A stretch of DNA of 64,000 nt from Spirochaetota bacterium (GCA_016934935.1 JAFGRW010000054.1:106668-170667), one strand, 5' to 3'; positions 1 through 64,000 are shown, counted from the first letter of the stretch. Notes: a model not told the origin generated them from the letters alone. Translations and numbers: made by a program.

Positions 1-16
1 CGCCAGGAGCATTACG

Positions 17-910
17 TTGGAAGAGAACAAGGAAATTTTAAAATTCAAAAGGTTTTTAAAGGTTGAAAAAGGTCTGTCTCAGAACAGTATTTATTCTTAT
101 TCATATGATTTGAAAAAATTCAATGAATTTCTTCATAGTGCAAATAAATCCATTTTAAGTGCTGATAGTGAAGATGTTAAAAGGTTTCTTTCTTTTCAGC
201 AACAAAAAAAGAATAACTCTTCACGGACACTTGCCCGATCTCTTGCTGCTATCCGTCAGTTTTATAATTTTATTTCTAGTACTGATCTTGATGTTTCAAA
301 TCCGACAATTAAGATTGAAACACCTCAAATAAGGAAGTCACTTCCAGATTTTCTTTCTGTTGAGGAAGTTGATGCGTTGTTTAACTCGATATCAGAAAGT
401 GACTGTTACGAATTAAGAGACAAGACCATTTTTGAGTTATTATATTCATGCGGGTTGAGAATTTCAGAAGCCATTGAGCTGAAATTTTTTGATATAGACT
501 TTGAGGATAAATTAATCAAAGTAACTGGAAAAGGTAATAAGGAACGTTTTGTGCCTGTAGGCGCTCGTGCGGTTCGTTTGATGAAACTTTATCTTGAAAG
601 ATCCAGGGAGATAATTCTTGGATCCAGAGAAAGTGAGTATCTCTTCATAAGCAAAAAAGGTTCAATGTTAAATCGAAAATCTGTCTGGAGATTATTGAAA
701 GGCTATGTCTCTAGAACCAATATTAAAAAAAATATTACACCGCATACACTTCGTCATTCTTTTGCAACACATCTAATAGAAAACGGTGCGGATCTTCGAG
801 CAGTACAGGAGCTTCTTGGCCATATAGATATTTCAACTACTCAGATTTACACACATCTTGCTCAAAAGAAACTTCAAAAGATTCATGCAAAATATCATCC
901 AAAGGGCTAA
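17..910 (+). CDS. xerD: Site-specific tyrosine recombinase XerD
   Basis: LYSCGLRISE, KGNKER, HTLRHSFATHL and LLGH..ISTTQIYTH motifs (R-K-H-R-H-Y catalytic set). About 300 aa; GGAG RBS before a TTG start. Confidence 0.9.
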   Translation: MEENKEILKFKRFLKVEKGLSQNSIYSYSYDLKKFNEFLHSANKSILSADSEDVKRFLSFQQQKKNNSSRTLARSLAAIRQFYNFISSTDLDVSNPTIKIETPQIRKSLPDFLSVEEVDALFNSISESDCYELRDKTIFELLYSCGLRISEAIELKFFDIDFEDKLIKVTGKGNKERFVPVGARAVRLMKLYLERSREIILGSRESEYLFISKKGSMLNRKSVWRLLKGYVSRTNIKKNITPHTLRHSFATHLIENGADLRAVQELLGHIDISTTQIYTHLAQKKLQKIHAKYHPKG

Positions 911-916
911 TTGTTC

Positions 917-2041
917 ATGAGTTGCAAATTTGTTATAACTATTACAATCTTAATCCTTATTTCATCCTGTACTCCTTCGCAGCAATTTTTAGAACAGCGA
1001 GGTGAAGTAATATCAGATAAATCTTCATTTATAAGAGTTTTGCTGCATAAATCTGATGCACCGGTGGTTGTTGGATCAGTTAAAAGAATAAAAGTGAAAA
1101 ATTTGAAATCGGGGAAACTTCTTGTAGATGGCAAATCAAAAAAAATAAAGTTTTTCTCAGATAAGCTTAGTTCGCCTGTTGAAATTGAGTCGTGGGATGC
1201 TCCACTGATAGTTAATGGAAAACCGTATCGAGGAAAAATTGAACTTCATAACGTTACTGGTAAAATATATGTTATAAATGTTGTATCAATGGAGCATTAT
1301 ATCATGGGTGTTGTATCTGCTGAAATGTCGCCTAACTGGCATATTGAAGCGGTTAAAGCCCAAGCTGTTGCTGCTAGAACATATGCTTTTCACACCCTTT
1401 TAAATAAAAAAAGCGCTTCTATTTATGATCTTGATTCGACAACAAAATTTCAGGTTTATAAAGGTATGGAAGGTGAAACAACAAATAGCAATTTGGCGGT
1501 AAGTCAGACCGCGGGACAAATATTATCTTATAATAATAAGCCAATACTAGCGCTTTTTCATTCTACTTGCGGAGGCAGAATTATAAACAACAAGTATGTT
1601 TGGGATGGAGAAGATTTGCCTTATCTTTCAGATAAGGCCGTTCCTTATGGAAAGTCATCACCGCACTACAGATGGAAAACAGAATTAACACTTTATGAAA
1701 TTAAAAAGGTTCTTGATTCACGATACAATAATATAGGTGCCGTGACGGGATTGTCTTTTAAAAAACATCAAGGACGAGTTGTAGAAGTAATAATTACTCA
1801 TAAAAACGGACGAGCCAATGTATCTGGTAATGATTTTAGAATGATGATTCCCGGTGGGAAAGTTAAAAGCCAGTTTTTTAATGCTTTTCGTACAAAAAAC
1901 GGATTGCGTCTTGAAGGTCGTGGCTGGGGACATGGTGTTGGAATGTGTCAATACAGTGCTAAAGAGATGGCTGAAGAGGGCAAGACTTATAAGAATATTT
2001 TAAGTTTTTTTTATAAAGATGTGCAATTTACCAAGTTTTAA
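917..2041 (+). CDS. SpoIID/LytB-domain lytic transglycosylase-like lipoprotein
   Basis: EAVKAQAVAARTYA, QVYKG, FHSTCGG and GWGHGVGMCQ motifs. N-terminal lipobox-like ISSC. ATG 917 preferred over TTG 911. Confidence 0.85.
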   Translation: MSCKFVITITILILISSCTPSQQFLEQRGEVISDKSSFIRVLLHKSDAPVVVGSVKRIKVKNLKSGKLLVDGKSKKIKFFSDKLSSPVEIESWDAPLIVNGKPYRGKIELHNVTGKIYVINVVSMEHYIMGVVSAEMSPNWHIEAVKAQAVAARTYAFHTLLNKKSASIYDLDSTTKFQVYKGMEGETTNSNLAVSQTAGQILSYNNKPILALFHSTCGGRIINNKYVWDGEDLPYLSDKAVPYGKSSPHYRWKTELTLYEIKKVLDSRYNNIGAVTGLSFKKHQGRVVEVIITHKNGRANVSGNDFRMMIPGGKVKSQFFNAFRTKNGLRLEGRGWGHGVGMCQYSAKEMAEEGKTYKNILSFFYKDVQFTKF

Positions 2042-2043
2042 TA

Positions 2044-3081
2044 GTGATCGAAATAGTGCAAAAACTGGAAGATTATAATTTTTATTTACCTGAAAACCTT
2101 ATAGCGCAGAATCCTGCAGAAAATAGGGAAGATTCAAGATTATTGGTGCTTAGCCGTTCTGAAAAAACAATTAATCACGATCATTTTCGAAATATTTATC
2201 AACACATTAATGCTGGTGATGTTTTAGTATTTAATGATGCGAAGGTTATTCCAGCACGTCTCTGTTTTAAAAGGAGTAGCGGTGCTGAGGTTGAGATTGT
2301 TTTGGCAAGAATGATTAATCGATCAGAATGGTATGTGATAAGCAATCGAACAAAAAAGCTTAAACCAGGTGAAAAAATTCAGTCATTAGCTGAACCGGGT
2401 TTGAATCTTGAAATAGTTGAACGTAAAGAAGATTTTCTTTATGTTAAAAGTTCAAGTCCTCTCACAGATGAGTTGCTTATGCGAGTAGGTTCTATTCCCC
2501 TGCCTCCATATATTCAACGTGAGGCATCGGCAAATGATATAAAACGGTATCAGACCATTTATGCTCGCAAAACAGGTGCTGTTGCCGCGCCAACCGCAGG
2601 TCTTCATTTTACTAAAGAAATTATGGATAAACTTGAAAAAAAAGGAGTAATTCTCAAGTATTTAACTCTTTACGTCTCGTGGGGAACTTTCAGTCCGGTA
2701 AGATCAGACAATATATCTGAACATAAAATGCACAGTGAATATTATGATTTGAGCAAGGATGTAACAACTGAAATAAACAAAGCCCGAGTGGAAAAAAGAC
2801 GAGTTATCGCTGTGGGAACAACAGCGCTAAGAGTTCTTGAAAGTACTTTTGTAAATGGAGTGAATGTGCCTGGTAGTGGGGACACAGATATCTTTATATA
2901 CCCACCCTATAAAATCAAATCCATTGATGCACTTATTACAAATTTCCATACACCTAAATCCACACTATTAATGTTGGTATCAGCTTTTGCCGGATATGAT
3001 GCAATTATGAATGCATATAAAGAGGCGGTTGACAACAATTACCGTTTTTTTTCGTACGGAGACTCGATGCTAATATGCTGA
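2044..3081 (+). CDS. queA: S-adenosylmethionine:tRNA ribosyltransferase-isomerase
   Basis: LIAQ.P, PLPPYI, YQTIYA, AVAAPTAGLHF, TNFHTPKSTL and YRFFSYGD motifs. Confidence 0.95.
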   Translation: MIEIVQKLEDYNFYLPENLIAQNPAENREDSRLLVLSRSEKTINHDHFRNIYQHINAGDVLVFNDAKVIPARLCFKRSSGAEVEIVLARMINRSEWYVISNRTKKLKPGEKIQSLAEPGLNLEIVERKEDFLYVKSSSPLTDELLMRVGSIPLPPYIQREASANDIKRYQTIYARKTGAVAAPTAGLHFTKEIMDKLEKKGVILKYLTLYVSWGTFSPVRSDNISEHKMHSEYYDLSKDVTTEINKARVEKRRVIAVGTTALRVLESTFVNGVNVPGSGDTDIFIYPPYKIKSIDALITNFHTPKSTLLMLVSAFAGYDAIMNAYKEAVDNNYRFFSYGDSMLIC

Positions 3082-3486
3082 GCGCCAGTATTCTTATTAT
3101 TATTTGTATTGGCTTGTGGTTTGACCTCAATTATGAATGTTTTACCCCCCTCTTTATCTTTAAAAGTTAATGAACTAGAAATCAAGATTATCAGGTATTT
3201 TTGATAATTTGCTGAACATGCATGTTATTAGAATACAGCTATTGAAGATTGTCTTTGTATGTTGCTCATATAAGAACAAAATGTCTTTAACAAAGAAGAA
3301 AATCCCGCAAGTAAAACGAAATTTAAATTTCATAGAATCATAATATTTCATAAAAAGCTAGAATTATAAGTTATTAAACTAGTTAATAAATCTGTGTTAT
3401 ATTAGTTGTTTGACAATTAAGTTTAAAATTAGATAAATAGAGCAGTACAAATTTTTTTAGTATAGTTTGTTAGGGAGGCAGATATT

Positions 3487-4278
3487 ATGCTGGTTAAGGA
3501 TTTAATTGATTATATCAGAAAAAAGTTCCCTGAAGATATACAGGAATCGTATGATAATTCAGGCATACAGGTTTACAGGTCAGATGACAAGTTGACCGGC
3601 GTTCTTCTTGCGCTTGATATTCATGAAAAAGTGATAGATGATGCTTTAAGATTTGGATGTAATCTTATTATTACTCATCATCCGTTGTTTTTTAAATCTA
3701 TTAAATCTGTTACGACTGAATCTTTTACTGGCAGGATAATCAACTCTTTAATAAAAAACAACATTTCCCACTATGCCATTCATACAAATCTTGACAAAGT
3801 TTACTGGAACAAACACGCACAGATGCTTGGCCTATTGAACATAGGTGTTATTGATCCGCATTTAAATACAGGTTATGGTTATGGTGCGTATGGAGAATTT
3901 CCTGATGAACCGTATATGGAAGATGTACTTCGACTTGTAAAGAGAACTTTTGGTAATGAGTATTTGATTTATACAGGAGAACTTGACAGGAAAATCAAGT
4001 CTGTAGCGATAATGCCCGGCAGTGGTAGTTCGCTTGTTGAAAAGATGATCGAAGAAAAAGTCGATCTTTATATGTGCGGTGATATAAAGTACCATGACGC
4101 GTTTTCAGCCGAGGTAAATGGTTTAAACTTGATTGACATCAGTCATTTTTCCAGTGAAATACATTATATGACCTTTTTGTCTGTCGATTTGCAAGATTAC
4201 TTGACAAAAGCTTCTGTTGCAAACGGTATAAAATTATTTACGTTGGCGAATAATCCATTGAAATGTTTCCAAGGGTGA
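3487..4278 (+). CDS. Nif3-like dinuclear metal centre hexameric protein
   Basis: YDNSG, THHPLFF, HTNLD, GDIKYH and HFSSE motifs. GGAGG RBS. Confidence 0.9.
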   Translation: MLVKDLIDYIRKKFPEDIQESYDNSGIQVYRSDDKLTGVLLALDIHEKVIDDALRFGCNLIITHHPLFFKSIKSVTTESFTGRIINSLIKNNISHYAIHTNLDKVYWNKHAQMLGLLNIGVIDPHLNTGYGYGAYGEFPDEPYMEDVLRLVKRTFGNEYLIYTGELDRKIKSVAIMPGSGSSLVEKMIEEKVDLYMCGDIKYHDAFSAEVNGLNLIDISHFSSEIHYMTFLSVDLQDYLTKASVANGIKLFTLANNPLKCFQG

Positions 4279-4284
4279 ATTTTA

Positions 4285-4986
4285 ATGAAAGAAAATATAC
4301 GGCAGATGGAAGAGCTGCAGCGATATACTGACGCAGTTATACGTGAAACAGGCGAGATTATATCAGCCAGAAAACGCATAGAAGAAATACAAAAAAATCA
4401 GCTTTATACTAAACAAAAATTTGATAAGCGCTTATCTGAATTAAAAAAATTGAAAAAAGAGACATCATCTTTGGAATTAATTCTGGAAGAAGCTGATGCT
4501 GCTGCAAGTAGGGTTAAAGACAAGATTAACAGCGCTCAAAACGAAAAAGAGTTGTCGGCGGGTTCTAATGAACTTGATAAAATTAATTCGGAAAAGGATA
4601 TTATTGAAGAGCAGTTACTTGCAAATTTTGATAAAATATCAGAAGAAGAGGAATTAATTAAAAAAGAAGAGATCATTTTTGAGAAAAATACAAATAGTGA
4701 TAATTCTACTCTGAAAGAACTGAATGAAAGAATAGACCGATTACAAACAATTAAAGAAGAAAACCAGAAGAAGTTCGAGGCCGGTCTTCTTTTACTTGAA
4801 CCCAAATTACGATCTCGATTTGCTAAACTTTCTGAATCTAAAGATGGGAAAGCAATTGTCAAGATGGAAAATGGAGTTTGTATGGGGTGCAATAACACTG
4901 TACCTCCAAATGATCTTTCTGTCGTTAATTCCGGTGAATTATGTATATGTACAAATTGTGGAAAATATTTATATAGCGGTCGTTAG
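4285..4986 (+). CDS. Coiled-coil protein with C-terminal C4 zinc ribbon (COG1579-like)
   Basis: Long charged helical region followed by CMGC...CTNCGKYLY. Typical position downstream of nif3. Confidence 0.85.
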   Translation: MKENIRQMEELQRYTDAVIRETGEIISARKRIEEIQKNQLYTKQKFDKRLSELKKLKKETSSLELILEEADAAASRVKDKINSAQNEKELSAGSNELDKINSEKDIIEEQLLANFDKISEEEELIKKEEIIFEKNTNSDNSTLKELNERIDRLQTIKEENQKKFEAGLLLLEPKLRSRFAKLSESKDGKAIVKMENGVCMGCNNTVPPNDLSVVNSGELCICTNCGKYLYSGR

Positions 4987-5031
4987 TAAATAATAGTAAT
5001 TGTGTTTTAATGTTAAAAAAGGATAAATCTT

Positions 5032-5682
5032 ATGATGCTTAGTATTGATAAAGTTCTTTCTCTTTTGGAAGATGGTAAAACAGTTCAAAAAATTGCGGAA
5101 CTTGCCGATAGCTCGATCGAAGACGTAATATCACTTATCAGGGAAGCAAGGAAAATTATTACCCAAAAAGATCCTCAAAAATCTAGAAAAAAAGTGAAAT
5201 TCAAGAAAAAAATTGAACAAAATTCAGATTTAGGCGTTATAGACAATGAAGAGTTGGATATATTCAAGGGGGCTGATTTATCGGTCGTTCCATTAGAGAA
5301 TATCTTAACATTTTATTGCGCAGTATCAGAGTCTAATGGAGCTGTTTCAGTCGCAATAATTATACAAGACAACGAGGGGCGTCGAGTGGGCAAGGTTCAG
5401 TACAGAGAAAACACAAAATCAAAACGGCTGGCCCTGTTGAAATCCTTGTTGAGATGTGAACAAATTGCTTCATATTTTAAATCTGTTAAAACCAGATTAC
5501 GCTTTGATGATGAGTATCTTTATCGTCAAATAACCGGGAAAAATACAGAAATAGAAAAAAAACTGATAAACTATGTTGGAGATATGAGAGTCCTTCTTGA
5601 GTCACGAAAAAATGAAATTCTTATTGAGTTGATAGAATCTCATCAAAATGAAAAAGCGCATTTTTTAACGGAGAATCAATGA
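5032..5682 (+). CDS. N-terminal HTH-like region plus degenerate RNase HI-like domain
   Basis: C-terminal half follows the RNase HI pattern (FDDEY..RQITG, NEKAHFL) but most catalytic acids are replaced. Sits in the nif3/Zn-ribbon/RNase H gene order. Confidence 0.6.
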   Translation: MMLSIDKVLSLLEDGKTVQKIAELADSSIEDVISLIREARKIITQKDPQKSRKKVKFKKKIEQNSDLGVIDNEELDIFKGADLSVVPLENILTFYCAVSESNGAVSVAIIIQDNEGRRVGKVQYRENTKSKRLALLKSLLRCEQIASYFKSVKTRLRFDDEYLYRQITGKNTEIEKKLINYVGDMRVLLESRKNEILIELIESHQNEKAHFLTENQ

Positions 5683-7700
5683 AAGAAAACTGGTTGTTGA
5701 AACCGGTAGATTCCGAGCAAATAAAGTATTTGGCAGAAACAAGTCAGCTTGATTATGACCTTGTTGCCATTCTTATGAGACGCGGTTATACTGATTTAAA
5801 TAGTATAATAGATTTGATGTATCCTTCCTATGCAGCTCTTCATTCTCCATTCTTAATGTTAAATATGTATCAAGCTGTAGATCTTCTTAGAAAAAGTACA
5901 GTTTCTGGAAAAAAAATTGGCATTTTTTCTGATTCTGATCTTGATGGCCTGACTTCACTTTATATTGTTAAAAATCTGCTTGATAAACTAGGTATCGAAA
6001 CTTTTTGTTATTATCCAAACCGGGAACATTCAGAATATGGACTAACAGATGAAGTTGCCGAAATTTTTATTAAGCAAAAAGTCGATCTGCTTATAACACT
6101 TGATTGCGGTATCAGAGATATCATTCCGATTTCAATTTTGCGCAAGTCGAATATTCCGGTTCTTGTTTGTGATCACCATGAGCCAGATACTGTTTTACCT
6201 GAAGCAGTCATAGTTAACCCCAAACTACATGATTGCGCTTACCCGTTTAAGGAGCTTGCAGGTGTAGGAGTAGCATTTAAACTGTGTCAGGCTTTTTTAC
6301 TTTCATTTTTGCCAATATATGGTAAAAGAACAGCTCTATTGTTTAAAAAGGATGATTGCTACGCAATGCATTTTTTTATGGACGGTATTGCTCTTGATGA
6401 TGATAAAATAGAATTTTTTTATTTCCAGGAGATACACCGCTATACTGGTAACGAAGATATTATTTGCTATTATGGAATTGATGAAAAAGAGATCGTAGAA
6501 ATTGAAAGATATACCAATCACTCAATTACTAATATTGTGAATCAGGCTTTTGGCGCAAATACGTTTTCAGCACTGTTTAAAAAATTGTTACTGATTTACA
6601 GGAATGATAAGAATCAGGTTGAAAAAGCCCTGGTTCATGTCTATCGGGAGTCAATCTTCATGATCCCGGCAAAAATTGGTGACTTTATCCGTGAAGTTAT
6701 GCCGTATATTGCTATTGGAACAATTGCTGATGTTGTGCCTGTTAGAGATGAGAACAGGATTTTTACAGCTAAAGGTATTGATCAGTTTAATGATTGTGAT
6801 AGCAGCACTTTAGTGCAGCTTAAAAATTTTTGCAAAACGCGTATAACGTCTAAAGTAATCGGTTGGCAGGTAGCACCACTATTAAACAGTCCTGGTCGAT
6901 TTGGCAAAACGGCGTTGACAGCTGATTTTTTTCTAAAGCCGCAAAACAGTGTTGATATCCTGTGTACTATAAGTGAATTGAATGATTATAGAAAAAAATA
7001 TGTAAAAGACCTGGTTGCGGGTGTAATATCTGAAAATCATGAGGTTTTTCTCGATTGCTCTGTTATTTATACAAGGTTTGATAAAATAGAAGAGGGGATA
7101 AGCGGACTTATAGCTTCAAGATTGGTAGATGAATATGATAAACCGGCGGTAGTAGTTGTTCAAATAGACGACCATTATTGTAAGGGGTCGGGAAGAAGTC
7201 CGTTCAGCGGTTTTTATTCCTTATTTGAACCACACAGCTCCATTTTTGAGCGCTTTGGAGGACATGATCAGGCATTAGGATTTACGATTTGTAATGAAAA
7301 TTTGGCAAAATTCAAAACTCTTATCGAAGGTTTCAATTTTGGTGATAACTATGGAAAGAAAGAGATTGTGATCGATTTAGAGATAGACGTTTCGAATATA
7401 GACTATTCTTTTATAAAAAAAATCAGCAGTTTGGAACCTTTTGGTGCTGAAAACCAACCTCCAGTATTTCTTTCAAGAGGGGTGGTTTTTGAAGAGTTAA
7501 AAATATTTGGTAAAAAACAAGAACATGCCAAATTATTTACTACCAACAAGTTTTTAGAAATTATTATATGGAATGGATCACAGAAAGCAGAAGAGTTATT
7601 TGGAGCAGGTGTGGCTGATATTGTGTATAGTCTGGAATTAAGTAATTATATGGGTTCACAAATAATAAGGATGAATATGATTGAGACGAAAATAAATTGA
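5679..7700 (+). CDS. recJ: Single-stranded-DNA-specific exonuclease RecJ (with internal insertion)
   Basis: DSDLDG, TLDCG, DHHE, GTIADVVP, NSPGR, GSGRS, GGH and LEPFG..N motifs. Confidence 0.9.
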   Translation: MKENWLLKPVDSEQIKYLAETSQLDYDLVAILMRRGYTDLNSIIDLMYPSYAALHSPFLMLNMYQAVDLLRKSTVSGKKIGIFSDSDLDGLTSLYIVKNLLDKLGIETFCYYPNREHSEYGLTDEVAEIFIKQKVDLLITLDCGIRDIIPISILRKSNIPVLVCDHHEPDTVLPEAVIVNPKLHDCAYPFKELAGVGVAFKLCQAFLLSFLPIYGKRTALLFKKDDCYAMHFFMDGIALDDDKIEFFYFQEIHRYTGNEDIICYYGIDEKEIVEIERYTNHSITNIVNQAFGANTFSALFKKLLLIYRNDKNQVEKALVHVYRESIFMIPAKIGDFIREVMPYIAIGTIADVVPVRDENRIFTAKGIDQFNDCDSSTLVQLKNFCKTRITSKVIGWQVAPLLNSPGRFGKTALTADFFLKPQNSVDILCTISELNDYRKKYVKDLVAGVISENHEVFLDCSVIYTRFDKIEEGISGLIASRLVDEYDKPAVVVVQIDDHYCKGSGRSPFSGFYSLFEPHSSIFERFGGHDQALGFTICNENLAKFKTLIEGFNFGDNYGKKEIVIDLEIDVSNIDYSFIKKISSLEPFGAENQPPVFLSRGVVFEELKIFGKKQEHAKLFTTNKFLEIIIWNGSQKAEELFGAGVADIVYSLELSNYMGSQIIRMNMIETKIN

Positions 7701-7724
7701 CATTTTCACAATAATAACTATTTT
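7697..7724 (+). promoter_or_regulatory. Putative sigma70-type promoter for the STAS-ispF genes
   Basis: TTGACA-N16-TATTTT overlapping the recJ stop codon. Confidence 0.45.
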
Positions 7725-7779
7725 CAACTTGTGGTTTATTTAATCAGTATAACCTCAATAATAAATGAAGGGGTCTTTA

Positions 7780-8079
7780 ATGGACATTAAAATAACAGAA
7801 AATGAGAGTTCAGTCCTGGTTAAGGTTTCCGGTGATATCGAAATGATGACTATCAAGGATTTTAAGGATCAGCTTTTATTATTAGGTAAGGATTCGGATA
7901 AAGACATTGAACTGGATATGGGTGATGTTAACTATATCGATTCTTCTGGCGTTGGTGTTCTGATCAGTCTTTTAAAGCTTCAAAAGAAAAAAGATAAGTC
8001 TGTTACGATTACAGAAGTTAGCGATAAAGTGCTTAATGTTCTGAAACTTAGCTCGTTGGCAGATGTATTTGATTTATGA
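7780..8079 (+). CDS. STAS-domain anti-sigma factor antagonist
   Basis: V.GDI...LDM.DVNYIDSSGVGVL motif with the phosphorylatable Ser. ATG 7780 follows a GAAGGGG RBS. Confidence 0.85.
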   Translation: MDIKITENESSVLVKVSGDIEMMTIKDFKDQLLLLGKDSDKDIELDMGDVNYIDSSGVGVLISLLKLQKKKDKSVTITEVSDKVLNVLKLSSLADVFDL

Positions 8080-8582
8080 TTCGATCTTTAAGATGCGGAA
8101 CTGGTTTTGATGTTCATCGGTTTTGTCAAGACCGGGATCTTGTTCTTGGAGGTGTGGTTGTTAAACACCCCCTTGGGTTGGCAGGGCATTCTGATGCGGA
8201 TGTCCTGGTTCATGCCCTGATGGATGCTCTTCTTGGTGCTGCAGCTTTGCCGGATATAGGTAGCTTCTTTCCAGATAACGATGTAACATACCAAAATATC
8301 AGTAGTATTGTTTTATTGCAAAAAGTTAAATCCATTTTAAACGAAAGTGGTTTCGAGATTATCAATATTGATACCACAATTATATGCGAAAAGCCGAAGG
8401 TTGGTCCCTATATTGCTTTGATGAAAAAAAAAATTGGAAATGCTCTTGAAGTGAGTGAAGATCTTGTTGGAATCAAGGCAACTACAACAGAAAAACTGGG
8501 GTTTACTGGTCGTGAAGAGGGAATTGCCTGCCAGGCTGCGGTTCTTCTTTTTAAAAAAACCGAAAATAAAACAATTGACTGA
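8076..8582 (+). CDS. ispF: 2-C-methyl-D-erythritol 2,4-cyclodiphosphate synthase
   Basis: GFDVHR, GHSDADVLVHALMDALLGA, DIG..FPD and KATTTEKLGFTGREEGIA motifs. Confidence 0.95.
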   Translation: MIRSLRCGTGFDVHRFCQDRDLVLGGVVVKHPLGLAGHSDADVLVHALMDALLGAAALPDIGSFFPDNDVTYQNISSIVLLQKVKSILNESGFEIINIDTTIICEKPKVGPYIALMKKKIGNALEVSEDLVGIKATTTEKLGFTGREEGIACQAAVLLFKKTENKTID

Positions 8583-8659
8583 TATCCTGCCTAATTTATT
8601 AACAATATAATGTACCTTTGTCTGGTATTTTTACAATCATAGATAGGAAAGTGCAAAAA

Positions 8660-9874
8660 ATGATCAAGAATGATATTACATTGTTGAAACGGGGAACAGA
8701 AGAAATTTTACCCGAAGATGATTTTGATAAAAAAGTTAAAGAGTCGGAAGAAAAACAAAAGCCTCTTATAATCAAGGCCGGTTTTGATCCGACAGCGCCG
8801 GATATTCATCTTGGACATACTGTGCTAATACGTAAAATGAAGCATTTTCAGCAAATGGGTCATACAGTTGTCTTTTTAATAGGTGATTTTACTGGAATGA
8901 TTGGTGATCCAACGGGTAAGTCTGAAACTCGAAAAAAATTAAGCAGAGAAGAGGTGTTGGAAAACGCCGAAACTTATAAAAAACAGGTTTTTAAGATACT
9001 TGACCCTGACAAGACCATTATAGAGTTTAACTCTAAATGGTGTTCAAAAATGGATTTTGCAAATGTCCTGGAGTTGACATCGCACTATAATGTCGCGAGA
9101 ATGCTTGAGCGGGATGATTTTTCAAAAAGGTATAAAACAGGAAAATCAATTTCAATAATTGAATTTATGTATCCTTTGGTTCAGGGGTATGATTCCGTTA
9201 TGCTTAAAGCAGATGTCGAATTAGGTGGAACGGATCAGAAGTTTAATCTGTTAGTTGGGCGGGATTTGCAAAAAGAGTATGGTTGTTCACAGCAGTCGAT
9301 AATGACTGTGCCGCTACTTGTCGGCCTTGATGGTGTTCAGAAAATGAGTAAATCTCTTGGTAACTATATTGGTATTGATGAAAAGCCTGCTGATATTTTC
9401 GGTAAAGTAATGTCAATTTCTGATGATCTAATGTTTACCTATTTTAATCTGGTAACAGATGTTCCATATGAAGATATTGATGATATTAAAATGAAAATGC
9501 AGGATGGAGCAGTGCATCCCCGAGATGTTAAAGTTCGTTTAGCCAAAGATATTTGTGCGCAATTTTATGATGAAGCTGTAGCGGATGAAGCCGAGCAGCA
9601 ATTTAACACTATTTTTGTAAAAAAAGATGTACCTGATGATATTGAAAAGTATAAAATTGAAAACGACATATTGGAAGAGGGAAAAATCTGGATTATTAAG
9701 CTGCTAGTTATTGCCGGGCTGGCAAAATCAAACGGCGAAGCCAGAAGATTGATACAAGGTGGAGGCGTTTATCTCGATGGAGAGACGATTTTAGACGCCG
9801 ATTTTGAGCTTGTGCTTCCAAGCTCATCCATAATAAAAGTAGGGAAAAGACGTTTTATTAAAATTGTTTGTTAA
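8660..9874 (+). CDS. tyrS: Tyrosine--tRNA ligase
   Basis: [26 protein letters not shown] and KMSKS motifs; C-terminal S4 domain. Start uncertain (8618, 8651 or 8660). Confidence 0.95.
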
Positions 9875-9899
9875 AATGTGTAACTAACCGGAAAGGTAT

Positions 9900-10475
9900 A
9901 TGTCTGATTTAACAGAAGAAGAGATAATAGACAGGGTAAAGAATGGTGAAACGGAACTCTTGGGTGTTTTAATTGAAAAATATCAGGATAGGGTTTTTCG
10001 TTACACATATTCAAACCTTGGTAACTACGATGATGCTTTAGAGGCGACGCAGGATATATTTGTTAGTGTTTTCCGTTCTATCGCAAAATTCAGGGGAGAG
10101 TCCAAGTTTTCGACATGGCTTTATAGTATAACTTCGAATTACTGTAAGAACTATAAAAGAAAACGCGGACGAATGAGTCTTGTTTCATTATTTCGATCCG
10201 ATGATGAAGATTTTGGAGAACTTCCCATTGAGGATGAGAGAGAAGATCTTGAGAAACAGTTTGAACTTTCAAATGCAATGGATATAGCCAGAGAAGAGTT
10301 GGCAAAGTTGCCAGATGATTATAAAAATATTCTTTTGCTTCGAGAAATAGAAGAGATGTCCTATGAAGATATTTCGGAAGAACTGAATATATCGCTTTCG
10401 AATGTTAAAGTTCGGATACATAGAGGGCGTGCGATGCTTAAACAGCGTTTAATAGAAAGAGGTGTAGTCGAATGA
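9900..10475 (+). CDS. ECF RNA polymerase sigma factor (SigW/RpoE-like)
   Basis: Region 2 (DALEATQDIF, FRGESKFSTWLYSI) and region 4 (MSYEDISEEL..NVKVRIHRGR). Confidence 0.9.
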   Translation: MSDLTEEEIIDRVKNGETELLGVLIEKYQDRVFRYTYSNLGNYDDALEATQDIFVSVFRSIAKFRGESKFSTWLYSITSNYCKNYKRKRGRMSLVSLFRSDDEDFGELPIEDEREDLEKQFELSNAMDIAREELAKLPDDYKNILLLREIEEMSYEDISEELNISLSNVKVRIHRGRAMLKQRLIERGVVE

Positions 10476-11131
10476 GCGCAAAAAGATGTGTTGATGAAAA
10501 GATTTCTGATATTTATGATCTTTATGCAAGCGGTAACACTATTGATTGTTTAAAATCGTTATCATCATCTGAGTTGGCAGAATTTAAAAAATTAGAAAAG
10601 ACTTTGAGTCTTGTGCATGGATTAAGGGCTGTTCATATTTCAAATAGAAATTATTTTACCACTAAAACTCTCAATTGCTGTAAACAAACAAATTTGCGAT
10701 ATGCAGGATTCGGTAAATATATCGCATCGAAGCCTTTTGTTTCGGGGGCTGTGGCCGCAGTTTTTGCTGTTGTTCTGACTGTCTCGTTGGTAACTTTAAA
10801 TAGAGAAAATGATTCAGTGCCTTTTTCGGGAACAACAGTTGCAAATGAGTTTAATATTAATTCTGAATATGAAAAAGATATTAATATCATCAAAAATGCT
10901 ATTATTTCTCTTGGGGGACGAGTTGTTGATTCTAAAGATGGAATGCTAAAGGTTCAAGCTTCCATATCTGACTATATGGCAATAAAGAAAGAACTTACTC
11001 TTTCGGCGGAAGAGAAGGTTTTTTTAAATAACAATAACCGATTAAGGTCAGTTGGTACAAATTCTGGCTATATTAGTTCTAAATATATCGAAGAAGTGAT
11101 AACTTTTACTGTTTATCCCAAGAAAAAGTAA
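10472..11131 (+). CDS. Putative single-pass anti-sigma factor
   Basis: Overlaps the sigma stop codon (ATGA). Short cytoplasmic N-terminus, one TM helix (GAVAAVFAVVLTVSLV) and a C-terminal extracytoplasmic domain. Confidence 0.6.
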   Translation: MSAKRCVDEKISDIYDLYASGNTIDCLKSLSSSELAEFKKLEKTLSLVHGLRAVHISNRNYFTTKTLNCCKQTNLRYAGFGKYIASKPFVSGAVAAVFAVVLTVSLVTLNRENDSVPFSGTTVANEFNINSEYEKDINIIKNAIISLGGRVVDSKDGMLKVQASISDYMAIKKELTLSAEEKVFLNNNNRLRSVGTNSGYISSKYIEEVITFTVYPKKK

Positions 11132-11136
11132 TAATA

Positions 11137-12093
11137 TTACATATTGAAGGTTCTCTCTTCAGGATGGCGTTGTAAATAATCAAAGATGACTTTTCCCATT
11201 TCAGATACAGACTCCTTTTTTTTGATTGCAGAAAAAAGGTTATGACCAAAACGAAAATTATTACAAAAATATCCAAAGAATCTTAATGACCGCAATGTCT
11301 GAATTTTTGATGGTAAAAATTGATGTATCTTCTCTATGAAAATCTCGGTACATTCTGCCAAATCAATAATTAAGTTGTTTTTACCGTTAATTCTATTATC
11401 AATTTGACCAAATATCCATGGTTTAACCGCTGCTGCTCGTCCAATCATTATTTTATTATTAAAATCTCTTATTAAATCAACAGCCTCAGTTGTTTCAGAT
11501 ATATCTCCGTTATAAATTAGCTGAATAGGTGATTGGTTTTTGATTTCAGTAAAGAGCTTTCTTGATGCCGTGTGCCTGAAGCCTTCGTGAGCATTTCTAG
11601 GGTGAAGCGTTACATAGTCAATACCGTAATCATTAAAAAGTTTAAGATATTTTATGACAAATTCAGCTGAGCTCTCGGTAATACCAGCCCTCATTTTTAC
11701 TGATACACGGCAGTCGCAACTGTCTCTAACTCCTTGAACAATTTTCGCAACATTATCATAATCTTTTAACAAATATGATCCGGCACCACGCTTTCTAATA
11801 TCAGGAGCCGAACAGCCCATGTTTATATCTATTGAATACGGGTTCTGTTTTAGAAGTTCTTTTGCAGCCCGGGCCATTATTTGCGCATTAGTCCCTAAAA
11901 GTTGGAAACCTACTGGATGATCGAAATCGTGAATAATAGTTTTGCTCTGATTAAACTGTCCACCGTTAAGTAGGGCAGCTGAGCTTATCATTTCTGTATG
12001 CAGCATTACTTTTGAAGAAAATTTACGTATTAGATATCTTAGTGCAGGTGTAGTTATCTCGGCCAATGGGGCACAGAAAAGTTCGGGTATCAT
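11137..12093 (-). CDS. tRNA-dihydrouridine synthase family protein
   Basis: APLA, TEM, FQLLG, IDINMGC, GAGSYLL, SVKMR, LHPR, NGDI and MIGRAA..PWIF motifs. Confidence 0.9.
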   Translation of the reverse strand: MIPELFCAPLAEITTPALRYLIRKFSSKVMLHTEMISSAALLNGGQFNQSKTIIHDFDHPVGFQLLGTNAQIMARAAKELLKQNPYSIDINMGCSAPDIRKRGAGSYLLKDYDNVAKIVQGVRDSCDCRVSVKMRAGITESSAEFVIKYLKLFNDYGIDYVTLHPRNAHEGFRHTASRKLFTEIKNQSPIQLIYNGDISETTEAVDLIRDFNNKIMIGRAAAVKPWIFGQIDNRINGKNNLIIDLAECTEIFIEKIHQFLPSKIQTLRSLRFFGYFCNNFRFGHNLFSAIKKKESVSEMGKVIFDYLQRHPEERTFNM

Positions 12094-12776
12094 TTATCCA
12101 GGATGAATTCTAATGGTTTGTTGTCAAGATTGATTTTATACATATAAATCAACCCATTGTTATCACAATAAATTTCCATAACGAATAATGGTGATTTGTG
12201 ATCAGTTCTTGTGAAAATTTGTATTTTATTGACTGTGATATTTTCACCTGTATTCATTATTGTTAAATTTGGGGTTATAAGAACTTTCATTTTGAATAAT
12301 TTTTTTGAATTACTAGAGGGGTCATAGATCGTATATTCAGAATTTCTGTTATTAAACTTTGATATTACGGCATCTGAAACAATCTTGTTTGTGCCAAATA
12401 TAAGATCTGGGTGAAGTCTTAATTTTAAATTGATGTCCAGCCCTGTTACACTAATAATGTTGTCTGATACCCTGGCGTATATATATGAACGATTTATTTT
12501 TTTGTTATCAATAATAGTTGAATTTGATGAGAAACTAACAGGCGAATACTCTGTTGTTTCTTTGACTGTTTCGCTTGAAATAATTATCAAAGACTCAGAA
12601 TTAAGTTTAAGTTTGGAGTTTGTCGTTATTATGCCGTCTTTAAGGTTACGGGTAACAGTTGTTTTGCCAATTGGGTTGTTTTCTGAGTAAATAGTGTAAT
12701 TCCATCTTCCATACTGAGATATACATAAAGCTTTGAATGGAGAAAATAATATAATAAATAAGATTAAAATTCTCAT
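12090..12776 (-). CDS. Hypothetical exported beta-rich protein
   Basis: Signal-peptide-like N-terminus. Overlaps both neighbouring genes, suggesting an operon. Confidence 0.6.
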   Translation of the reverse strand: MRILILFIILFSPFKALCISQYGRWNYTIYSENNPIGKTTVTRNLKDGIITTNSKLKLNSESLIIISSETVKETTEYSPVSFSSNSTIIDNKKINRSYIYARVSDNIISVTGLDINLKLRLHPDLIFGTNKIVSDAVISKFNNRNSEYTIYDPSSNSKKLFKMKVLITPNLTIMNTGENITVNKIQIFTRTDHKSPLFVMEIYCDNNGLIYMYKINLDNKPLEFILDK

Positions 12777-13762
12777 TACAAAATGTCTTCGAGCCTATTT
12801 GTTTCTAATAGAGTTTTTTTAAATTTAATTTTTATCAGGGGTTTTGCTGTGTTTCCGCAAATAGACCCAATAGGAGTAATAGGGAAGGAATTATAAAATT
12901 TTTTATCTATTCTTTTTGTAGATATAAAAAACAATCCGCAATAGTAATTACCATTAAGCAAGATTTTGATCATATCTTTATCATTATTGTCAAAATTGCT
13001 TATATTTGGGAAAAGGTCGTTCATATCAATTTCGCAAGCGTTATTTGACTGAATAATATCCTTCACTATTTTTATTAAAGAATAGCCGGCAGGTACGATA
13101 TAATAGGGGTTATAGCCTTTAAAAATTATATCGTTCAGTTCCTGGTTTTCCAATCTGTTCAGCAAACATGACTTTGGAATACGTGAAAGGTTGCCAGTAT
13201 CTGTTGATTTTACCTTAAAATCATCTGCAAATACGCTTCCTGTGTAATAAATGGTTGAATCTGAAACAGGGTTTAGGTTATTTAAAAAACAACTTTCTGC
13301 GGTTTCACCATATGCGGATAAGTTCAGGGATATATGTTTTTTCCGGTTTTTCTGAAAAAAACCACCTGCTTGTAATAATCCCGCACTACTGGCAATTCTA
13401 TTGATGATTCCGAAAATGGAAGAAACAGAATCTTCGGGTGTTTTTTCGGGAAAAGACAGAGTAGTAAAAATAAATCTTGGAATTGCATTTACGCTATTTA
13501 AATTAAAAATCAATAATGATAAATAATATTCTATTAATGTTTTATATATTTGTTTGTCTTTTTTATACTCTGGCATTTGGCATATGTCAAGAGAAGTCGT
13601 TATGCCATATTTTTGATGAGAAATCAAAAAATATGATATATTTTTTTGGGTTACTTTTTTTAACTTTGTATCGGGAGAAATTCCGTAATAAGCCAAAGCA
13701 GTAAAAATATTTGTGAAATAGTTTTTATCCTTTGCAGCCACGATTAATCCTTTAACTGGCAA
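12776..13762 (-). CDS. Degenerate ThiL/AIR-synthase-related (PurM-fold) protein
   Basis: NLNSVNAIP..FTTLSFP, QAGG, LSAYG, IYYTGS and TPIGSI align in order with ThiL blocks; the catalytic Asp motifs are missing. Confidence 0.5.
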   Translation of the reverse strand: MPVKGLIVAAKDKNYFTNIFTALAYYGISPDTKLKKVTQKNISYFLISHQKYGITTSLDICQMPEYKKDKQIYKTLIEYYLSLLIFNLNSVNAIPRFIFTTLSFPEKTPEDSVSSIFGIINRIASSAGLLQAGGFFQKNRKKHISLNLSAYGETAESCFLNNLNPVSDSTIYYTGSVFADDFKVKSTDTGNLSRIPKSCLLNRLENQELNDIIFKGYNPYYIVPAGYSLIKIVKDIIQSNNACEIDMNDLFPNISNFDNNDKDMIKILLNGNYYCGLFFISTKRIDKKFYNSFPITPIGSICGNTAKPLIKIKFKKTLLETNRLEDIL

Positions 13763-15180
13763 GCAGCAAGAATGCGTTTTTTACATTTATCATATCCGTA
13801 AAGCCGCATTGTTTCTGCAAGATCAGGCCCGTGAATTGATCCAGTAATTAATGCCCTGCATGGCATAAAAAGATTCTTTCCGGTAGCTCCAGTCATTTCT
13901 TTGACCAAATTTATATAATCTGAATGATAATTCTGTTCTGTTAATACAGAATCAAATAACTCTTTTGATGCAGCAATAATTTTAACTCCATTTTCGGATT
14001 TCAATAATTCTCTAACTTCGGATGAATAATCAATTGTTTCTGAAAAAAAATGGGAAATTTGATCGTTGATATCCCCAAGCAGCTCGCAATAGGGTTTTAA
14101 AAAGGTAATGATTTCTATAATATGATTTTGATCCATATTTTCTAACGAATACTCTTTCTCTAAATATGGGCGCATTTTGTTAAACAGTTCGTTGTTTTCA
14201 AGAGTGCGTATATAGTTACCGTTCATCCATTTCAATTTTTTAAAATCAAAAACGGCAGAACTGGCAGCAATTTTATTTAATTCAAATTGTTTAACAATTT
14301 CGTTTAAGGAAATGATTTCTTCTTCGTTTTCAGCAGCCCATCCAAGCATTGAGATATAATTAACAAGTGCTTCTGGCAAATAACCTTCTTCGCGATATAT
14401 ATTAACAGATGTGATGCCATGACGCTTGCTTAATTTTTTCCGGTCATTCCCCATTACAAGAGGCATATGCGCGTAAAGTGGCAGTTCAAATTTAAGTGCT
14501 TTTGCAATCAGTATCTGTTTTGGTGTATTTGAAAGATGGTCCTCCCCTCTTACTACGTGTGAAATTTTCATCAGCGAATCGTCAATAACTACTATATAGT
14601 TGTAAACCGGTATTTGATCAGATCTAACTATGATAAAGTCACCACCAATATTGGAACTGTTAAATGAGATATCACCTTTGATAATATCGTTGAAAGTTAT
14701 ATCAATATCTGAATCAACTTTGAATCGAACAGTTGGCTTTCGACCTTCATCAAGAAATGCCTGCTTTTGCTCTTTTGACAGATTGCGGCATTTTCCGTTA
14801 TAAGTTTCGTTTCGGCCTGTTTTTTGAGCTTCTTCACGCATATTGTCGATCTCTTCCGGTGTGCAAAAGCAGTGGTAAGCCTTACCTTCATTTAGCAATT
14901 TTTCTGTATATTTTTGATAAATATCGAATCTTTCAGATTGTCGATACGGACCATAGTTGCCCCCAATATCGGGACCTTCTGTCCATTCGATTCCCAGCCA
15001 TTTAAGGTCATTGATAATGGAATTTTCCGATTCAATACTGCTTCTTTCCATATCAGTGTCTTCGATTCGAAGTACAAAGTCGGCTTGATTCTTTAATGCT
15101 AAAAGGTTGTTGATTATAGCTGTACGTGCATTGCCAATATGTAAAAAACCTGTTGGACTTGGAGCAAAACGAAGTCTCAT
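13744..15180 (-). CDS. gltX: Glutamate--tRNA ligase
   Basis: RFAPSPTGFLHIGN, LRIEDTD, RGEDHLSNTPKQ and KLSKR motifs. Confidence 0.95.
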   Translation of the reverse strand: MRLRFAPSPTGFLHIGNARTAIINNLLALKNQADFVLRIEDTDMERSSIESENSIINDLKWLGIEWTEGPDIGGNYGPYRQSERFDIYQKYTEKLLNEGKAYHCFCTPEEIDNMREEAQKTGRNETYNGKCRNLSKEQKQAFLDEGRKPTVRFKVDSDIDITFNDIIKGDISFNSSNIGGDFIIVRSDQIPVYNYIVVIDDSLMKISHVVRGEDHLSNTPKQILIAKALKFELPLYAHMPLVMGNDRKKLSKRHGITSVNIYREEGYLPEALVNYISMLGWAAENEEEIISLNEIVKQFELNKIAASSAVFDFKKLKWMNGNYIRTLENNELFNKMRPYLEKEYSLENMDQNHIIEIITFLKPYCELLGDINDQISHFFSETIDYSSEVRELLKSENGVKIIAASKELFDSVLTEQNYHSDYINLVKEMTGATGKNLFMPCRALITGSIHGPDLAETMRLYGYDKCKKRILAACQLKD

Positions 15181-15195
15181 AGTAATCCTCGTAAG

Positions 15196-15432
15196 TTAGT
15201 ATTCGTATAAATTGGTAGACATTTTGTTGTTAACGATTTCACCGCTATCTTTTTTTATTTTTCTAACAAGTTTTTGTATCTTGTCTACCGTTTCATCTGT
15301 AAAGAGAACCTTTTTGCATCTTTCACATTGATACGCGGGAATATCTTCCAAAATAAATGTAAAATGGTCTTCTGATGTGCTATAGGAGCTTTTTCCGGGT
15401 ATTAAAACTCCTCCGCAGTGGCTGCAATTCAC
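15196..15432 (-). CDS. YgiT-type zinc finger protein
   Basis: CSHCGG...IPAYQCERC. True start is probably GTG 15432 after GGAG (78 aa); the ORF track extends it to 15549. Confidence 0.8.
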   Translation of the reverse strand: MNCSHCGGVLIPGKSSYSTSEDHFTFILEDIPAYQCERCKKVLFTDETVDKIQKLVRKIKKDSGEIVNNKMSTNLYEY

Positions 15433-15719
15433 AATTGTTCTCCATAATAAGAAAATAGTTCCTTGTATATTTATCAAGGAATTTGCTGCAAAACATAATT
15501 TTATAAAATAAAACTTTGAAATAGTTCTATTTATTGTAAATTTAAACAATTTTTAAGCCAGAATAGAGATATTTGATCTTCTTGTCACTCGAAAACGTAC
15601 ATAAATAACGATTTGAAGACAGTGTTACTTATGGCTTTATTCAAGTAATTGTCCGCAAGTTTCTGTTATGGGTGATCAACATAGGCAACCTTATCAATAA
15701 ATGTATTATTAAAAAATAC

Positions 15720-17099
15720 CTAAAAATAGATATCACCTGCGAAATAAATAAAATCTTTTTTGTGATGGCGTCCCATAAGACCTTCGTCATCCGAAAATTT
15801 ATGAAATATCCAGTATCCGGTTTTAATAACATACATATTTTCGGGCTTCAGACCCAATTCAAATTGTGAACCAAGATCGTTATCCTCCAGAGTATAAATA
15901 GAACAATTCATGATGTAGGCTTTTTTCTCGGCGAATTTTAACTGTATTTCACTTATAAACCGATTTCTATACTTTTTTTGATCCATTGTGTTTGAATGGT
16001 CAATTACAATATTTTGATTATATTCAAAATTTATCAAAAAAGTATTTCCAGGCCAGTCTTTCACGATCTCGAAGCCGGTAGTGTAGTCAAGTAGAGGGGA
16101 TTCCTCATATCCATTGCCGCCATCTGCAATGTCTGAAGCCATTTCTGAATCTTTAACAGCAAAAAATTTGCCTTTATTATAATATGCAAGCTCACCTTTG
16201 AGATTGATGTCCCAGATAAGGTTTGCCATAAAGTCCATTCCGCCCATGGTAACCTGTTTGTATTCGGCAGTTATCGCGGTTTGACCGGCATCATCTTTTA
16301 AAGTATAAGTAGGTGAATGATCATATCCGCGATAATACATAAGGTGTCCCTGGAAAGTCTGCAGATGTAATCCGGCACGAGCCCCGTAAGAAGCCTGACT
16401 CAATGATGCTTCGGGTTGTTCTTCACCGTAAAAAGCTCCATCAAGAACTTCGACAGCATTAAAAAAGTTAGCACTATTTTCGTGCATAAAGGCTGAAGAA
16501 AACTCATTGTCAGCTTCAAAAACAGGATTGATTAGACCGTCTACGGAGAAATAGCGTGAAAAGAAAAGTGTTGGATATATTGCGTAAATACCTTTTTTTC
16601 TTTTTATAGCATTATTCATAAGATGGAAAGAGTAATCTTGTGGATTAATAATGTCAACAGGATTGAAAAATTCCGTGTAACCCCATTTTGTGATGATTTT
16701 TCCCGCTCTGAGAGAAAAAGAGTCGAATACTGAAAGATGGAAATCCTGGTTAATAAAAGCTTCTCGAATGAAAATATCTTTCTGTTTTTTCTGATTTTCA
16801 GAATTAATGAAACTGCTATTAATCGAAGTATTCTCGGCATTATAGGCTGGACCAAATAGTGATCTTATTGCTGATGACCCCTGTGCGGTATCATAATCAG
16901 CCTGTATATCTACCACAACAGTTGTCTTGTTCATTGCTTTTTGAAAAACTAGGTTTGAATTTATGGCATTTCGACAGAATTCTGAATCAGATGAATTGAA
17001 TCCTGAATAAAATTCAAGCGAACCACGAAGTGGAACTTCGGCATGAAGAGTGAAAATGGTAAATAGAGCCAAAATAGCGAAGATGAGTAGTTTTTTCAT
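15720..17099 (-). CDS. Putative outer-membrane beta-barrel protein (DUF1302-like)
   Basis: Signal peptide; IREAF, LRAGK.I.KWG...FNPVDIINP motif; terminal aromatic beta-signal (AGDIYF). Confidence 0.7.
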   Translation of the reverse strand: MKKLLIFAILALFTIFTLHAEVPLRGSLEFYSGFNSSDSEFCRNAINSNLVFQKAMNKTTVVVDIQADYDTAQGSSAIRSLFGPAYNAENTSINSSFINSENQKKQKDIFIREAFINQDFHLSVFDSFSLRAGKIITKWGYTEFFNPVDIINPQDYSFHLMNNAIKRKKGIYAIYPTLFFSRYFSVDGLINPVFEADNEFSSAFMHENSANFFNAVEVLDGAFYGEEQPEASLSQASYGARAGLHLQTFQGHLMYYRGYDHSPTYTLKDDAGQTAITAEYKQVTMGGMDFMANLIWDINLKGELAYYNKGKFFAVKDSEMASDIADGGNGYEESPLLDYTTGFEIVKDWPGNTFLINFEYNQNIVIDHSNTMDQKKYRNRFISEIQLKFAEKKAYIMNCSIYTLEDNDLGSQFELGLKPENMYVIKTGYWIFHKFSDDEGLMGRHHKKDFIYFAGDIYF

Positions 17100-17118
17100 T
17101 GATTTAACCTTTTAAAAG

Positions 17119-17303
17119 CTGATATTAAGTAAAGAGTTAATCCTGTGACTATTTTCTTATTAAAAGATTGGTAACCGGTTAAATACTGAGAATTAACTGA
17201 ATTTATGGATTGTTTTGTGTTTATATGCAGAATACACAAACAATCGTCTCAGTTATGTGTAGTTGGTTACTCATAGTCATGGAATATACTCTTTTATTAT
17301 CGG
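17119..17303 (-). ncRNA. Candidate long rod-shaped structured RNA or 5' leader
   Basis: Six nested stems, including AAAGAGT/ACTCTTT, TGACTAT/ATAGTCA, GTAACC/GGTTAC, ACTGAGA/TCTCAGT and GATTGTTT/AAACAATC. Strand is inferred from the adjacent promoter. Confidence 0.5.
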
Positions 17304-17312
17304 AAATAGACA

Positions 17313-17340
17313 AAAATAACTGTAGAATTGCTCTTGTCAA
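17313..17340 (-). promoter_or_regulatory. Putative sigma70-type promoter firing into the rod structure
   Basis: Minus-strand TTGACA-N16-TATTTT; predicted start near 17305. Confidence 0.45.
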
Positions 17341-17569
17341 GATGCCTGTATGAATACATATAAACAATTAACACGGCTTTTCAATTTTTTATGTTAATTA
17401 GTAAATTGAAAAAAATACTGATTATTAGTTTACATGAAAAATCAGGATAATAATCATAGTGGTTGCAATATTTGCTTAATTTTATTAGTCTTTTTATAAG
17501 TAATTTATCAACCAGGTTGCATCTGTTAATTCAGAATGGCTGGAATATAATATGTTTAGGAGGAGTTAG

Positions 17570-18664
17570 GTGAAGTTATCTGTTTTTATTCATGATTATT
17601 TAAACGGTACAGTTCTTGAGCCGGTTACTAAGCTTGAATTGCTTGGGTATAATATTTTTAATCTTTTGCTTTTTGCAGTTGTTTTTATCGCTCTATTTTT
17701 CTTTTTTACAATATTAAGAAAAATTATTCTTATCAGAATTTCGGTAATATCCTCTAAGTCTGATTCTGTGTTTAGTAAAACAGTTGTGCAGATTATACGT
17801 GATATAAAATATCTTTTTTATGTAATATTAGCTCTCTACCTGTCTTCTCGAATGGTTGTGCTTGGTGAAAACTTTAACAATATAGTACGTATTTCGTTTG
17901 TTGTCATAATGATTTATGAGATAGTATTATTTGTACAAAATATTAGCATGTATGCTATTCAAAGCTATTGGGGGTCTGCTGACGCAGAAGAGAACGAAAA
18001 TGCGACAGCTGTTAATGCTATCTCCTTGATTACCAGAATCACTCTTTGGGTGGTTGGTGTAATAATTCTTTTGTCTAATCTCGGTATCGAGATATCCGCA
18101 CTTGTTGCATCTCTTGGGGTTTCGTCTATAGCCATTGCATTTGCTTTGCAAAGTATTTTGGCTGATATTTTCAGTTCATTTTCCATATATTTCGATCAGC
18201 CCTTTAAAGTTGGTGATTTTATAATTGTTGGAACCGATATGGGGGTTGTTAAAAAAATAGGGATTAAGACAACCAGGTTGCAAACATTGCAAGGGCAGCT
18301 GCTTGTAATTCCAAATCATGAGTTGACTAATACCCGTATAAACAATTATAAACAGATGGAATCACGACGTGTCGTGTTTGAAGTGGGAGTTGTTTACGGT
18401 ACTCCTGTGGAAAAATTAAGAAAGATTCCGCAATTCATAAAGGACATTATAGATGCGCAGGATTTAACGGATTTTGATCGCTCACATTTTAGCGCGATTG
18501 GAAGTCATAGCCTTAATTTTGAAACGGTCTATTATGTAAGAAGCAATGATTTCGCTATTTATCGTGATGTTCACCAAGCAATATGTTTGGGTATTTATGA
18601 AAAATTTGAAGCTGAGGGGCTGGATTTTGCTTTCCCAACTCAAACAATAATTATGGAGAAATAG
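17570..18664 (+). CDS. Small-conductance mechanosensitive channel (MscS family)
   Basis: ALVASLGVSSIAIAFALQ, DQPFKVGDFI, GIKTTRL and IPN..L motifs; multiple TM helices; AGGAGG RBS. Confidence 0.9.
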   Translation: MKLSVFIHDYLNGTVLEPVTKLELLGYNIFNLLLFAVVFIALFFFFTILRKIILIRISVISSKSDSVFSKTVVQIIRDIKYLFYVILALYLSSRMVVLGENFNNIVRISFVVIMIYEIVLFVQNISMYAIQSYWGSADAEENENATAVNAISLITRITLWVVGVIILLSNLGIEISALVASLGVSSIAIAFALQSILADIFSSFSIYFDQPFKVGDFIIVGTDMGVVKKIGIKTTRLQTLQGQLLVIPNHELTNTRINNYKQMESRRVVFEVGVVYGTPVEKLRKIPQFIKDIIDAQDLTDFDRSHFSAIGSHSLNFETVYYVRSNDFAIYRDVHQAICLGIYEKFEAEGLDFAFPTQTIIMEK

Positions 18665-18681
18665 AGAAATTTGTTATTATA

Positions 18682-18721
18682 CGGTGTCATCCACAATTTC
18701 ATAGAATCAGGGATGACACCG
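18682..18721. terminator. Hairpin between convergent genes (likely bidirectional terminator)
   Basis: Perfect 11-bp stem CGGTGTCATCC/GGATGACACCG with an 18-nt loop. Confidence 0.6.
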
Positions 18722-18737
18722 GGTATTTGCTTATCAT

Positions 18738-20216
18738 TCAAAAAGGATTTTCGTCTTTGTACAGCATACCCGCGGGTCTGTTGAAATCTATCTCGTCTAC
18801 ACCAAGAAGCTTTGTAGCCGAAAAAAGAGCCTTGCCGGTGTGCCCAAATGCAACGCCAGCATGGTGCGGGAATTGCTTTGCAATTAATACATGTCTGTAG
18901 AATCGCCCCATCTCTTTTATCGCGAAAACGGCAATCGAACCAAAAGATTGCGGATCAATGTTTAGAATCTCCCCGTTTGCGACATATGCCCTGAGTTTGG
19001 TATCAGCTGTTGATTGCAGCCTGAAAATTGTAACATCTCCGGGGCGGATGCTGCCTTCAAGTGTTCCTCGTGTGATATCCGGTTCTTTTCCCGGTTCTAG
19101 TAGTGAATGCATAATTTTCTGGAACTTTATTTCACAGTTTCCCATGCATTCCGAGGAGGTATTTCCGCAATGGAATCCCATGAAAAGATCGTTTATTGTG
19201 TAATCTTTAACAATTTTTTTGTTTGCATCAAACATGTCAACAGGTACTGAATTGTTTATGTCAAGTAGTGTCGCGGGTGTCATTGTAGCACAGGTAATCA
19301 TGTATTCGGTTACCGCTCCGTAAATATCGACTTCACATGCTACTGGAATGCCTCTTGTGGCAAGTCTGGAGTTTACGTAGCATGGAACAAAACCAAAATA
19401 ACTTTCAAAAGCGGGCCAGCATTTATTAGCAAATACTCCATATTTGCTTGCACCCAGATTATTGTTGTAAAAATCCATAAGAGCTACTTCATATTGAGCA
19501 AGTTTCTCTAGAAGATCGGGGTAGTTATTCCCCGTTTTTAGCTCTGATTCCATCTCTGATTTTATTGTTTTAATGCGTGGATCACCAGCTGCTTTATTAT
19601 ATATATCGTAAAGATCAAGCTCGGAATTTTCCATGATTTCGATACCAAGATCAAAAAGGGCTTTTATCGGAGCATTGCATGCGTAAAAGTTGTGAGGTCT
19701 TGGGCCAAAAGAGAAAACTTTCAGATTAGAAACACCCAGAATTACGCGTGCTACCGGATAAAACTCCTTGATCATATTAGCGATTTCTTGAGCTGTTCCA
19801 ACGGGATATTCAGGGATGTATGGGCGAATTTGTCTTAGAGAAGCGCTTATGGAAGCGTTTAGCATACCGCAATATGCATCACCACGGCCGTCCAGAAGCC
19901 CTGAGGCGGCCTCTTCGGCAGCAGCGCAGAACATTACAGGGCCTTCAAACTTTTGTGCCAGTATGGAAAGAGGGCCTTCAGGGCCGAAATTACCCAAAAA
20001 AATTACAAGAGAATTAATTTTTAAATCTTTGGCCTCTTTTATCGCATTTAACGCATCTTCTTCGTTTTCGACAGTGGTTTTAAGTTCGATTAAGTCTATT
20101 CCTGAATCTTTACATGCTTTATATACATTTGATCTTCTTTTTTGTGATAATTCAATCGGAAAACAGTCCCGACTGACGGCAATTATACCCATTTTTACTG
20201 TTGGAATGTTTTGCAT
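18738..20216 (-). CDS. L-fucose/L-arabinose isomerase family protein
   Basis: GNFGPE, RGDAYCG, KCWP, IPVACEVD, FHCGN and FPHH motifs. AGGAG RBS. Confidence 0.8.
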   Translation of the reverse strand: MQNIPTVKMGIIAVSRDCFPIELSQKRRSNVYKACKDSGIDLIELKTTVENEEDALNAIKEAKDLKINSLVIFLGNFGPEGPLSILAQKFEGPVMFCAAAEEAASGLLDGRGDAYCGMLNASISASLRQIRPYIPEYPVGTAQEIANMIKEFYPVARVILGVSNLKVFSFGPRPHNFYACNAPIKALFDLGIEIMENSELDLYDIYNKAAGDPRIKTIKSEMESELKTGNNYPDLLEKLAQYEVALMDFYNNNLGASKYGVFANKCWPAFESYFGFVPCYVNSRLATRGIPVACEVDIYGAVTEYMITCATMTPATLLDINNSVPVDMFDANKKIVKDYTINDLFMGFHCGNTSSECMGNCEIKFQKIMHSLLEPGKEPDITRGTLEGSIRPGDVTIFRLQSTADTKLRAYVANGEILNIDPQSFGSIAVFAIKEMGRFYRHVLIAKQFPHHAGVAFGHTGKALFSATKLLGVDEIDFNRPAGMLYKDENPF

Positions 20217-20452
20217 TTTTTATCTCCTTGATTCGAAATCGTGCAACTGTATAATAAAAGATTCTATAACTTGGATAAAAAAAGCAATAATAAATTTATA
20301 TTATCCATGATCAATATTGAACAAATTAGCATGTGAGCAAATTAGTCCGTGAACGGATATGAATAATAATATTAATTAAAGGAGAGTATAATTGTCCACA
20401 AAGAAAAGTAGAATCACTGTTTTTAGTGAAGAGAAAACAAAGTGAAGAACTT

Positions 20453-20526
20453 CGCGTCTAAGAGGATTCGAACCTCTGACCTTTCGATTCGTAGTCGAAC
20501 GCTCTATCCAGCTGAGCTATAGACGC
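20453..20526 (-). tRNA. tRNA-Arg(ACG)
   Basis: Cloverleaf GCGTCTA...TAGACGC with anticodon loop CT-ACG-AA and GGTTCGAATCC T-arm. CCA not encoded. Confidence 0.95.
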
Positions 20527-20527
20527 A

Positions 20528-20878
20528 TCATATATTAAGACTATCTGCTAAATTGCTAAAATATGGTAAAAATATTTTTTTATTTAAACAAGTCAAAATA
20601 ATTGCAATCAAAGAAAAAAACAGATAAGATGTTAACAAAATGTATTGCAAAGTACTTATTATAAAAAAAACAAAAATATAAGTAGATGGTGTAAAAAAAT
20701 CAATAAATGTCAGTATAACAGATATTAAAATAACAGAACATGATATTAAAAGAGATACTTTCGCATTTTTTTGATCTATTACAGAGCCTCTTTTCAAGTA
20801 AAGAGGAAAAAGCCAGCCAATAAACGGAAAAAAGGCTAAGGCAGAAAAAAGTTTTGCAACAGAAAAAAATGATGTCAT
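20528..20878 (-). CDS. Small membrane protein (DUF4870-like)
   Basis: MTSFFSVAKL..FFPFIGWLFPL with three hydrophobic segments. The longer ORF-track start would overlap two tRNAs. Confidence 0.65.
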   Translation of the reverse strand: MTSFFSVAKLFSALAFFPFIGWLFPLYLKRGSVIDQKNAKVSLLISCSVILISVILTFIDFFTPSTYIFVFFIISTLQYILLTSYLFFSLIAIILTCLNKKIFLPYFSNLADSLNI

Positions 20879-20897
20879 TTCATAATCCGTTTTTATT

Positions 20898-20982
20898 CGG
20901 AGAGAGAGGGATTCGAACCCTCGGAACCTTTCAGTTCCACGATTTAGCAAACCGCTCCCTTCGGCCACTCGGGCATCTCTCC
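20898..20982 (-). tRNA. tRNA-Ser(GCT)
   Basis: GGAGAGA...TCTCTCC-G acceptor stem, anticodon loop TT-GCT-AA, long variable arm. Confidence 0.95.
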
Positions 20983-20991
20983 GTAAAAATT

Positions 20992-21074
20992 CGGAAGGTG
21001 AGAGATTCGAACTCTCGGAACTTGCGTTCAACGGTTTTCAAGACCGTCACCATCGACCACTCGGACAACCTTCC
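20992..21074 (-). tRNA. tRNA-Ser(TGA)
   Basis: GGAAGGT...ACCTTCC-G acceptor stem, anticodon loop CT-TGA-AA, long variable arm. TTGACA-N16-TAGATT promoter upstream. Confidence 0.95.
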
Positions 21075-21133
21075 GAAAGCGAATCTAATTATACCCGCAT
21101 GCTTGTCAATAAAAAAAGGCAAAAAAAATATTT

Positions 21134-21832
21134 TTAAAGTGATCGTACAGCAGAAACACAGATACGTGACGTAATATCGGTTTTATAGGTTAGGTATCCA
21201 AAGAAAGAGAGCCATCGGATAATGCTGAAATCGAAAAATGAAAAAAACATAAGCTCATTTCGGTAGTTTAGATCTGTAGAAACCATATAATCGATCGCAA
21301 TACTGTCTACAAAGAATGTTCTTTGTTTGCAATTAATAATTTTTTTGATAGTTGATCGATTATTTTGCATGTGTGCAGCTATTGAGGGCATTGAAGGAAA
21401 AAATTGTGACCAAGAACATTTGTTCCAGAAAGAATCAAAAAGCGTACCGTTTAACGTCTCTTTATTAAAATCCTCAATGTGATATTGATTATTAATATAT
21501 TTAATAACTCCGGATTGTTTAAGCATAATAAGCATTTGAAGAATATGGACTCTAAAAAAATCTTGTTCGATGCCCGAGTTATCAAAAAAATATTTTGAGT
21601 GTGACATAACAATATAATCAACAAAATCTTTAGATGTAGTCCCGTCTGCATTGCATGATGGATTGTGAGTTTTGATTTCGTCTATCAGCAAATATGCCAT
21701 TTGGCAGGCTGTTGTGAGCTGTTTGTGGCCGTGTACGAGAGTATGATTGTTAAAAAATATATTTTTGCAGGATAATCTGTCCTCTTTGATAAATTGCAAA
21801 CTTTTCTGTCGGTTGTATGGTTGTTGTTGCAT
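21134..21832 (-). CDS. Hypothetical protein
   Basis: 232-aa ORF with an AAGGAG RBS; no motif recognised. Confidence 0.65.
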   Translation of the reverse strand: MQQQPYNRQKSLQFIKEDRLSCKNIFFNNHTLVHGHKQLTTACQMAYLLIDEIKTHNPSCNADGTTSKDFVDYIVMSHSKYFFDNSGIEQDFFRVHILQMLIMLKQSGVIKYINNQYHIEDFNKETLNGTLFDSFWNKCSWSQFFPSMPSIAAHMQNNRSTIKKIINCKQRTFFVDSIAIDYMVSTDLNYRNELMFFSFFDFSIIRWLSFFGYLTYKTDITSRICVSAVRSL

Positions 21833-22002
21833 TAGGACAGGTTTCTCCTTAAAAAAAAGTCAGATTAATTGGAACAACATCTCCAGTGGGAGATGTTGAT
21901 ATAGGTTCTGTAAGCGATAAAACACATATCTATTAAAATTAATTTAAAGTCAATAAGAAAAAAAAATTTTAAAAAAAATTCTTTTATTTAGTTATATATG
22001 AT

Positions 22003-22668
22003 ATGAAAGAAAAAAAAATTTATCCAATTCAAAAATGTAAAAACGGACATAATGTCCGGGACTTATCAGATGTTGAGCTATTATCGATAGCGATAGGCGC
22101 CGGTTGTAAGGGTGAATCTGTATATTCAATAGCATCACGTATATATTACGAGCTATCAGGGCTTAGAGGAATATATGGAGCAGGTGTACACAAGCTTTCT
22201 CAAATAAAAGGACTAGGAGAGATAAAATCGATTCGTATTCTTTCGGCTCTTGAAATGGGACGTCGTATTGTATCAAGGGAGGTTGAGACTCAAGAGTTGA
22301 ATAATCCGGAGCGTGTATGGAGAAATGTGCTTTCTGATATTACCGGGCTTGATCACGAAATATTTATAGTTATAGTTCTAAACAGTAAAAACAGGATACT
22401 TAAAAAAAGTATTGTCAGTTGTGGAACTGTATCTGAAACAATCGTGCATCCCAGAGAAGTTTTTAGAGCTGCAATAAAAGAAAACGGGTCATCAATTATT
22501 ATATGTCATAATCATCCGTCTGGTAATCTTGAGCCTTCTAAAAATGACATAAACATTACTGAGAGACTAGTTAAAGCATCCAAAATTATTGGAATTGATA
22601 TTCTTGACCATCTTATTGTTACGGAAGAGAGCTATTGCAGTCTTCGTGAAACCGGTTATATCGATTAG
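22003..22668 (+). CDS. radC: RadC family JAB-domain protein
   Basis: LSDVELL, HhH-like IKGLGEIK, HPREVF, HNHPSGNLEPS.ND and LDHLIV motifs. Confidence 0.9.
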   Translation: MKEKKIYPIQKCKNGHNVRDLSDVELLSIAIGAGCKGESVYSIASRIYYELSGLRGIYGAGVHKLSQIKGLGEIKSIRILSALEMGRRIVSREVETQELNNPERVWRNVLSDITGLDHEIFIVIVLNSKNRILKKSIVSCGTVSETIVHPREVFRAAIKENGSSIIICHNHPSGNLEPSKNDINITERLVKASKIIGIDILDHLIVTEESYCSLRETGYID

Positions 22669-22679
22669 TATAACCGGTT
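22650..22679. terminator. Hairpin over the radC stop between convergent radC and lysA
   Basis: 11-bp stem AACCGGTTATA/TATAACCGGTT with an 8-nt loop. Confidence 0.5.
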
Positions 22680-22731
22680 CTATTGATTATAGTGGAGAAC
22701 TAAAAATAAACAAACATATTAATTGAAAAGT

Positions 22732-23979
22732 TTAGTTGGAGTCAAAATCCAAAGTAGCGAAATAGTCATCCAGAGTTTCAGCTCTGCGAATAAGCTTTAC
22801 GCGTTTATCTTTTTGCATTAGCAGCTCTGCTGAACGAAGTTTTCCGTTGTAATTAAAACCCATAGCGTGTCCATGAGCTCCTGTATCGTGTATTACAACA
22901 ATATCGCCTGTTTGAATTCGTGGAAGAGGGCGTTCAATTGCAAATTTATCATTGTTTTCGCATAGTGATCCGGCAATATCATAAACGTGGTCCTTTGGCT
23001 CACCTTCGCGTCCCATAACGGTAATATGGTGGTATGCTCCGTATAGTGCAGGTCGCATCAGATTGGCCATACAAGCGTCAATACCAATGTAATTGCGGTA
23101 TATCTCTTTCTTGTGTATTGCTCGTGTAACCAGGTAACCGTATGGCCCAGTAATCATTCTTCCGTTTTCCATAAAAAGTTTAACGGGATTCATGGAGTTG
23201 TCGGTGATAAATTTACGGAAAAGATCCTTGATTGATGAGGCGATATGTTCAAGATTAACGATCTTGTCTTCAGGTTTATATGGTATGCCAATACCCCCGC
23301 CAATATTTATAAATTCAATATTAATATCCAACTCATTCTTAAGTTCTACACATAGCTCAAGAAGCATTTTTGCAGTTTCAGCAAAATATACCTCGTTTAG
23401 CTCGTTAGATGCAATCATGGTGTGAAGACCAAAACGTTTAACTCCTTTTTGTTTAAGCAAACTATAGCCTTCAAAAAGCTGGTCTCTTGTAAAGCCGTAT
23501 TTTGATTCCTCAGGAGAACCAATTATAGAGTTGCCGTCTCTTAGTGGTCCAGGGTTATATCTGAAGCAGATAAGTTCTGGCAGTGATGCATGTTCTTCAA
23601 GAAAAGAAATATGTGAGATATCGTCAAGATTTATTATTGCTCCAAGTTCGATAGCGTGTCTATATTCAGAGGCAGGGGTATTGTTAGATGAGAACATAAT
23701 TTCTTCGCCCACAATACCGGCTTTTTCCGCAAGAATCAACTCGGGCAGAGAGCTGCAATCTGCTCCAAGACCACATGATTTTAGAAGCGCAAGAATATGA
23801 TTATTAGGAGTGGCTTTTACTGCAAAAAATTCTTTAAAACCGTAAAAAGAACCAAAAATTCTGTTCAATTTAATTGCATTGGTTTTTATAGCTTCGGCAT
23901 CGTAAATATGAAAAGGAGTGGGGTGCTTTTTGATTATTTCTTCAATTTCCTGTTTATTGAAAGGGAGTGTTTTACTCAT
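22732..23979 (-). CDS. lysA: Diaminopimelate decarboxylase
   Basis: TPFHIYD, FAVKA (PLP lysine), SKYG, NIGGGIG, ENGR, GSLCENND and GAHG..MGFNYNG motifs. Confidence 0.9.
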   Translation of the reverse strand: MSKTLPFNKQEIEEIIKKHPTPFHIYDAEAIKTNAIKLNRIFGSFYGFKEFFAVKATPNNHILALLKSCGLGADCSSLPELILAEKAGIVGEEIMFSSNNTPASEYRHAIELGAIINLDDISHISFLEEHASLPELICFRYNPGPLRDGNSIIGSPEESKYGFTRDQLFEGYSLLKQKGVKRFGLHTMIASNELNEVYFAETAKMLLELCVELKNELDINIEFINIGGGIGIPYKPEDKIVNLEHIASSIKDLFRKFITDNSMNPVKLFMENGRMITGPYGYLVTRAIHKKEIYRNYIGIDACMANLMRPALYGAYHHITVMGREGEPKDHVYDIAGSLCENNDKFAIERPLPRIQTGDIVVIHDTGAHGHAMGFNYNGKLRSAELLMQKDKRVKLIRRAETLDDYFATLDFDSN

Positions 23980-24001
23980 TATTAATTTTCCTGTTGTTAA
24001 T

Positions 24002-24493
24002 TTATTGAAAGTTATTTTGTCCACTAATCATGAAAAAAACAGTAAGACCAAGAGCTCCAGTTACAATGGCCATATCTGCAATATTGAAGGCGGGCCACAT
24101 AAAAAAATCTTCAAATCCTATGTAGATAAAGTCGACAACACCTGGTTTCCCGAGAGCACGATCCAGAATGTTCCCAATTGCTCCTGAAAAGACAAGACCC
24201 ATTGAAAGGCTGAAAAGGGAATTTGAAAGGCGGTTGTGCACTGTTTCGATAATATAAAAAGCAAGAAGCACAAAAAAAACCACAATCGAAAGCATCAGAA
24301 AAATAAATTGATATCCTTGAGCAATACCAAAAATACCACCTCGATTGTAAATTTTAATAATTTGGAAAAAACCACCCAAGAATTTTATCCGCTCGCCTTC
24401 AAGAAAATTCAGATCAACAAAATGCTTTGTGATAAAATCTGCACAAAGTACAACCGCAAAAATTATCAACGCATAAACGTGATTTCTCATCAT
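24002..24493 (-). CDS. lspA: Lipoprotein signal peptidase II
   Basis: D.ITK, N.GGIFG, GAIGNILDR, VVDFI and WPAFNIAD motifs. Confidence 0.93.
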   Translation of the reverse strand: MMRNHVYALIIFAVVLCADFITKHFVDLNFLEGERIKFLGGFFQIIKIYNRGGIFGIAQGYQFIFLMLSIVVFFVLLAFYIIETVHNRLSNSLFSLSMGLVFSGAIGNILDRALGKPGVVDFIYIGFEDFFMWPAFNIADMAIVTGALGLTVFFMISGQNNFQ

Positions 24494-24530
24494 TTTTCTC
24501 CAAAGTACGGTTTATTCAAAACTATATCTC

Positions 24531-27299
24531 TTAACAGCTTTTAATTACAGCTGTACATCTTGAACAAAGTTCAGGATGTTCGGCGTCTTCTCCAATATTT
24601 TCAAAGTAGTTCCAACATCTGACACATTTTTTACCATCAAATCTTTCAATTTTTATCTTACAGCTATCCATTTCGTAAAAGTTACTGTCTTTATCTTGAG
24701 CAAGAGTTATCTTTGCAACCTGCAGGAAGCCTTGCATATCTTCTGCTTTTGCGTGTGCAATATTCTTGTCGTCATCCGAGTTCATTACAATAGTAACTGA
24801 TGCTTCTTGAGATTTGGAGATTATTTTTTCGTTACGTGCACGTTCCAGTGCTTTGAGAAGATCTTTTTTGACTCTCACAATGACACCGAAACTCTGCTCT
24901 ATTCCGCTATTGTTATATTCTTCGGGTAATGAATAGTAGTTTTGTGTATGAATGCTTCCTTCTTTACCGATAAAGTCCCATATCTCTTCGCTTGTAAAAG
25001 CTAAAACAGGAGCAGAAAGGGTAAGCAATGTTTTAAATATTTCGTTTATTGCTGTTTGGGTAGACCTTCGTTTCTTTGCATTACGTTGTTCGATGTAAAG
25101 AATATCTTTTGATACATCGAAATATAGTGATGATAACTCAACAGCACAAAAGTTGAGTATGCGTCTGTATACAAGATGAAATTCAAATTTTTCGTAAGAA
25201 TTTATCACTTGCTGTTGAAGTTGGTAGAGTTTGAACAAAATCCATTTATCCATATCAGCGAGTTCTTTGTAGGGTACTGTATCTTTTTCTTCATTGAAAT
25301 CTGAAAGGTTTCCAATAAGAAATTTGAATGAGTTACGTATTTTCCTGTAAGAGTCGGCAACCTGTTTGAGCATGTCGTGACCTATTTTAAGATCATTACG
25401 ATAATCTTCAGATGTCACCCAGAGTCTCAGTATATCCGCGCCATATTTCTTAATAATATCTTCAGGCGGTATTACATTGCCCATTGATTTACTCATTGCT
25501 TTGCCGTTTTCATCCAGTATGAATCCATGGGTCAAAACGGTATCGTATGGAGCTCTTCCCTTTAAAGCAAGGGCAGGCCATAGAGATGATTGAAACCAGC
25601 CACGATGCTGATCACTTCCTTCAAGATAAAGGTCAGCTGGCCAACGTAATCCTTCACGGTAAGGGCTCTCTAAAACGGCAAAGTGTGAGACTCCTGAATC
25701 GAACCAAACATCAAGTATGTCGTTTTCTTTTACAAAGGAGGTGCTTCCGCATTTACATTTTGTTCCTTCCGGTATTAGCTCGTTAATATCTTTGGTATAC
25801 CATATATCGATACCTTCTGATTTGGCAAGTGACGAAAAATGCATAAGTGATTCGGTAGAAGTCATGTTTGCTCCACATTCAGTGCAGGAAAATGAAGGTA
25901 TTGGCACCCCCCACGAACGTTGGCGTGATAAACACCAGTCAGGGCGCTGTTCTACCATTGAACGGAACCTGGATTCTCCCCATGAAGGAACCCAGTTTGT
26001 GTCTTGAACTACCTTGGAAGCTTTTTTTCTCAGATCATGAGTGTCTATTCCCAGAAACCACTGTTCGGTTGCTCTAAAGATCAGAGGTTTTTTACAACGC
26101 CAGCAGTGAGGGTATGAGTGTTCTATCTGATTCTGCTCTATAAGTGTATTGTTGCCCTTGATTATTTCGATAACCTTGTCATTTGCATCCCAGACAAGAA
26201 CACCTTTCATATCGGAATACTCATCAGTGAATCGCCCTTGGTGGTCTACAGGACAGAAAACGTCCAGTCCGTGTTGTATGCCAATATGATAGTCTTCCGC
26301 GCCATGTCCCGGCGCAGTGTGAACAATACCAGTACCCTGTTCAAGAGTAACATGATGCCCAAAGATAACTTTCGATTCGCGTTTTATAAAAGGGTGGTGT
26401 ACAACAAGTTTTTCTATTTGAGATCTGCTGATACTGAAAGATTCAGAATGTTTTTTGCCCGTAACAGATTCAAATTGTTCAATTAATCCATCGGCCAGTA
26501 AAAGAAACTCCTCTTTAAACTTGTAAAGTGAATATGGGAAGTCAGGATGAAAACATACGGCAAGGTTCGCCGGTAAAGTCCATGGTGTAGTTGTCCATAT
26601 AACTACATGGCACTTATCAGAGTTAACTCCTTCTATGCCGATGCTGGAAGCATCAATTGCAAATTTAACGAAGATGGATTTGGAAGTGTGCATCTCATAT
26701 TCTACTTCCGCCTCGGCAAGAGCGGTTTCGCAGCTTGGGCACCAGTAGATTGGTTTTTTTCCTTTAAAGATATAGCCCTGTTCAAAAAGTTCAGCAAATT
26801 TCTGTGTTATTGTTGCTTCGTAATCTTTGGTCATTGTCTTGTATGGATTTTTATAATCTGCAAAAACACCAAGTCTTTTGAATTCGTCCCGCTGGATGTT
26901 AATAAATTCGGTTGCGTAATCACGGCAAAGATTACGGATTGCAATCTTTTCCATATCGCGGGCTTTATCTCCTAATTTTTGTGTTACCTTGAGTTCGATA
27001 GGAAGACCATGGCAATCCCAACCGGGAATATAGGGAGTTTTGAACCCCATCATGGTTTTGTGTTTGATTATTACGTCCTTTAATATTTTATTGAGGGCGT
27101 GCCCCATATGAATGTGTCCGTTTGCATAAGGAGGGCCATCGTGCAGAATGAAGAGCTTGTTGTCGGATCGTTCAGAAAGAATTTTGTTATAAATATCGGC
27201 TTTCGCCCATTTTTTTAATATTTCCGGTTCACGTTGAGGCAGGTTCGCGCGCATCGGAAAGTCGGTTTCGGGTAAATTTACGGTTTTTGAATAATCCAT
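24531..27299 (-). CDS. ileS: Isoleucine--tRNA ligase (type 1)
   Basis: LHDGPPYANG.IHMGH, GWDCHGLPIE, WTTTPWTLP, EGSDQHRGWF and AMSKS motifs; C-terminal CxxCW..CxxC. Confidence 0.95.
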   Translation of the reverse strand: MDYSKTVNLPETDFPMRANLPQREPEILKKWAKADIYNKILSERSDNKLFILHDGPPYANGHIHMGHALNKILKDVIIKHKTMMGFKTPYIPGWDCHGLPIELKVTQKLGDKARDMEKIAIRNLCRDYATEFINIQRDEFKRLGVFADYKNPYKTMTKDYEATITQKFAELFEQGYIFKGKKPIYWCPSCETALAEAEVEYEMHTSKSIFVKFAIDASSIGIEGVNSDKCHVVIWTTTPWTLPANLAVCFHPDFPYSLYKFKEEFLLLADGLIEQFESVTGKKHSESFSISRSQIEKLVVHHPFIKRESKVIFGHHVTLEQGTGIVHTAPGHGAEDYHIGIQHGLDVFCPVDHQGRFTDEYSDMKGVLVWDANDKVIEIIKGNNTLIEQNQIEHSYPHCWRCKKPLIFRATEQWFLGIDTHDLRKKASKVVQDTNWVPSWGESRFRSMVEQRPDWCLSRQRSWGVPIPSFSCTECGANMTSTESLMHFSSLAKSEGIDIWYTKDINELIPEGTKCKCGSTSFVKENDILDVWFDSGVSHFAVLESPYREGLRWPADLYLEGSDQHRGWFQSSLWPALALKGRAPYDTVLTHGFILDENGKAMSKSMGNVIPPEDIIKKYGADILRLWVTSEDYRNDLKIGHDMLKQVADSYRKIRNSFKFLIGNLSDFNEEKDTVPYKELADMDKWILFKLYQLQQQVINSYEKFEFHLVYRRILNFCAVELSSLYFDVSKDILYIEQRNAKKRRSTQTAINEIFKTLLTLSAPVLAFTSEEIWDFIGKEGSIHTQNYYSLPEEYNNSGIEQSFGVIVRVKKDLLKALERARNEKIISKSQEASVTIVMNSDDDKNIAHAKAEDMQGFLQVAKITLAQDKDSNFYEMDSCKIKIERFDGKKCVRCWNYFENIGEDAEHPELCSRCTAVIKSC

Positions 27300-27466
27300 A
27301 TGAGCCTCACATTCTGTTAAAGTTTGCATTAAAAACTTTTCTACAGGTGTTATTTGTCAACCAGTTTTTATGAGTCGCCGTCATTGAAAATTTTTTCAGG
27401 TAGTAAATATATGAAGACTATTATTGCCTGTTTTTTCCTGTTTAGGTAAGAATGAAAGGATTTATA

Positions 27467-27541
27467 ATAGGGAACTTCGAAAAATTACTATGTTCCAGAG
27501 GGCAACCTAGTTGAAAAGTAAATTCTAGAGGTTGCCAATAG
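27467..27541 (+). repeat. MITE/REP-like repeat copy R1 (internally deleted)
   Basis: First 38 nt match 38729-38766 at 36/38. Imperfect terminal inverted repeats GGGAACTTCGAAAAATTAC / GTAAATTCTAGAGGTTGCC. Confidence 0.7.
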
Positions 27542-27600
27542 TTGAAATTGAATTATCAAGGCGACACGTATAAAGTGTCAGCATAAAAAGGAATTGATTA

Positions 27601-28122
27601 ATGAGAAAACTAAGACATGATGAAATAGTAGCATTTCAGAAAATTCAGTCTGATAAAAATAGGCGATTTCCTGTTTCTGCTGTTTTGGAGAACATCCGCA
27701 GTTTGCATAATGTAGGTTCCATGTTCCGTACGGCTGATGGCGCAGGATTAAACAAACTTTATCTTTGCGGTTTTACTGGAGCTCCGCCTCGTCCTGAAAT
27801 TGAGAAAAGTGCTTTGGGAAGCACTGATTATGTAAACTGGGAACGGCAAGAGGAGACATTAACTTTGATACGGCAACTTAAATCCATGGGTGAACAGATT
27901 GTTGTATTTGAACATTGTGAACAGGCGAAGAGTTATAATCGGATCGAGTACCGATACCCCTGTGTGCTTGTTTTCGGAAACGAAGTGAATGGAGTATCGT
28001 CTGAAGTATGCGCTTTGGCGGACGAGACTGTGCTTATTCCAATGTATGGCAGTAAACAGTCGCTTAATGTTTCAGTATCGTTTGGTATAGGAGTTTACAA
28101 TGCTATCGCATCTTTGTCCTGA
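27601..28122 (+). CDS. TrmH/SpoU family RNA methyltransferase
   Basis: LENIRSLHNVGSMFRTAD, FGNEVNG and IPMYG.KQSLNVS motifs. Confidence 0.9.
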   Translation: MRKLRHDEIVAFQKIQSDKNRRFPVSAVLENIRSLHNVGSMFRTADGAGLNKLYLCGFTGAPPRPEIEKSALGSTDYVNWERQEETLTLIRQLKSMGEQIVVFEHCEQAKSYNRIEYRYPCVLVFGNEVNGVSSEVCALADETVLIPMYGSKQSLNVSVSFGIGVYNAIASLS

Positions 28123-28343
28123 TTTCTGGAGCGGCTATGCCGTTTAAAATATAATAAAAAATTTTTTCGTATTCCCCGTGGGGTTTTTAGCTTGTGCTAA
28201 AAGCTTATTGTTCTGATAAGAGCAACCTGCAAGGACAAGTCCCGCTGCTCACTCGTCCAGCACCACTTTGGAAACACAAAGTGGTGCTGGACTGCTCGCA
28301 TATGCGCCTGGTTATAACGTTAATTATTAGAGATTATCAATAG
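28123..28343 (+). repeat. MITE/REP-like repeat copy R2 (core plus right end, with two extra hairpins)
   Basis: ATTGTTCTGATAAGAGCAACCTGCAAGGACAAGTCCC matches 38816-38852 at 34/37 and the right end is shared. Perfect 16-bp hairpin at 28255-28292. Confidence 0.7.
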
Positions 28344-28357
28344 ACAATTTACCGAAT

Positions 28358-29251
28358 TTAGAATCTTTTTGCACGTTGATGGCAATATGGATACTTGCCA
28401 TTTTTTTCGTAATATCGTCTATGGTAATCTTCGGCAGGATAAAAATCTTTGGCAGGAAGTATACTGGTAATCGCGTCTATTCCATTGTTTCTTAATATAT
28501 TAATTAAGGTTTCGGCAACGACTTTTTGTTTATCATCAGTATAAAAAATTGCAGACATGTATTGCTCGCCAATGTCTGGCCCCTGACCATCTTTTTGTGA
28601 GGGGTCGTGTATCTCAAAAAAAAGCTCTGCAAGTTTATTGTAGCTGATTTTTGATGGGTCGTATATGATTTCGACTGCTTCAACATGCCCTGTTTTACCC
28701 GAACAAACCTCTTCGTAGGTGGGTTTATCTGTTTTGCCACCTGTGTATCCCGGCATTGTCGAAACAACACCTTCAATATTCAGGAAATGGTATTCAATGC
28801 CCCAAAAACAGCCACCTGCAAAGATCGCCCTCTCGTAATTCTTGCTGGAATCAGATGTTTTTCCTTTAGTTATTGCCAGATTGTTATCACTTATCTCTTT
28901 CAGTGGAATAAACTTCATGGATATTGAATTTACACAATGCCTTACGTTTTTGCTGGTAAAGCCCTCCCCTTTAAAGATATGTCCAAGATGCCCACCGCAA
29001 TTAGCACATACTATTTCAGTTCGCATGCCATCTTTGTCAGCAATTTCCTGGACTGCGCCTTCTATTTGATCGTCAAAGGAGGGCCAGCCACAGTCTGATT
29101 TGAATTTTGCCGTTGATTGGTATAATGGATTATCACATTGTTTGCAAACATATATTCCTGGTTCATTAAGATATGTATATTCACCTGTAAACGGAGGCTC
29201 TGTTCCTTTTCCAATTATAACATACTTTTCAGCTTCGGTCAGTTTTTTCAT
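28358..29251 (-). CDS. msrAB: Bifunctional peptide-methionine sulfoxide reductase, MsrB-MsrA fusion
   Basis: N-terminal MsrB (GTEPPF, CGWPSF, GHLGHIF, RHCVNS) and C-terminal MsrA (FAGGCFWG, TGHVEAV, YPAEDYH). Confidence 0.9.
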   Translation of the reverse strand: MKKLTEAEKYVIIGKGTEPPFTGEYTYLNEPGIYVCKQCDNPLYQSTAKFKSDCGWPSFDDQIEGAVQEIADKDGMRTEIVCANCGGHLGHIFKGEGFTSKNVRHCVNSISMKFIPLKEISDNNLAITKGKTSDSSKNYERAIFAGGCFWGIEYHFLNIEGVVSTMPGYTGGKTDKPTYEEVCSGKTGHVEAVEIIYDPSKISYNKLAELFFEIHDPSQKDGQGPDIGEQYMSAIFYTDDKQKVVAETLINILRNNGIDAITSILPAKDFYPAEDYHRRYYEKNGKYPYCHQRAKRF

Positions 29252-29261
29252 TTTGTACATC

Positions 29262-29313
29262 CCTTTAAGCGGCATAGCCGTTCCTAAAATGGTAATTTTA
29301 GAAGTTTCCTGTT
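29262..29313 (-). repeat. MITE/REP-like repeat copy R3 (left end only)
   Basis: Minus-strand ACAGGAAACTTCTAAAATTACCATTTTAGGAACGGCTATGCCGCTTAA. Resembles the R1/R4 left end and shares GGA.CGGCTATGCCG.TTAA with R2. Confidence 0.55.
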
Positions 29314-29525
29314 AGTACTTAGCCTGGTATTCTTTTGTGTGTAATACAGGGATTAAGTTACAAAAAGGCAATGGGGTAAAGGTGACAATTTATAATGAAT
29401 AAACTGGAAAGGATTTAATATTACAAACAAAGTTTTAATGCTGAATATTGCGATATTAATTATAAAATTAAAAATATCAATGAATTACATGACGGGTTCT
29501 GTGATAAAGGAATATAATTTACAAA

Positions 29526-30086
29526 TTAAAATATCGCTGTTCCATCCTGTTTTATGTGAAATTCGGTTTTGCATCCCGGGCATATATAGTCGCCAGGACG
29601 ATAAACCCTTACTAATGCACTGCATGTGGCACATTCTATTACAAGTGGAGAAGGGAAGTCCAGGATGTCTTGACTGTCTATATTAATTACAGGTTCCTCG
29701 GAACGAACAAGATCTTGGTCACGGTACGATGGAGCGGGTGATTGTTTGAAAAGAGATCCCTTGATTGCTTCAATCGCCTGATTCTTATCAGGATAAACCG
29801 CAATAAACTTGGCAATTTTTAATATTGAAAAAAGAGATGTTATTTCCCGGTTGATTCCGCATAAGACCAGAGTTCCTCCTTCCTTGTTCATTTTGCTACT
29901 CCATAAAAGCAGAAAACTGATTCCGTATGAGGTTACAAATGTCATCTGTTTGCAATCTAGTATTACTCTTTTCTTGCCGTTTGCAATCAGGGAATTGAGG
30001 TTTGCTTCCAGTGCTACGGCTGTTTCTCCATTTAGTTTCCCTTCTATATCAATTGTGATTATATGTTCATTGGTAATCGCGCTCAT
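29526..30086 (-). CDS. STAS-domain protein with C-terminal zinc ribbon
   Basis: IEGKL..ILDC..MTFVTSYGI STAS pattern followed by CATC...CPGC. Confidence 0.8.
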   Translation of the reverse strand: MSAITNEHIITIDIEGKLNGETAVALEANLNSLIANGKKRVILDCKQMTFVTSYGISFLLLWSSKMNKEGGTLVLCGINREITSLFSILKIAKFIAVYPDKNQAIEAIKGSLFKQSPAPSYRDQDLVRSEEPVINIDSQDILDFPSPLVIECATCSALVRVYRPGDYICPGCKTEFHIKQDGTAIF

Positions 30087-30090
30087 GATA

Positions 30091-31020
30091 TCAGTTTCCT
30101 CTTTTTTTTATAGGTATTGCATCAAGAATTACCGGTTCGACTCCGGACTGTAACGGTCGTACGTCTCTGCGAAAATTTGACTTATTCATGTCAGGAGCCG
30201 GGCTTAAATCCGGTTGCAAGGCTGATTCACAAATAATGTTTGATGAATTTGTCTGTTTGCATCTTAATACTGTATAAAGCAAAACAGCAATTAACGAAGC
30301 AATAATCAGAGACATCGCGAAAATAATATATTTGATATTCGTTAATCGCGTAAGCTGGTTATTGATAAAGCTGTATAATGATTTTTTGGAGTAAATTATT
30401 GCAATGACACCTTCTCCATTGTCCGAGCTTACGAATCTACGGCTGAATAATGTTCCGTTTTTGTCAATATCACTGATTATGTAATGCTTGAGTCTTTCAG
30501 TTTCCTTTTTATTAAAAGGAGGTTTGTAGTCAATAATGTAATAGTCTGATTGAAAAGTCGAGTCAAGATTGATTGATACTGGTTGGAAAATAAGATCTAT
30601 ATTATATACAAATTCGTCTGTGGCAATATTTCCTGACAATCTTTCCATTTCTCCGAGTTTGGAGTGTCCGAGCAGAGTACCGTCTTTAAGAGCGATAATA
30701 ATATTTTTGTCCTGGTTTTTTGACGGCACGAGCAGGGTGTCTGCTATTTTTTTTATATCATTGCTGGACTTATTGTTAATTGAGTTTAAAATATTATTAA
30801 TTATTTTTTCATTGTCGGTTGCTGTTTTTCTTTCTTTTGATTCTATCGCAAGACGTAAAGAATTAAGAAAATTTAGTTCATATATTTTATAAACTGATAA
30901 GCCTCCTGTTAAGAAAATAAAAAGAAGGGTAGTTATTGCGATAAATAAAGATTTTGTTTTTTTCATGACTATTTCTTCTTTACTTGGATTACTGTATATA
31001 CTGTTAATAGTATCGGACAT
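30091..31020 (-). CDS. Two-TM membrane protein with Cache-like extracytoplasmic domain
   Basis: TM1, IIIALKDGTLLGHS, TM2 and a short tail; no output domain. Confidence 0.6.
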   Translation of the reverse strand: MSDTINSIYSNPSKEEIVMKKTKSLFIAITTLLFIFLTGGLSVYKIYELNFLNSLRLAIESKERKTATDNEKIINNILNSINNKSSNDIKKIADTLLVPSKNQDKNIIIALKDGTLLGHSKLGEMERLSGNIATDEFVYNIDLIFQPVSINLDSTFQSDYYIIDYKPPFNKKETERLKHYIISDIDKNGTLFSRRFVSSDNGEGVIAIIYSKKSLYSFINNQLTRLTNIKYIIFAMSLIIASLIAVLLYTVLRCKQTNSSNIICESALQPDLSPAPDMNKSNFRRDVRPLQSGVEPVILDAIPIKKRGN

Positions 31021-31188
31021 TATAATTATTTACACAAGAAAAGTTATAATATTTCCCTATTGCCGAAAATTAAAAAATTGATTGTTGCTTTATATTATCA
31101 GGCCGTTCTTTTTCAGAATATATTATTATTTTACAGTTTCCTGCAACAAAAATAGTGAATAAATCAGTAACGAAAGTTAATTTGCAGT

Positions 31189-31716
31189 TTAAAGAATTGA
31201 TCCAAATTTCTGAGGAACGGTATCAGTATTGAAATAGAGCTCAGAGTTCTCTCTGTCGTATCTTATACCAATAGTATTGAAGAAATGCCTTAATATGGTT
31301 ATCGATGGAGAAAAAATACCTGGGTAAAATGATCCAGCGGTTAAAAAGACTATACCTGATCTTTCCGGGTTTTTTTTAATTTTCTTCCAAAATAGAGGTT
31401 GTGTGCGGTCGATAAAAGCTTTCAGGTGAGAGGGAAGTGAACTGAAATATATGGGTGAGCTTATAAAAATATTTTTGCAATCTTCTAGAATTGGATAAAA
31501 TTTCTGCATATCATCTTTTATTACGCATTTTCCAGAAGTGGCACACAAGCCGCAGCCATTACAGGGGGATATGCTGTATTGTGACAGATTACAGTGTATA
31601 ATCTCCGGGATCTCTTTATTTACTAACGAATTAACATGGTTGTCCAGCAGTGATGAAGAAAACGATGATTCGGCCGGACTTCCATAAATTACTAAGATTT
31701 TATTGTTCAGATTCAT
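31189..31716 (-). CDS. Iron-sulfur flavoprotein / NADPH-dependent FMN reductase family
   Basis: [11 protein letters not shown]....KCVIKDD and SPIYF..LKAFIDR motifs. Confidence 0.85.
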
Positions 31717-32710
31717 CTTTTATACGAGCAAATATCATTCTTCCGGCAGTAGTCTGCAGAACAGAAGTAACCAGGACATCAACTTCTTCGTTCATATGAC
31801 GGCGTCCGTTTTCAACTACTATCATTGTTCCGTCATCAAGGTAGCCTATTGCCTGATTTTGATCTTTGCCTTCCTTAATTAGTGCTACATGCATCTGTTC
31901 ACCCGGCAAAACTATAGGCTTGAGAGAATTAGAGAGCTGGTTAATATTTAAAACGGAAACTCCGTGAAACTCGGCAACTTTGTTAAGGTTAAAATCGTTG
32001 GTAACAACCTTAGCTTTCATTACCTTGGCCAGTTTTACAAGTTTGGCATCAACTTCGTTGATATCGTAAAAATCCATATCAGAAATCTTGACTTTGATTG
32101 AGTGATCTTTTTGCATTTTATTTAAAATATCCAGCCCGCGTCGGCCTCGGTTGCGTTTGATGCTATCAGCAGAATCGGCAATCATTTGCAGTTCATTCAA
32201 AACAAAGTTTGGGATAACAAGGATGCCCTCAAGAAATCCTGTATCGCAGATATCAGCAATACGTCCGTCAATAATAACGCTTGTATCGAGGATTTTGTAT
32301 GATATTGCACCATCATCTTCGCCTGATCCTGCGGGAATGATTTTGTCAAAGAAAGATATTTCTTCGTTATTTATTACAATAACCATCATTATGAAAAATC
32401 CGATTATGTGATACAGGATAGTTTTAACAAAAGGAATGAATGTAAAGTACTCTTCAAGGTTAAGCATTGAGAGACCGTTAATAACCAGCAAAGAGATTGA
32501 AAAACCGGTCAAAAGGCCGGTTATCGCAGAAATTAAAGTTCTTGTACTACAAGTATGTGATACATACTCCATAAGTATCAGAAAGGGGATCGATAAGATA
32601 AATCCGGCAGAGCCTGCGATTATTGCATGTATTGCGGATGATGAGATGAGAAAAAGGGCTGGAACAGCCGTACTAAGTACAATGAACAATAAGCGTAAAA
32701 AAAGTATCAT
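31700..32710 (-). CDS. PIN/TRAM domain membrane protein (YacL-like)
   Basis: Four TM helices followed by [37 protein letters not shown] and [13 protein letters not shown]. Downstream of carD. Confidence 0.9.
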
Positions 32711-32933
32711 AGAATTGCTCCTGATTAAATAAATAGGTATAGTCAAATATTCTAAATTTCTTGGAAGTGACCGGAATTTTGATCAAAGCAAAAACATCGG
32801 TAATCTATTAGTGTCAGATTACCTGATATTTTGCAATTATAAAAATTATAAGTAGAAGAAAGTTGGTGGTGTAGAAATAATCAGGCAGCTTTATGAGTTA
32901 ACAGTATAAAGGTTCAATGATTCAGGACGGTTT

Positions 32934-33416
32934 TTAACTGTCTGACAGTGCTTCTGAAACCAGATCACCCGCTTCTTCTATGTCTACATTTTTTGTTAAT
33001 GCAACTTCGTGCATAACCAGATTATAGGCGTTTTCATATAGTTTACGTTCCATGATGGAAAGTTCTTTCTCGCGCCCTCTACGAAAAAGATCACGGGCGA
33101 CTTCAGCTACCTGAAATATTGAACCGCTTTTTACTTTTTCAATATTGTTTTGGTATCGTAATTTCCAATCGTTTTCTTTTATTGTCTCACCCGAGCTTAG
33201 ATGGGATAGGGCTTTTTTTATCTCTGATTTGGAAATAATTTTGCGTAAACCAACCTCTTCAGCCTTATCTACAGGAATCATCACCTTCATTCCGCTATTT
33301 ATTATCTGTATGATATAGTATTTCGTAGTTTGACCTAACACTTCCTTATCTTCTATTTCATCTATAAGACCCACCCCGTGCATGGGGTATACAACCTTTT
33401 CGCCTTTTTTGAACAT
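32934..33416 (-). CDS. carD: CarD family transcriptional regulator
   Basis: [22 protein letters not shown] and LS..ERKL motifs. Confidence 0.9.
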
Positions 33417-33594
33417 TCAGTTCTCCCTCTGATAAACGGTATAAAAAAATTTAAGCGGGTAATAATGTAGCATTTTTGATTGAAATCCCGTTTGGTTAGC
33501 CATTATAAAAAAAATGGGTTAAAAAATCAAGATATTCATTGATGTTCATGCAATTAATTGATCAAAATGTATAATACAATGAATTATCTAAAAT

Positions 33595-35883
33595 CTATTC
33601 CTTGTAATCATCAAAAATTGATTCCATTTTTACTCTTGCTCCACCACCGGAACCATGCGTTCCCTTTATGTAGTAAAGCTCTCCGTTACGGTATACATTT
33701 TCCGGAGGGCCATCGAAAACAGGTTTAGGCATGCCGTTATAGACATCTTTCATGTATCTCGCCCAGATTGGAGCGGCAACAACTCCTCCTGCCTGGTGTT
33801 TCCCTAGAGACAAAAATGGTTTATCATACCCCATCCATATTACAGTTACAATATCTGGAGTGAAACCGCAAAACCAGGCATCGGTCCAGTTGGAGGTTGT
33901 TCCCGTTTTCCCCGCAGCTGGAAGTGTAAATCTCTCTTCTTCGCGAATTTTTTTTCTAGCTGTTCCTTTATCAATAACTCCACGCATAAGATCGGTCATT
34001 ACGAAAGCCACATCTTCAGAAACAACTTGCATCTGATTGTTGCGTTCTTTTATTGCCAGAAGATCGCCAATTTCCCTTTCAATGTTTGCTATTTCGTTAC
34101 CGTCTTTATCCAGAACCAGCCTGATACCGTGTGGTATTACATCGCGCCCCTTGTTGGCATAAATGGCGTATGCCCCTGCCATTTCAAACGGGGTTAACTC
34201 GGAAGTTCCAAGAGACATCGTTGGGTTAGAGTTAAACCTGAAGGGAGGTACTTTTAAAATTCTTGATGAAAACTCAGTTATTTTTTCCGGGCCAACCATA
34301 TCATAGATTCGTACGGCAATAATGTTTATTGATTGAGCCAGTGCATGTTTAATGTTTACGAGACCTGAGTAGGTGCCGCCATAATTACCAGGAGCCCATG
34401 TAGTGCCGTGAGAGTCGATGTTTACGAGAGGCGCATCTGATATTGTAGTCCCGCTGGTTATAATATGGGAATCGATACCGGCACCATAGACAAAGGGCTT
34501 AAAGGAAGAACCTGGTTGTCTACGGGCAGAAACTGCTCTGTTAAGCTGATTATCCACATTAAAATCAGATCCCCCAACCATTGCGGATATGTAACCGGTG
34601 GAGGGCTCGATTGATACTAGAGCACCTTCAACCTGCAGGTTAGTTACAACTCCTAAAGCTGTTGTACTCCTGAAGTTTTCTATAACTTCCTGATTTATTC
34701 GTGAATCGGTAAGCAGAGACAAAAGATCGGCTGCATCTGCAACTTCATCAAGTATAGCACGTCTGGTTCGTGATTCTATGTCGTGTTTAATAACAACTCC
34801 AGGAAGGCTGAAAATCATTCTCAGTAGTCCGTATGTGCCGAATAGTCCTCGGTCGACGGATCCACGGGTGTAGGCGTTTAATGAGTCAGAAAGCCTGGTT
34901 TGTTCTTTTAGACCCTTTTTCATATGGTATTCTGCGGATCGCTGTCTTCGAAGATCAAGAGTCGTATAGACAATAAGTCCGTCATTGTAAACGGCATCTC
35001 TGCCAAAACGGTTTTCGAGAACTTGCCGGATAAAGGCTGTGAAGTGGGGAGCCTTATCGGTATTTTTTGTATAGGCGGTTTTTGTAGGGAATTCTGTTTT
35101 CAGAGAATCAATAAAATCGGGCCAGAACTCCTTGTAAATTGTATCGGCCTGTTCTCTGGTAAGATAGCCTTCCTGTACCATCCGGTTCAGGATATCACGG
35201 TTCTTTTCATACGCATTTCGCGGATTCATTAAAGGGGAGTATCGGCCAGGTGCTGAAGGGAGAGCCGCGATTACGGATGATTCAGCGGCGGTGAGGTATT
35301 TCACCTCTTTATCAAAAAATAGTCGGGCAGTTGTGGCGACACCATAGCATCCATGTCCGAGATAAATCTGATTAAAATACATTTCAAGAATTTCTTCTTT
35401 TGAAAATTTTCTTTCGATTTGAAGAGCAAGTATAGCTTCAAGGGCCTTGCGGCCGTATGTCTTTTCACTCTCGGTAAACAACCGCTTTGCCAACTGCTGG
35501 GTTATAGTGGAACCACCCTGTACAATTTCCCCGGCTTGAATGTTTTTGATCATCGCGCGAATGATTGCACCAAAGTTGATTCCAAAATGGTTATAAAAAG
35601 CCTGGTCTTCGGTAGCCAGAAGGGCGTTAATCAGTGTTTGCGGTATCTCGTCAAAACCAACGAGTTCCCGTTTTTCCATAAACAGTTCGGCGATTAATTC
35701 TCCGTTAACATCGTAAAGCCGTGTTGGCACAGAAAGCTGAAACTGTTTGATATTACTTATGCCGGTGAAATTTTTAATTTCAGACATAATATATCCGAAA
35801 ATAAGAGCGCCTATAATAGAACCCAGCATTAATAATGATATGATACATTTTCCGAAAATTGTGGTAGAACTTTCTTTTTCCAT
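33595..35883 (-). CDS. Class A penicillin-binding protein (PBP1A)
   Basis: Transglycosylase motifs EDQAFY.H.G and GGSTITQQLAK; transpeptidase motifs GSSFKP, SIN and KTG. Confidence 0.92.
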   Translation of the reverse strand: MEKESSTTIFGKCIISLLMLGSIIGALIFGYIMSEIKNFTGISNIKQFQLSVPTRLYDVNGELIAELFMEKRELVGFDEIPQTLINALLATEDQAFYNHFGINFGAIIRAMIKNIQAGEIVQGGSTITQQLAKRLFTESEKTYGRKALEAILALQIERKFSKEEILEMYFNQIYLGHGCYGVATTARLFFDKEVKYLTAAESSVIAALPSAPGRYSPLMNPRNAYEKNRDILNRMVQEGYLTREQADTIYKEFWPDFIDSLKTEFPTKTAYTKNTDKAPHFTAFIRQVLENRFGRDAVYNDGLIVYTTLDLRRQRSAEYHMKKGLKEQTRLSDSLNAYTRGSVDRGLFGTYGLLRMIFSLPGVVIKHDIESRTRRAILDEVADAADLLSLLTDSRINQEVIENFRSTTALGVVTNLQVEGALVSIEPSTGYISAMVGGSDFNVDNQLNRAVSARRQPGSSFKPFVYGAGIDSHIITSGTTISDAPLVNIDSHGTTWAPGNYGGTYSGLVNIKHALAQSINIIAVRIYDMVGPEKITEFSSRILKVPPFRFNSNPTMSLGTSELTPFEMAGAYAIYANKGRDVIPHGIRLVLDKDGNEIANIEREIGDLLAIKERNNQMQVVSEDVAFVMTDLMRGVIDKGTARKKIREEERFTLPAAGKTGTTSNWTDAWFCGFTPDIVTVIWMGYDKPFLSLGKHQAGGVVAAPIWARYMKDVYNGMPKPVFDGPPENVYRNGELYYIKGTHGSGGGARVKMESIFDDYKE

Positions 35884-35921
35884 TTTATTAGTAATCCGTG
35901 TTAAATTTCTTTTTATTAAAA

Positions 35922-36125
35922 TTATCTTTTTATCATTTCACTAAGTTTCGCGATTGAGTATATGATTGCTGCAACGACTAGCGCGAAAATAAGCACAGTA
36001 ATTATAATGCTTAAGAGCCATCCAGTTATTTTCAATAGAAGTGGAAGAATATAGCGAATTGCAATTATTATGGTTGCAAGTACGCCAATTGCATAAAAAA
36101 ATTGGGTTAATGGTCCTTTCTTCAT
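35922..36125 (-). CDS. Small two-TM membrane protein
   Basis: 67 aa with two hydrophobic helices and a GGGA RBS; precedes PBP1A. Confidence 0.6.
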   Translation of the reverse strand: MKKGPLTQFFYAIGVLATIIIAIRYILPLLLKITGWLLSIIITVLIFALVVAAIIYSIAKLSEMIKR

Positions 36126-36415
36126 AATTCCCCACAGGTTTTATAGAATAATGTTTTATGAGATATAGACATTATTCGAAAAAATCCGGTTTATAGTATA
36201 AAATTTCTCTTAATATATAAAATACCTAATTTTAAAGAATAATTTGTTAGATATCTGTCAATAATAATACAGGATTAGCCATTATCATGACATTTTGATA
36301 CATTGTTTGGTTGATTATGGCTCAATTCGCGATTTCCTGAGGGCTTATTCGAGAATAATAAACCTTTTGGAGATTTGGTTTTCCAGTTCTTTCAAACCAT
36401 TTTGTCTATTCCCTA

Positions 36416-37546
36416 TTATTCTGCAGGCTTAGAGGTTGTTTCAACAAAAAAATTCATTCGCCTGCCGTTTCTCCATATACTTATTTTAACTTTGTCTCCC
36501 GGATTGGAATCTTCGATAATTTTAACGAAATCGTCTATTGTTGATATTTTTTTCCCATTTACAGAGTAAATTATATCAAGTGGACGTATACCGGCAATAT
36601 GCGCAGGCCCTCCTTGCTGTACCTGCGCTACGATAATTCCAAATGAGTGACTCCAGCCAAGCTTGGAAGCATACTCCTTTTCTATTGGAGTGAGAGCAAT
36701 GCCTACAAATCCTTTCTGAACGTATTTTTTATCTTTCAGCTCTATCATAAGCTCTTTAATGCTATTCACGGGTATGGCAAAACCGATTCCCATATATCCA
36801 CCGGATTTTGAATAGATTAACCTGTTGATTCCGATGACTTCTCCATGAATATTTATGAGTGGGCCACCTGAGTTGCCTGGATTGATGGCGGCGTCAGTCT
36901 GAATGAAAGAGGAGTTATCACTCATGTCTATGTTTTTGCGTCCAGTTGCACTTACAACCCCAACTGTAAAAGATTTTGAGAGACCGAAAGGGTTTCCGAT
37001 TGCGATTGCCCAATCTCCGACCAGAACAGTGTCAGAATCACCAAAAAATACAGGATTAAGAGGCTCTTTGGGTTCTATTTTTAGAATCGTTATATCTTTT
37101 TCAATACTGAATCCTCTTACTTCAGCTTCGTATGTATCATTTTCAATAATAACAGTGATTTTTTCAACCACTCTGTTCTGGGGAGCGATTACGTGAAAGT
37201 TTGTACATATAAAACCGTCTTCTGAAATAATAAAACCTGAGCCAAGACCTGTCTGTTTTTGAATACGTGGTATTCCGAACAATTCATAGAATGGGTGACT
37301 GGGGAGTGTTACATGGTCTTCAGTTGAAATAAATACAATTCTGTTCTCGTAAAGATTGTAAATCTTTTGAAATGACTTTTGAATATCCCATGCTTTTCGT
37401 ATTTCAGAGTCATTACGTAACGGCGATTTGCGGTCTAAACCGATTAATCCATTTTCCGGATCCGGTTCTTTGCAGGAGAAGTATATAACCGCCGCAATCA
37501 ATAGTATCAGTGCAACAGGTATTGCAATAAGCTTACGCTTCATCAT
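36416..37546 (-). CDS. HtrA/DegP-like serine protease with one PDZ domain (lipoprotein)
   Basis: GSGFII, TNFHVI and QTDAAINPGNSGGPL motifs; PDZ domain; YFSC lipobox-like site. Confidence 0.92.
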   Translation of the reverse strand: MMKRKLIAIPVALILLIAAVIYFSCKEPDPENGLIGLDRKSPLRNDSEIRKAWDIQKSFQKIYNLYENRIVFISTEDHVTLPSHPFYELFGIPRIQKQTGLGSGFIISEDGFICTNFHVIAPQNRVVEKITVIIENDTYEAEVRGFSIEKDITILKIEPKEPLNPVFFGDSDTVLVGDWAIAIGNPFGLSKSFTVGVVSATGRKNIDMSDNSSFIQTDAAINPGNSGGPLINIHGEVIGINRLIYSKSGGYMGIGFAIPVNSIKELMIELKDKKYVQKGFVGIALTPIEKEYASKLGWSHSFGIIVAQVQQGGPAHIAGIRPLDIIYSVNGKKISTIDDFVKIIEDSNPGDKVKISIWRNGRRMNFFVETTSKPAE

Positions 37547-37616
37547 TATCCCTTGTTTTTAATTGTCTTGGTACAGTTGGAATTGGCTAATATTATAGCC
37601 AAACATAATCAGAACT

Positions 37617-38276
37617 TTAAAGTCTGATTATGTTTTTTGATGATATTAGGGCGTTTGAAAGTTTCTGTACAAAGCGGTCATAAGAAATTGCTGATGCTCT
37701 TTTATGCATAACTTTACAGTCAATTTGTGAGTAACCGTTTGATTTTAGATCCTCTCCGACAGCAAGAATATGGGAGTCAAGGTAGGAGAAGAGCGTTCTC
37801 TCCAAAGGATTGGTGCTTGTATCTGTTGTGATATTTATTATCTTCCCTTTGCCCTGTGCAACCATCAATTCTAGAAAATATTTAACTGTAAGAACTGTGT
37901 TTGTTACATAAAAATTGATTATTTCCTCAATGGAGTCCTTGTCACTGTTTAAAAGGGGCATACTGCCTTCTTCAAAATTTTCAAATTCGGGTTTGAAGCT
38001 TATTATCAAATAGTCGGGAGTATCGCCGTTTTTTAAAATTCTTGTAAGATTTTTTATGTATTTCTCAGTGTCGTTAAATTGAACATAATGGGCATACGAC
38101 GTAGCTCGCATATTTCCGAGTTCGCGATCAATACTCGTAATAGCCTCTTTCTTATTGCTTATAAAAATGGATTTACAACGTTGCAGCGCAAAAAAACGCG
38201 AAATGTGTTTGAAATATTCATAATTGTTTCCAAGATAGTACACATTTTTATTGATTAAGTGGTCGATAGTTTTCAT
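37617..38276 (-). CDS. Degenerate short-chain dehydrogenase (SDR)-fold protein
   Basis: SDR-like pattern (PDYLII, MVAQGKGKIINIT) without the TGxxxGxG, NNAG or YxxxK motifs. Confidence 0.55.
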   Translation of the reverse strand: MKTIDHLINKNVYYLGNNYEYFKHISRFFALQRCKSIFISNKKEAITSIDRELGNMRATSYAHYVQFNDTEKYIKNLTRILKNGDTPDYLIISFKPEFENFEEGSMPLLNSDKDSIEEIINFYVTNTVLTVKYFLELMVAQGKGKIINITTDTSTNPLERTLFSYLDSHILAVGEDLKSNGYSQIDCKVMHKRASAISYDRFVQKLSNALISSKNIIRL

Positions 38277-38307
38277 TTTTTAAGAACTCTCCAATTTTAT
38301 CATTTTA

Positions 38308-38511
38308 CTAATCCGCGAACGCACCATATTCAGATTTGCGAGCATGCAGTCTCTCTTTGGTTATCTGGTCGCGAAATATATAGTAGTAGTTGTTTGAATT
38401 ATCCGCGTTTATCTGATTTATGTTGACTCGGTTTTCATATGACTTATTTGAACAGCTGTAAATCAAAAAACAGAGCGGGATAAATAACATAATTTTGAAA
38501 ATAATTTTCAT
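38308..38511 (-). CDS. Small putative lipoprotein
   Basis: MKIIFK..FLIYSC lipobox-like N-terminus; 67 aa. Confidence 0.5.
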   Translation of the reverse strand: MKIIFKIMLFIPLCFLIYSCSNKSYENRVNINQINADNSNNYYYIFRDQITKERLHARKSEYGAFAD

Positions 38512-38728
38512 GATTTTAGTATAAAAATCAATAATGAATTATCAAGGATTTTTTATTTATATTTTTGGTAATTTATAAAAAGTGTGCTCTCCGGGTTTCA
38601 AAGCTATACTTTATGAGTTGTTTCTGTTTTTTTGACAGAAAACCATGACTGCTTTTTTTATTGCTTTTTATATTATTGTCGTTTAGTTCTTGATAAAAAC
38701 AGTAATAATGACCTTATTGGGTTTAACA

Positions 38729-38887
38729 ATAGGGAACTTCGAAAAATTACAATGTACCAGAGGGCAGCATGGTTTAAGCGCCTATTCTAAAGGAATTTTT
38801 CGTGTTACCCGTGGGATTGTTCTGATAAGAACAACCTGCAAGGGCAAGTTCCTTGTTGGAAAGTTAATAATTAGAAGTTACCAATAG
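38729..38887 (+). repeat. MITE/REP-like repeat copy R4 (both ends plus core)
   Basis: Carries the R1 left end, the R2 core and the shared right end. Imperfect TIR GGGAACTTC/GAAGTTACC flanked by AATA on both sides. Confidence 0.7.
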
Positions 38888-38903
38888 TAATCAGGGGTAA
38901 GCA

Positions 38904-39494
38904 ATGAAAGTTGTTCATGTCTTAAAACGTATTGAAACGATCGATCAGGACATCAAAGAATTGAAGAAACTGGAAAAATCGATCGCATCAAATAAATCTT
39001 TTTCAACGCCTATTTTTATCTCGATTGAGCAGCAGATTAACCTTTTGCTGGACGAACGAATAAAACTCTTTGGTTTGGAGCTTGCTAATCCCCCTCAGTC
39101 TCTATTGGATGCTGTTGGAGAAGAAGAGGAAGAGTTCAAACCTCTATTAAATACTAAAACCACCAAGAAGAGTGCCAAAAAAAGCAGTAAAAAGTCTTCA
39201 TCTGCGTCTAAAAAGAACAAACAGCATCCAAAAGAATCTACAGATGACGAAGATGATGATTTGCCAATGAGGATGTTGACTCAGGAGCAGATTGATGCCA
39301 AAATAGATATTATGTCTTCAGTCGAAGAAGAAAAGCCGGGATTGGGACTTGACAAGGATAAGCTCAACGATGATTCGGTGAAATTGCTCGATATCGCCCT
39401 TGACAAGGGACGGTCTAGCGACGAGAATGTTCTCCCAAAAGAAAAAAAGAGGGTTCGTTTTTTTAAGGATAATTTTCCGGGCGGCCACTACTGA
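38904..39494 (+). CDS. Hypothetical protein (coiled coil with Lys-rich and acidic tracts)
   Basis: 196-aa ORF with an AGGGG RBS. Confidence 0.7.
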   Translation: MKVVHVLKRIETIDQDIKELKKLEKSIASNKSFSTPIFISIEQQINLLLDERIKLFGLELANPPQSLLDAVGEEEEEFKPLLNTKTTKKSAKKSSKKSSSASKKNKQHPKESTDDEDDDLPMRMLTQEQIDAKIDIMSSVEEEKPGLGLDKDKLNDDSVKLLDIALDKGRSSDENVLPKEKKRVRFFKDNFPGGHY

Positions 39495-39545
39495 GAGTTT
39501 CGGGTCGCGTCATATAGAATAAGCCTCACGATATAAAGGTTGCCG

Positions 39546-40724
39546 ATGAAGGACGCTACAATTATTTCTTATCCAGGATATCATGATGATTATCTGCTTT
39601 CACTCACAGGGTTGCGCTCAAGATATATGGTTCCTTTCGCGGGGCGTTACCGTGTAGTGGATTTTACATTGCGTAATGCTTTTTTTTGTAAGGCTAAAAA
39701 TCTTTTTATTTTCAGCCGGGTAAATGATGATCTTGCTTTCTATGTCGAATCTCATCCAATTGTCAAAACAGGCAAAACAACCGTTGTTAAAACCGTTATA
39801 TCCGAAAAAACCGAAATCAGAATGATTTATGATATGGTAAAAAGCACACAGACAGCATATTATATTCTTCATTGCGGTGACAACCCTGGTTTTATCAACT
39901 TTTACAAGCTGTTTGAGAAATACCAGACAAAAAAGGCAGCTACAATACTCTTTAAACTTAAATTGGGTGATAAGGCTTCTCTTGCTTATACGATATTGAT
40001 TACAACGCGTAAGTTTCTTCTTTCTGTTTTAAAAAAAGCTTTGAACAGTAACGAAACCTCACCAAATGTATTCGAAATGATTGTAAACATGCTAATTAAT
40101 AAAGGGGTTTTGAACTCGACTTTTAAAGCCACTTATTGGCCGATTAGATCTGTCCCTGATTATTATGATTATAACATGTTTCTTTTCAAGGATCAGGCAA
40201 GTTTTAACCGTATTTACGAAGACAATCTCTTGTTAAGCGGTATCGAACGTGACAATACAACTCAGATAGGCCCTTTTGCCAAGATAACCCGTTCTTATAT
40301 CTCTGATGGATGCATACTCAATGGAACAATTGATAACTCGATTATTTTTCCAGGAGTAATTGTTGCGGAGAGAGCTGTGGTTCGTGATTCTATTCTTTTG
40401 CCCTATGTCGGAATTGGGCAACAGAGTGTGATTCAGCGTTCTATAATTGATGAATTCACTGATTACAATCAGAGTGATATATTATTTAATATCTCGGAAA
40501 AGGTGCGTATAGGTTCTGACGAATTACAGTTGAAAAACAATGATTTTCCTCGTTCCATATATAATGCTATTACTCTTATTGGTAAAAATAGTATCATTCC
40601 TTCTGGAGTAAGGGTAGGCGCTGCGTGTTATATTGCGTCAGGAGTTTCTTCGTCTGTCTTTGATGAGAAAAAGACTCTTTATGACGGACTTTCAATTTTG
40701 AATAGACTGGTTAAGAAGGAATGA
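39546..40724 (+). CDS. Glucose-1-phosphate adenylyltransferase-like protein (GlgC/GlgD, divergent)
   Basis: LT..R...VPFAGRYRVVDFTLRN, YW..I.S...YY.N and a C-terminal hexapeptide beta-helix (ISDGCI.NG.IDNSIIFPGV). No GGxGxRL loop. Confidence 0.75.
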   Translation: MKDATIISYPGYHDDYLLSLTGLRSRYMVPFAGRYRVVDFTLRNAFFCKAKNLFIFSRVNDDLAFYVESHPIVKTGKTTVVKTVISEKTEIRMIYDMVKSTQTAYYILHCGDNPGFINFYKLFEKYQTKKAATILFKLKLGDKASLAYTILITTRKFLLSVLKKALNSNETSPNVFEMIVNMLINKGVLNSTFKATYWPIRSVPDYYDYNMFLFKDQASFNRIYEDNLLLSGIERDNTTQIGPFAKITRSYISDGCILNGTIDNSIIFPGVIVAERAVVRDSILLPYVGIGQQSVIQRSIIDEFTDYNQSDILFNISEKVRIGSDELQLKNNDFPRSIYNAITLIGKNSIIPSGVRVGAACYIASGVSSSVFDEKKTLYDGLSILNRLVKKE

Positions 40725-41851
40725 TAGGTGAAGTAAAAAAACCGCGACGTTACACTGCCTCTAGCTCCGAAGAAAAAATATCAAAGTATATCGAAGAAAA
40801 TAGAAGGCGGGACGGCTTCCATCTGAAAAGTATGGGCAAGATTTCCCCTGTTATGTTTGTATCGTATAGTAAAAAGAGGCTGGAGTTTTCTTCACCTAAA
40901 CAATTACACTCAAAAAAACTTAGACTTTACTGGAAAAATATCTACCATTGTGAACTTGATACGATTGCAATAGCTGAACCGCGACCATCAGGTGAACACT
41001 TTATCTATACTGTCAAGATTAGATATCTTTTAACTCCGGAGAGCCAACGCTTCGAGCTGCGCTATACCGTACCAGCTGATGTCTATAAGCTAGGCAGAAT
41101 TACTATTCCTCTAGTTGAAGAAACAGCAGTTTCGATACTTAATAGTGATGATTATCAGAATTGCAAAAAAGAGATGCTGCAGAAGCTCGAATACTATGAC
41201 TTTTTCAGAATTTTCCCTTTCCAGAGTGCTGGAGCACCAAGCGAAGTTGTTTTTTCCATGATTTCAAATACAATACTTTATCTTAAAGATATTTCTCAAT
41301 ATAATAATTTTATTGAAAAAAACTCAGCATTCTTTGATGTTCATAAATCTTTGCGTAGTCATCTGCTTAACAGACTAAAAACTCTTAATCTACGCTACCA
41401 CTCTCTTTTGGTTAGACCATTTGATTACGTGACAATAGCAGGTTCGCAATTTACCCTGGCTTATTTTGTTGTTGCCCGCAGCAGTGAAGAGATAACTAAT
41501 GATGACATCTTATATCTTGATCGTATCGCGCATGATTTTTATCAATCACTTCAGGGTTCATTGTATAAAGTGAAAAACTGTCAAGGAAGAATATTGAATT
41601 TATCTGTCACAGGTGCCAGAATTTTTTTCAAACATGAAATGGTAAACTGTATAAGTGTTTCAAGCGAGATGAGTGTCGTTTTCAGTATTGTTGGAGTAGC
41701 CGATATTTCAATTGCTGGAGAAGTTGTTTATATCGAACAAAAGAAAAACGGAGTAATTATTGGTTTTGTTTTCCGTAAATCACCTTTTGGAAGCCGGTTG
41801 GGGAAGTTCCTGCATGAAACATTTCAAAATCATGGACTCTCAATCTGTTAA
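40721..41851 (+). CDS. PilZ-domain-containing protein (DUF1577-like architecture)
   Basis: QRFELR (RxxxR) in the N-terminal third and ILNLSVTG (NxSxxG) near the C-terminus. Confidence 0.6.
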   Translation: MIGEVKKPRRYTASSSEEKISKYIEENRRRDGFHLKSMGKISPVMFVSYSKKRLEFSSPKQLHSKKLRLYWKNIYHCELDTIAIAEPRPSGEHFIYTVKIRYLLTPESQRFELRYTVPADVYKLGRITIPLVEETAVSILNSDDYQNCKKEMLQKLEYYDFFRIFPFQSAGAPSEVVFSMISNTILYLKDISQYNNFIEKNSAFFDVHKSLRSHLLNRLKTLNLRYHSLLVRPFDYVTIAGSQFTLAYFVVARSSEEITNDDILYLDRIAHDFYQSLQGSLYKVKNCQGRILNLSVTGARIFFKHEMVNCISVSSEMSVVFSIVGVADISIAGEVVYIEQKKNGVIIGFVFRKSPFGSRLGKFLHETFQNHGLSIC

Positions 41852-41874
41852 TAGCCGTTTTTTTGGAGATAACA

Positions 41875-43503
41875 ATGGGTTTTCTGTCAAAAATAACAAG
41901 AATTATGCTGTTTGTCTTGTTTTCTTCGGTAGCTTTGGCTGATGAGATCGCCGTGATGCCTTATCTTGTAGAAACTACCGAAGTTTCTGCAGGAAATAGT
42001 CTGGATGTTGAATACGCCGGATTACTCGGGATTGCCGCGGCAGTTGAATACGGGCTGGACTTTTACAGTATGGATAACCTGAAAAAGGATCTTAAAAATA
42101 TCGGAATCGATTATCACAGTATTTTAACTGCCGATGACCTTAGACTGCTTGCCAGGAGAAGGATGCTCAAATATATTGCAACAGGTACAATTTATAAGAC
42201 ATCCAGCGGTTACACTGTAAAAACTGTTCTTTATGATAGTAAAACTGACCAGATCGTAGCCAGGAGTTCGGTATCCGGTCGAACCCTTTTTGACACAGTA
42301 AAAAAAGATTTACATGATATTTTCAGATATATGCCGACTGCCAAAACGGATTCAAAAACCGTAATCGCTGAATCAGTGCTATTACTTGATTGTTCTTATA
42401 ATATGATTAACGAAAAAGTTGCTTTGGTCGATTCACTGAAAAAACATTATGAAACAATTTTTCGGCAATATCCCGGTAGCAAAGTATACTGCCTCGCTTT
42501 TAATTCTCAAATGAAATCAGAAACCAGGAGCTTTTTTACATCAGGGGCTTTAAATAGTTATCTGGATAATATCAAGTTTAATGCATCTAATAATGACAAA
42601 TCAATTCGTTCGGCGCTGGATAGTGCTGTGTCAAACATAAAATTTCAGAACGGTTCCTTGCGCTATATCGTATTTCCCTTCAACTCTAACATGAAAAATA
42701 TTTCATACTTTACACGATTCGCAAATCAGGTTGCCGCCAGAAGGGCTGCTGTTTATCCAGTGGTGGGGGCGAAGGTTGATATCTCAAACAATGCTGCCTT
42801 AACATCCCTTGCCGAGAGAACAGGAGGAAAATTTTATCCTCTTTTGTACCATCAGGTTTTTTTTGACCGTAAAGCAGAGAGTTTTCATCTCTTTATGAGA
42901 TCCGGACGTCTTTATTTCTCGGAACTTCCATATCCGCAGTGGAATTCAGAGTTTAAAAGCGGCGAAGTAAAACAGCAGTTTGATGTCCCTACCTGGTTAA
43001 ACCCATACAATCTGGAAAAATATTATAGAGATGGCCTTAAAAGGGTTATCGTCAAGAGTAATCCGCTTGAAGTAAATTCAAGATTTGTATTTGCGGATAT
43101 TATTGACAGGTTTAATAAAAAGAATAGTAGGTCTGGTTACAGTGCAACAATAGCCAGAGTAATGCTCAGTTCTGTCAATGGGTCGGTATGGGTTGATGTC
43201 AAGGATCATGATTCTTTAGAATATTTTTCTCGGTTAAAAAAATCGGGTGTTTATAGTTTGATTGGAGTCCGGCTTCAGGTTGATAGTGACTCTGTATATG
43301 GATACAGTATAAATCCAAAGGCTTTTGTTTTTTCTGTTCCCCAGAATTCTGTGCCGGAGTCGCTTAAGGTTGATTTGAACGATTTGCTTGGCAGTCCTTC
43401 TTCATATACAGAAAAAGGGCTTCTTGAACCACCTGTCTGGTTTATAAATGTCAAGGTTCAAATGATCGATTTAAAAACCGATGTTAAAGACATAAGATCT
43501 TAA
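41875..43503 (+). CDS. Exported protein with TolB-N/CsgG-like and vWA domains
   Basis: Signal peptide; IAVMPY...YIATGTI; LLLDCSYNM vWA-like start; LAERTGGKF. Confidence 0.6.
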   Translation: MGFLSKITRIMLFVLFSSVALADEIAVMPYLVETTEVSAGNSLDVEYAGLLGIAAAVEYGLDFYSMDNLKKDLKNIGIDYHSILTADDLRLLARRRMLKYIATGTIYKTSSGYTVKTVLYDSKTDQIVARSSVSGRTLFDTVKKDLHDIFRYMPTAKTDSKTVIAESVLLLDCSYNMINEKVALVDSLKKHYETIFRQYPGSKVYCLAFNSQMKSETRSFFTSGALNSYLDNIKFNASNNDKSIRSALDSAVSNIKFQNGSLRYIVFPFNSNMKNISYFTRFANQVAARRAAVYPVVGAKVDISNNAALTSLAERTGGKFYPLLYHQVFFDRKAESFHLFMRSGRLYFSELPYPQWNSEFKSGEVKQQFDVPTWLNPYNLEKYYRDGLKRVIVKSNPLEVNSRFVFADIIDRFNKKNSRSGYSATIARVMLSSVNGSVWVDVKDHDSLEYFSRLKKSGVYSLIGVRLQVDSDSVYGYSINPKAFVFSVPQNSVPESLKVDLNDLLGSPSSYTEKGLLEPPVWFINVKVQMIDLKTDVKDIRS

Positions 43504-43743
43504 ACAATATAGAGGTTCTTGATAAAGATTTTTTAATTAATGTCGACAAAAACATGTTTATGTGATATGATCATATTTAATTGCATATTTTTTTATCATA
43601 ATTAGTTATAATTATCAAATGTGATTAATTATATTTAATGTTATAAATTGATAAAATAGCCTTGGTTCAGACGACAGATGAAATAAAATGATAATTTGAA
43701 ATCTTTAATAAACGAGATTTATACTGCATTTTTTGGGAGCGTT

Positions 43744-44976
43744 ATGAGGATTATTGCTGGTTTTATAGTATTATTGATATTCATACCTGTTTTTGCTCAA
43801 AGCAGGCAATCTGTTGTGATTACAGATTTTTATAATACATCACGTATTAAAACTTCGGATCACTATTCCACAATTGTGCCTGATAATATCAGAACCGAAT
43901 TAGATCGAACCGGTTATTATTCTGTTAAACGTACAGTCATGAGGAATATTGAGTTAGATGAAGATGGTATTAAAAAAGCTGCTGTTGAATCAAATGCCGA
44001 TTACTTTATTACCGGTGAATACACCTCAAGAGGTGGAGAAATTGGTGTCAGTGCGCATGTGTACGTAAAAAATATCGATAAAGTAGTTACAATAGTGATG
44101 GAGCCTAAACGGGTTGGTGTTTTTCTTAATGAAATAATAGATAACATTTCCTTAAAAATTGGTTTCGAGTTGCAGAAGTATCGTGACAGGTCTGGAGAGA
44201 TGCCGGTTATTGAACCAGCATCTTCTGATTTTAGCTATTATGCCGAAATTAATATCAGTTCGCCTTTCCCCGACATGCCGGTTTATTATACCCTTGACGG
44301 AACTCTTCCCGGGCCGGGAAACGGGTTTCGCTATAGTAATCCTTTTACTGTTTATAATGAAACTGTTGTGAAGGCTGTCTCGATTGATAAAGAGGGAGTT
44401 CCGTCGGATGTTGCGGTTAAGAATTTCCGCCCGCTTTTTGTTCCTTCTGTTTTTGATTTTAAGATTCTTTATGGAGTTATGCAGTTTATTAGTTCTGGTG
44501 ATGATGTTGAATCGCCAATTGACACAACAATTATTTCAGTTGTTCCGGTTTTTTACCTTGGAGGGTTTGACAAATTTAAGAAGACAGCTGTTGTACGCAA
44601 TTTGGGTTTTGGTGGATGGTTTGATTTTGCAAATGCTGACCTTGATGGTGGTTTTCAGTACAAGATACAGGGATACAGCGGTGGTGTTTTTCTCAGGTTT
44701 AATCCCTTTAATAACTTGTCTTTAGAGATCCCTTTTACTGTAGGCAAGATGCGGACTTCATTGGTTGAAGAGATGTCAGTTTATGAAAATATTTTTTCAG
44801 AGCCGGGTGATACACTGGCAAGTGATCTTGAGACATATTGTAATAGTGGCATAGTTGTTGCGTATCGAGTAAGTAATTTTCAATTTATTGCATCAGCTAC
44901 AATGAAATATCTTCTTTCCGACGACGACCCAACAAAAATTCTTGTGTATCAGGCAGGTGCTGGTGTCTGCTACTGA
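43744..44976 (+). CDS. Exported protein with CsgG/TolB-N-like domain, FN3-associated domain and C-terminal beta-barrel
   Basis: Signal peptide; ADYFITGEY; VYYTLDGTLP...Y..PF.V..VKA; terminal AGAGVCY. GGGAG RBS. Confidence 0.6.
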   Translation: MRIIAGFIVLLIFIPVFAQSRQSVVITDFYNTSRIKTSDHYSTIVPDNIRTELDRTGYYSVKRTVMRNIELDEDGIKKAAVESNADYFITGEYTSRGGEIGVSAHVYVKNIDKVVTIVMEPKRVGVFLNEIIDNISLKIGFELQKYRDRSGEMPVIEPASSDFSYYAEINISSPFPDMPVYYTLDGTLPGPGNGFRYSNPFTVYNETVVKAVSIDKEGVPSDVAVKNFRPLFVPSVFDFKILYGVMQFISSGDDVESPIDTTIISVVPVFYLGGFDKFKKTAVVRNLGFGGWFDFANADLDGGFQYKIQGYSGGVFLRFNPFNNLSLEIPFTVGKMRTSLVEEMSVYENIFSEPGDTLASDLETYCNSGIVVAYRVSNFQFIASATMKYLLSDDDPTKILVYQAGAGVCY

Positions 44977-45706
44977 TTTATTATTGTTTGATTGTGGAAA
45001 TAGTACAATTAATTCCGCAATAAGCCGTAATGGTGATTTTCCGGATAATTACTTTACTTTTAATCATAAAAATAGCGATATTAAAGATCAACTTGTCTCA
45101 TATATCCGCAAAAATGGAATTTTTAGAGCTGTTTTTGTGTCTGTTGTTCCCATGTTAACACAAACCCTGCTATCTGTATTTGAAAAAGAAAAAGTAGCTT
45201 ATATCGAATTTTGTGCGGATCAATGCGGGGTTTCTTCCTTATATGCTAATCCAGGTAGTGACCGAATACTCTTCGCCTATTCAATAAAAACCTTTTACCC
45301 GGGGCGAGCTATGTGTCTAATTGATGCTGGAACGGCTTTAACGGTTGACGGTCTTGACAGAAGTGGAAGATTTTTAGGTGGTTATATTATGCCGGGAGTA
45401 AAAACAGCTTTCACATCTATTGCAAGAGGTGCCGCACTTCTTTCGGGGTATGAACTATCAATCTCGCATTCTGTTGGAATAGATACCGAATCAAGTTTTT
45501 GTTCCGGTTTATCTGTTTTATATTCCGGAGGTCTAAAGGCGGCAATGGAAAAAATATCGGCATTGTCCGGAGGCAAGGTGGATGTTGTTTTGACGGGTGG
45601 GGATGGACCTTTGGTTAAAGAGCTTTTATCTGATTGTTTGCTTGTTTATGATCCACTTATTCTTCTAAAGGGACTTGTTGTTTATTATTATAATTGTTCG
45701 CATTGA
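44963..45706 (+). CDS. coaX: Type III pantothenate kinase
   Basis: DCGNS, SVVP, GSDR, IDAGTALTVD, GGYIMPG and LTGGDG motifs. Confidence 0.9.
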   Translation: MSATDLLLFDCGNSTINSAISRNGDFPDNYFTFNHKNSDIKDQLVSYIRKNGIFRAVFVSVVPMLTQTLLSVFEKEKVAYIEFCADQCGVSSLYANPGSDRILFAYSIKTFYPGRAMCLIDAGTALTVDGLDRSGRFLGGYIMPGVKTAFTSIARGAALLSGYELSISHSVGIDTESSFCSGLSVLYSGGLKAAMEKISALSGGKVDVVLTGGDGPLVKELLSDCLLVYDPLILLKGLVVYYYNCSH

Positions 45707-45780
45707 TCTTTTGAAAGGGTATTAACCAAAAAAAGACTTGCAATATAGCCGGCCTATACAATAGTAGTATTGTAATGATT

Positions 45781-45807
45781 AAAAGAGTGGGTTTCCGCTC
45801 TTTTTTT
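45781..45807 (+). terminator. rimP-leader terminator/attenuator hairpin
   Basis: AAGAGTGG-GTTT-CCGCTCTT followed by a T run, upstream of rimP. Resembles the GAGTGGG...CTCTTTT hairpin common in rimP leaders. Confidence 0.65.
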
Positions 45808-45864
45808 ATTTGGGAGACTGCGTTTCTGTTGGTCGCGTTGCTGCCCTTTTGCCAGGTTTAAGAT

Positions 45865-46311
45865 TTGAATCAAGTAAAAAAAGACCTCTTCATGTCACTT
45901 GCCGAACAGACCGCACTCCGCAGTGGAATTGAGATTTATGATATTGTTGTGCAGTTTCGCAAGGGAGTAGTCAGAGTCGATATCCGTATCGATAATGGTG
46001 CGACTGTTTCTCATAATGACTGCTCTCTTTTTTGTACCAACTATATAGAAGTTTTAAAAGAGCATGGTCTTGAAAATGAGGCCGCCGTAGAGGTCTCCTC
46101 TCCCGGTTTAAAACGTAAAATACGCAACCATAAAGAGTGGCTTCGATTTGAAGGCGCACCTGTGAAAGTTACTTATTCTGACGGGAAAGGGTCGGTAACA
46201 GTAAAAGGGGTTGCAAAAGAGGTCCTTAAAGATTCGGTGGTTGTTGTAGAAAATAAAAAAAAGCATGTTGTAGGTTATGATACTATCCGGCATGCCAATC
46301 TTGATTACTGA
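45865..46311 (+). CDS. rimP: Ribosome maturation factor RimP
   Basis: EVSSPGL.R motif; first gene of the nusA-infB operon. Confidence 0.88.
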   Translation: MNQVKKDLFMSLAEQTALRSGIEIYDIVVQFRKGVVRVDIRIDNGATVSHNDCSLFCTNYIEVLKEHGLENEAAVEVSSPGLKRKIRNHKEWLRFEGAPVKVTYSDGKGSVTVKGVAKEVLKDSVVVVENKKKHVVGYDTIRHANLDY

Positions 46312-46325
46312 AGGTCATAGAAAAG

Positions 46326-47645
46326 ATGAATGTAAACTTTTTTGAGGCGTTGCATCAAATTGCAACCGAAAAAGGGATTTCCGGAGACGAATTGGAGCAG
46401 ATTGTTGAAGCATCAATGGTTTCTGCCTATAAAAAACAGTTCGGTACAACCGATAATATGCGTGTTGTCTTTGATCGCGATAAAAAAACCATAGCGATAG
46501 CCTCCTTGAAGCTTGTTGTTCGCAAACCTCAAAATCCAGGTGAGGAGGTTGGTCTTGATGTGGCACGAGAGGTTAAACCGGATATTCAGATCGGTGATAG
46601 CATTGAGATGAATGATGATCCTTTCAAACTTTTTGGTCGAATTGCTACACAGACCGCCAAACAGGTGATCATACAGAGAATAAAGGAAGCTGAGAAAAAT
46701 ATTATATTTGTTGAGTTTAAGGCGAAAGAAAAGCAGCTGATTAATGGTTTTATGCAAAGGCGTTCCAACAATACTATCTTTGTTGATATTGGACATGGTG
46801 GTGTAGAAGGTATATTGCCGCGAAGGGAGCAATCTCCACTTGAGTTTTATAAGGAAGGAGATCGAATTAAAGCGCTTGTTTTAAATGTCGAAAATAAGAC
46901 TAAAGGTCCGAATATTATTCTCTCTCGTGTTGCCCCGGATTTTATAAAAGAGCTGTTTAAAATGGAAATTCCGGAAGTATATGATGGAATTGTTGAAATA
47001 AAGAGAGTTGTTCGTGATCCGGGAATGCGTACCAAGGTAGCTGTAACCAGCTATGAGCGTGACATTGATGCTGTTGGTGCCTGCGTGGGAATGAAAGGAA
47101 GTCGTATTCAGGCAATCGTTCGCGAACTTGAAGGCGAAAAAATTGACATAATTGAGTATTCTACAGAAAAAAGGGTTTTAGCTGAAAATGCTTTGACTCC
47201 AGCTCGCATCAATGAAATTTATGAAACTCGAGATGGTGGTTTAATAGCTGTTGTTACTTCTGATCAGTATAATCTTGCTGTAGGTCGTGCGGGTCATAAT
47301 GTGCGGTTGGCATCACAGCTCTGCGGCGTAGAGGTTCGTGTTAAAACTGAGGAGCAGTATAGAGAACTAGTCGAGTCTGATGATTCTATGCTTATGTCGA
47401 ATCAGCTTTTCTCAGAACCGGTTGAAGACGAAACTTCTCTTACTGAACTCGATCTCGACTCTCGTACGATTGAGCTTCTCGAAAAAGGTGGTATTTTTTC
47501 TGTTGAAGAGCTTGTTGAAAGCACAATTGATGATATAAAAAATATTGATGGTATAGGCGAAAAAACCGCACGTCGAATTTTTGAGATTTTGGCAGAAGTT
47601 GTTGATTTTGAAGATGAAGAAGATGAAGAAGATGAAGAAGAATAG
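46326..47645 (+). CDS. nusA: Transcription termination/antitermination factor NusA
   Basis: FGRIATQTAKQVI, S1 and KH domains (GACVGMKGSRI), C-terminal HhH and acidic tail. Confidence 0.95.
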   Translation: MNVNFFEALHQIATEKGISGDELEQIVEASMVSAYKKQFGTTDNMRVVFDRDKKTIAIASLKLVVRKPQNPGEEVGLDVAREVKPDIQIGDSIEMNDDPFKLFGRIATQTAKQVIIQRIKEAEKNIIFVEFKAKEKQLINGFMQRRSNNTIFVDIGHGGVEGILPRREQSPLEFYKEGDRIKALVLNVENKTKGPNIILSRVAPDFIKELFKMEIPEVYDGIVEIKRVVRDPGMRTKVAVTSYERDIDAVGACVGMKGSRIQAIVRELEGEKIDIIEYSTEKRVLAENALTPARINEIYETRDGGLIAVVTSDQYNLAVGRAGHNVRLASQLCGVEVRVKTEEQYRELVESDDSMLMSNQLFSEPVEDETSLTELDLDSRTIELLEKGGIFSVEELVESTIDDIKNIDGIGEKTARRIFEILAEVVDFEDEEDEEDEEE

Positions 47646-47742
47646 AAGTTGGCTAAACAGAATAAAAAAGTAATTGTACTTAACCGGTTGTTTTAGACGG
47701 TTGTATAAAATATGAGTTTTAAAAGTACCCATAAGGAATTAA

Positions 47743-50331
47743 ATGAAAGCAGAAGAAATTGCAAAGAAGAATTTGGTAAAAACTGAAGATGTGTTCAGCA
47801 TCTGTAAAGACTTAGGTATCGAATGTAAAGATGCCGAGAGTAGTCTCTCGGATAGTGATACTTTTCTGATCGAAAAGAAAATTGAGACTATTATAGCCGA
47901 AAAGAAAGCTAAAACTCAAAAGAAAGCGTCTAGCGGTGTTAAAAAAAAGATTAAATTAAAAAGAAAAGTTTCGGCAGATGCGGAATCTCATGTAATTTCT
48001 GAAATAAAAAAACATTCCGATGAAATTGCTCCAGAAAAAACAGGAGCTGATAAAACTTCTCAACCAAAGAGCGCTGTAAAAAAATCTTCAGAGCGGCCTG
48101 CTGATAAGCCAAGTGCGTCTCGTCCAGTTCAGGGGCGAACTGCAGCTTCTTCTTCACCAAGGAGTAATACAGCACGTCCACAAGGTTTTGATTCACGACG
48201 TCCTGCTTCGGGAAGCCGTCCGACACAGGGCACCCGTCCTGCACAAGGTGCACGTCCTGGGCAAACTGCGCGTCCGACACAGGGTGCACGTCCGGCTCAG
48301 GGAGCGCGTCCCGGACAATCTTCAACCGGACAGCGTCGCCCGACAGGTGCGGGAGCTACGCCTTTTACTAAATCCACACAAGAGGTTCCTGTAGCATCAG
48401 AAGTTGGCGATAAGTCCGGCAAGTCAAAAAGACGTAATCGTGAACGCGATAAAGAACGAGAAAATCTTAAGAATAAACGCAGCGAAAAACTTGATCGCGA
48501 ACAGCGGGTATATAATAGCCACATTACAAAAAAACGAAAACCTGTTGTGAAACAGGTGCGTGAAGCAGTTACTCCGGACAATATTGAAATAACTGAAAAT
48601 ATCTCTGTTGGCGACCTGGCCAAAAAGCTTAATGTTAAAGCAAACGAAGTAATTGGGAAACTGATGAAATTAGGCGTTCTTGCCACTATTAACCAGATCC
48701 TTGACTCCGAAACTGCCGAAATTTTAGCTGAGGAGTACGGAACTTCTGTCAAAGTAGTATCATTATACGATGAAACCGTAATAAAAGAAGATGAAATACA
48801 AAAGGATATAGATGTTATTCAACGACCGCCTATTGTTACTGTTATGGGACATGTCGATCATGGTAAAACCAAGCTTCTTGATACAATAAGAAAATCAAAC
48901 GTTACAGCTGGTGAGCATGGAGGCATAACACAGCATATTGGAGCCTATAAAGTAAAAGTACATGATCAGTGGGTAACATTTCTTGATACACCGGGCCATG
49001 CCGCTTTCACAACCATGCGAGCAAGAGGAGCGCGTGTAACCGATATCGTAATATTAATAGTAGCCGCTAATGATGGCGTTATGCCTCAAACAGTAGAGGC
49101 CATAAATCACGCAAAAGAGGCAAATGTTCCTATAATTGTTGCGATTAACAAGATTGACCTCCCAGAAGCTAATCCTGCTAAGGTCAGGCAGGAGCTTGCA
49201 GGGTATGATCTCGTGCCCGAGGAGTGGGGTGGAACAACTCTCTATTGCGAAATAAGTGCTAAAAATGACATAAATGTAAACGCATTGCTTGAGCAGGTTC
49301 TTATGCAGGCCGAAATTCTTGAACTTAAGGCTAATCCGAGATTGAGGGCAAAGGGTTCTGTAATTGAAGCTAAGCTTGATCCGGGTCGTGGTGCTGTTGC
49401 TACTCTTCTTGTAGAGACTGGTACATTGCATGTCGGAGACTCATTCGTTGTTGGTATATATGCCGGTAAAATAAGAGCCATGTTTGATGATCAGGGGAAC
49501 TCCGTTACTGAAGCGGGACCTGCGATGCCTGTTGAGATATTGGGACTTGATGGCATACCATCAGCAGGTGATCCGTTCCAGGTTGTAGCTTCTGAAAAGT
49601 ATGCCAAACAGATTGCGGGCAAGAGACAGGAGTTGCGACGTGTTGAATCTGCAAAACAGGTTAAAAAGGTATCTCTTGAAGATCTTAACGATATGATTAA
49701 GGAAGGAGAGGTACAGGATGTACGTCTCATAATTAAAGCAGATGTTGACGGTTCCGTTCAGGCTCTTAAAGATGCGCTTGAAAAACTGTCTACTGATGAA
49801 GTACGTGTTAAGGTGATACATGCTGCAGCAGGTGGAATTAACGAGTCAGATGTTATGCTGGCTTCTGCCTCCAATGCCATTGTTATAGGATATCATGTCA
49901 GACCTACTCCAAAAGTTTCCGATCTCGCGGATCAGGAAAAAGTTTCGATAAAGACCTACAATATTATTTTTGAAGTTACTCAAGACATCAAAAGTGCTAT
50001 GGAAGGCATGCTTAAACCGGATATCGAAGAAGAATCTACTGGTATGGCCGAAGTCATGCAGGTTTTCAAGATTTCAAAATTGGGAACAATAGCTGGATGT
50101 ACAGTGATTAAGGGTAAGGTTCATAGAACGAACAAAGTTCGCCTTTTGCGTGACGGTGTTGTTCTTTTTGATGGAGATTTGAAATCGCTTAAACGCTTTA
50201 AGGATGATGCAAATGAAGTTGAAATGGGACAGGAATGCGGTATAGGGCTGAATAAATTTAATGATATAAAAGTCGGTGATATTTTTGAATCTTACAGGCT
50301 TGTAGAAATAGCTAAAAAGTTGGGTGATTAA
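47743..50331 (+). CDS. infB: Translation initiation factor IF-2
   Basis: [27 protein letters not shown] and NKID motifs. Confidence 0.97.
48217..48320 (+). repeat. 18-bp (RPxQGx hexapeptide) tandem repeat in the IF-2 N-terminus
   Basis: [34 protein letters not shown]. Confidence 0.8.
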
Positions 50332-50698
50332 ATTGTCATCATACCGAAAAGAAAAGCTTGAAGAGTTGATAAAAAGGTTAGTTGCAGATCTTTTATTAAA
50401 AGAGATAAAAGATAGTCGAATTGGGTTTATTTCCATTTCAAGAGTAGAAATTTCAAAGGATTACAGTAGTGCTAATGTGTTTTTTTCGGTTTTAGGCAGT
50501 GAAAAAAATATTAAAGACTCATTTTTCGGCCTTGAGTCGGCAAAAGGGTTTATACGCAAAAAAATTGGTAAAAGTCTGAAATTAAGGTATATTCCTGATT
50601 TAAAATTTGTTTATGATGATTCAGTAGCGGAAGGAGTAAATCTGGTAAACCTTATTGACAAGGTAAACGCTCCCAAAGCAGATAGTCCGGATGAATAA
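50324..50698 (+). CDS. rbfA: Ribosome-binding factor A
   Basis: KD.RIG, S.DYS.A.V, GFIR and LRYIPDLKF.YD motifs. Confidence 0.93.
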   Translation: MIKLSSYRKEKLEELIKRLVADLLLKEIKDSRIGFISISRVEISKDYSSANVFFSVLGSEKNIKDSFFGLESAKGFIRKKIGKSLKLRYIPDLKFVYDDSVAEGVNLVNLIDKVNAPKADSPDE

Positions 50699-51596
50699 AA
50701 CGGCTTTCAATGATAAAGTTATACTTATCGACAAACAGAAAGGTTTAACTTCTTTTGATACAATATCACGGCTAAAAAAAAAAGTCGGGATTAAAAAAAT
50801 CGGTCATTCAGGAACTCTTGATCGTTTGGCTTCCGGTCTTCTGGTAGTTGCGACAGGAAAAGCCACAAAATTAACCAGATATTTTCTGGATTCTGATAAG
50901 ACTTACAATGCGGTAGTTCAGCTCGGTATAGTTACCGATACACTTGATGCCGATGGAACTGTTGTTAGTTCTGCCGGTGTCACTGCTGAGCATATGGCGG
51001 GGGTAAGTGCCGTTCTCGATTCATTTGTCGGGAAAATAGAACAGGTACCTCCACTATATTCCGCGTTGAAAATAGATGGGAAAAGAGTGTCCGATCGCGT
51101 ACGCGACGGTGAAGCTCTAACTTTGGGGTCAAGATCTGTAAATGTGTATTCCATAGATCTGATAAGTACTGATCCCGTCAGAAGCACTTTTGAAATGAGG
51201 GTGCAGTGCTCAAAAGGAACTTATATTCGTTCTTTGGCGCGTGATATCGGACAAAAGCTAGGGTGCGGAGCTTCCATACTGGAGCTTCGTAGAACAGCTT
51301 CCGGTGAATTTTCGGTAGAGCAAGCAGTTTCTGTGGAGAATGTCTCGGCCGATGCTGATGAGCGGAATTATATTGTAACAATTGAGTCTGCGTTAAAATT
51401 CATGAATCAGGTTACAGTCGATAAGAGTGCTGTAACACGTATTATGAATGGAGCCTGGTTTGACGAGGGATCGCTTCTGTCTGTTGATAACCGTGGTTCG
51501 GATTACTGCGCGGTATCTGACGGTAAAATGGTTCTTGCAATAGCAAAGATCAATTTTAACGATTGGCACGTTGTTTATGAAAACGTGTTTAACTAA
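50691..51596 (+). CDS. truB: tRNA pseudouridine(55) synthase
   Basis: GHSGTLD, TDTLDADG, PPLYSALK and CSKGTYIRSLARD motifs. Confidence 0.95.
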   Translation: MNKTAFNDKVILIDKQKGLTSFDTISRLKKKVGIKKIGHSGTLDRLASGLLVVATGKATKLTRYFLDSDKTYNAVVQLGIVTDTLDADGTVVSSAGVTAEHMAGVSAVLDSFVGKIEQVPPLYSALKIDGKRVSDRVRDGEALTLGSRSVNVYSIDLISTDPVRSTFEMRVQCSKGTYIRSLARDIGQKLGCGASILELRRTASGEFSVEQAVSVENVSADADERNYIVTIESALKFMNQVTVDKSAVTRIMNGAWFDEGSLLSVDNRGSDYCAVSDGKMVLAIAKINFNDWHVVYENVFN

Positions 51597-51780
51597 AAAA
51601 GGAGCGCTTTGTCGGGTAATTATAAATGTGTTATCCGGGTTTGCGTTGTCCCTGTATATATTTTTTCTCTGAATATCGCGTTTAGCGTATGTGGGGTTTT
51701 GATATATACAAAAAATTGGGCGGTTAATAAATTTTTAACTGCTATGATAAAATTATCTATAACTATTTGGAGAAAACAAA

Positions 51781-52038
51781 ATGAAAGAAAAAAAAGAAGT
51801 AATCACACCTTATAAAAGACATGATTCTGACACCGGTTCTCCGGAGGTTCAAATTGCTCTTTTAACTGAAAGAATTAATCATCTTACAGAACATTTTAAA
51901 GTACATAAAAAGGATTTTCATTCCAGAAGAGGCTTACTGAAAATGGTCGGTCAGCGCAGAAGGTTATTGGATTACCTTAAAAAGAAAGATCTCGGCAAAT
52001 ACAGAGAGCTGATTGCGTCACTAGGTATTAGAAAGTAA
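51781..52038 (+). CDS. rpsO: 30S ribosomal protein S15
   Basis: [13 protein letters not shown] and [25 protein letters not shown] motifs. Confidence 0.97.
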
Positions 52039-52064
52039 TTTTGCCGAATACAAGGAGTTACACA

Positions 52065-54149
52065 ATGTCTCATGATTATGAAGTTGAAGTAGGCGGCAAA
52101 AAAATAATATTTAGTACTGGTGAAATGGCAAAACAAGCGCATGGTTCAGTTACTGTGCGTCTTGGTGATACCATGATACTTGCTACAGCAGTTGCTGCTC
52201 CAAGCGCAAGTGAGGGACGTGATTTTTTCCCATTGCAAATTGAATACAAAGAAAAATATTATGCTTCGGGTAGAATTCCCGGTGGATATGTGAAAAGAGA
52301 GGGGCGTCCCGGGGACCATGAAATATTGATCTGTCGTATTACTGACCGACCTTTGCGCCCACTATTCCCCAAAGATTTCTTGAACGAAGTACAAATAGCC
52401 ATTACCGTTATTTCATCAGATAAAAAGGAGTTGGCCGATGTACTTGCAATAAATGGAGCTTCGGCTGCTCTTTCAATATCAGGTATTCCTTTCCATGGCC
52501 CGGTTGGTGCTGTGCGTATAGGGCGCATAGATGGAAATTTTTTTGTAAATCCCACGGTGGTTCAAACAGAGGAGAGCGATATTGATCTAATGGTTGCCGG
52601 GACAGAGCGTGCGGTTACCATGATTGAAGGATCATCCAAAAATATTTCAGAAGCCGATATGCTAGCTGCCGTTGAATGTGCCCACGAGAATATCAAAATT
52701 ATCTGTGCAGCACAGAAACAGCTTATGGAAAAACATGCTAAGCCGTTTATGGAGTATAAGCCGAAAGAAAAAAACAACGAGTTAGAATCGATAGTTAGAG
52801 AGAAGTATTACGCTGAAGTTGAAGCATTGATGAATATTCACATGAAAAAAGAGCGTGAAGCTGCCTATAACGCAATAGTTGAAAAGGCAAAGGCAGAACT
52901 TGAAGAGCGTTTTTGTGATGATATTGGTGAAGTTGAACCTATTATTCATGATATGGATAAAGATGTGGTGCGTCAGGCCATACTTGATGGAAAACGAACT
53001 GATGGCAGATCTCACGATCAAATACGCCCGATTACTATAAGAACCAGTGTTCTTCCCGGAGCTCACGGTTCTGCCCTTTTTACACGTGGTGAAACTCAAA
53101 GTCTGGGTACTGTAACTTTGGGTACCGAAAAAGATTCAATGCGTATTGATTCAATGAATGGTGATGCAAACCGTTATTTCTTTTTACATTATAACTTTCC
53201 TCCATATTCCGTGGGAGAGTGTGGACGTTTCGGTGGTACCGGACGACGTGAGATCGGTCATGGAATGCTGGCAGAACGAGCATTAACTTATGCTATTCCT
53301 GATATTAAGGATTTTCCTTATACTGTTAGAGTAGTATCTGAAATTCTTGAATCTAATGGATCATCATCTATGGCGTCTATCTGCTCAGGTTCACTAGCTC
53401 TTTATGACGCGGGTGTAAAAACGAAGTCACCGATTGCGGGTATTGCCATGGGACTTGTTCTTGAAGGTGATCGCCATGCTGTCTTGTCTGATATTCAGGG
53501 GTTGGAAGATCATCTTGGAGATATGGATTTCAAAGTTGCTGGAACAGAAGATGGTATCACTGCGTTTCAGCTGGATATCAAGATTGAAGGTATAACATCT
53601 GAAATTATGCGAGAAGCACTGGAGCAAGCTCGTAAAGGACGTCTTCATATCCTTTCCGAGATGAGTAAGGCTCTGCCTGTACCTCGCGAAGAGCTAAAAC
53701 CGAATGCTCCACGTATCAGTGAGATTAAGATCCCTACTGATAAAATAGGTGAACTAATTGGTACTGGTGGTAAAAACATCAAGGGTATCATAGAAGAGAC
53801 AGGTTCGGAAATCAATGTGAGTGAGGATGGTACAGTTAGGATATATTCTTCAGATCAGAGTATACTTAATGCCACAAAAGAGCTTGTTGAGCGTTCTATT
53901 GCTGAAGTTGAAAAAATGAAGATTTATGAGGGTACTGTTAAGCGTATAGCCGATTTTGGAGCTTTCGTTGAAATTTTGCCCGGTAAAGAGGGATTGCTGC
54001 ATATATCCAAAATTGACCACAAACGGATCAAGCAGGTTACCGATGTCTTACAAGTTGGAGACAAGGTCAAGGTCAAGGTTATGAATGTTGATAAAGGTGG
54101 CCGTATGGATCTAAGCCGTAAGGATGCACTTCCACCGGAATCGGAGTGA
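52065..54149 (+). CDS. pnp: Polyribonucleotide nucleotidyltransferase
   Basis: DFFPL, FTRGETQ, RREIGHG, SNGSSSMAS and GDMDFKVAGT motifs; KH and S1 domains. AGGAG RBS. Confidence 0.97.
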   Translation: MSHDYEVEVGGKKIIFSTGEMAKQAHGSVTVRLGDTMILATAVAAPSASEGRDFFPLQIEYKEKYYASGRIPGGYVKREGRPGDHEILICRITDRPLRPLFPKDFLNEVQIAITVISSDKKELADVLAINGASAALSISGIPFHGPVGAVRIGRIDGNFFVNPTVVQTEESDIDLMVAGTERAVTMIEGSSKNISEADMLAAVECAHENIKIICAAQKQLMEKHAKPFMEYKPKEKNNELESIVREKYYAEVEALMNIHMKKEREAAYNAIVEKAKAELEERFCDDIGEVEPIIHDMDKDVVRQAILDGKRTDGRSHDQIRPITIRTSVLPGAHGSALFTRGETQSLGTVTLGTEKDSMRIDSMNGDANRYFFLHYNFPPYSVGECGRFGGTGRREIGHGMLAERALTYAIPDIKDFPYTVRVVSEILESNGSSSMASICSGSLALYDAGVKTKSPIAGIAMGLVLEGDRHAVLSDIQGLEDHLGDMDFKVAGTEDGITAFQLDIKIEGITSEIMREALEQARKGRLHILSEMSKALPVPREELKPNAPRISEIKIPTDKIGELIGTGGKNIKGIIEETGSEINVSEDGTVRIYSSDQSILNATKELVERSIAEVEKMKIYEGTVKRIADFGAFVEILPGKEGLLHISKIDHKRIKQVTDVLQVGDKVKVKVMNVDKGGRMDLSRKDALPPESE

Positions 54150-54162
54150 TGTTATCAGTACG

Positions 54163-55431
54163 ATGAAAAGATATACTCTTGCGAACGGCCTTGTTGTAAT
54201 TTTGCAGCCCATAGAGCATGCAGTATCGGCTTCAGTTGGTCTTTGGGTTAAAACGGGATCGCGAGATGAATTGCCTGAACAGTATGGATATGCTCACTTT
54301 GTTGAGCATATGCTGTTTAAGGGAACTCCTCGATATACCGCAAAAGAGTTGGCTCAGCTTGTTGATCGCATCGGCGGTCAGCATAATGCGGCCACAAATA
54401 AAGAATATACATGCTACTATTTGAATGTAGTATCAGATTATTGTGTAACCGCTGTAGATGTTCTTGCTGATATGTTTTATAACCCCCTTTTTATTGATGC
54501 AGAAATCGAAAAAGAGAAGGGTGTTGTAATTGAAGAGATTGGCATGTACGAAGACACTCCGGATGAGCATATTCATGATCTTTTTACTTCTGTAATGTTT
54601 AACGGACACCCTCTAGCTCATCTAATATTGGGAACCAATGAAAGCGTTTCCACAATTTCACGGGATACTATAACTTCATTTTATAATTCCTGTTACGGTA
54701 CCGGCAATAGCGTACTTGTTGTTGCCGGTTGCTTCGATTTGGAAGAGATTACTTTGAAAATTGAAGAGTGTTTTGCGCAAAAAAGGGGATATGAAAAGAA
54801 TATTGACCTCTCTTCTGTTTATTCTCAAATGAATACTGAGCGGATATACCGGCACCATGTGGATAGGGAACTTGAACAGGTTCATTTTTGTCTAGGTGTT
54901 GACGGCTATAAAAAACAGGTTGCAGACAGATGGGCTCTTTATCTTGTTAGTACAATACTTGGTGGGAGCATGTCTTCCCGTCTCTTCCAGAGGGTACGTG
55001 AAGATGAAGGACTCTGTTATTCCGTTTATAGTTTTCATTCTTCTTACAGAGATACCGGAGCTTTTGGTGTATATTGCGGCACATCTTCTGAAAAGTATGA
55101 AAGGGCACTTAAACTTATACTTGACGAACTGGATATTATTGTTAATAAGGGTATAAGCGAGAGTGAGCTGGATGATGCAAAAAGATTTATGAAAGGTAAT
55201 CTTGCACTTTCACTTGAAAGCATTGAAGTCCGAATGGGGCAGCTTGCTCGGGATGAGATACATTACGGATCTTTTAGTTCTTATGACGATATAGTAAAAA
55301 ATATTTTTTCTGTTACAACGGCTGATTTTGACAGAGTTGTGCGGGATCTTTTTAATAATAAGCGAATTTCATTGGTTTCAATCGGAAATAAAGTAAAGTA
55401 CGACGACAGGCCGCTTTATATCGGTCAATAA
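54163..55431 (+). CDS. M16 family zinc peptidase
   Basis: GSRDE, AHFVEHMLFKGT (HxxEH) and GGSMSSRLFQ motifs. Typical position after pnp. Confidence 0.92.
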   Translation: MKRYTLANGLVVILQPIEHAVSASVGLWVKTGSRDELPEQYGYAHFVEHMLFKGTPRYTAKELAQLVDRIGGQHNAATNKEYTCYYLNVVSDYCVTAVDVLADMFYNPLFIDAEIEKEKGVVIEEIGMYEDTPDEHIHDLFTSVMFNGHPLAHLILGTNESVSTISRDTITSFYNSCYGTGNSVLVVAGCFDLEEITLKIEECFAQKRGYEKNIDLSSVYSQMNTERIYRHHVDRELEQVHFCLGVDGYKKQVADRWALYLVSTILGGSMSSRLFQRVREDEGLCYSVYSFHSSYRDTGAFGVYCGTSSEKYERALKLILDELDIIVNKGISESELDDAKRFMKGNLALSLESIEVRMGQLARDEIHYGSFSSYDDIVKNIFSVTTADFDRVVRDLFNNKRISLVSIGNKVKYDDRPLYIGQ

Positions 55432-55440
55432 TGAGGAATA

Positions 55441-55848
55441 ATGGCACCAAGAATTGACAGTTTAAACAGTACAATAGGCGATGGATCGGTTTTTGAAGGT
55501 AAATTTTATATAAATGGATCTTTAAAAATTGATGGAAAGTTTGAGGGTGAAATTAAGACTGATGAGGAACTTGTTGTTGGTGAAACCGGCAAGGTCAGGA
55601 CAAATATAGAAGCCAAATCGGTTACAGTTGCCGGTACAGTTATAGGTAATATTAAAGCACTTAATGAGGTTAGGCTTCTTGAAACGGCAAAGGTTCTTGG
55701 TGATATAGAGGCTCCTAATGTTTCAGTACAGAAAGGTGTTGTATTAACAGGACGTATAAATATTTGTGGCGAATATAAAAAAGATTTGGAAAAGGTCGTG
55801 GAAGATTCATATAACTCGACTCCTTTGGAAAAATATAAAAAACAGTAA
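55441..55848 (+). CDS. Bactofilin (polymer-forming cytoskeletal protein)
   Basis: TIG.GS.FEG, LKIDGKFEGEI, VVGETG.V and V.G.V.GNI repeats. Confidence 0.9.
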   Translation: MAPRIDSLNSTIGDGSVFEGKFYINGSLKIDGKFEGEIKTDEELVVGETGKVRTNIEAKSVTVAGTVIGNIKALNEVRLLETAKVLGDIEAPNVSVQKGVVLTGRINICGEYKKDLEKVVEDSYNSTPLEKYKKQ

Positions 55849-55965
55849 TAATAAGGCGTGATATAAATCGGATATTGCACTTTTTTCCAACCGAATGGAC
55901 GGATTTTAAAAAAAGTGCACAAATTTTGAAGAAGTGCCGATATATACGGTATACGGTATAAATAT

Positions 55966-56964
55966 ATGCAGAAATTTACAATACGAAAACTCTCTGTTTC
56001 CCGAATCCATAACGAGATTATGTTTGTTTATCGTGGAAAGGAAAACATATATGTTAAGAAGTTTACATTTAGTGTAAATCGTCTGTATCACCGTTTGCTC
56101 TATTTTGCCGGAGCTTCAGTTTTGACTATTGCCCTGGTAATTGCCCTGCCTTTCGGAGGAAAGAACGCCGATTCGAGCACACCAGAAGATGAAGAGCTTA
56201 AAAATGATATTCTTCTTTCAGATGAGACTGATTTTACAGAACAGGATAAACGTAAGCCATTGGCTGTACAGATTTATAAAGTGCAACAGGGAGATACTCT
56301 AAGTGAAATTGCGGCAAAGTTTGGAGTATCAACTGATACAATCTGTGGATCGAGTGGTCTTACTTCTTATGATTTTCTAAAAATAGGTCAGGTTTTGAAG
56401 ATACCAGATCGAGACGGTATGCTTGTAACCGTTAAAGAAGGCGAAAAGTTAATAGATATTGCTCAAAAGTACAAGATTCCTGTTGAAAATATTATGGCTC
56501 ATAATCAGCTGTTAAACCCTGACTTTTTGCCTGTTGGGTATGATATTTTTCTTCCCGATGCCAAGCCGCAAAATATAATAAAGGGTTTTATGTGGCCAAC
56601 ATTCTCACGTAGAATTACTTCGGCATATGGTTGGCGAATTCATCCGATAAGTGGTCGACGTCAGTTTCATCATGGAGTTGATATTCGTTCTCGGTATCAA
56701 GATATAAAAGCGGCCAAATATGGCAAAGTAACTTTCGCAGGCTCGATGGGGGGGTATGGCCGTGCAATCATCATAGCTCACCCAGGCAATCAAAAGACAT
56801 TATATGCGCATTTGTCAAAATTATATGTTAAATCCGGCCAATATGTACGCCAAGGACAAATGATTGCGCGTAGTGGCAACTCCGGTTATTCAGCTGGTCC
56901 TCACCTCCATTTTGAAATAATTGAAAATGGTAAACATATAAATCCGAGACGTCATCTCAAATAA
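55966..56964 (+). CDS. LysM-LysM-M23 peptidoglycan peptidase
   Basis: YKVQQGDTLSEIA LysM repeats; HHGVD, YAHL and GPHLHFEI motifs. Confidence 0.9.
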   Translation: MQKFTIRKLSVSRIHNEIMFVYRGKENIYVKKFTFSVNRLYHRLLYFAGASVLTIALVIALPFGGKNADSSTPEDEELKNDILLSDETDFTEQDKRKPLAVQIYKVQQGDTLSEIAAKFGVSTDTICGSSGLTSYDFLKIGQVLKIPDRDGMLVTVKEGEKLIDIAQKYKIPVENIMAHNQLLNPDFLPVGYDIFLPDAKPQNIIKGFMWPTFSRRITSAYGWRIHPISGRRQFHHGVDIRSRYQDIKAAKYGKVTFAGSMGGYGRAIIIAHPGNQKTLYAHLSKLYVKSGQYVRQGQMIARSGNSGYSAGPHLHFEIIENGKHINPRRHLK

Positions 56965-57100
56965 TCTTTGCTTGTGACTGTTTATAATTGCGTGTCATAA
57001 GAAAAAAATACTTGCTTCAATTAACCTCTCCTTTAAAGAATCTAAAAACAAAGCAGTTATGCTATTTTCTTATCTAATTATATTTTTCCGGAGATAAAAA

Positions 57101-59176
57101 ATGTGGAATCGTATTAATTTCTTACTCGAGATAGGTTCGGAAGAAATTCCTGCCGGTTATATATCGCCTGCCTGCCAAGTGTACAGCGATTTGTTTAAAA
57201 AAAAGTTTAATGATGCTTCAATAAAATTTGGTGCGATTCATACATTTGCTACTCCCAGAAGAATGGTTATAGCCATTGAAGAGCTTGCGGATAAGCAGTT
57301 AAGTGAAACTGTTGAGGTGCGTGGGCCGGCCGTAGAGAAGGCTTTTGATGATAACGGTAAACCTACAAAAGCTCTGGAAGGTTTCTTAAAAGCTAGCGGT
57401 GCGACAATTGATGATATTGATAAACGTGATACCGGTAAAGGTATTTATGTGTTTGTCAATAAAACAACACAGGCTGGAAAGACTGTTGATTTGTTGCCGT
57501 CAATGATTGAAGAAATAATTGGTTCTGCCAATTTTCCAAAAAAGATGAAATGGAGCAATAAGTCAATATCTTACCCTCGACCTTTGCGATACCTGCTTAC
57601 ACTATTTAATGATAAATGTGTTGAATACTCAATTGACGGTATAAATTCCAATAATAAGACCCGTGGACATTATATTCAGCATAATGAAATGATAGAGGTT
57701 GCATCCATAGCTGGATATCCTGATCTATTGAAGAAAAATGGAGTTATTCTTGATCAGCAAGAACGTAAACAGATCATAAAAAATGCTTTAGTAGACACAG
57801 CGAAATCTTTGGAAGCTGTGTTGATAGAAGATGAAGAACTATTTGAGACAGTAACATATTTAGTTGAAGACGTGAATATAGTTGTTTGTTCTTTTGATAA
57901 AGAATTTTTACAAATCCCGGATATCGTTTTGATAGCAGAGATGAAAGAACATCAAAAGTATTTTGCTTTAAGACAGAAAGATGGATCTTTGCTCAACCGG
58001 TTTTGTGTTGTGAGTAATAACCCTGCTACAGATTTTGTTAAAGAAGGTAACGAGCGTGTAATTGCAGCCCGATTTAGTGATGCTGAATTTTTTTATAAAG
58101 AAGACCGTAAGCATAAACTTGCCGACAAGGTTGATATGTTAAAGAGTGTTCTGTTTCATAAAGACCTCGGTTCTGTATATGATAAGGTTGAACGTGTTAG
58201 AGCTGTTTCTCGAGAGTTTGTTAAGCGATTGAATATTGATAAAAATATAGCAGATAAGATTGATAGGGCTGTCACGCTATGTAAAGCAGATCTTAATACC
58301 TCTATGGTTTTCGAATTTACCTCTCTACAGGGTAAAATTGGAGCTATTTATGCCTTGTTAGATGGTGAAGATTCTGATGTGGCCTCTGCGATTGATAATC
58401 ATTACAGGCCTCGCTTTCAAGGAGATGAAAAACCTTCTGATATAATATCGTGCGTGTTGTCTCTCTCCGAGAAAGTTGATAATCTTTTTGGTGCCTGGTC
58501 GGTTGGTAATGTACCTAAAGGATCACAGGATCCATATGCTTTACGTCGACAAGCGTATGCTATAGTGGATCTTTTGATTTACAATAAGATAAATGTTGAT
58601 TTGAATAATCTTTTTGAAGTGATTGCTTCAAATTATAAAGATGGCGCCCAGTTAATTGAGCCAATACTGGAATTTATTTCTGTAAGAGCCAAAACCCGTT
58701 TTCAGGAAGACAACATCCAGTATGATGAAATAGACGCTGTTTTAACTACAGGCTCGCGGGATTATTATGAATTGTATAATAGAGCAGCCAGTATTCATGA
58801 ATTTCGTTCCAGAAATGATTTTTCAAAGATGCTTGCCAGTTTCAAGAGAATGAATAATATTATTACGTCATATTTAAAAAAGAACAAGGATTATCAATTC
58901 GGTTTCGACAGAAATAAATGTTCGACAGGACAAGAGGAAGCATTAGTTGATTATTTTCTGGATAAGAAAGATATTATATCAGATTTATCTTCAAAACATG
59001 AGTATACTAAGATATTTGAACTACTGATAGGTGCTGCGGGAATTATTGATGATTTTTTTGATAACGTCATGGTAATTGATGAAGATCCGGTAAAAAGAGA
59101 TTTGCGACTTGGCTTATTAAACGAAATTTTAATGCTATTTTCTGCATTTATCGATTTTTCGCGAATATCAGATTAG
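57101..59176 (+). CDS. glyS: Glycine--tRNA ligase beta subunit
   Basis: LLEIGSEEIP, TPRR, HQKYF, GNERVI.AR..DA.FF, KADL..MV.EF..LQG and GSQDPYALRR motifs. Confidence 0.93.
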   Translation: MWNRINFLLEIGSEEIPAGYISPACQVYSDLFKKKFNDASIKFGAIHTFATPRRMVIAIEELADKQLSETVEVRGPAVEKAFDDNGKPTKALEGFLKASGATIDDIDKRDTGKGIYVFVNKTTQAGKTVDLLPSMIEEIIGSANFPKKMKWSNKSISYPRPLRYLLTLFNDKCVEYSIDGINSNNKTRGHYIQHNEMIEVASIAGYPDLLKKNGVILDQQERKQIIKNALVDTAKSLEAVLIEDEELFETVTYLVEDVNIVVCSFDKEFLQIPDIVLIAEMKEHQKYFALRQKDGSLLNRFCVVSNNPATDFVKEGNERVIAARFSDAEFFYKEDRKHKLADKVDMLKSVLFHKDLGSVYDKVERVRAVSREFVKRLNIDKNIADKIDRAVTLCKADLNTSMVFEFTSLQGKIGAIYALLDGEDSDVASAIDNHYRPRFQGDEKPSDIISCVLSLSEKVDNLFGAWSVGNVPKGSQDPYALRRQAYAIVDLLIYNKINVDLNNLFEVIASNYKDGAQLIEPILEFISVRAKTRFQEDNIQYDEIDAVLTTGSRDYYELYNRAASIHEFRSRNDFSKMLASFKRMNNIITSYLKKNKDYQFGFDRNKCSTGQEEALVDYFLDKKDIISDLSSKHEYTKIFELLIGAAGIIDDFFDNVMVIDEDPVKRDLRLGLLNEILMLFSAFIDFSRISD

Positions 59177-59180
59177 TTCT

Positions 59181-59714
59181 GTGACAACAGATAATAATGC
59201 AAATGGCAGAGTTCATGCTTATGTAGGTAACGGTAAGGGTAAAACTACCGCCGCCTGTGGTTTAATGATGAGAACTGCCGGTTATGGCAAATTAGCTGTG
59301 ATGGTACAGTTTTTAAAAAAAAGACAAACAGGTGAGTCCATGTTTGCCGGCTGGACAGATAATATAGTTATACGTCAATTTGGGACTGATGACTTTTATC
59401 GGCCAGGGAAGTCTGATATATTGCTTTACAGAAAATTGTGCAGGCAGGGGCTTGATTTCGCTATTGAGAAGTCTGTAGATGCTTCTTTGATAGTTCTTGA
59501 TGAGGTTTTAGATGCTGTCGATTATGGGCTTGTTGTGATAGATGATCTTTTTTATTTGCTTCATGATTGTACCTTAAATGGGACAGAGATTGTTCTTACC
59601 GGGCGGAAGGTTGATGATACATTGGCAAATCATTGTGATTTAATAACTGAAATGACAAGTGTGCGTCACTACTATGATAAAGGTATAAGTGCTCGAGAGG
59701 GTGTGGAGTTCTGA
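59181..59714 (+). CDS. cobO: Cob(I)yrinic acid a,c-diamide adenosyltransferase (CobA/CobO/BtuR family)
   Basis: GNGKGKTTAA.G, QFLK, LDE, VLTGR, DLITEM and GVEF motifs. Confidence 0.88.
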   Translation: MTTDNNANGRVHAYVGNGKGKTTAACGLMMRTAGYGKLAVMVQFLKKRQTGESMFAGWTDNIVIRQFGTDDFYRPGKSDILLYRKLCRQGLDFAIEKSVDASLIVLDEVLDAVDYGLVVIDDLFYLLHDCTLNGTEIVLTGRKVDDTLANHCDLITEMTSVRHYYDKGISAREGVEF

Positions 59715-60697
59715 TGCGGCTGCTTCTGGTTGAAAATGAGTTTAGCGAGTTGTCTTCATTCTTGAATACGCACGGTTATGGAGTTGAGAGGACTTCTGCT
59801 TCTTCATTTTTTGATATGCTTAAGGTGAGACAAGATTTTAATTTTATAGTATTGTACATGGAGGAATGTGATAAGGAGACTGCTTCACTAATTATCTCTT
59901 ATTGTTTGAATAATTCACTATGCTTTGTTATTGTCTCTTCTGTTTTCACAGATGAATTAGCTTCATGGTTAAAGGAACATGGTGTAGCCAGGTTTGTAAC
60001 TGTTGACGAAATTTTCAGGAATTCGCAAATTTTTCGTTTTGTTTCAGCATACGATGATATTGAGCAGTTGAGAATAGTACATCTTGGTTCTGATCTAGCC
60101 AGTCACAGGATAATTGAATCTATAAGCAATAGTTATGGAGTTTATTACATTTGGGTAAATGATGAGAAGTCACTAATCGATAATGTAGATTGTTCCACTG
60201 ATATGGTTCTACTGGATCTTGGCTGTGTGGATTTTGACACACAGCATTTTTTACACAAGGCTCTGTATAACCGTGATTTTCTTAAGACAATATGTGTACC
60301 ATTCTCTTTTAACGGAGATATATCTATTACTGATATCAACTGCGGTTTAAACAGGTTAGCTAAAGTTTTCCTTAATCTTGATGAGTTGTTGGGGTTTCTT
60401 GCAAGATATTATCATGAACGAGAACTTGTTTGCGCTATGCATGCACTGAAAGAGTTTGTACAGAAATACTGCGAAGATGGTTGTCTGTCAAAGAGTTCTC
60501 TTCAAGTTTATCATGAAAAGGGTGATTCGTTTTTTGAACATTTTTTGCCAGATGATGACTATTTTGAAGGTATGCGTGAACGATCGCAACGCTTGAACGC
60601 AGTTGGTTATAAATCCAGCATGTTCAGATGGCTTCTTTCAGGTTGGAGCCGTGGAAAAAACGGATCTCAAAATGTTTATATGCAGATTCGTGATTAG
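59714..60697 (+). CDS. Hypothetical protein with two divergent receiver-like domains
   Basis: MRLLLVENE...FNFIVLY and LRIVHLGSD...DMVLLDL patterns. Confidence 0.55.
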   Translation: MRLLLVENEFSELSSFLNTHGYGVERTSASSFFDMLKVRQDFNFIVLYMEECDKETASLIISYCLNNSLCFVIVSSVFTDELASWLKEHGVARFVTVDEIFRNSQIFRFVSAYDDIEQLRIVHLGSDLASHRIIESISNSYGVYYIWVNDEKSLIDNVDCSTDMVLLDLGCVDFDTQHFLHKALYNRDFLKTICVPFSFNGDISITDINCGLNRLAKVFLNLDELLGFLARYYHERELVCAMHALKEFVQKYCEDGCLSKSSLQVYHEKGDSFFEHFLPDDDYFEGMRERSQRLNAVGYKSSMFRWLLSGWSRGKNGSQNVYMQIRD

Positions 60698-60720
60698 TTG
60701 AATGATAAGTATGATTTTTC

Positions 60721-60749
60721 TTGACGTTGAAGGTTTGCAGGGTTACAAT
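60721..60749 (+). promoter_or_regulatory. Near-consensus sigma70 promoter
   Basis: TTGACG-N17-TACAAT, 40 nt upstream of the MshEN-like gene. Confidence 0.6.
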
Positions 60750-60788
60750 AATAATTATAGTATAAATTGGTTTTAAAAGGAATATATT

Positions 60789-61052
60789 TTGAAGGTTGGT
60801 GAGTTCTTACTTGAAAATGGTCTGATAAATTCTGATCAACTTGATGAGGCGTTGCTTCTTCAGAAAGATAATCCTGACCGGGTTATCGGCGAGATTCTGG
60901 TTACTATGGGTGTTTTTTCGAAAGAAGAGCTGATAATGGCTATGGAGATGTATATGGTCAGTACCGGTTTTGATCTCAATTTTATTGATGAGTGGCTTGA
61001 TCAAGACGAGATTGATCTGCTTTCGGAAAAGATTAATAAACAGAAAATGTAA
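60789..61052 (+). CDS. Stand-alone MshEN-like (T2SSE_N) domain protein
   Basis: KVGEFLLENGLI..QL..AL..Q and VIGEILV.MG..EL..AM tandem motif. Confidence 0.75.
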   Translation: MKVGEFLLENGLINSDQLDEALLLQKDNPDRVIGEILVTMGVFSKEELIMAMEMYMVSTGFDLNFIDEWLDQDEIDLLSEKINKQKM

Positions 61053-61122
61053 AAAAAAAAGATTACAGCTATAAAAAATAAAGTTATTGACAGATAGAGT
61101 GCGATTTCTGATAGTTATTCGC

Positions 61123-61539
61123 ATGATAGAATATGAAGATAAGACCTGCTTTGGCTGTGGAGAGGGAAACCCGCGCGGCCTGCAATTAAAATTAAAATAT
61201 GATCCTGATACCAAGACTGCTTACGGTGAGTATACTGCTGGTCAGGATCTCGAAGGCCCTCCAAATATCATTCATGCCGGTATTCTAGCGGCTATTCTTG
61301 ATGAGACCATGATTATGGTGAACAAGAATATGGAAGTTGTTGCATTAACAGGAGAGATAACTGTTCGCTATTTGCAGCCGGCTTTCATAGAGGAGAATCT
61401 TTATATTCGAGGATGGCACGTGAAAAAGAATAAACGTGTTATCGAAAATCGTGCTGAAATTGAAAATGAGATGGGAAAGATTGTGGCACGTGCTAAAGGC
61501 AAGTATCTAGAGGTCGACGAAATACCTCAGCCTGAATAA
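61123..61539 (+). CDS. PaaI family hotdog-fold thioesterase
   Basis: CFGCG..NP.GL, HAGILAAILDETM and TVRYL.P motifs. Confidence 0.85.
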   Translation: MIEYEDKTCFGCGEGNPRGLQLKLKYDPDTKTAYGEYTAGQDLEGPPNIIHAGILAAILDETMIMVNKNMEVVALTGEITVRYLQPAFIEENLYIRGWHVKKNKRVIENRAEIENEMGKIVARAKGKYLEVDEIPQPE

Positions 61540-61543
61540 ATTG

Positions 61544-61627
61544 GCCGAAGTGGTGGAATTGGTAGACGCAGCGGACTCAAAATCCGCCGGAGGCAACTCT
61601 GTGGGGGTTCAAGTCCCCCCTTCGGCA
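61544..61627 (+). tRNA. tRNA-Leu(CAA)
   Basis: GCCGAAG...CTTCGGC-A acceptor stem, anticodon loop CT-CAA-AA, long variable arm. Confidence 0.95.
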
Positions 61628-61643
61628 ATAGTGATCTTAAAAC

Positions 61644-61672
61644 AAAAAAGCCGTCTTGCAGACGGTTTTTTT
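61644..61672 (+). terminator. Rho-independent terminator
   Basis: AAAAAAGCCGTCT-TGC-AGACGGTTTTTTT. Confidence 0.85.
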
Positions 61673-61782
61673 ATGTTTAAATAAAGTCTTTAAAAGGTGC
61701 TTGCATATATACGTAACTATTATGTTTTGTGGTTATCTTAACAGAAGTGTTTAAGTGAATAAATTTAATATTTGAGGTATCT

Positions 61783-63306
61783 ATGTCAGTATCGTCTTCA
61801 GATAATCAGAAAAAATTTGATGAATTTTTTCAAAGCATGGAGCAGGATATTTTTGCAAATGCGAATAGTGTACAAAAAGACGAGGGTAAACCTGTAAAGG
61901 AAACCGAATTTAGCTTTGATTTAAAACCAGAAGAGCTAGAGACGTATCTTAATAAATATGTTGTTGGACAACAAAATTCCATTGAAGTCATTGCTACAAA
62001 GGTATGTACTCATTTTAACAGGATGAAACTCGAAAAAGAACTTTCGGACGATGAACGGGTTACCGGCTCGATCAAGAGTAATATTTTGCTGATTGGACCT
62101 ACCGGAGTAGGTAAAACATATATAATAAAACTCATAGCGGATAAGATAGGTGTTCCTTTTGTAAAGGCCGATGCGACTAAATTCAGTGAAACTGGTTATG
62201 TAGGTGGTGATGTAGAGGATCTTGTTCGTGAACTTGTTCATGAAGCAGATGAGGATATTTCCAAAGCGGAATACGGAATAATATATCTTGATGAGATTGA
62301 TAAAATTGCTTCTTCTTCGAGTGGGCATGGAATTGATGTTTCGAGGTCTGGTGTTCAGCGAAATCTTTTGAAATTAATGGAAGAGGCTGATGTCGATTTA
62401 AAAACTCCTCACGATCTTGCATCACAGGTAGAAGCCGCTATGGAAGCACAGCGAACCGGGCATGTTAAGCGGAAAAAAATTAATACGCGCAATATTCTTT
62501 TTATATGTTCGGGAGCTTTTTCAGGATTACAGGACATAATAAAAAAAAGAATGAACCTTCAGGCTATAGGTTTTGATAGTGGAAATAGTGATAAGAAAGC
62601 ATTTTTAGAAACGGAAATACTGGCTGAAACACGAACTGAAGACCTTCTTGAGTACGGGTTCGAGTCAGAATTTATTGGGCGTTTGCCTGTAACCGTTGTT
62701 TTGAATGATGTTAACGAAGACGTATTGTATCAGATTCTTAAAAATCGTTACAGTACGGTAGTTAATGGTAAAAAACTCGATTTTCTGGCTTACGGTATCA
62801 GACTCTTCTTCGAAGATGAGGCTTTGCGTATATTGGCAAAGAGGGCAGCTTCGGAACATACTGGGGCAAGAGGTCTGCTTAGCGTATTTGAAAAAGTTTT
62901 GATTAAGTACGAAAAAATAATGCCGTCACTTCATTATGAAGAGCTTGTCGTTGATGCTGATCTGGTGAATAATCCGGAAAAGAAGCTAAAAGAGTTATTA
63001 TTAAATGACAATATAAAGGGATTTCAGTCTGATTTTTTGGCGGCTCATGGAATATATCTGGATTTTTCGGATGAGGCAATGGAACTTATACAACAAAGGG
63101 CTTCGGTTGAACATAAAAGTTTTAAGGCAATATGTGAAGATCTTTTTAGGGATTATGCTTATGCCATTAAATTATTAAAAAGGGAGCAGTTTACAATTAC
63201 TGCGGAGGCTGTACAAGATTCCTCAGGTTATATTGAAAGATATATTAAAGACAACTATAAAAAGAGTTCAGTGAACGTATCACAGGATGATACGGGTTCT
63301 GTTTAA
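61783..63306 (+). CDS. ClpX-like AAA+ ATPase without Zn-binding domain and with a C-terminal extension
   Basis: KSNILLIGPTGVGKT, GYVG pore loop, YLDEIDKI, IGF loop, EFIGRLP and TGARGL motifs. Confidence 0.85.
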   Translation: MSVSSSDNQKKFDEFFQSMEQDIFANANSVQKDEGKPVKETEFSFDLKPEELETYLNKYVVGQQNSIEVIATKVCTHFNRMKLEKELSDDERVTGSIKSNILLIGPTGVGKTYIIKLIADKIGVPFVKADATKFSETGYVGGDVEDLVRELVHEADEDISKAEYGIIYLDEIDKIASSSSGHGIDVSRSGVQRNLLKLMEEADVDLKTPHDLASQVEAAMEAQRTGHVKRKKINTRNILFICSGAFSGLQDIIKKRMNLQAIGFDSGNSDKKAFLETEILAETRTEDLLEYGFESEFIGRLPVTVVLNDVNEDVLYQILKNRYSTVVNGKKLDFLAYGIRLFFEDEALRILAKRAASEHTGARGLLSVFEKVLIKYEKIMPSLHYEELVVDADLVNNPEKKLKELLLNDNIKGFQSDFLAAHGIYLDFSDEAMELIQQRASVEHKSFKAICEDLFRDYAYAIKLLKREQFTITAEAVQDSSGYIERYIKDNYKKSSVNVSQDDTGSV

Positions 63307-63360
63307 GATAACGCACTAAGCTGCTTGGAATATCAGTAAATATGGACAAATAAAGTTATA

Positions 63361-63810
63361 CTATTCGATATATTTACCGAGTTCCTCGGCGTAAGCGGTA
63401 CTGTTTTTTATAAAGTCAGTTTCCCAAGCTGAAATAAATACTGAAAATGATTCTTTGTAATATGGGAGTGGATAACATGCTGTTATTACAAGGTCGTTTT
63501 GCGAGTCAATTGTGTATTTTGAGACTATCGAACTGATATTTATTCTATTTACAAGTTCAAGGTAAGCTGTCTTTTGTGATAAAGAATTTTTTTTGTGTTT
63601 AAACCAGGCACGAAGCACTATTGCTCCACGTGTTTGAATTATATCAAAACCGGGTTTGGTCGGGTGCTTTACTATTATAGTATCATTGTTGATTTTAGCA
63701 AGATAGCCAAGATATGATAGATGGTCGATGATTTTTTTATGGACTATCGACTGTTCAGCAGCATTGATATTTAAGCAGACTATGAATATTGCAATAGTCA
63801 GTTTTTTCAT
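63361..63810 (-). CDS. Exported YbjN-like domain protein
   Basis: Signal peptide MKKLTIAIF; LELVNRIN...KYTID..NDLVI pattern. GGAG RBS. Confidence 0.55.
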   Translation of the reverse strand: MKKLTIAIFIVCLNINAAEQSIVHKKIIDHLSYLGYLAKINNDTIIVKHPTKPGFDIIQTRGAIVLRAWFKHKKNSLSQKTAYLELVNRINISSIVSKYTIDSQNDLVITACYPLPYYKESFSVFISAWETDFIKNSTAYAEELGKYIE

Positions 63811-63937
63811 GTTCTCTCCCAACAGATTAGAGCTATGGATTAAGTTAATGGAGTTATTGTTTTTGTAAACGTAAAATAAATAAAAATTTCAGATAATGCT
63901 TAATTGTATGTCTGTTAAAACTGTATTTGAGGTTTTT

Positions 63938-64000
63938 ATGTTCCATTCTTATAAAAAGATAGCATTTTTTGTTTTCCTTGTTGCTATATCAAGTTTGTCC
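63938..64000 (+). CDS. 5' fragment of a probable exported protein (runs off the window)
   Basis: GAGG RBS followed by MFHSYKKIAFFVFLVAISSLS, open to the window end. Confidence 0.5.
   Translation, partial: MFHSYKKIAFFVFLVAISSLS

Follow-up and report, generated by a model that had tools for sequence, protein, structure and literature searches.

Stem-loops in the 5' untranslated region (UTR) of E. coli ompA-type transcripts reportedly stabilise the mRNA, and 5'-end protection in E. coli needs hairpin ends that are nearly flush. Palindromic intergenic repeats are of a similar size to the element described here and share its long-hairpin shape; those of the ERIC, Correia and RUP types form multi-copy families with target-site duplications. 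Replication template switching is described by Monttinen & Loytynoja (PNAS 2022, PMC8794818) as giving rise to perfect hairpins in a single event.

Here we analysed a 185-nt imperfect palindrome (17119..17303, minus strand), hereafter the rod, which lies within a 470-nt intergenic region of a Spirochaetota genome. The window, that is, the whole stretch of DNA that was analysed, comprises 64,000 nt (contig C81:106668-170667), and coordinates refer to it unless a contig is named. The rod resembles the ompA-type stem-loops in that the mRNA of an outer-membrane protein would have a hairpin at, or close to, the 5' end of its leader, with the ribosome-binding site left free; it differs in its far greater length (185 nt) and its predicted 5' overhang of about 6 nt, and in being neither conserved nor under any visible selection. 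With the ERIC, Correia and RUP elements and with miniature inverted-repeat elements (MITEs) it has in common that it is an imperfect palindrome of 100-200 nt in an apparently transcribed intergenic region and folds into a long hairpin, but it is single-copy and has no detectable relatives. The reading that we favour on balance is a young, lineage-specific inverted duplication of the neighbouring barrel gene's leader, which would lie in the 5' UTR and be drifting.

Structure and placement of the rod

A preliminary description of this DNA had proposed six co-linear stems, and RNAfold recovered all of them where they had been placed. In the plus-strand fold these are stem 1 (17119-24/17298-303), stem 2 (17132-37/17288-93), stem 3 (17141-43/17281-83 and 17145-52/17273-80), stem 4 (17170-81/17260-71), stem 5 (17185-91/17247-53) and stem 6 (17208-15/17238-45 and 17216-22/17230-36), accompanied by a 4-bp side hairpin in the promoter-distal arm (17155-58/17164-67). 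The proposed fold also stood up against dinucleotide shuffles on both strands. The minimum free energy of the minus strand was -38.8 kcal/mol versus -22.1 ± 3.25 for the shuffles (z -5.14) and that of the plus strand -49.0 kcal/mol versus -32.4 ± 3.5 (z -4.75), and none of the 200 shuffles folded as well on either strand. Strong folding of both strands is expected of a DNA palindrome. When folded together with its flanks (17080-17330, minus), the rod persisted (z -3.0). The internal loops of the minus-strand fold are asymmetric (11/8 and 1/16 nt), while the plus-strand fold contains a one-sided 16-nt bulge. Because its longest unbroken minus-strand helix is only 8 bp, the rod would make a poor RNase III substrate.

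Read along the minus strand, the rod consists of a 5', promoter-proximal arm (17234..17303), a 13-nt apical loop (17221..17233) and a 3', promoter-distal arm (17119..17220) that carries extra insertions. The two arms adjoin across the loop and are reverse-complementary and collinear over the six stems; aligned to each other, they agree in 64 of 74 columns (13 gap events) or in 58 of 76 (7 gap events), depending on the gap costs. The rod structure is real. To place it within its genome, we divided the 936 ORF-free segments (150 nt or longer) into 6146 windows of 185 nt at step 40 and folded only the plus strand of each as RNA. With G+C regressed out, the rod stood at -2.47 SD. At least as good a fold was found for 132 of these windows, which belong to 62 loci, so the rod is clearly non-random yet not unique in the genome; comparably rod-like single hairpins made up seven windows.

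Two further regions came up in this survey. On an 8-kb contig, two palindromes that are much stronger than the rod, each about 170 nt long, occur within an ORF-free stretch of some 970 nt (G000:C116:1949-2915, locus L034). One is at 2097-2263 (arm cores of 26 nt, 96% complementary), the other at 2620-2772 (41-nt arms, 83%), and they have the short motif TTACATAAT..ATTATC in common. Their 185-nt windows fold at -77 and -76 kcal/mol and are the two best GC-adjusted of the 6146 intergenic windows. An AT-rich rod of about 175 nt lies in another divergent intergenic region (G000:C7:39183-39360; locus L035, about 1183-1360); it folds at -45.5 (plus) and -31.5 (minus) and has no sequence similarity to the rod of the window.

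The rod was also said to follow a minus-strand promoter and to end about 20 nt before the ATG of the barrel gene, and both statements proved accurate. A sigma-70-type promoter-like site (TTGACA-16-TATTTT, 10 of 12 consensus matches) is present on the minus strand at 17340..17313, and 19 nt separate the end of the rod from the ATG at 17099. Around the promoter-like site (17304-17345), two strain haplotypes of the species differ at 1 of 42 positions; its -10 element and the block downstream of it can be partly aligned with the sister species (G002), where the -35 hexamer is absent. The spacer between rod and start codon (17100..17118, minus) contains the Shine-Dalgarno region (AAAAGG), is identical between the haplotypes at all 19 positions and is conserved in the sister species. 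Lying between the promoter-like site and the Shine-Dalgarno region, the rod would therefore belong to the 5' leader of the barrel mRNA, if transcribed. We infer a transcription start near 17307, and if the promoter-like site is used, the rod would constitute almost the whole 5' UTR.

In a leader modelled from this start, the rod folded independently, with about 6 nt at the predicted 5' end left unpaired, and the Shine-Dalgarno bases did not pair with the rod; their partner, if any, was the downstream coding sequence. We therefore rejected an RNA thermometer or Shine-Dalgarno-sequestering leader, as the rod ends before the Shine-Dalgarno region and does not pair with it in the model. A 47-aa upstream ORF (17096..17239, minus), the stop of which overlaps the barrel ATG, was likewise discarded because a stop codon interrupts the frame in the variant haplotype. 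Both haplotypes keep open a shorter ORF of 19 codons within the 5' arm (MTMSNQ...), with two amino-acid changes, and this ORF was taken as chance. No terminator-like site was found in 16900-17700. The intergenic region contains a second hairpin at 17383-17442 (21-nt arms, 81% complementary), located between the divergent promoter-like sites and upstream of the gene on the far side; in the variant haplotype its loop carries a 4-nt insertion.

The gene downstream of the rod, P0001 (15720..17099, minus), encodes a 459-aa outer-membrane beta-barrel protein that is distantly DUF1302/Wzi-like. The protein itself has no Pfam or NCBIfam match, and 162 cluster representatives match it at E <= 0.001. 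Among 50 aligned homologues, 38 match PF06980 (DUF1302) and 6 match Wzi. A confident AlphaFold2 model (pLDDT 91.1, pTM 0.87) shows a signal helix followed by an all-beta fold, and its best Foldseek matches in the PDB are porins and AlgE (TM 0.37-0.52). P0001 looks like a divergent, unannotated branch of the DUF1302 family. The divergent neighbour (17570..18664, plus) encodes an MscS-type mechanosensitive channel (Pfam PF00924, PF21088 and PF21082). On the other side of the barrel gene, between it and gltX, a 117-aa ORF (15196-15549, minus) has a match to the YgiT-type zinc finger TIGR03831 (E 1.3e-6) and a weak one to the MqsA antitoxin family.

Known RNA families, strand and copies elsewhere

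One interpretation offered at the outset was a divergent 6S-like RNA, which the 185-nt length and the overall rod shape bring to mind. Like 6S RNA (RF00013), the rod is about 185 nt long and mostly double-stranded; unlike it, the rod lacks a model match, a central bubble and an independent transcription unit. An Rfam scan of 16000-18500 at E <= 10 gave six matches, all below their gathering scores and none of them to RF00013. The sole match on the rod was a mir-7-like hairpin with 24.7 bits against a gathering score of 51.8, in keeping with the earlier remark that the rod does not look like a known riboswitch. The only 6S match of the genome lies elsewhere (G000:C7:67383-67558, minus; RF00013, 72.7 bits against a gathering score of 46.4, E 2.9e-14). 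The loops of 11/8 and 1/16 nt take the place of a large symmetric central bubble, the Shine-Dalgarno region of a gene follows the rod immediately, with no terminator found, and it is not conserved even within the genus. We give the 6S interpretation practically no credence, and this part of the preliminary description has to be abandoned.

The preliminary description had left the strand unsettled, noting that G-U pairs form better on the plus strand. Indeed, the plus-strand fold contains eight G-U pairs and the minus-strand fold none. Together with its lower folding energy, this asymmetry would suit a functional plus-strand product, that is, a cis-antisense or small RNA overlapping the barrel-gene leader. 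Three of the eight G-U pairs belong to one slipped run, however, and the excess depends on the register chosen by RNAfold; arm alignments at the DNA level gave G-T:A-C counts of 2:0 or 4:2. The composition of the contig bears on the same point. The plus strand of C81 has a positive GC skew in 18 of 19 10-kb bins (up to +0.21), nearby intergenic DNA has 956 G versus 716 C on this strand, and plus-strand differences between the haplotypes are biased to C<->T over A<->G (60 versus 39 over 4.4 kb; 9 versus 2 in the rod). These figures suggest a strong replication-strand mutational bias on C81. Given the C<->T bias and the contig-wide excess of G over C, a mutational explanation for the G-U asymmetry is available, and it would account for at least part of it.

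We consequently no longer take the 8-to-0 asymmetry as proof of a plus-strand RNA, weakened as it is by its dependence on register and by the strand bias that extends over the contig. Upstream of the rod, a promoter-like site occurs on the minus strand only; the two on the plus strand (17368 and 17429) lie downstream of the rod; a terminator-like site is missing from 16900-17700 for this product as well, and 6 of 13 haplotype differences in the rod break plus-strand pairs. A functional plus-strand RNA is accordingly very improbable in our estimate. The asymmetry also touches the duplication itself, in that mutational strand bias explains the G-U excess only partly, which counts against a plain inverted copy.

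Another possibility is that the rod is the relic of a miniature mobile element, a MITE-like or ERIC-like palindromic repeat, that was inserted into the leader. Its size and long-hairpin shape are those of palindromic intergenic repeats, its ends are inverted repeats (CTGATATTAA.../...TTATTATCGG), and it is missing from the sister species. A genome search, nhmmer, sensitive blastn and a covariance model (R1, based on both available haplotypes) nevertheless found the rod to be single-copy in its own genome (G000, 89% complete, 138 contigs). Blastn returned no match longer than 41 nt in 60 relatives (only matches of 25-41 nt) and, across 121 further genomes of the order, only one of 30 nt (G056); R1 had no match in 40 relatives, and plasmid and phage collections contained no match to the rod.

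The one candidate for a second copy came from a lenient blastn search, which matched an intergenic region of contig C68 at 66.7% identity over 114 nt (E 0.004), with a local score of 34 compared with 18.8 ± 3.0 for shuffles. This would favour a mobile element, but nhmmer missed the site, only about 25 nt of it are convincing and no rod forms there (z -1.1 and -0.3), and we rejected it; blastn statistics are probably over-optimistic for AT-rich DNA. The flanks of the rod (...TTTTAAAAG / rod / AAATAGACA...) show no clean direct repeat and thus no visible target-site duplication. Moreover, the leader of the sister species aligns inside the 5' arm and apex of the rod, which a foreign insertion would not show. 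We consider a mobile-element origin improbable.

The sister locus and the origin of the rod

The locus is syntenic in G002, a species of the same genus, with a barrel gene 73% identical and an MscS gene 66% identical to those of the window. The intergenic region measures 342 nt there and 470 nt here, and in G002 about 70 nt separate the conserved promoter-proximal block from the ATG. In a standard alignment only the first ~22 nt upstream of the ATG were common to both species. A gap-tolerant alignment matched the promoter-proximal block (AAGAG..TTCTA.AGTT.TTTTT...TTCCGAT) in addition to the Shine-Dalgarno block; in it, the 52-nt leader of G002 aligned collinearly with the 5' arm and apex of the rod, and the whole 3' arm fell into a gap. 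The match reached a z of 2.5-2.8, and 0.2-1.0% of 500 mononucleotide shuffles of this AT-rich sequence attained its score, a moderate significance obtained with one outgroup; the reverse-complement control gave a z of 1.1-1.5. That the alignment which polarises the event is only moderately significant counts against the duplication reading.

The equivalent region of G002 is not a rod (fold z -2.4 and -2.1). An apparent analogue, with a 15-bp AT-only closing helix, was rejected since this helix spans the promoter-aligned block and the fold is weak (z -2.4). In the next relative (G006), the barrel gene has an 85-nt spacing and an upstream neighbour other than the MscS gene, and for the latter reason this spacing says little as a second outgroup. 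The simplest history would be that a short ancestral leader gained an inverted self-copy in the lineage of the present species. Alternatively, the ancestor may have had the rod and G002 have lost it, a course of events for which the different upstream neighbour in G006 leaves room.

From this alignment we infer that the 5' arm is probably the ancestral leader sequence and that the 3' arm, which has no counterpart in G002, is its inverted copy. According to our working model, the ancestral leader was short, about 70 nt as in the sister species. A reverse-complement copy of its promoter-proximal part would have been laid down just 3' of the source in the lineage of this species, possibly by replication template switching or fold-back priming. 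The initial product would have been an almost perfect hairpin, some 90 bp long and closed by a 13-nt loop, and its decay by substitutions and small indels would have left the six stems separated by bulges. The mRNA would now carry the rod at its 5' end, where it would fold independently, with the ribosome-binding site outside; its effect would be neutral, or would amount to no more than a mild stabilisation of that end which is not under selection.

The arms diverge by 14-24% in aligned columns, compared with 7-8% between the haplotypes. This would fit a duplication that somewhat predates the haplotype split and took place long after the lineage had separated from G002. The rod resembles the template-switch hairpins of PMC8794818 in that a reverse-complement copy lies beside its source, a long hairpin would have arisen in one step, and the structure is lineage-specific and absent from the orthologous site of a sister. 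It differs from them in its long (~70-100 nt) and already decayed arms with 7-13 indel events, and in that the event here is deduced from one outgroup and no tree reconstruction. The position between promoter and ribosome-binding site is a further point against the duplication reading, as it would also be expected of a functional leader.

Haplotype variation and possible function

The variant haplotype stems from a metagenome contig (L030) with 99% amino-acid identity. Contigs of two sequencing runs (X3 and X5) carry the same differences in the rod as L030, and at least 4 of them were seen in a third (X4). Nothing in the one metatranscriptome of the same study (X15) mapped to this DNA, a result with no bearing on transcription either way. 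The rod is identical to that of L030 at 172 of 185 positions (93.0%), with 13 differences (7.0%) and no indels, while the coding sequences of the barrel and MscS genes are each 97.5% identical. At fourfold-degenerate sites, 14 of 171 positions (8.2%) differ in the barrel gene and 10 of 138 (7.2%) in the MscS gene. The divergence of the rod matches these values, which implies that it evolves at the neutral rate. Two observations speak against simple drift: the rod is free of indels, compared with 15 gap columns in the rest of the intergenic region, and it diverges less than this remainder, which is 86.9% identical. The most variable intergenic part is 17346-17569, where many substitutions and all 15 gap columns occur, mostly at A/T runs.

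When the 13 changes were mapped onto the minus-strand fold, 4 kept their pair as G-U, 5 broke a pair and 4 were unpaired; on the plus-strand fold the counts were 5, 6 and 2. The variant haplotype still folds well (-33.1 minus, -47.0 plus). When 13 substitutions were simulated at random, with the transition/transversion mix kept, a fraction of 0.25, 0.51, 0.09 and 0.11 (four tests) nevertheless folded at least as stably as the variant. The RNAalifold consensus of these near-identical haplotypes, with their 13 differences, contains one double change (columns 64/94), and among 400 random simulations, 33% (minus) and 29% (plus) contained at least one such change. Polarising the substitutions by their pairing partner was dropped as circular because the structure had been derived from one of the two compared sequences. 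Selection for pairing was thus not detectable in comparisons whose power is low; given only 13 substitutions and three haplotypes of one species, weak selection may still operate.

Taken together, a conserved cis-regulatory RNA at the rod is not supported: the rod is absent from the syntenic locus of the same genus, changes at the rate of synonymous sites and shows no excess of structure-preserving change. The preliminary description had regarded it as a possible cis-regulatory leader, and its placement downstream of a promoter-like site and ahead of the barrel gene's Shine-Dalgarno region agrees with a leader, while the regulatory role finds no comparative support. A decayed inverted duplication, which the same description had named as the contrary outcome, fits the data, including the lack of excess compensatory change.

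The rod could nevertheless be a functional minus-strand 5'-UTR element, newly born and already selected, which protects the transcript from 5'-end-dependent decay or serves as a processing or protein-binding site. This would agree with its exact placement between the promoter-like site, around which the haplotypes hardly differ, and the Shine-Dalgarno region, and with its independent folding in the modelled leader, where few 5' nucleotides are unpaired and the Shine-Dalgarno region lies outside. The lack of indels, the lower divergence than in the rest of the intergenic region and the persistence of the rod in the variant haplotype point in the same direction, and mRNA-stabilising 5'-terminal stem-loops are established. 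Yet the substitution rate is that of fourfold sites, 5 of the 13 changes break minus-strand pairs with no excess compensation, and the rod is missing from the syntenic leader of the sister species. In addition, the overhang of about 6 nt, calculated from the predicted start, exceeds the near-flush ends that are needed in E. coli, and no unbroken minus-strand helix is longer than 8 bp. We think such an element unlikely, though worth keeping in mind; a mild ompA-like stabilising effect on the mRNA would be possible but is unsupported.

That the rod acts at the DNA level, for instance as a palindrome prone to cruciform extrusion or as a large operator shared by the divergent genes, seems hardly probable to us. 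A palindrome in a divergent intergenic region invites this thought, as do the other long palindromes in long ORF-free regions of contigs C116 and C7. The 7-13 indel events in the arms disfavour cruciform extrusion, however; the rod lies downstream of the likely promoter and not over it, and it drifts at a neutral rate without conservation in the sister species. We retain the young inverted duplication as our preferred reading.

For genome scans, these findings carry a caution, as a fold z near -5, a tidy position between a promoter and a ribosome-binding site and the lack of an Rfam match can mimic a new riboswitch, while the same data are here better explained by a recent inverted duplication drifting at the neutral rate. 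It is unlikely, and slightly more so than a functional leader in general, that the rod is a structured leader soon after its birth, lengthened from about 70 to 185 nt by one inverted duplication and already altering the stability or processing of the mRNA in this species. If true, it would be a natural example of the de novo origin of a cis-acting RNA structure, and the same process may have acted at the other long rods, on contigs C116 and C7. If this minority reading is right, the locus would offer a small, tractable case of a structured mRNA leader arising in one mutational step.
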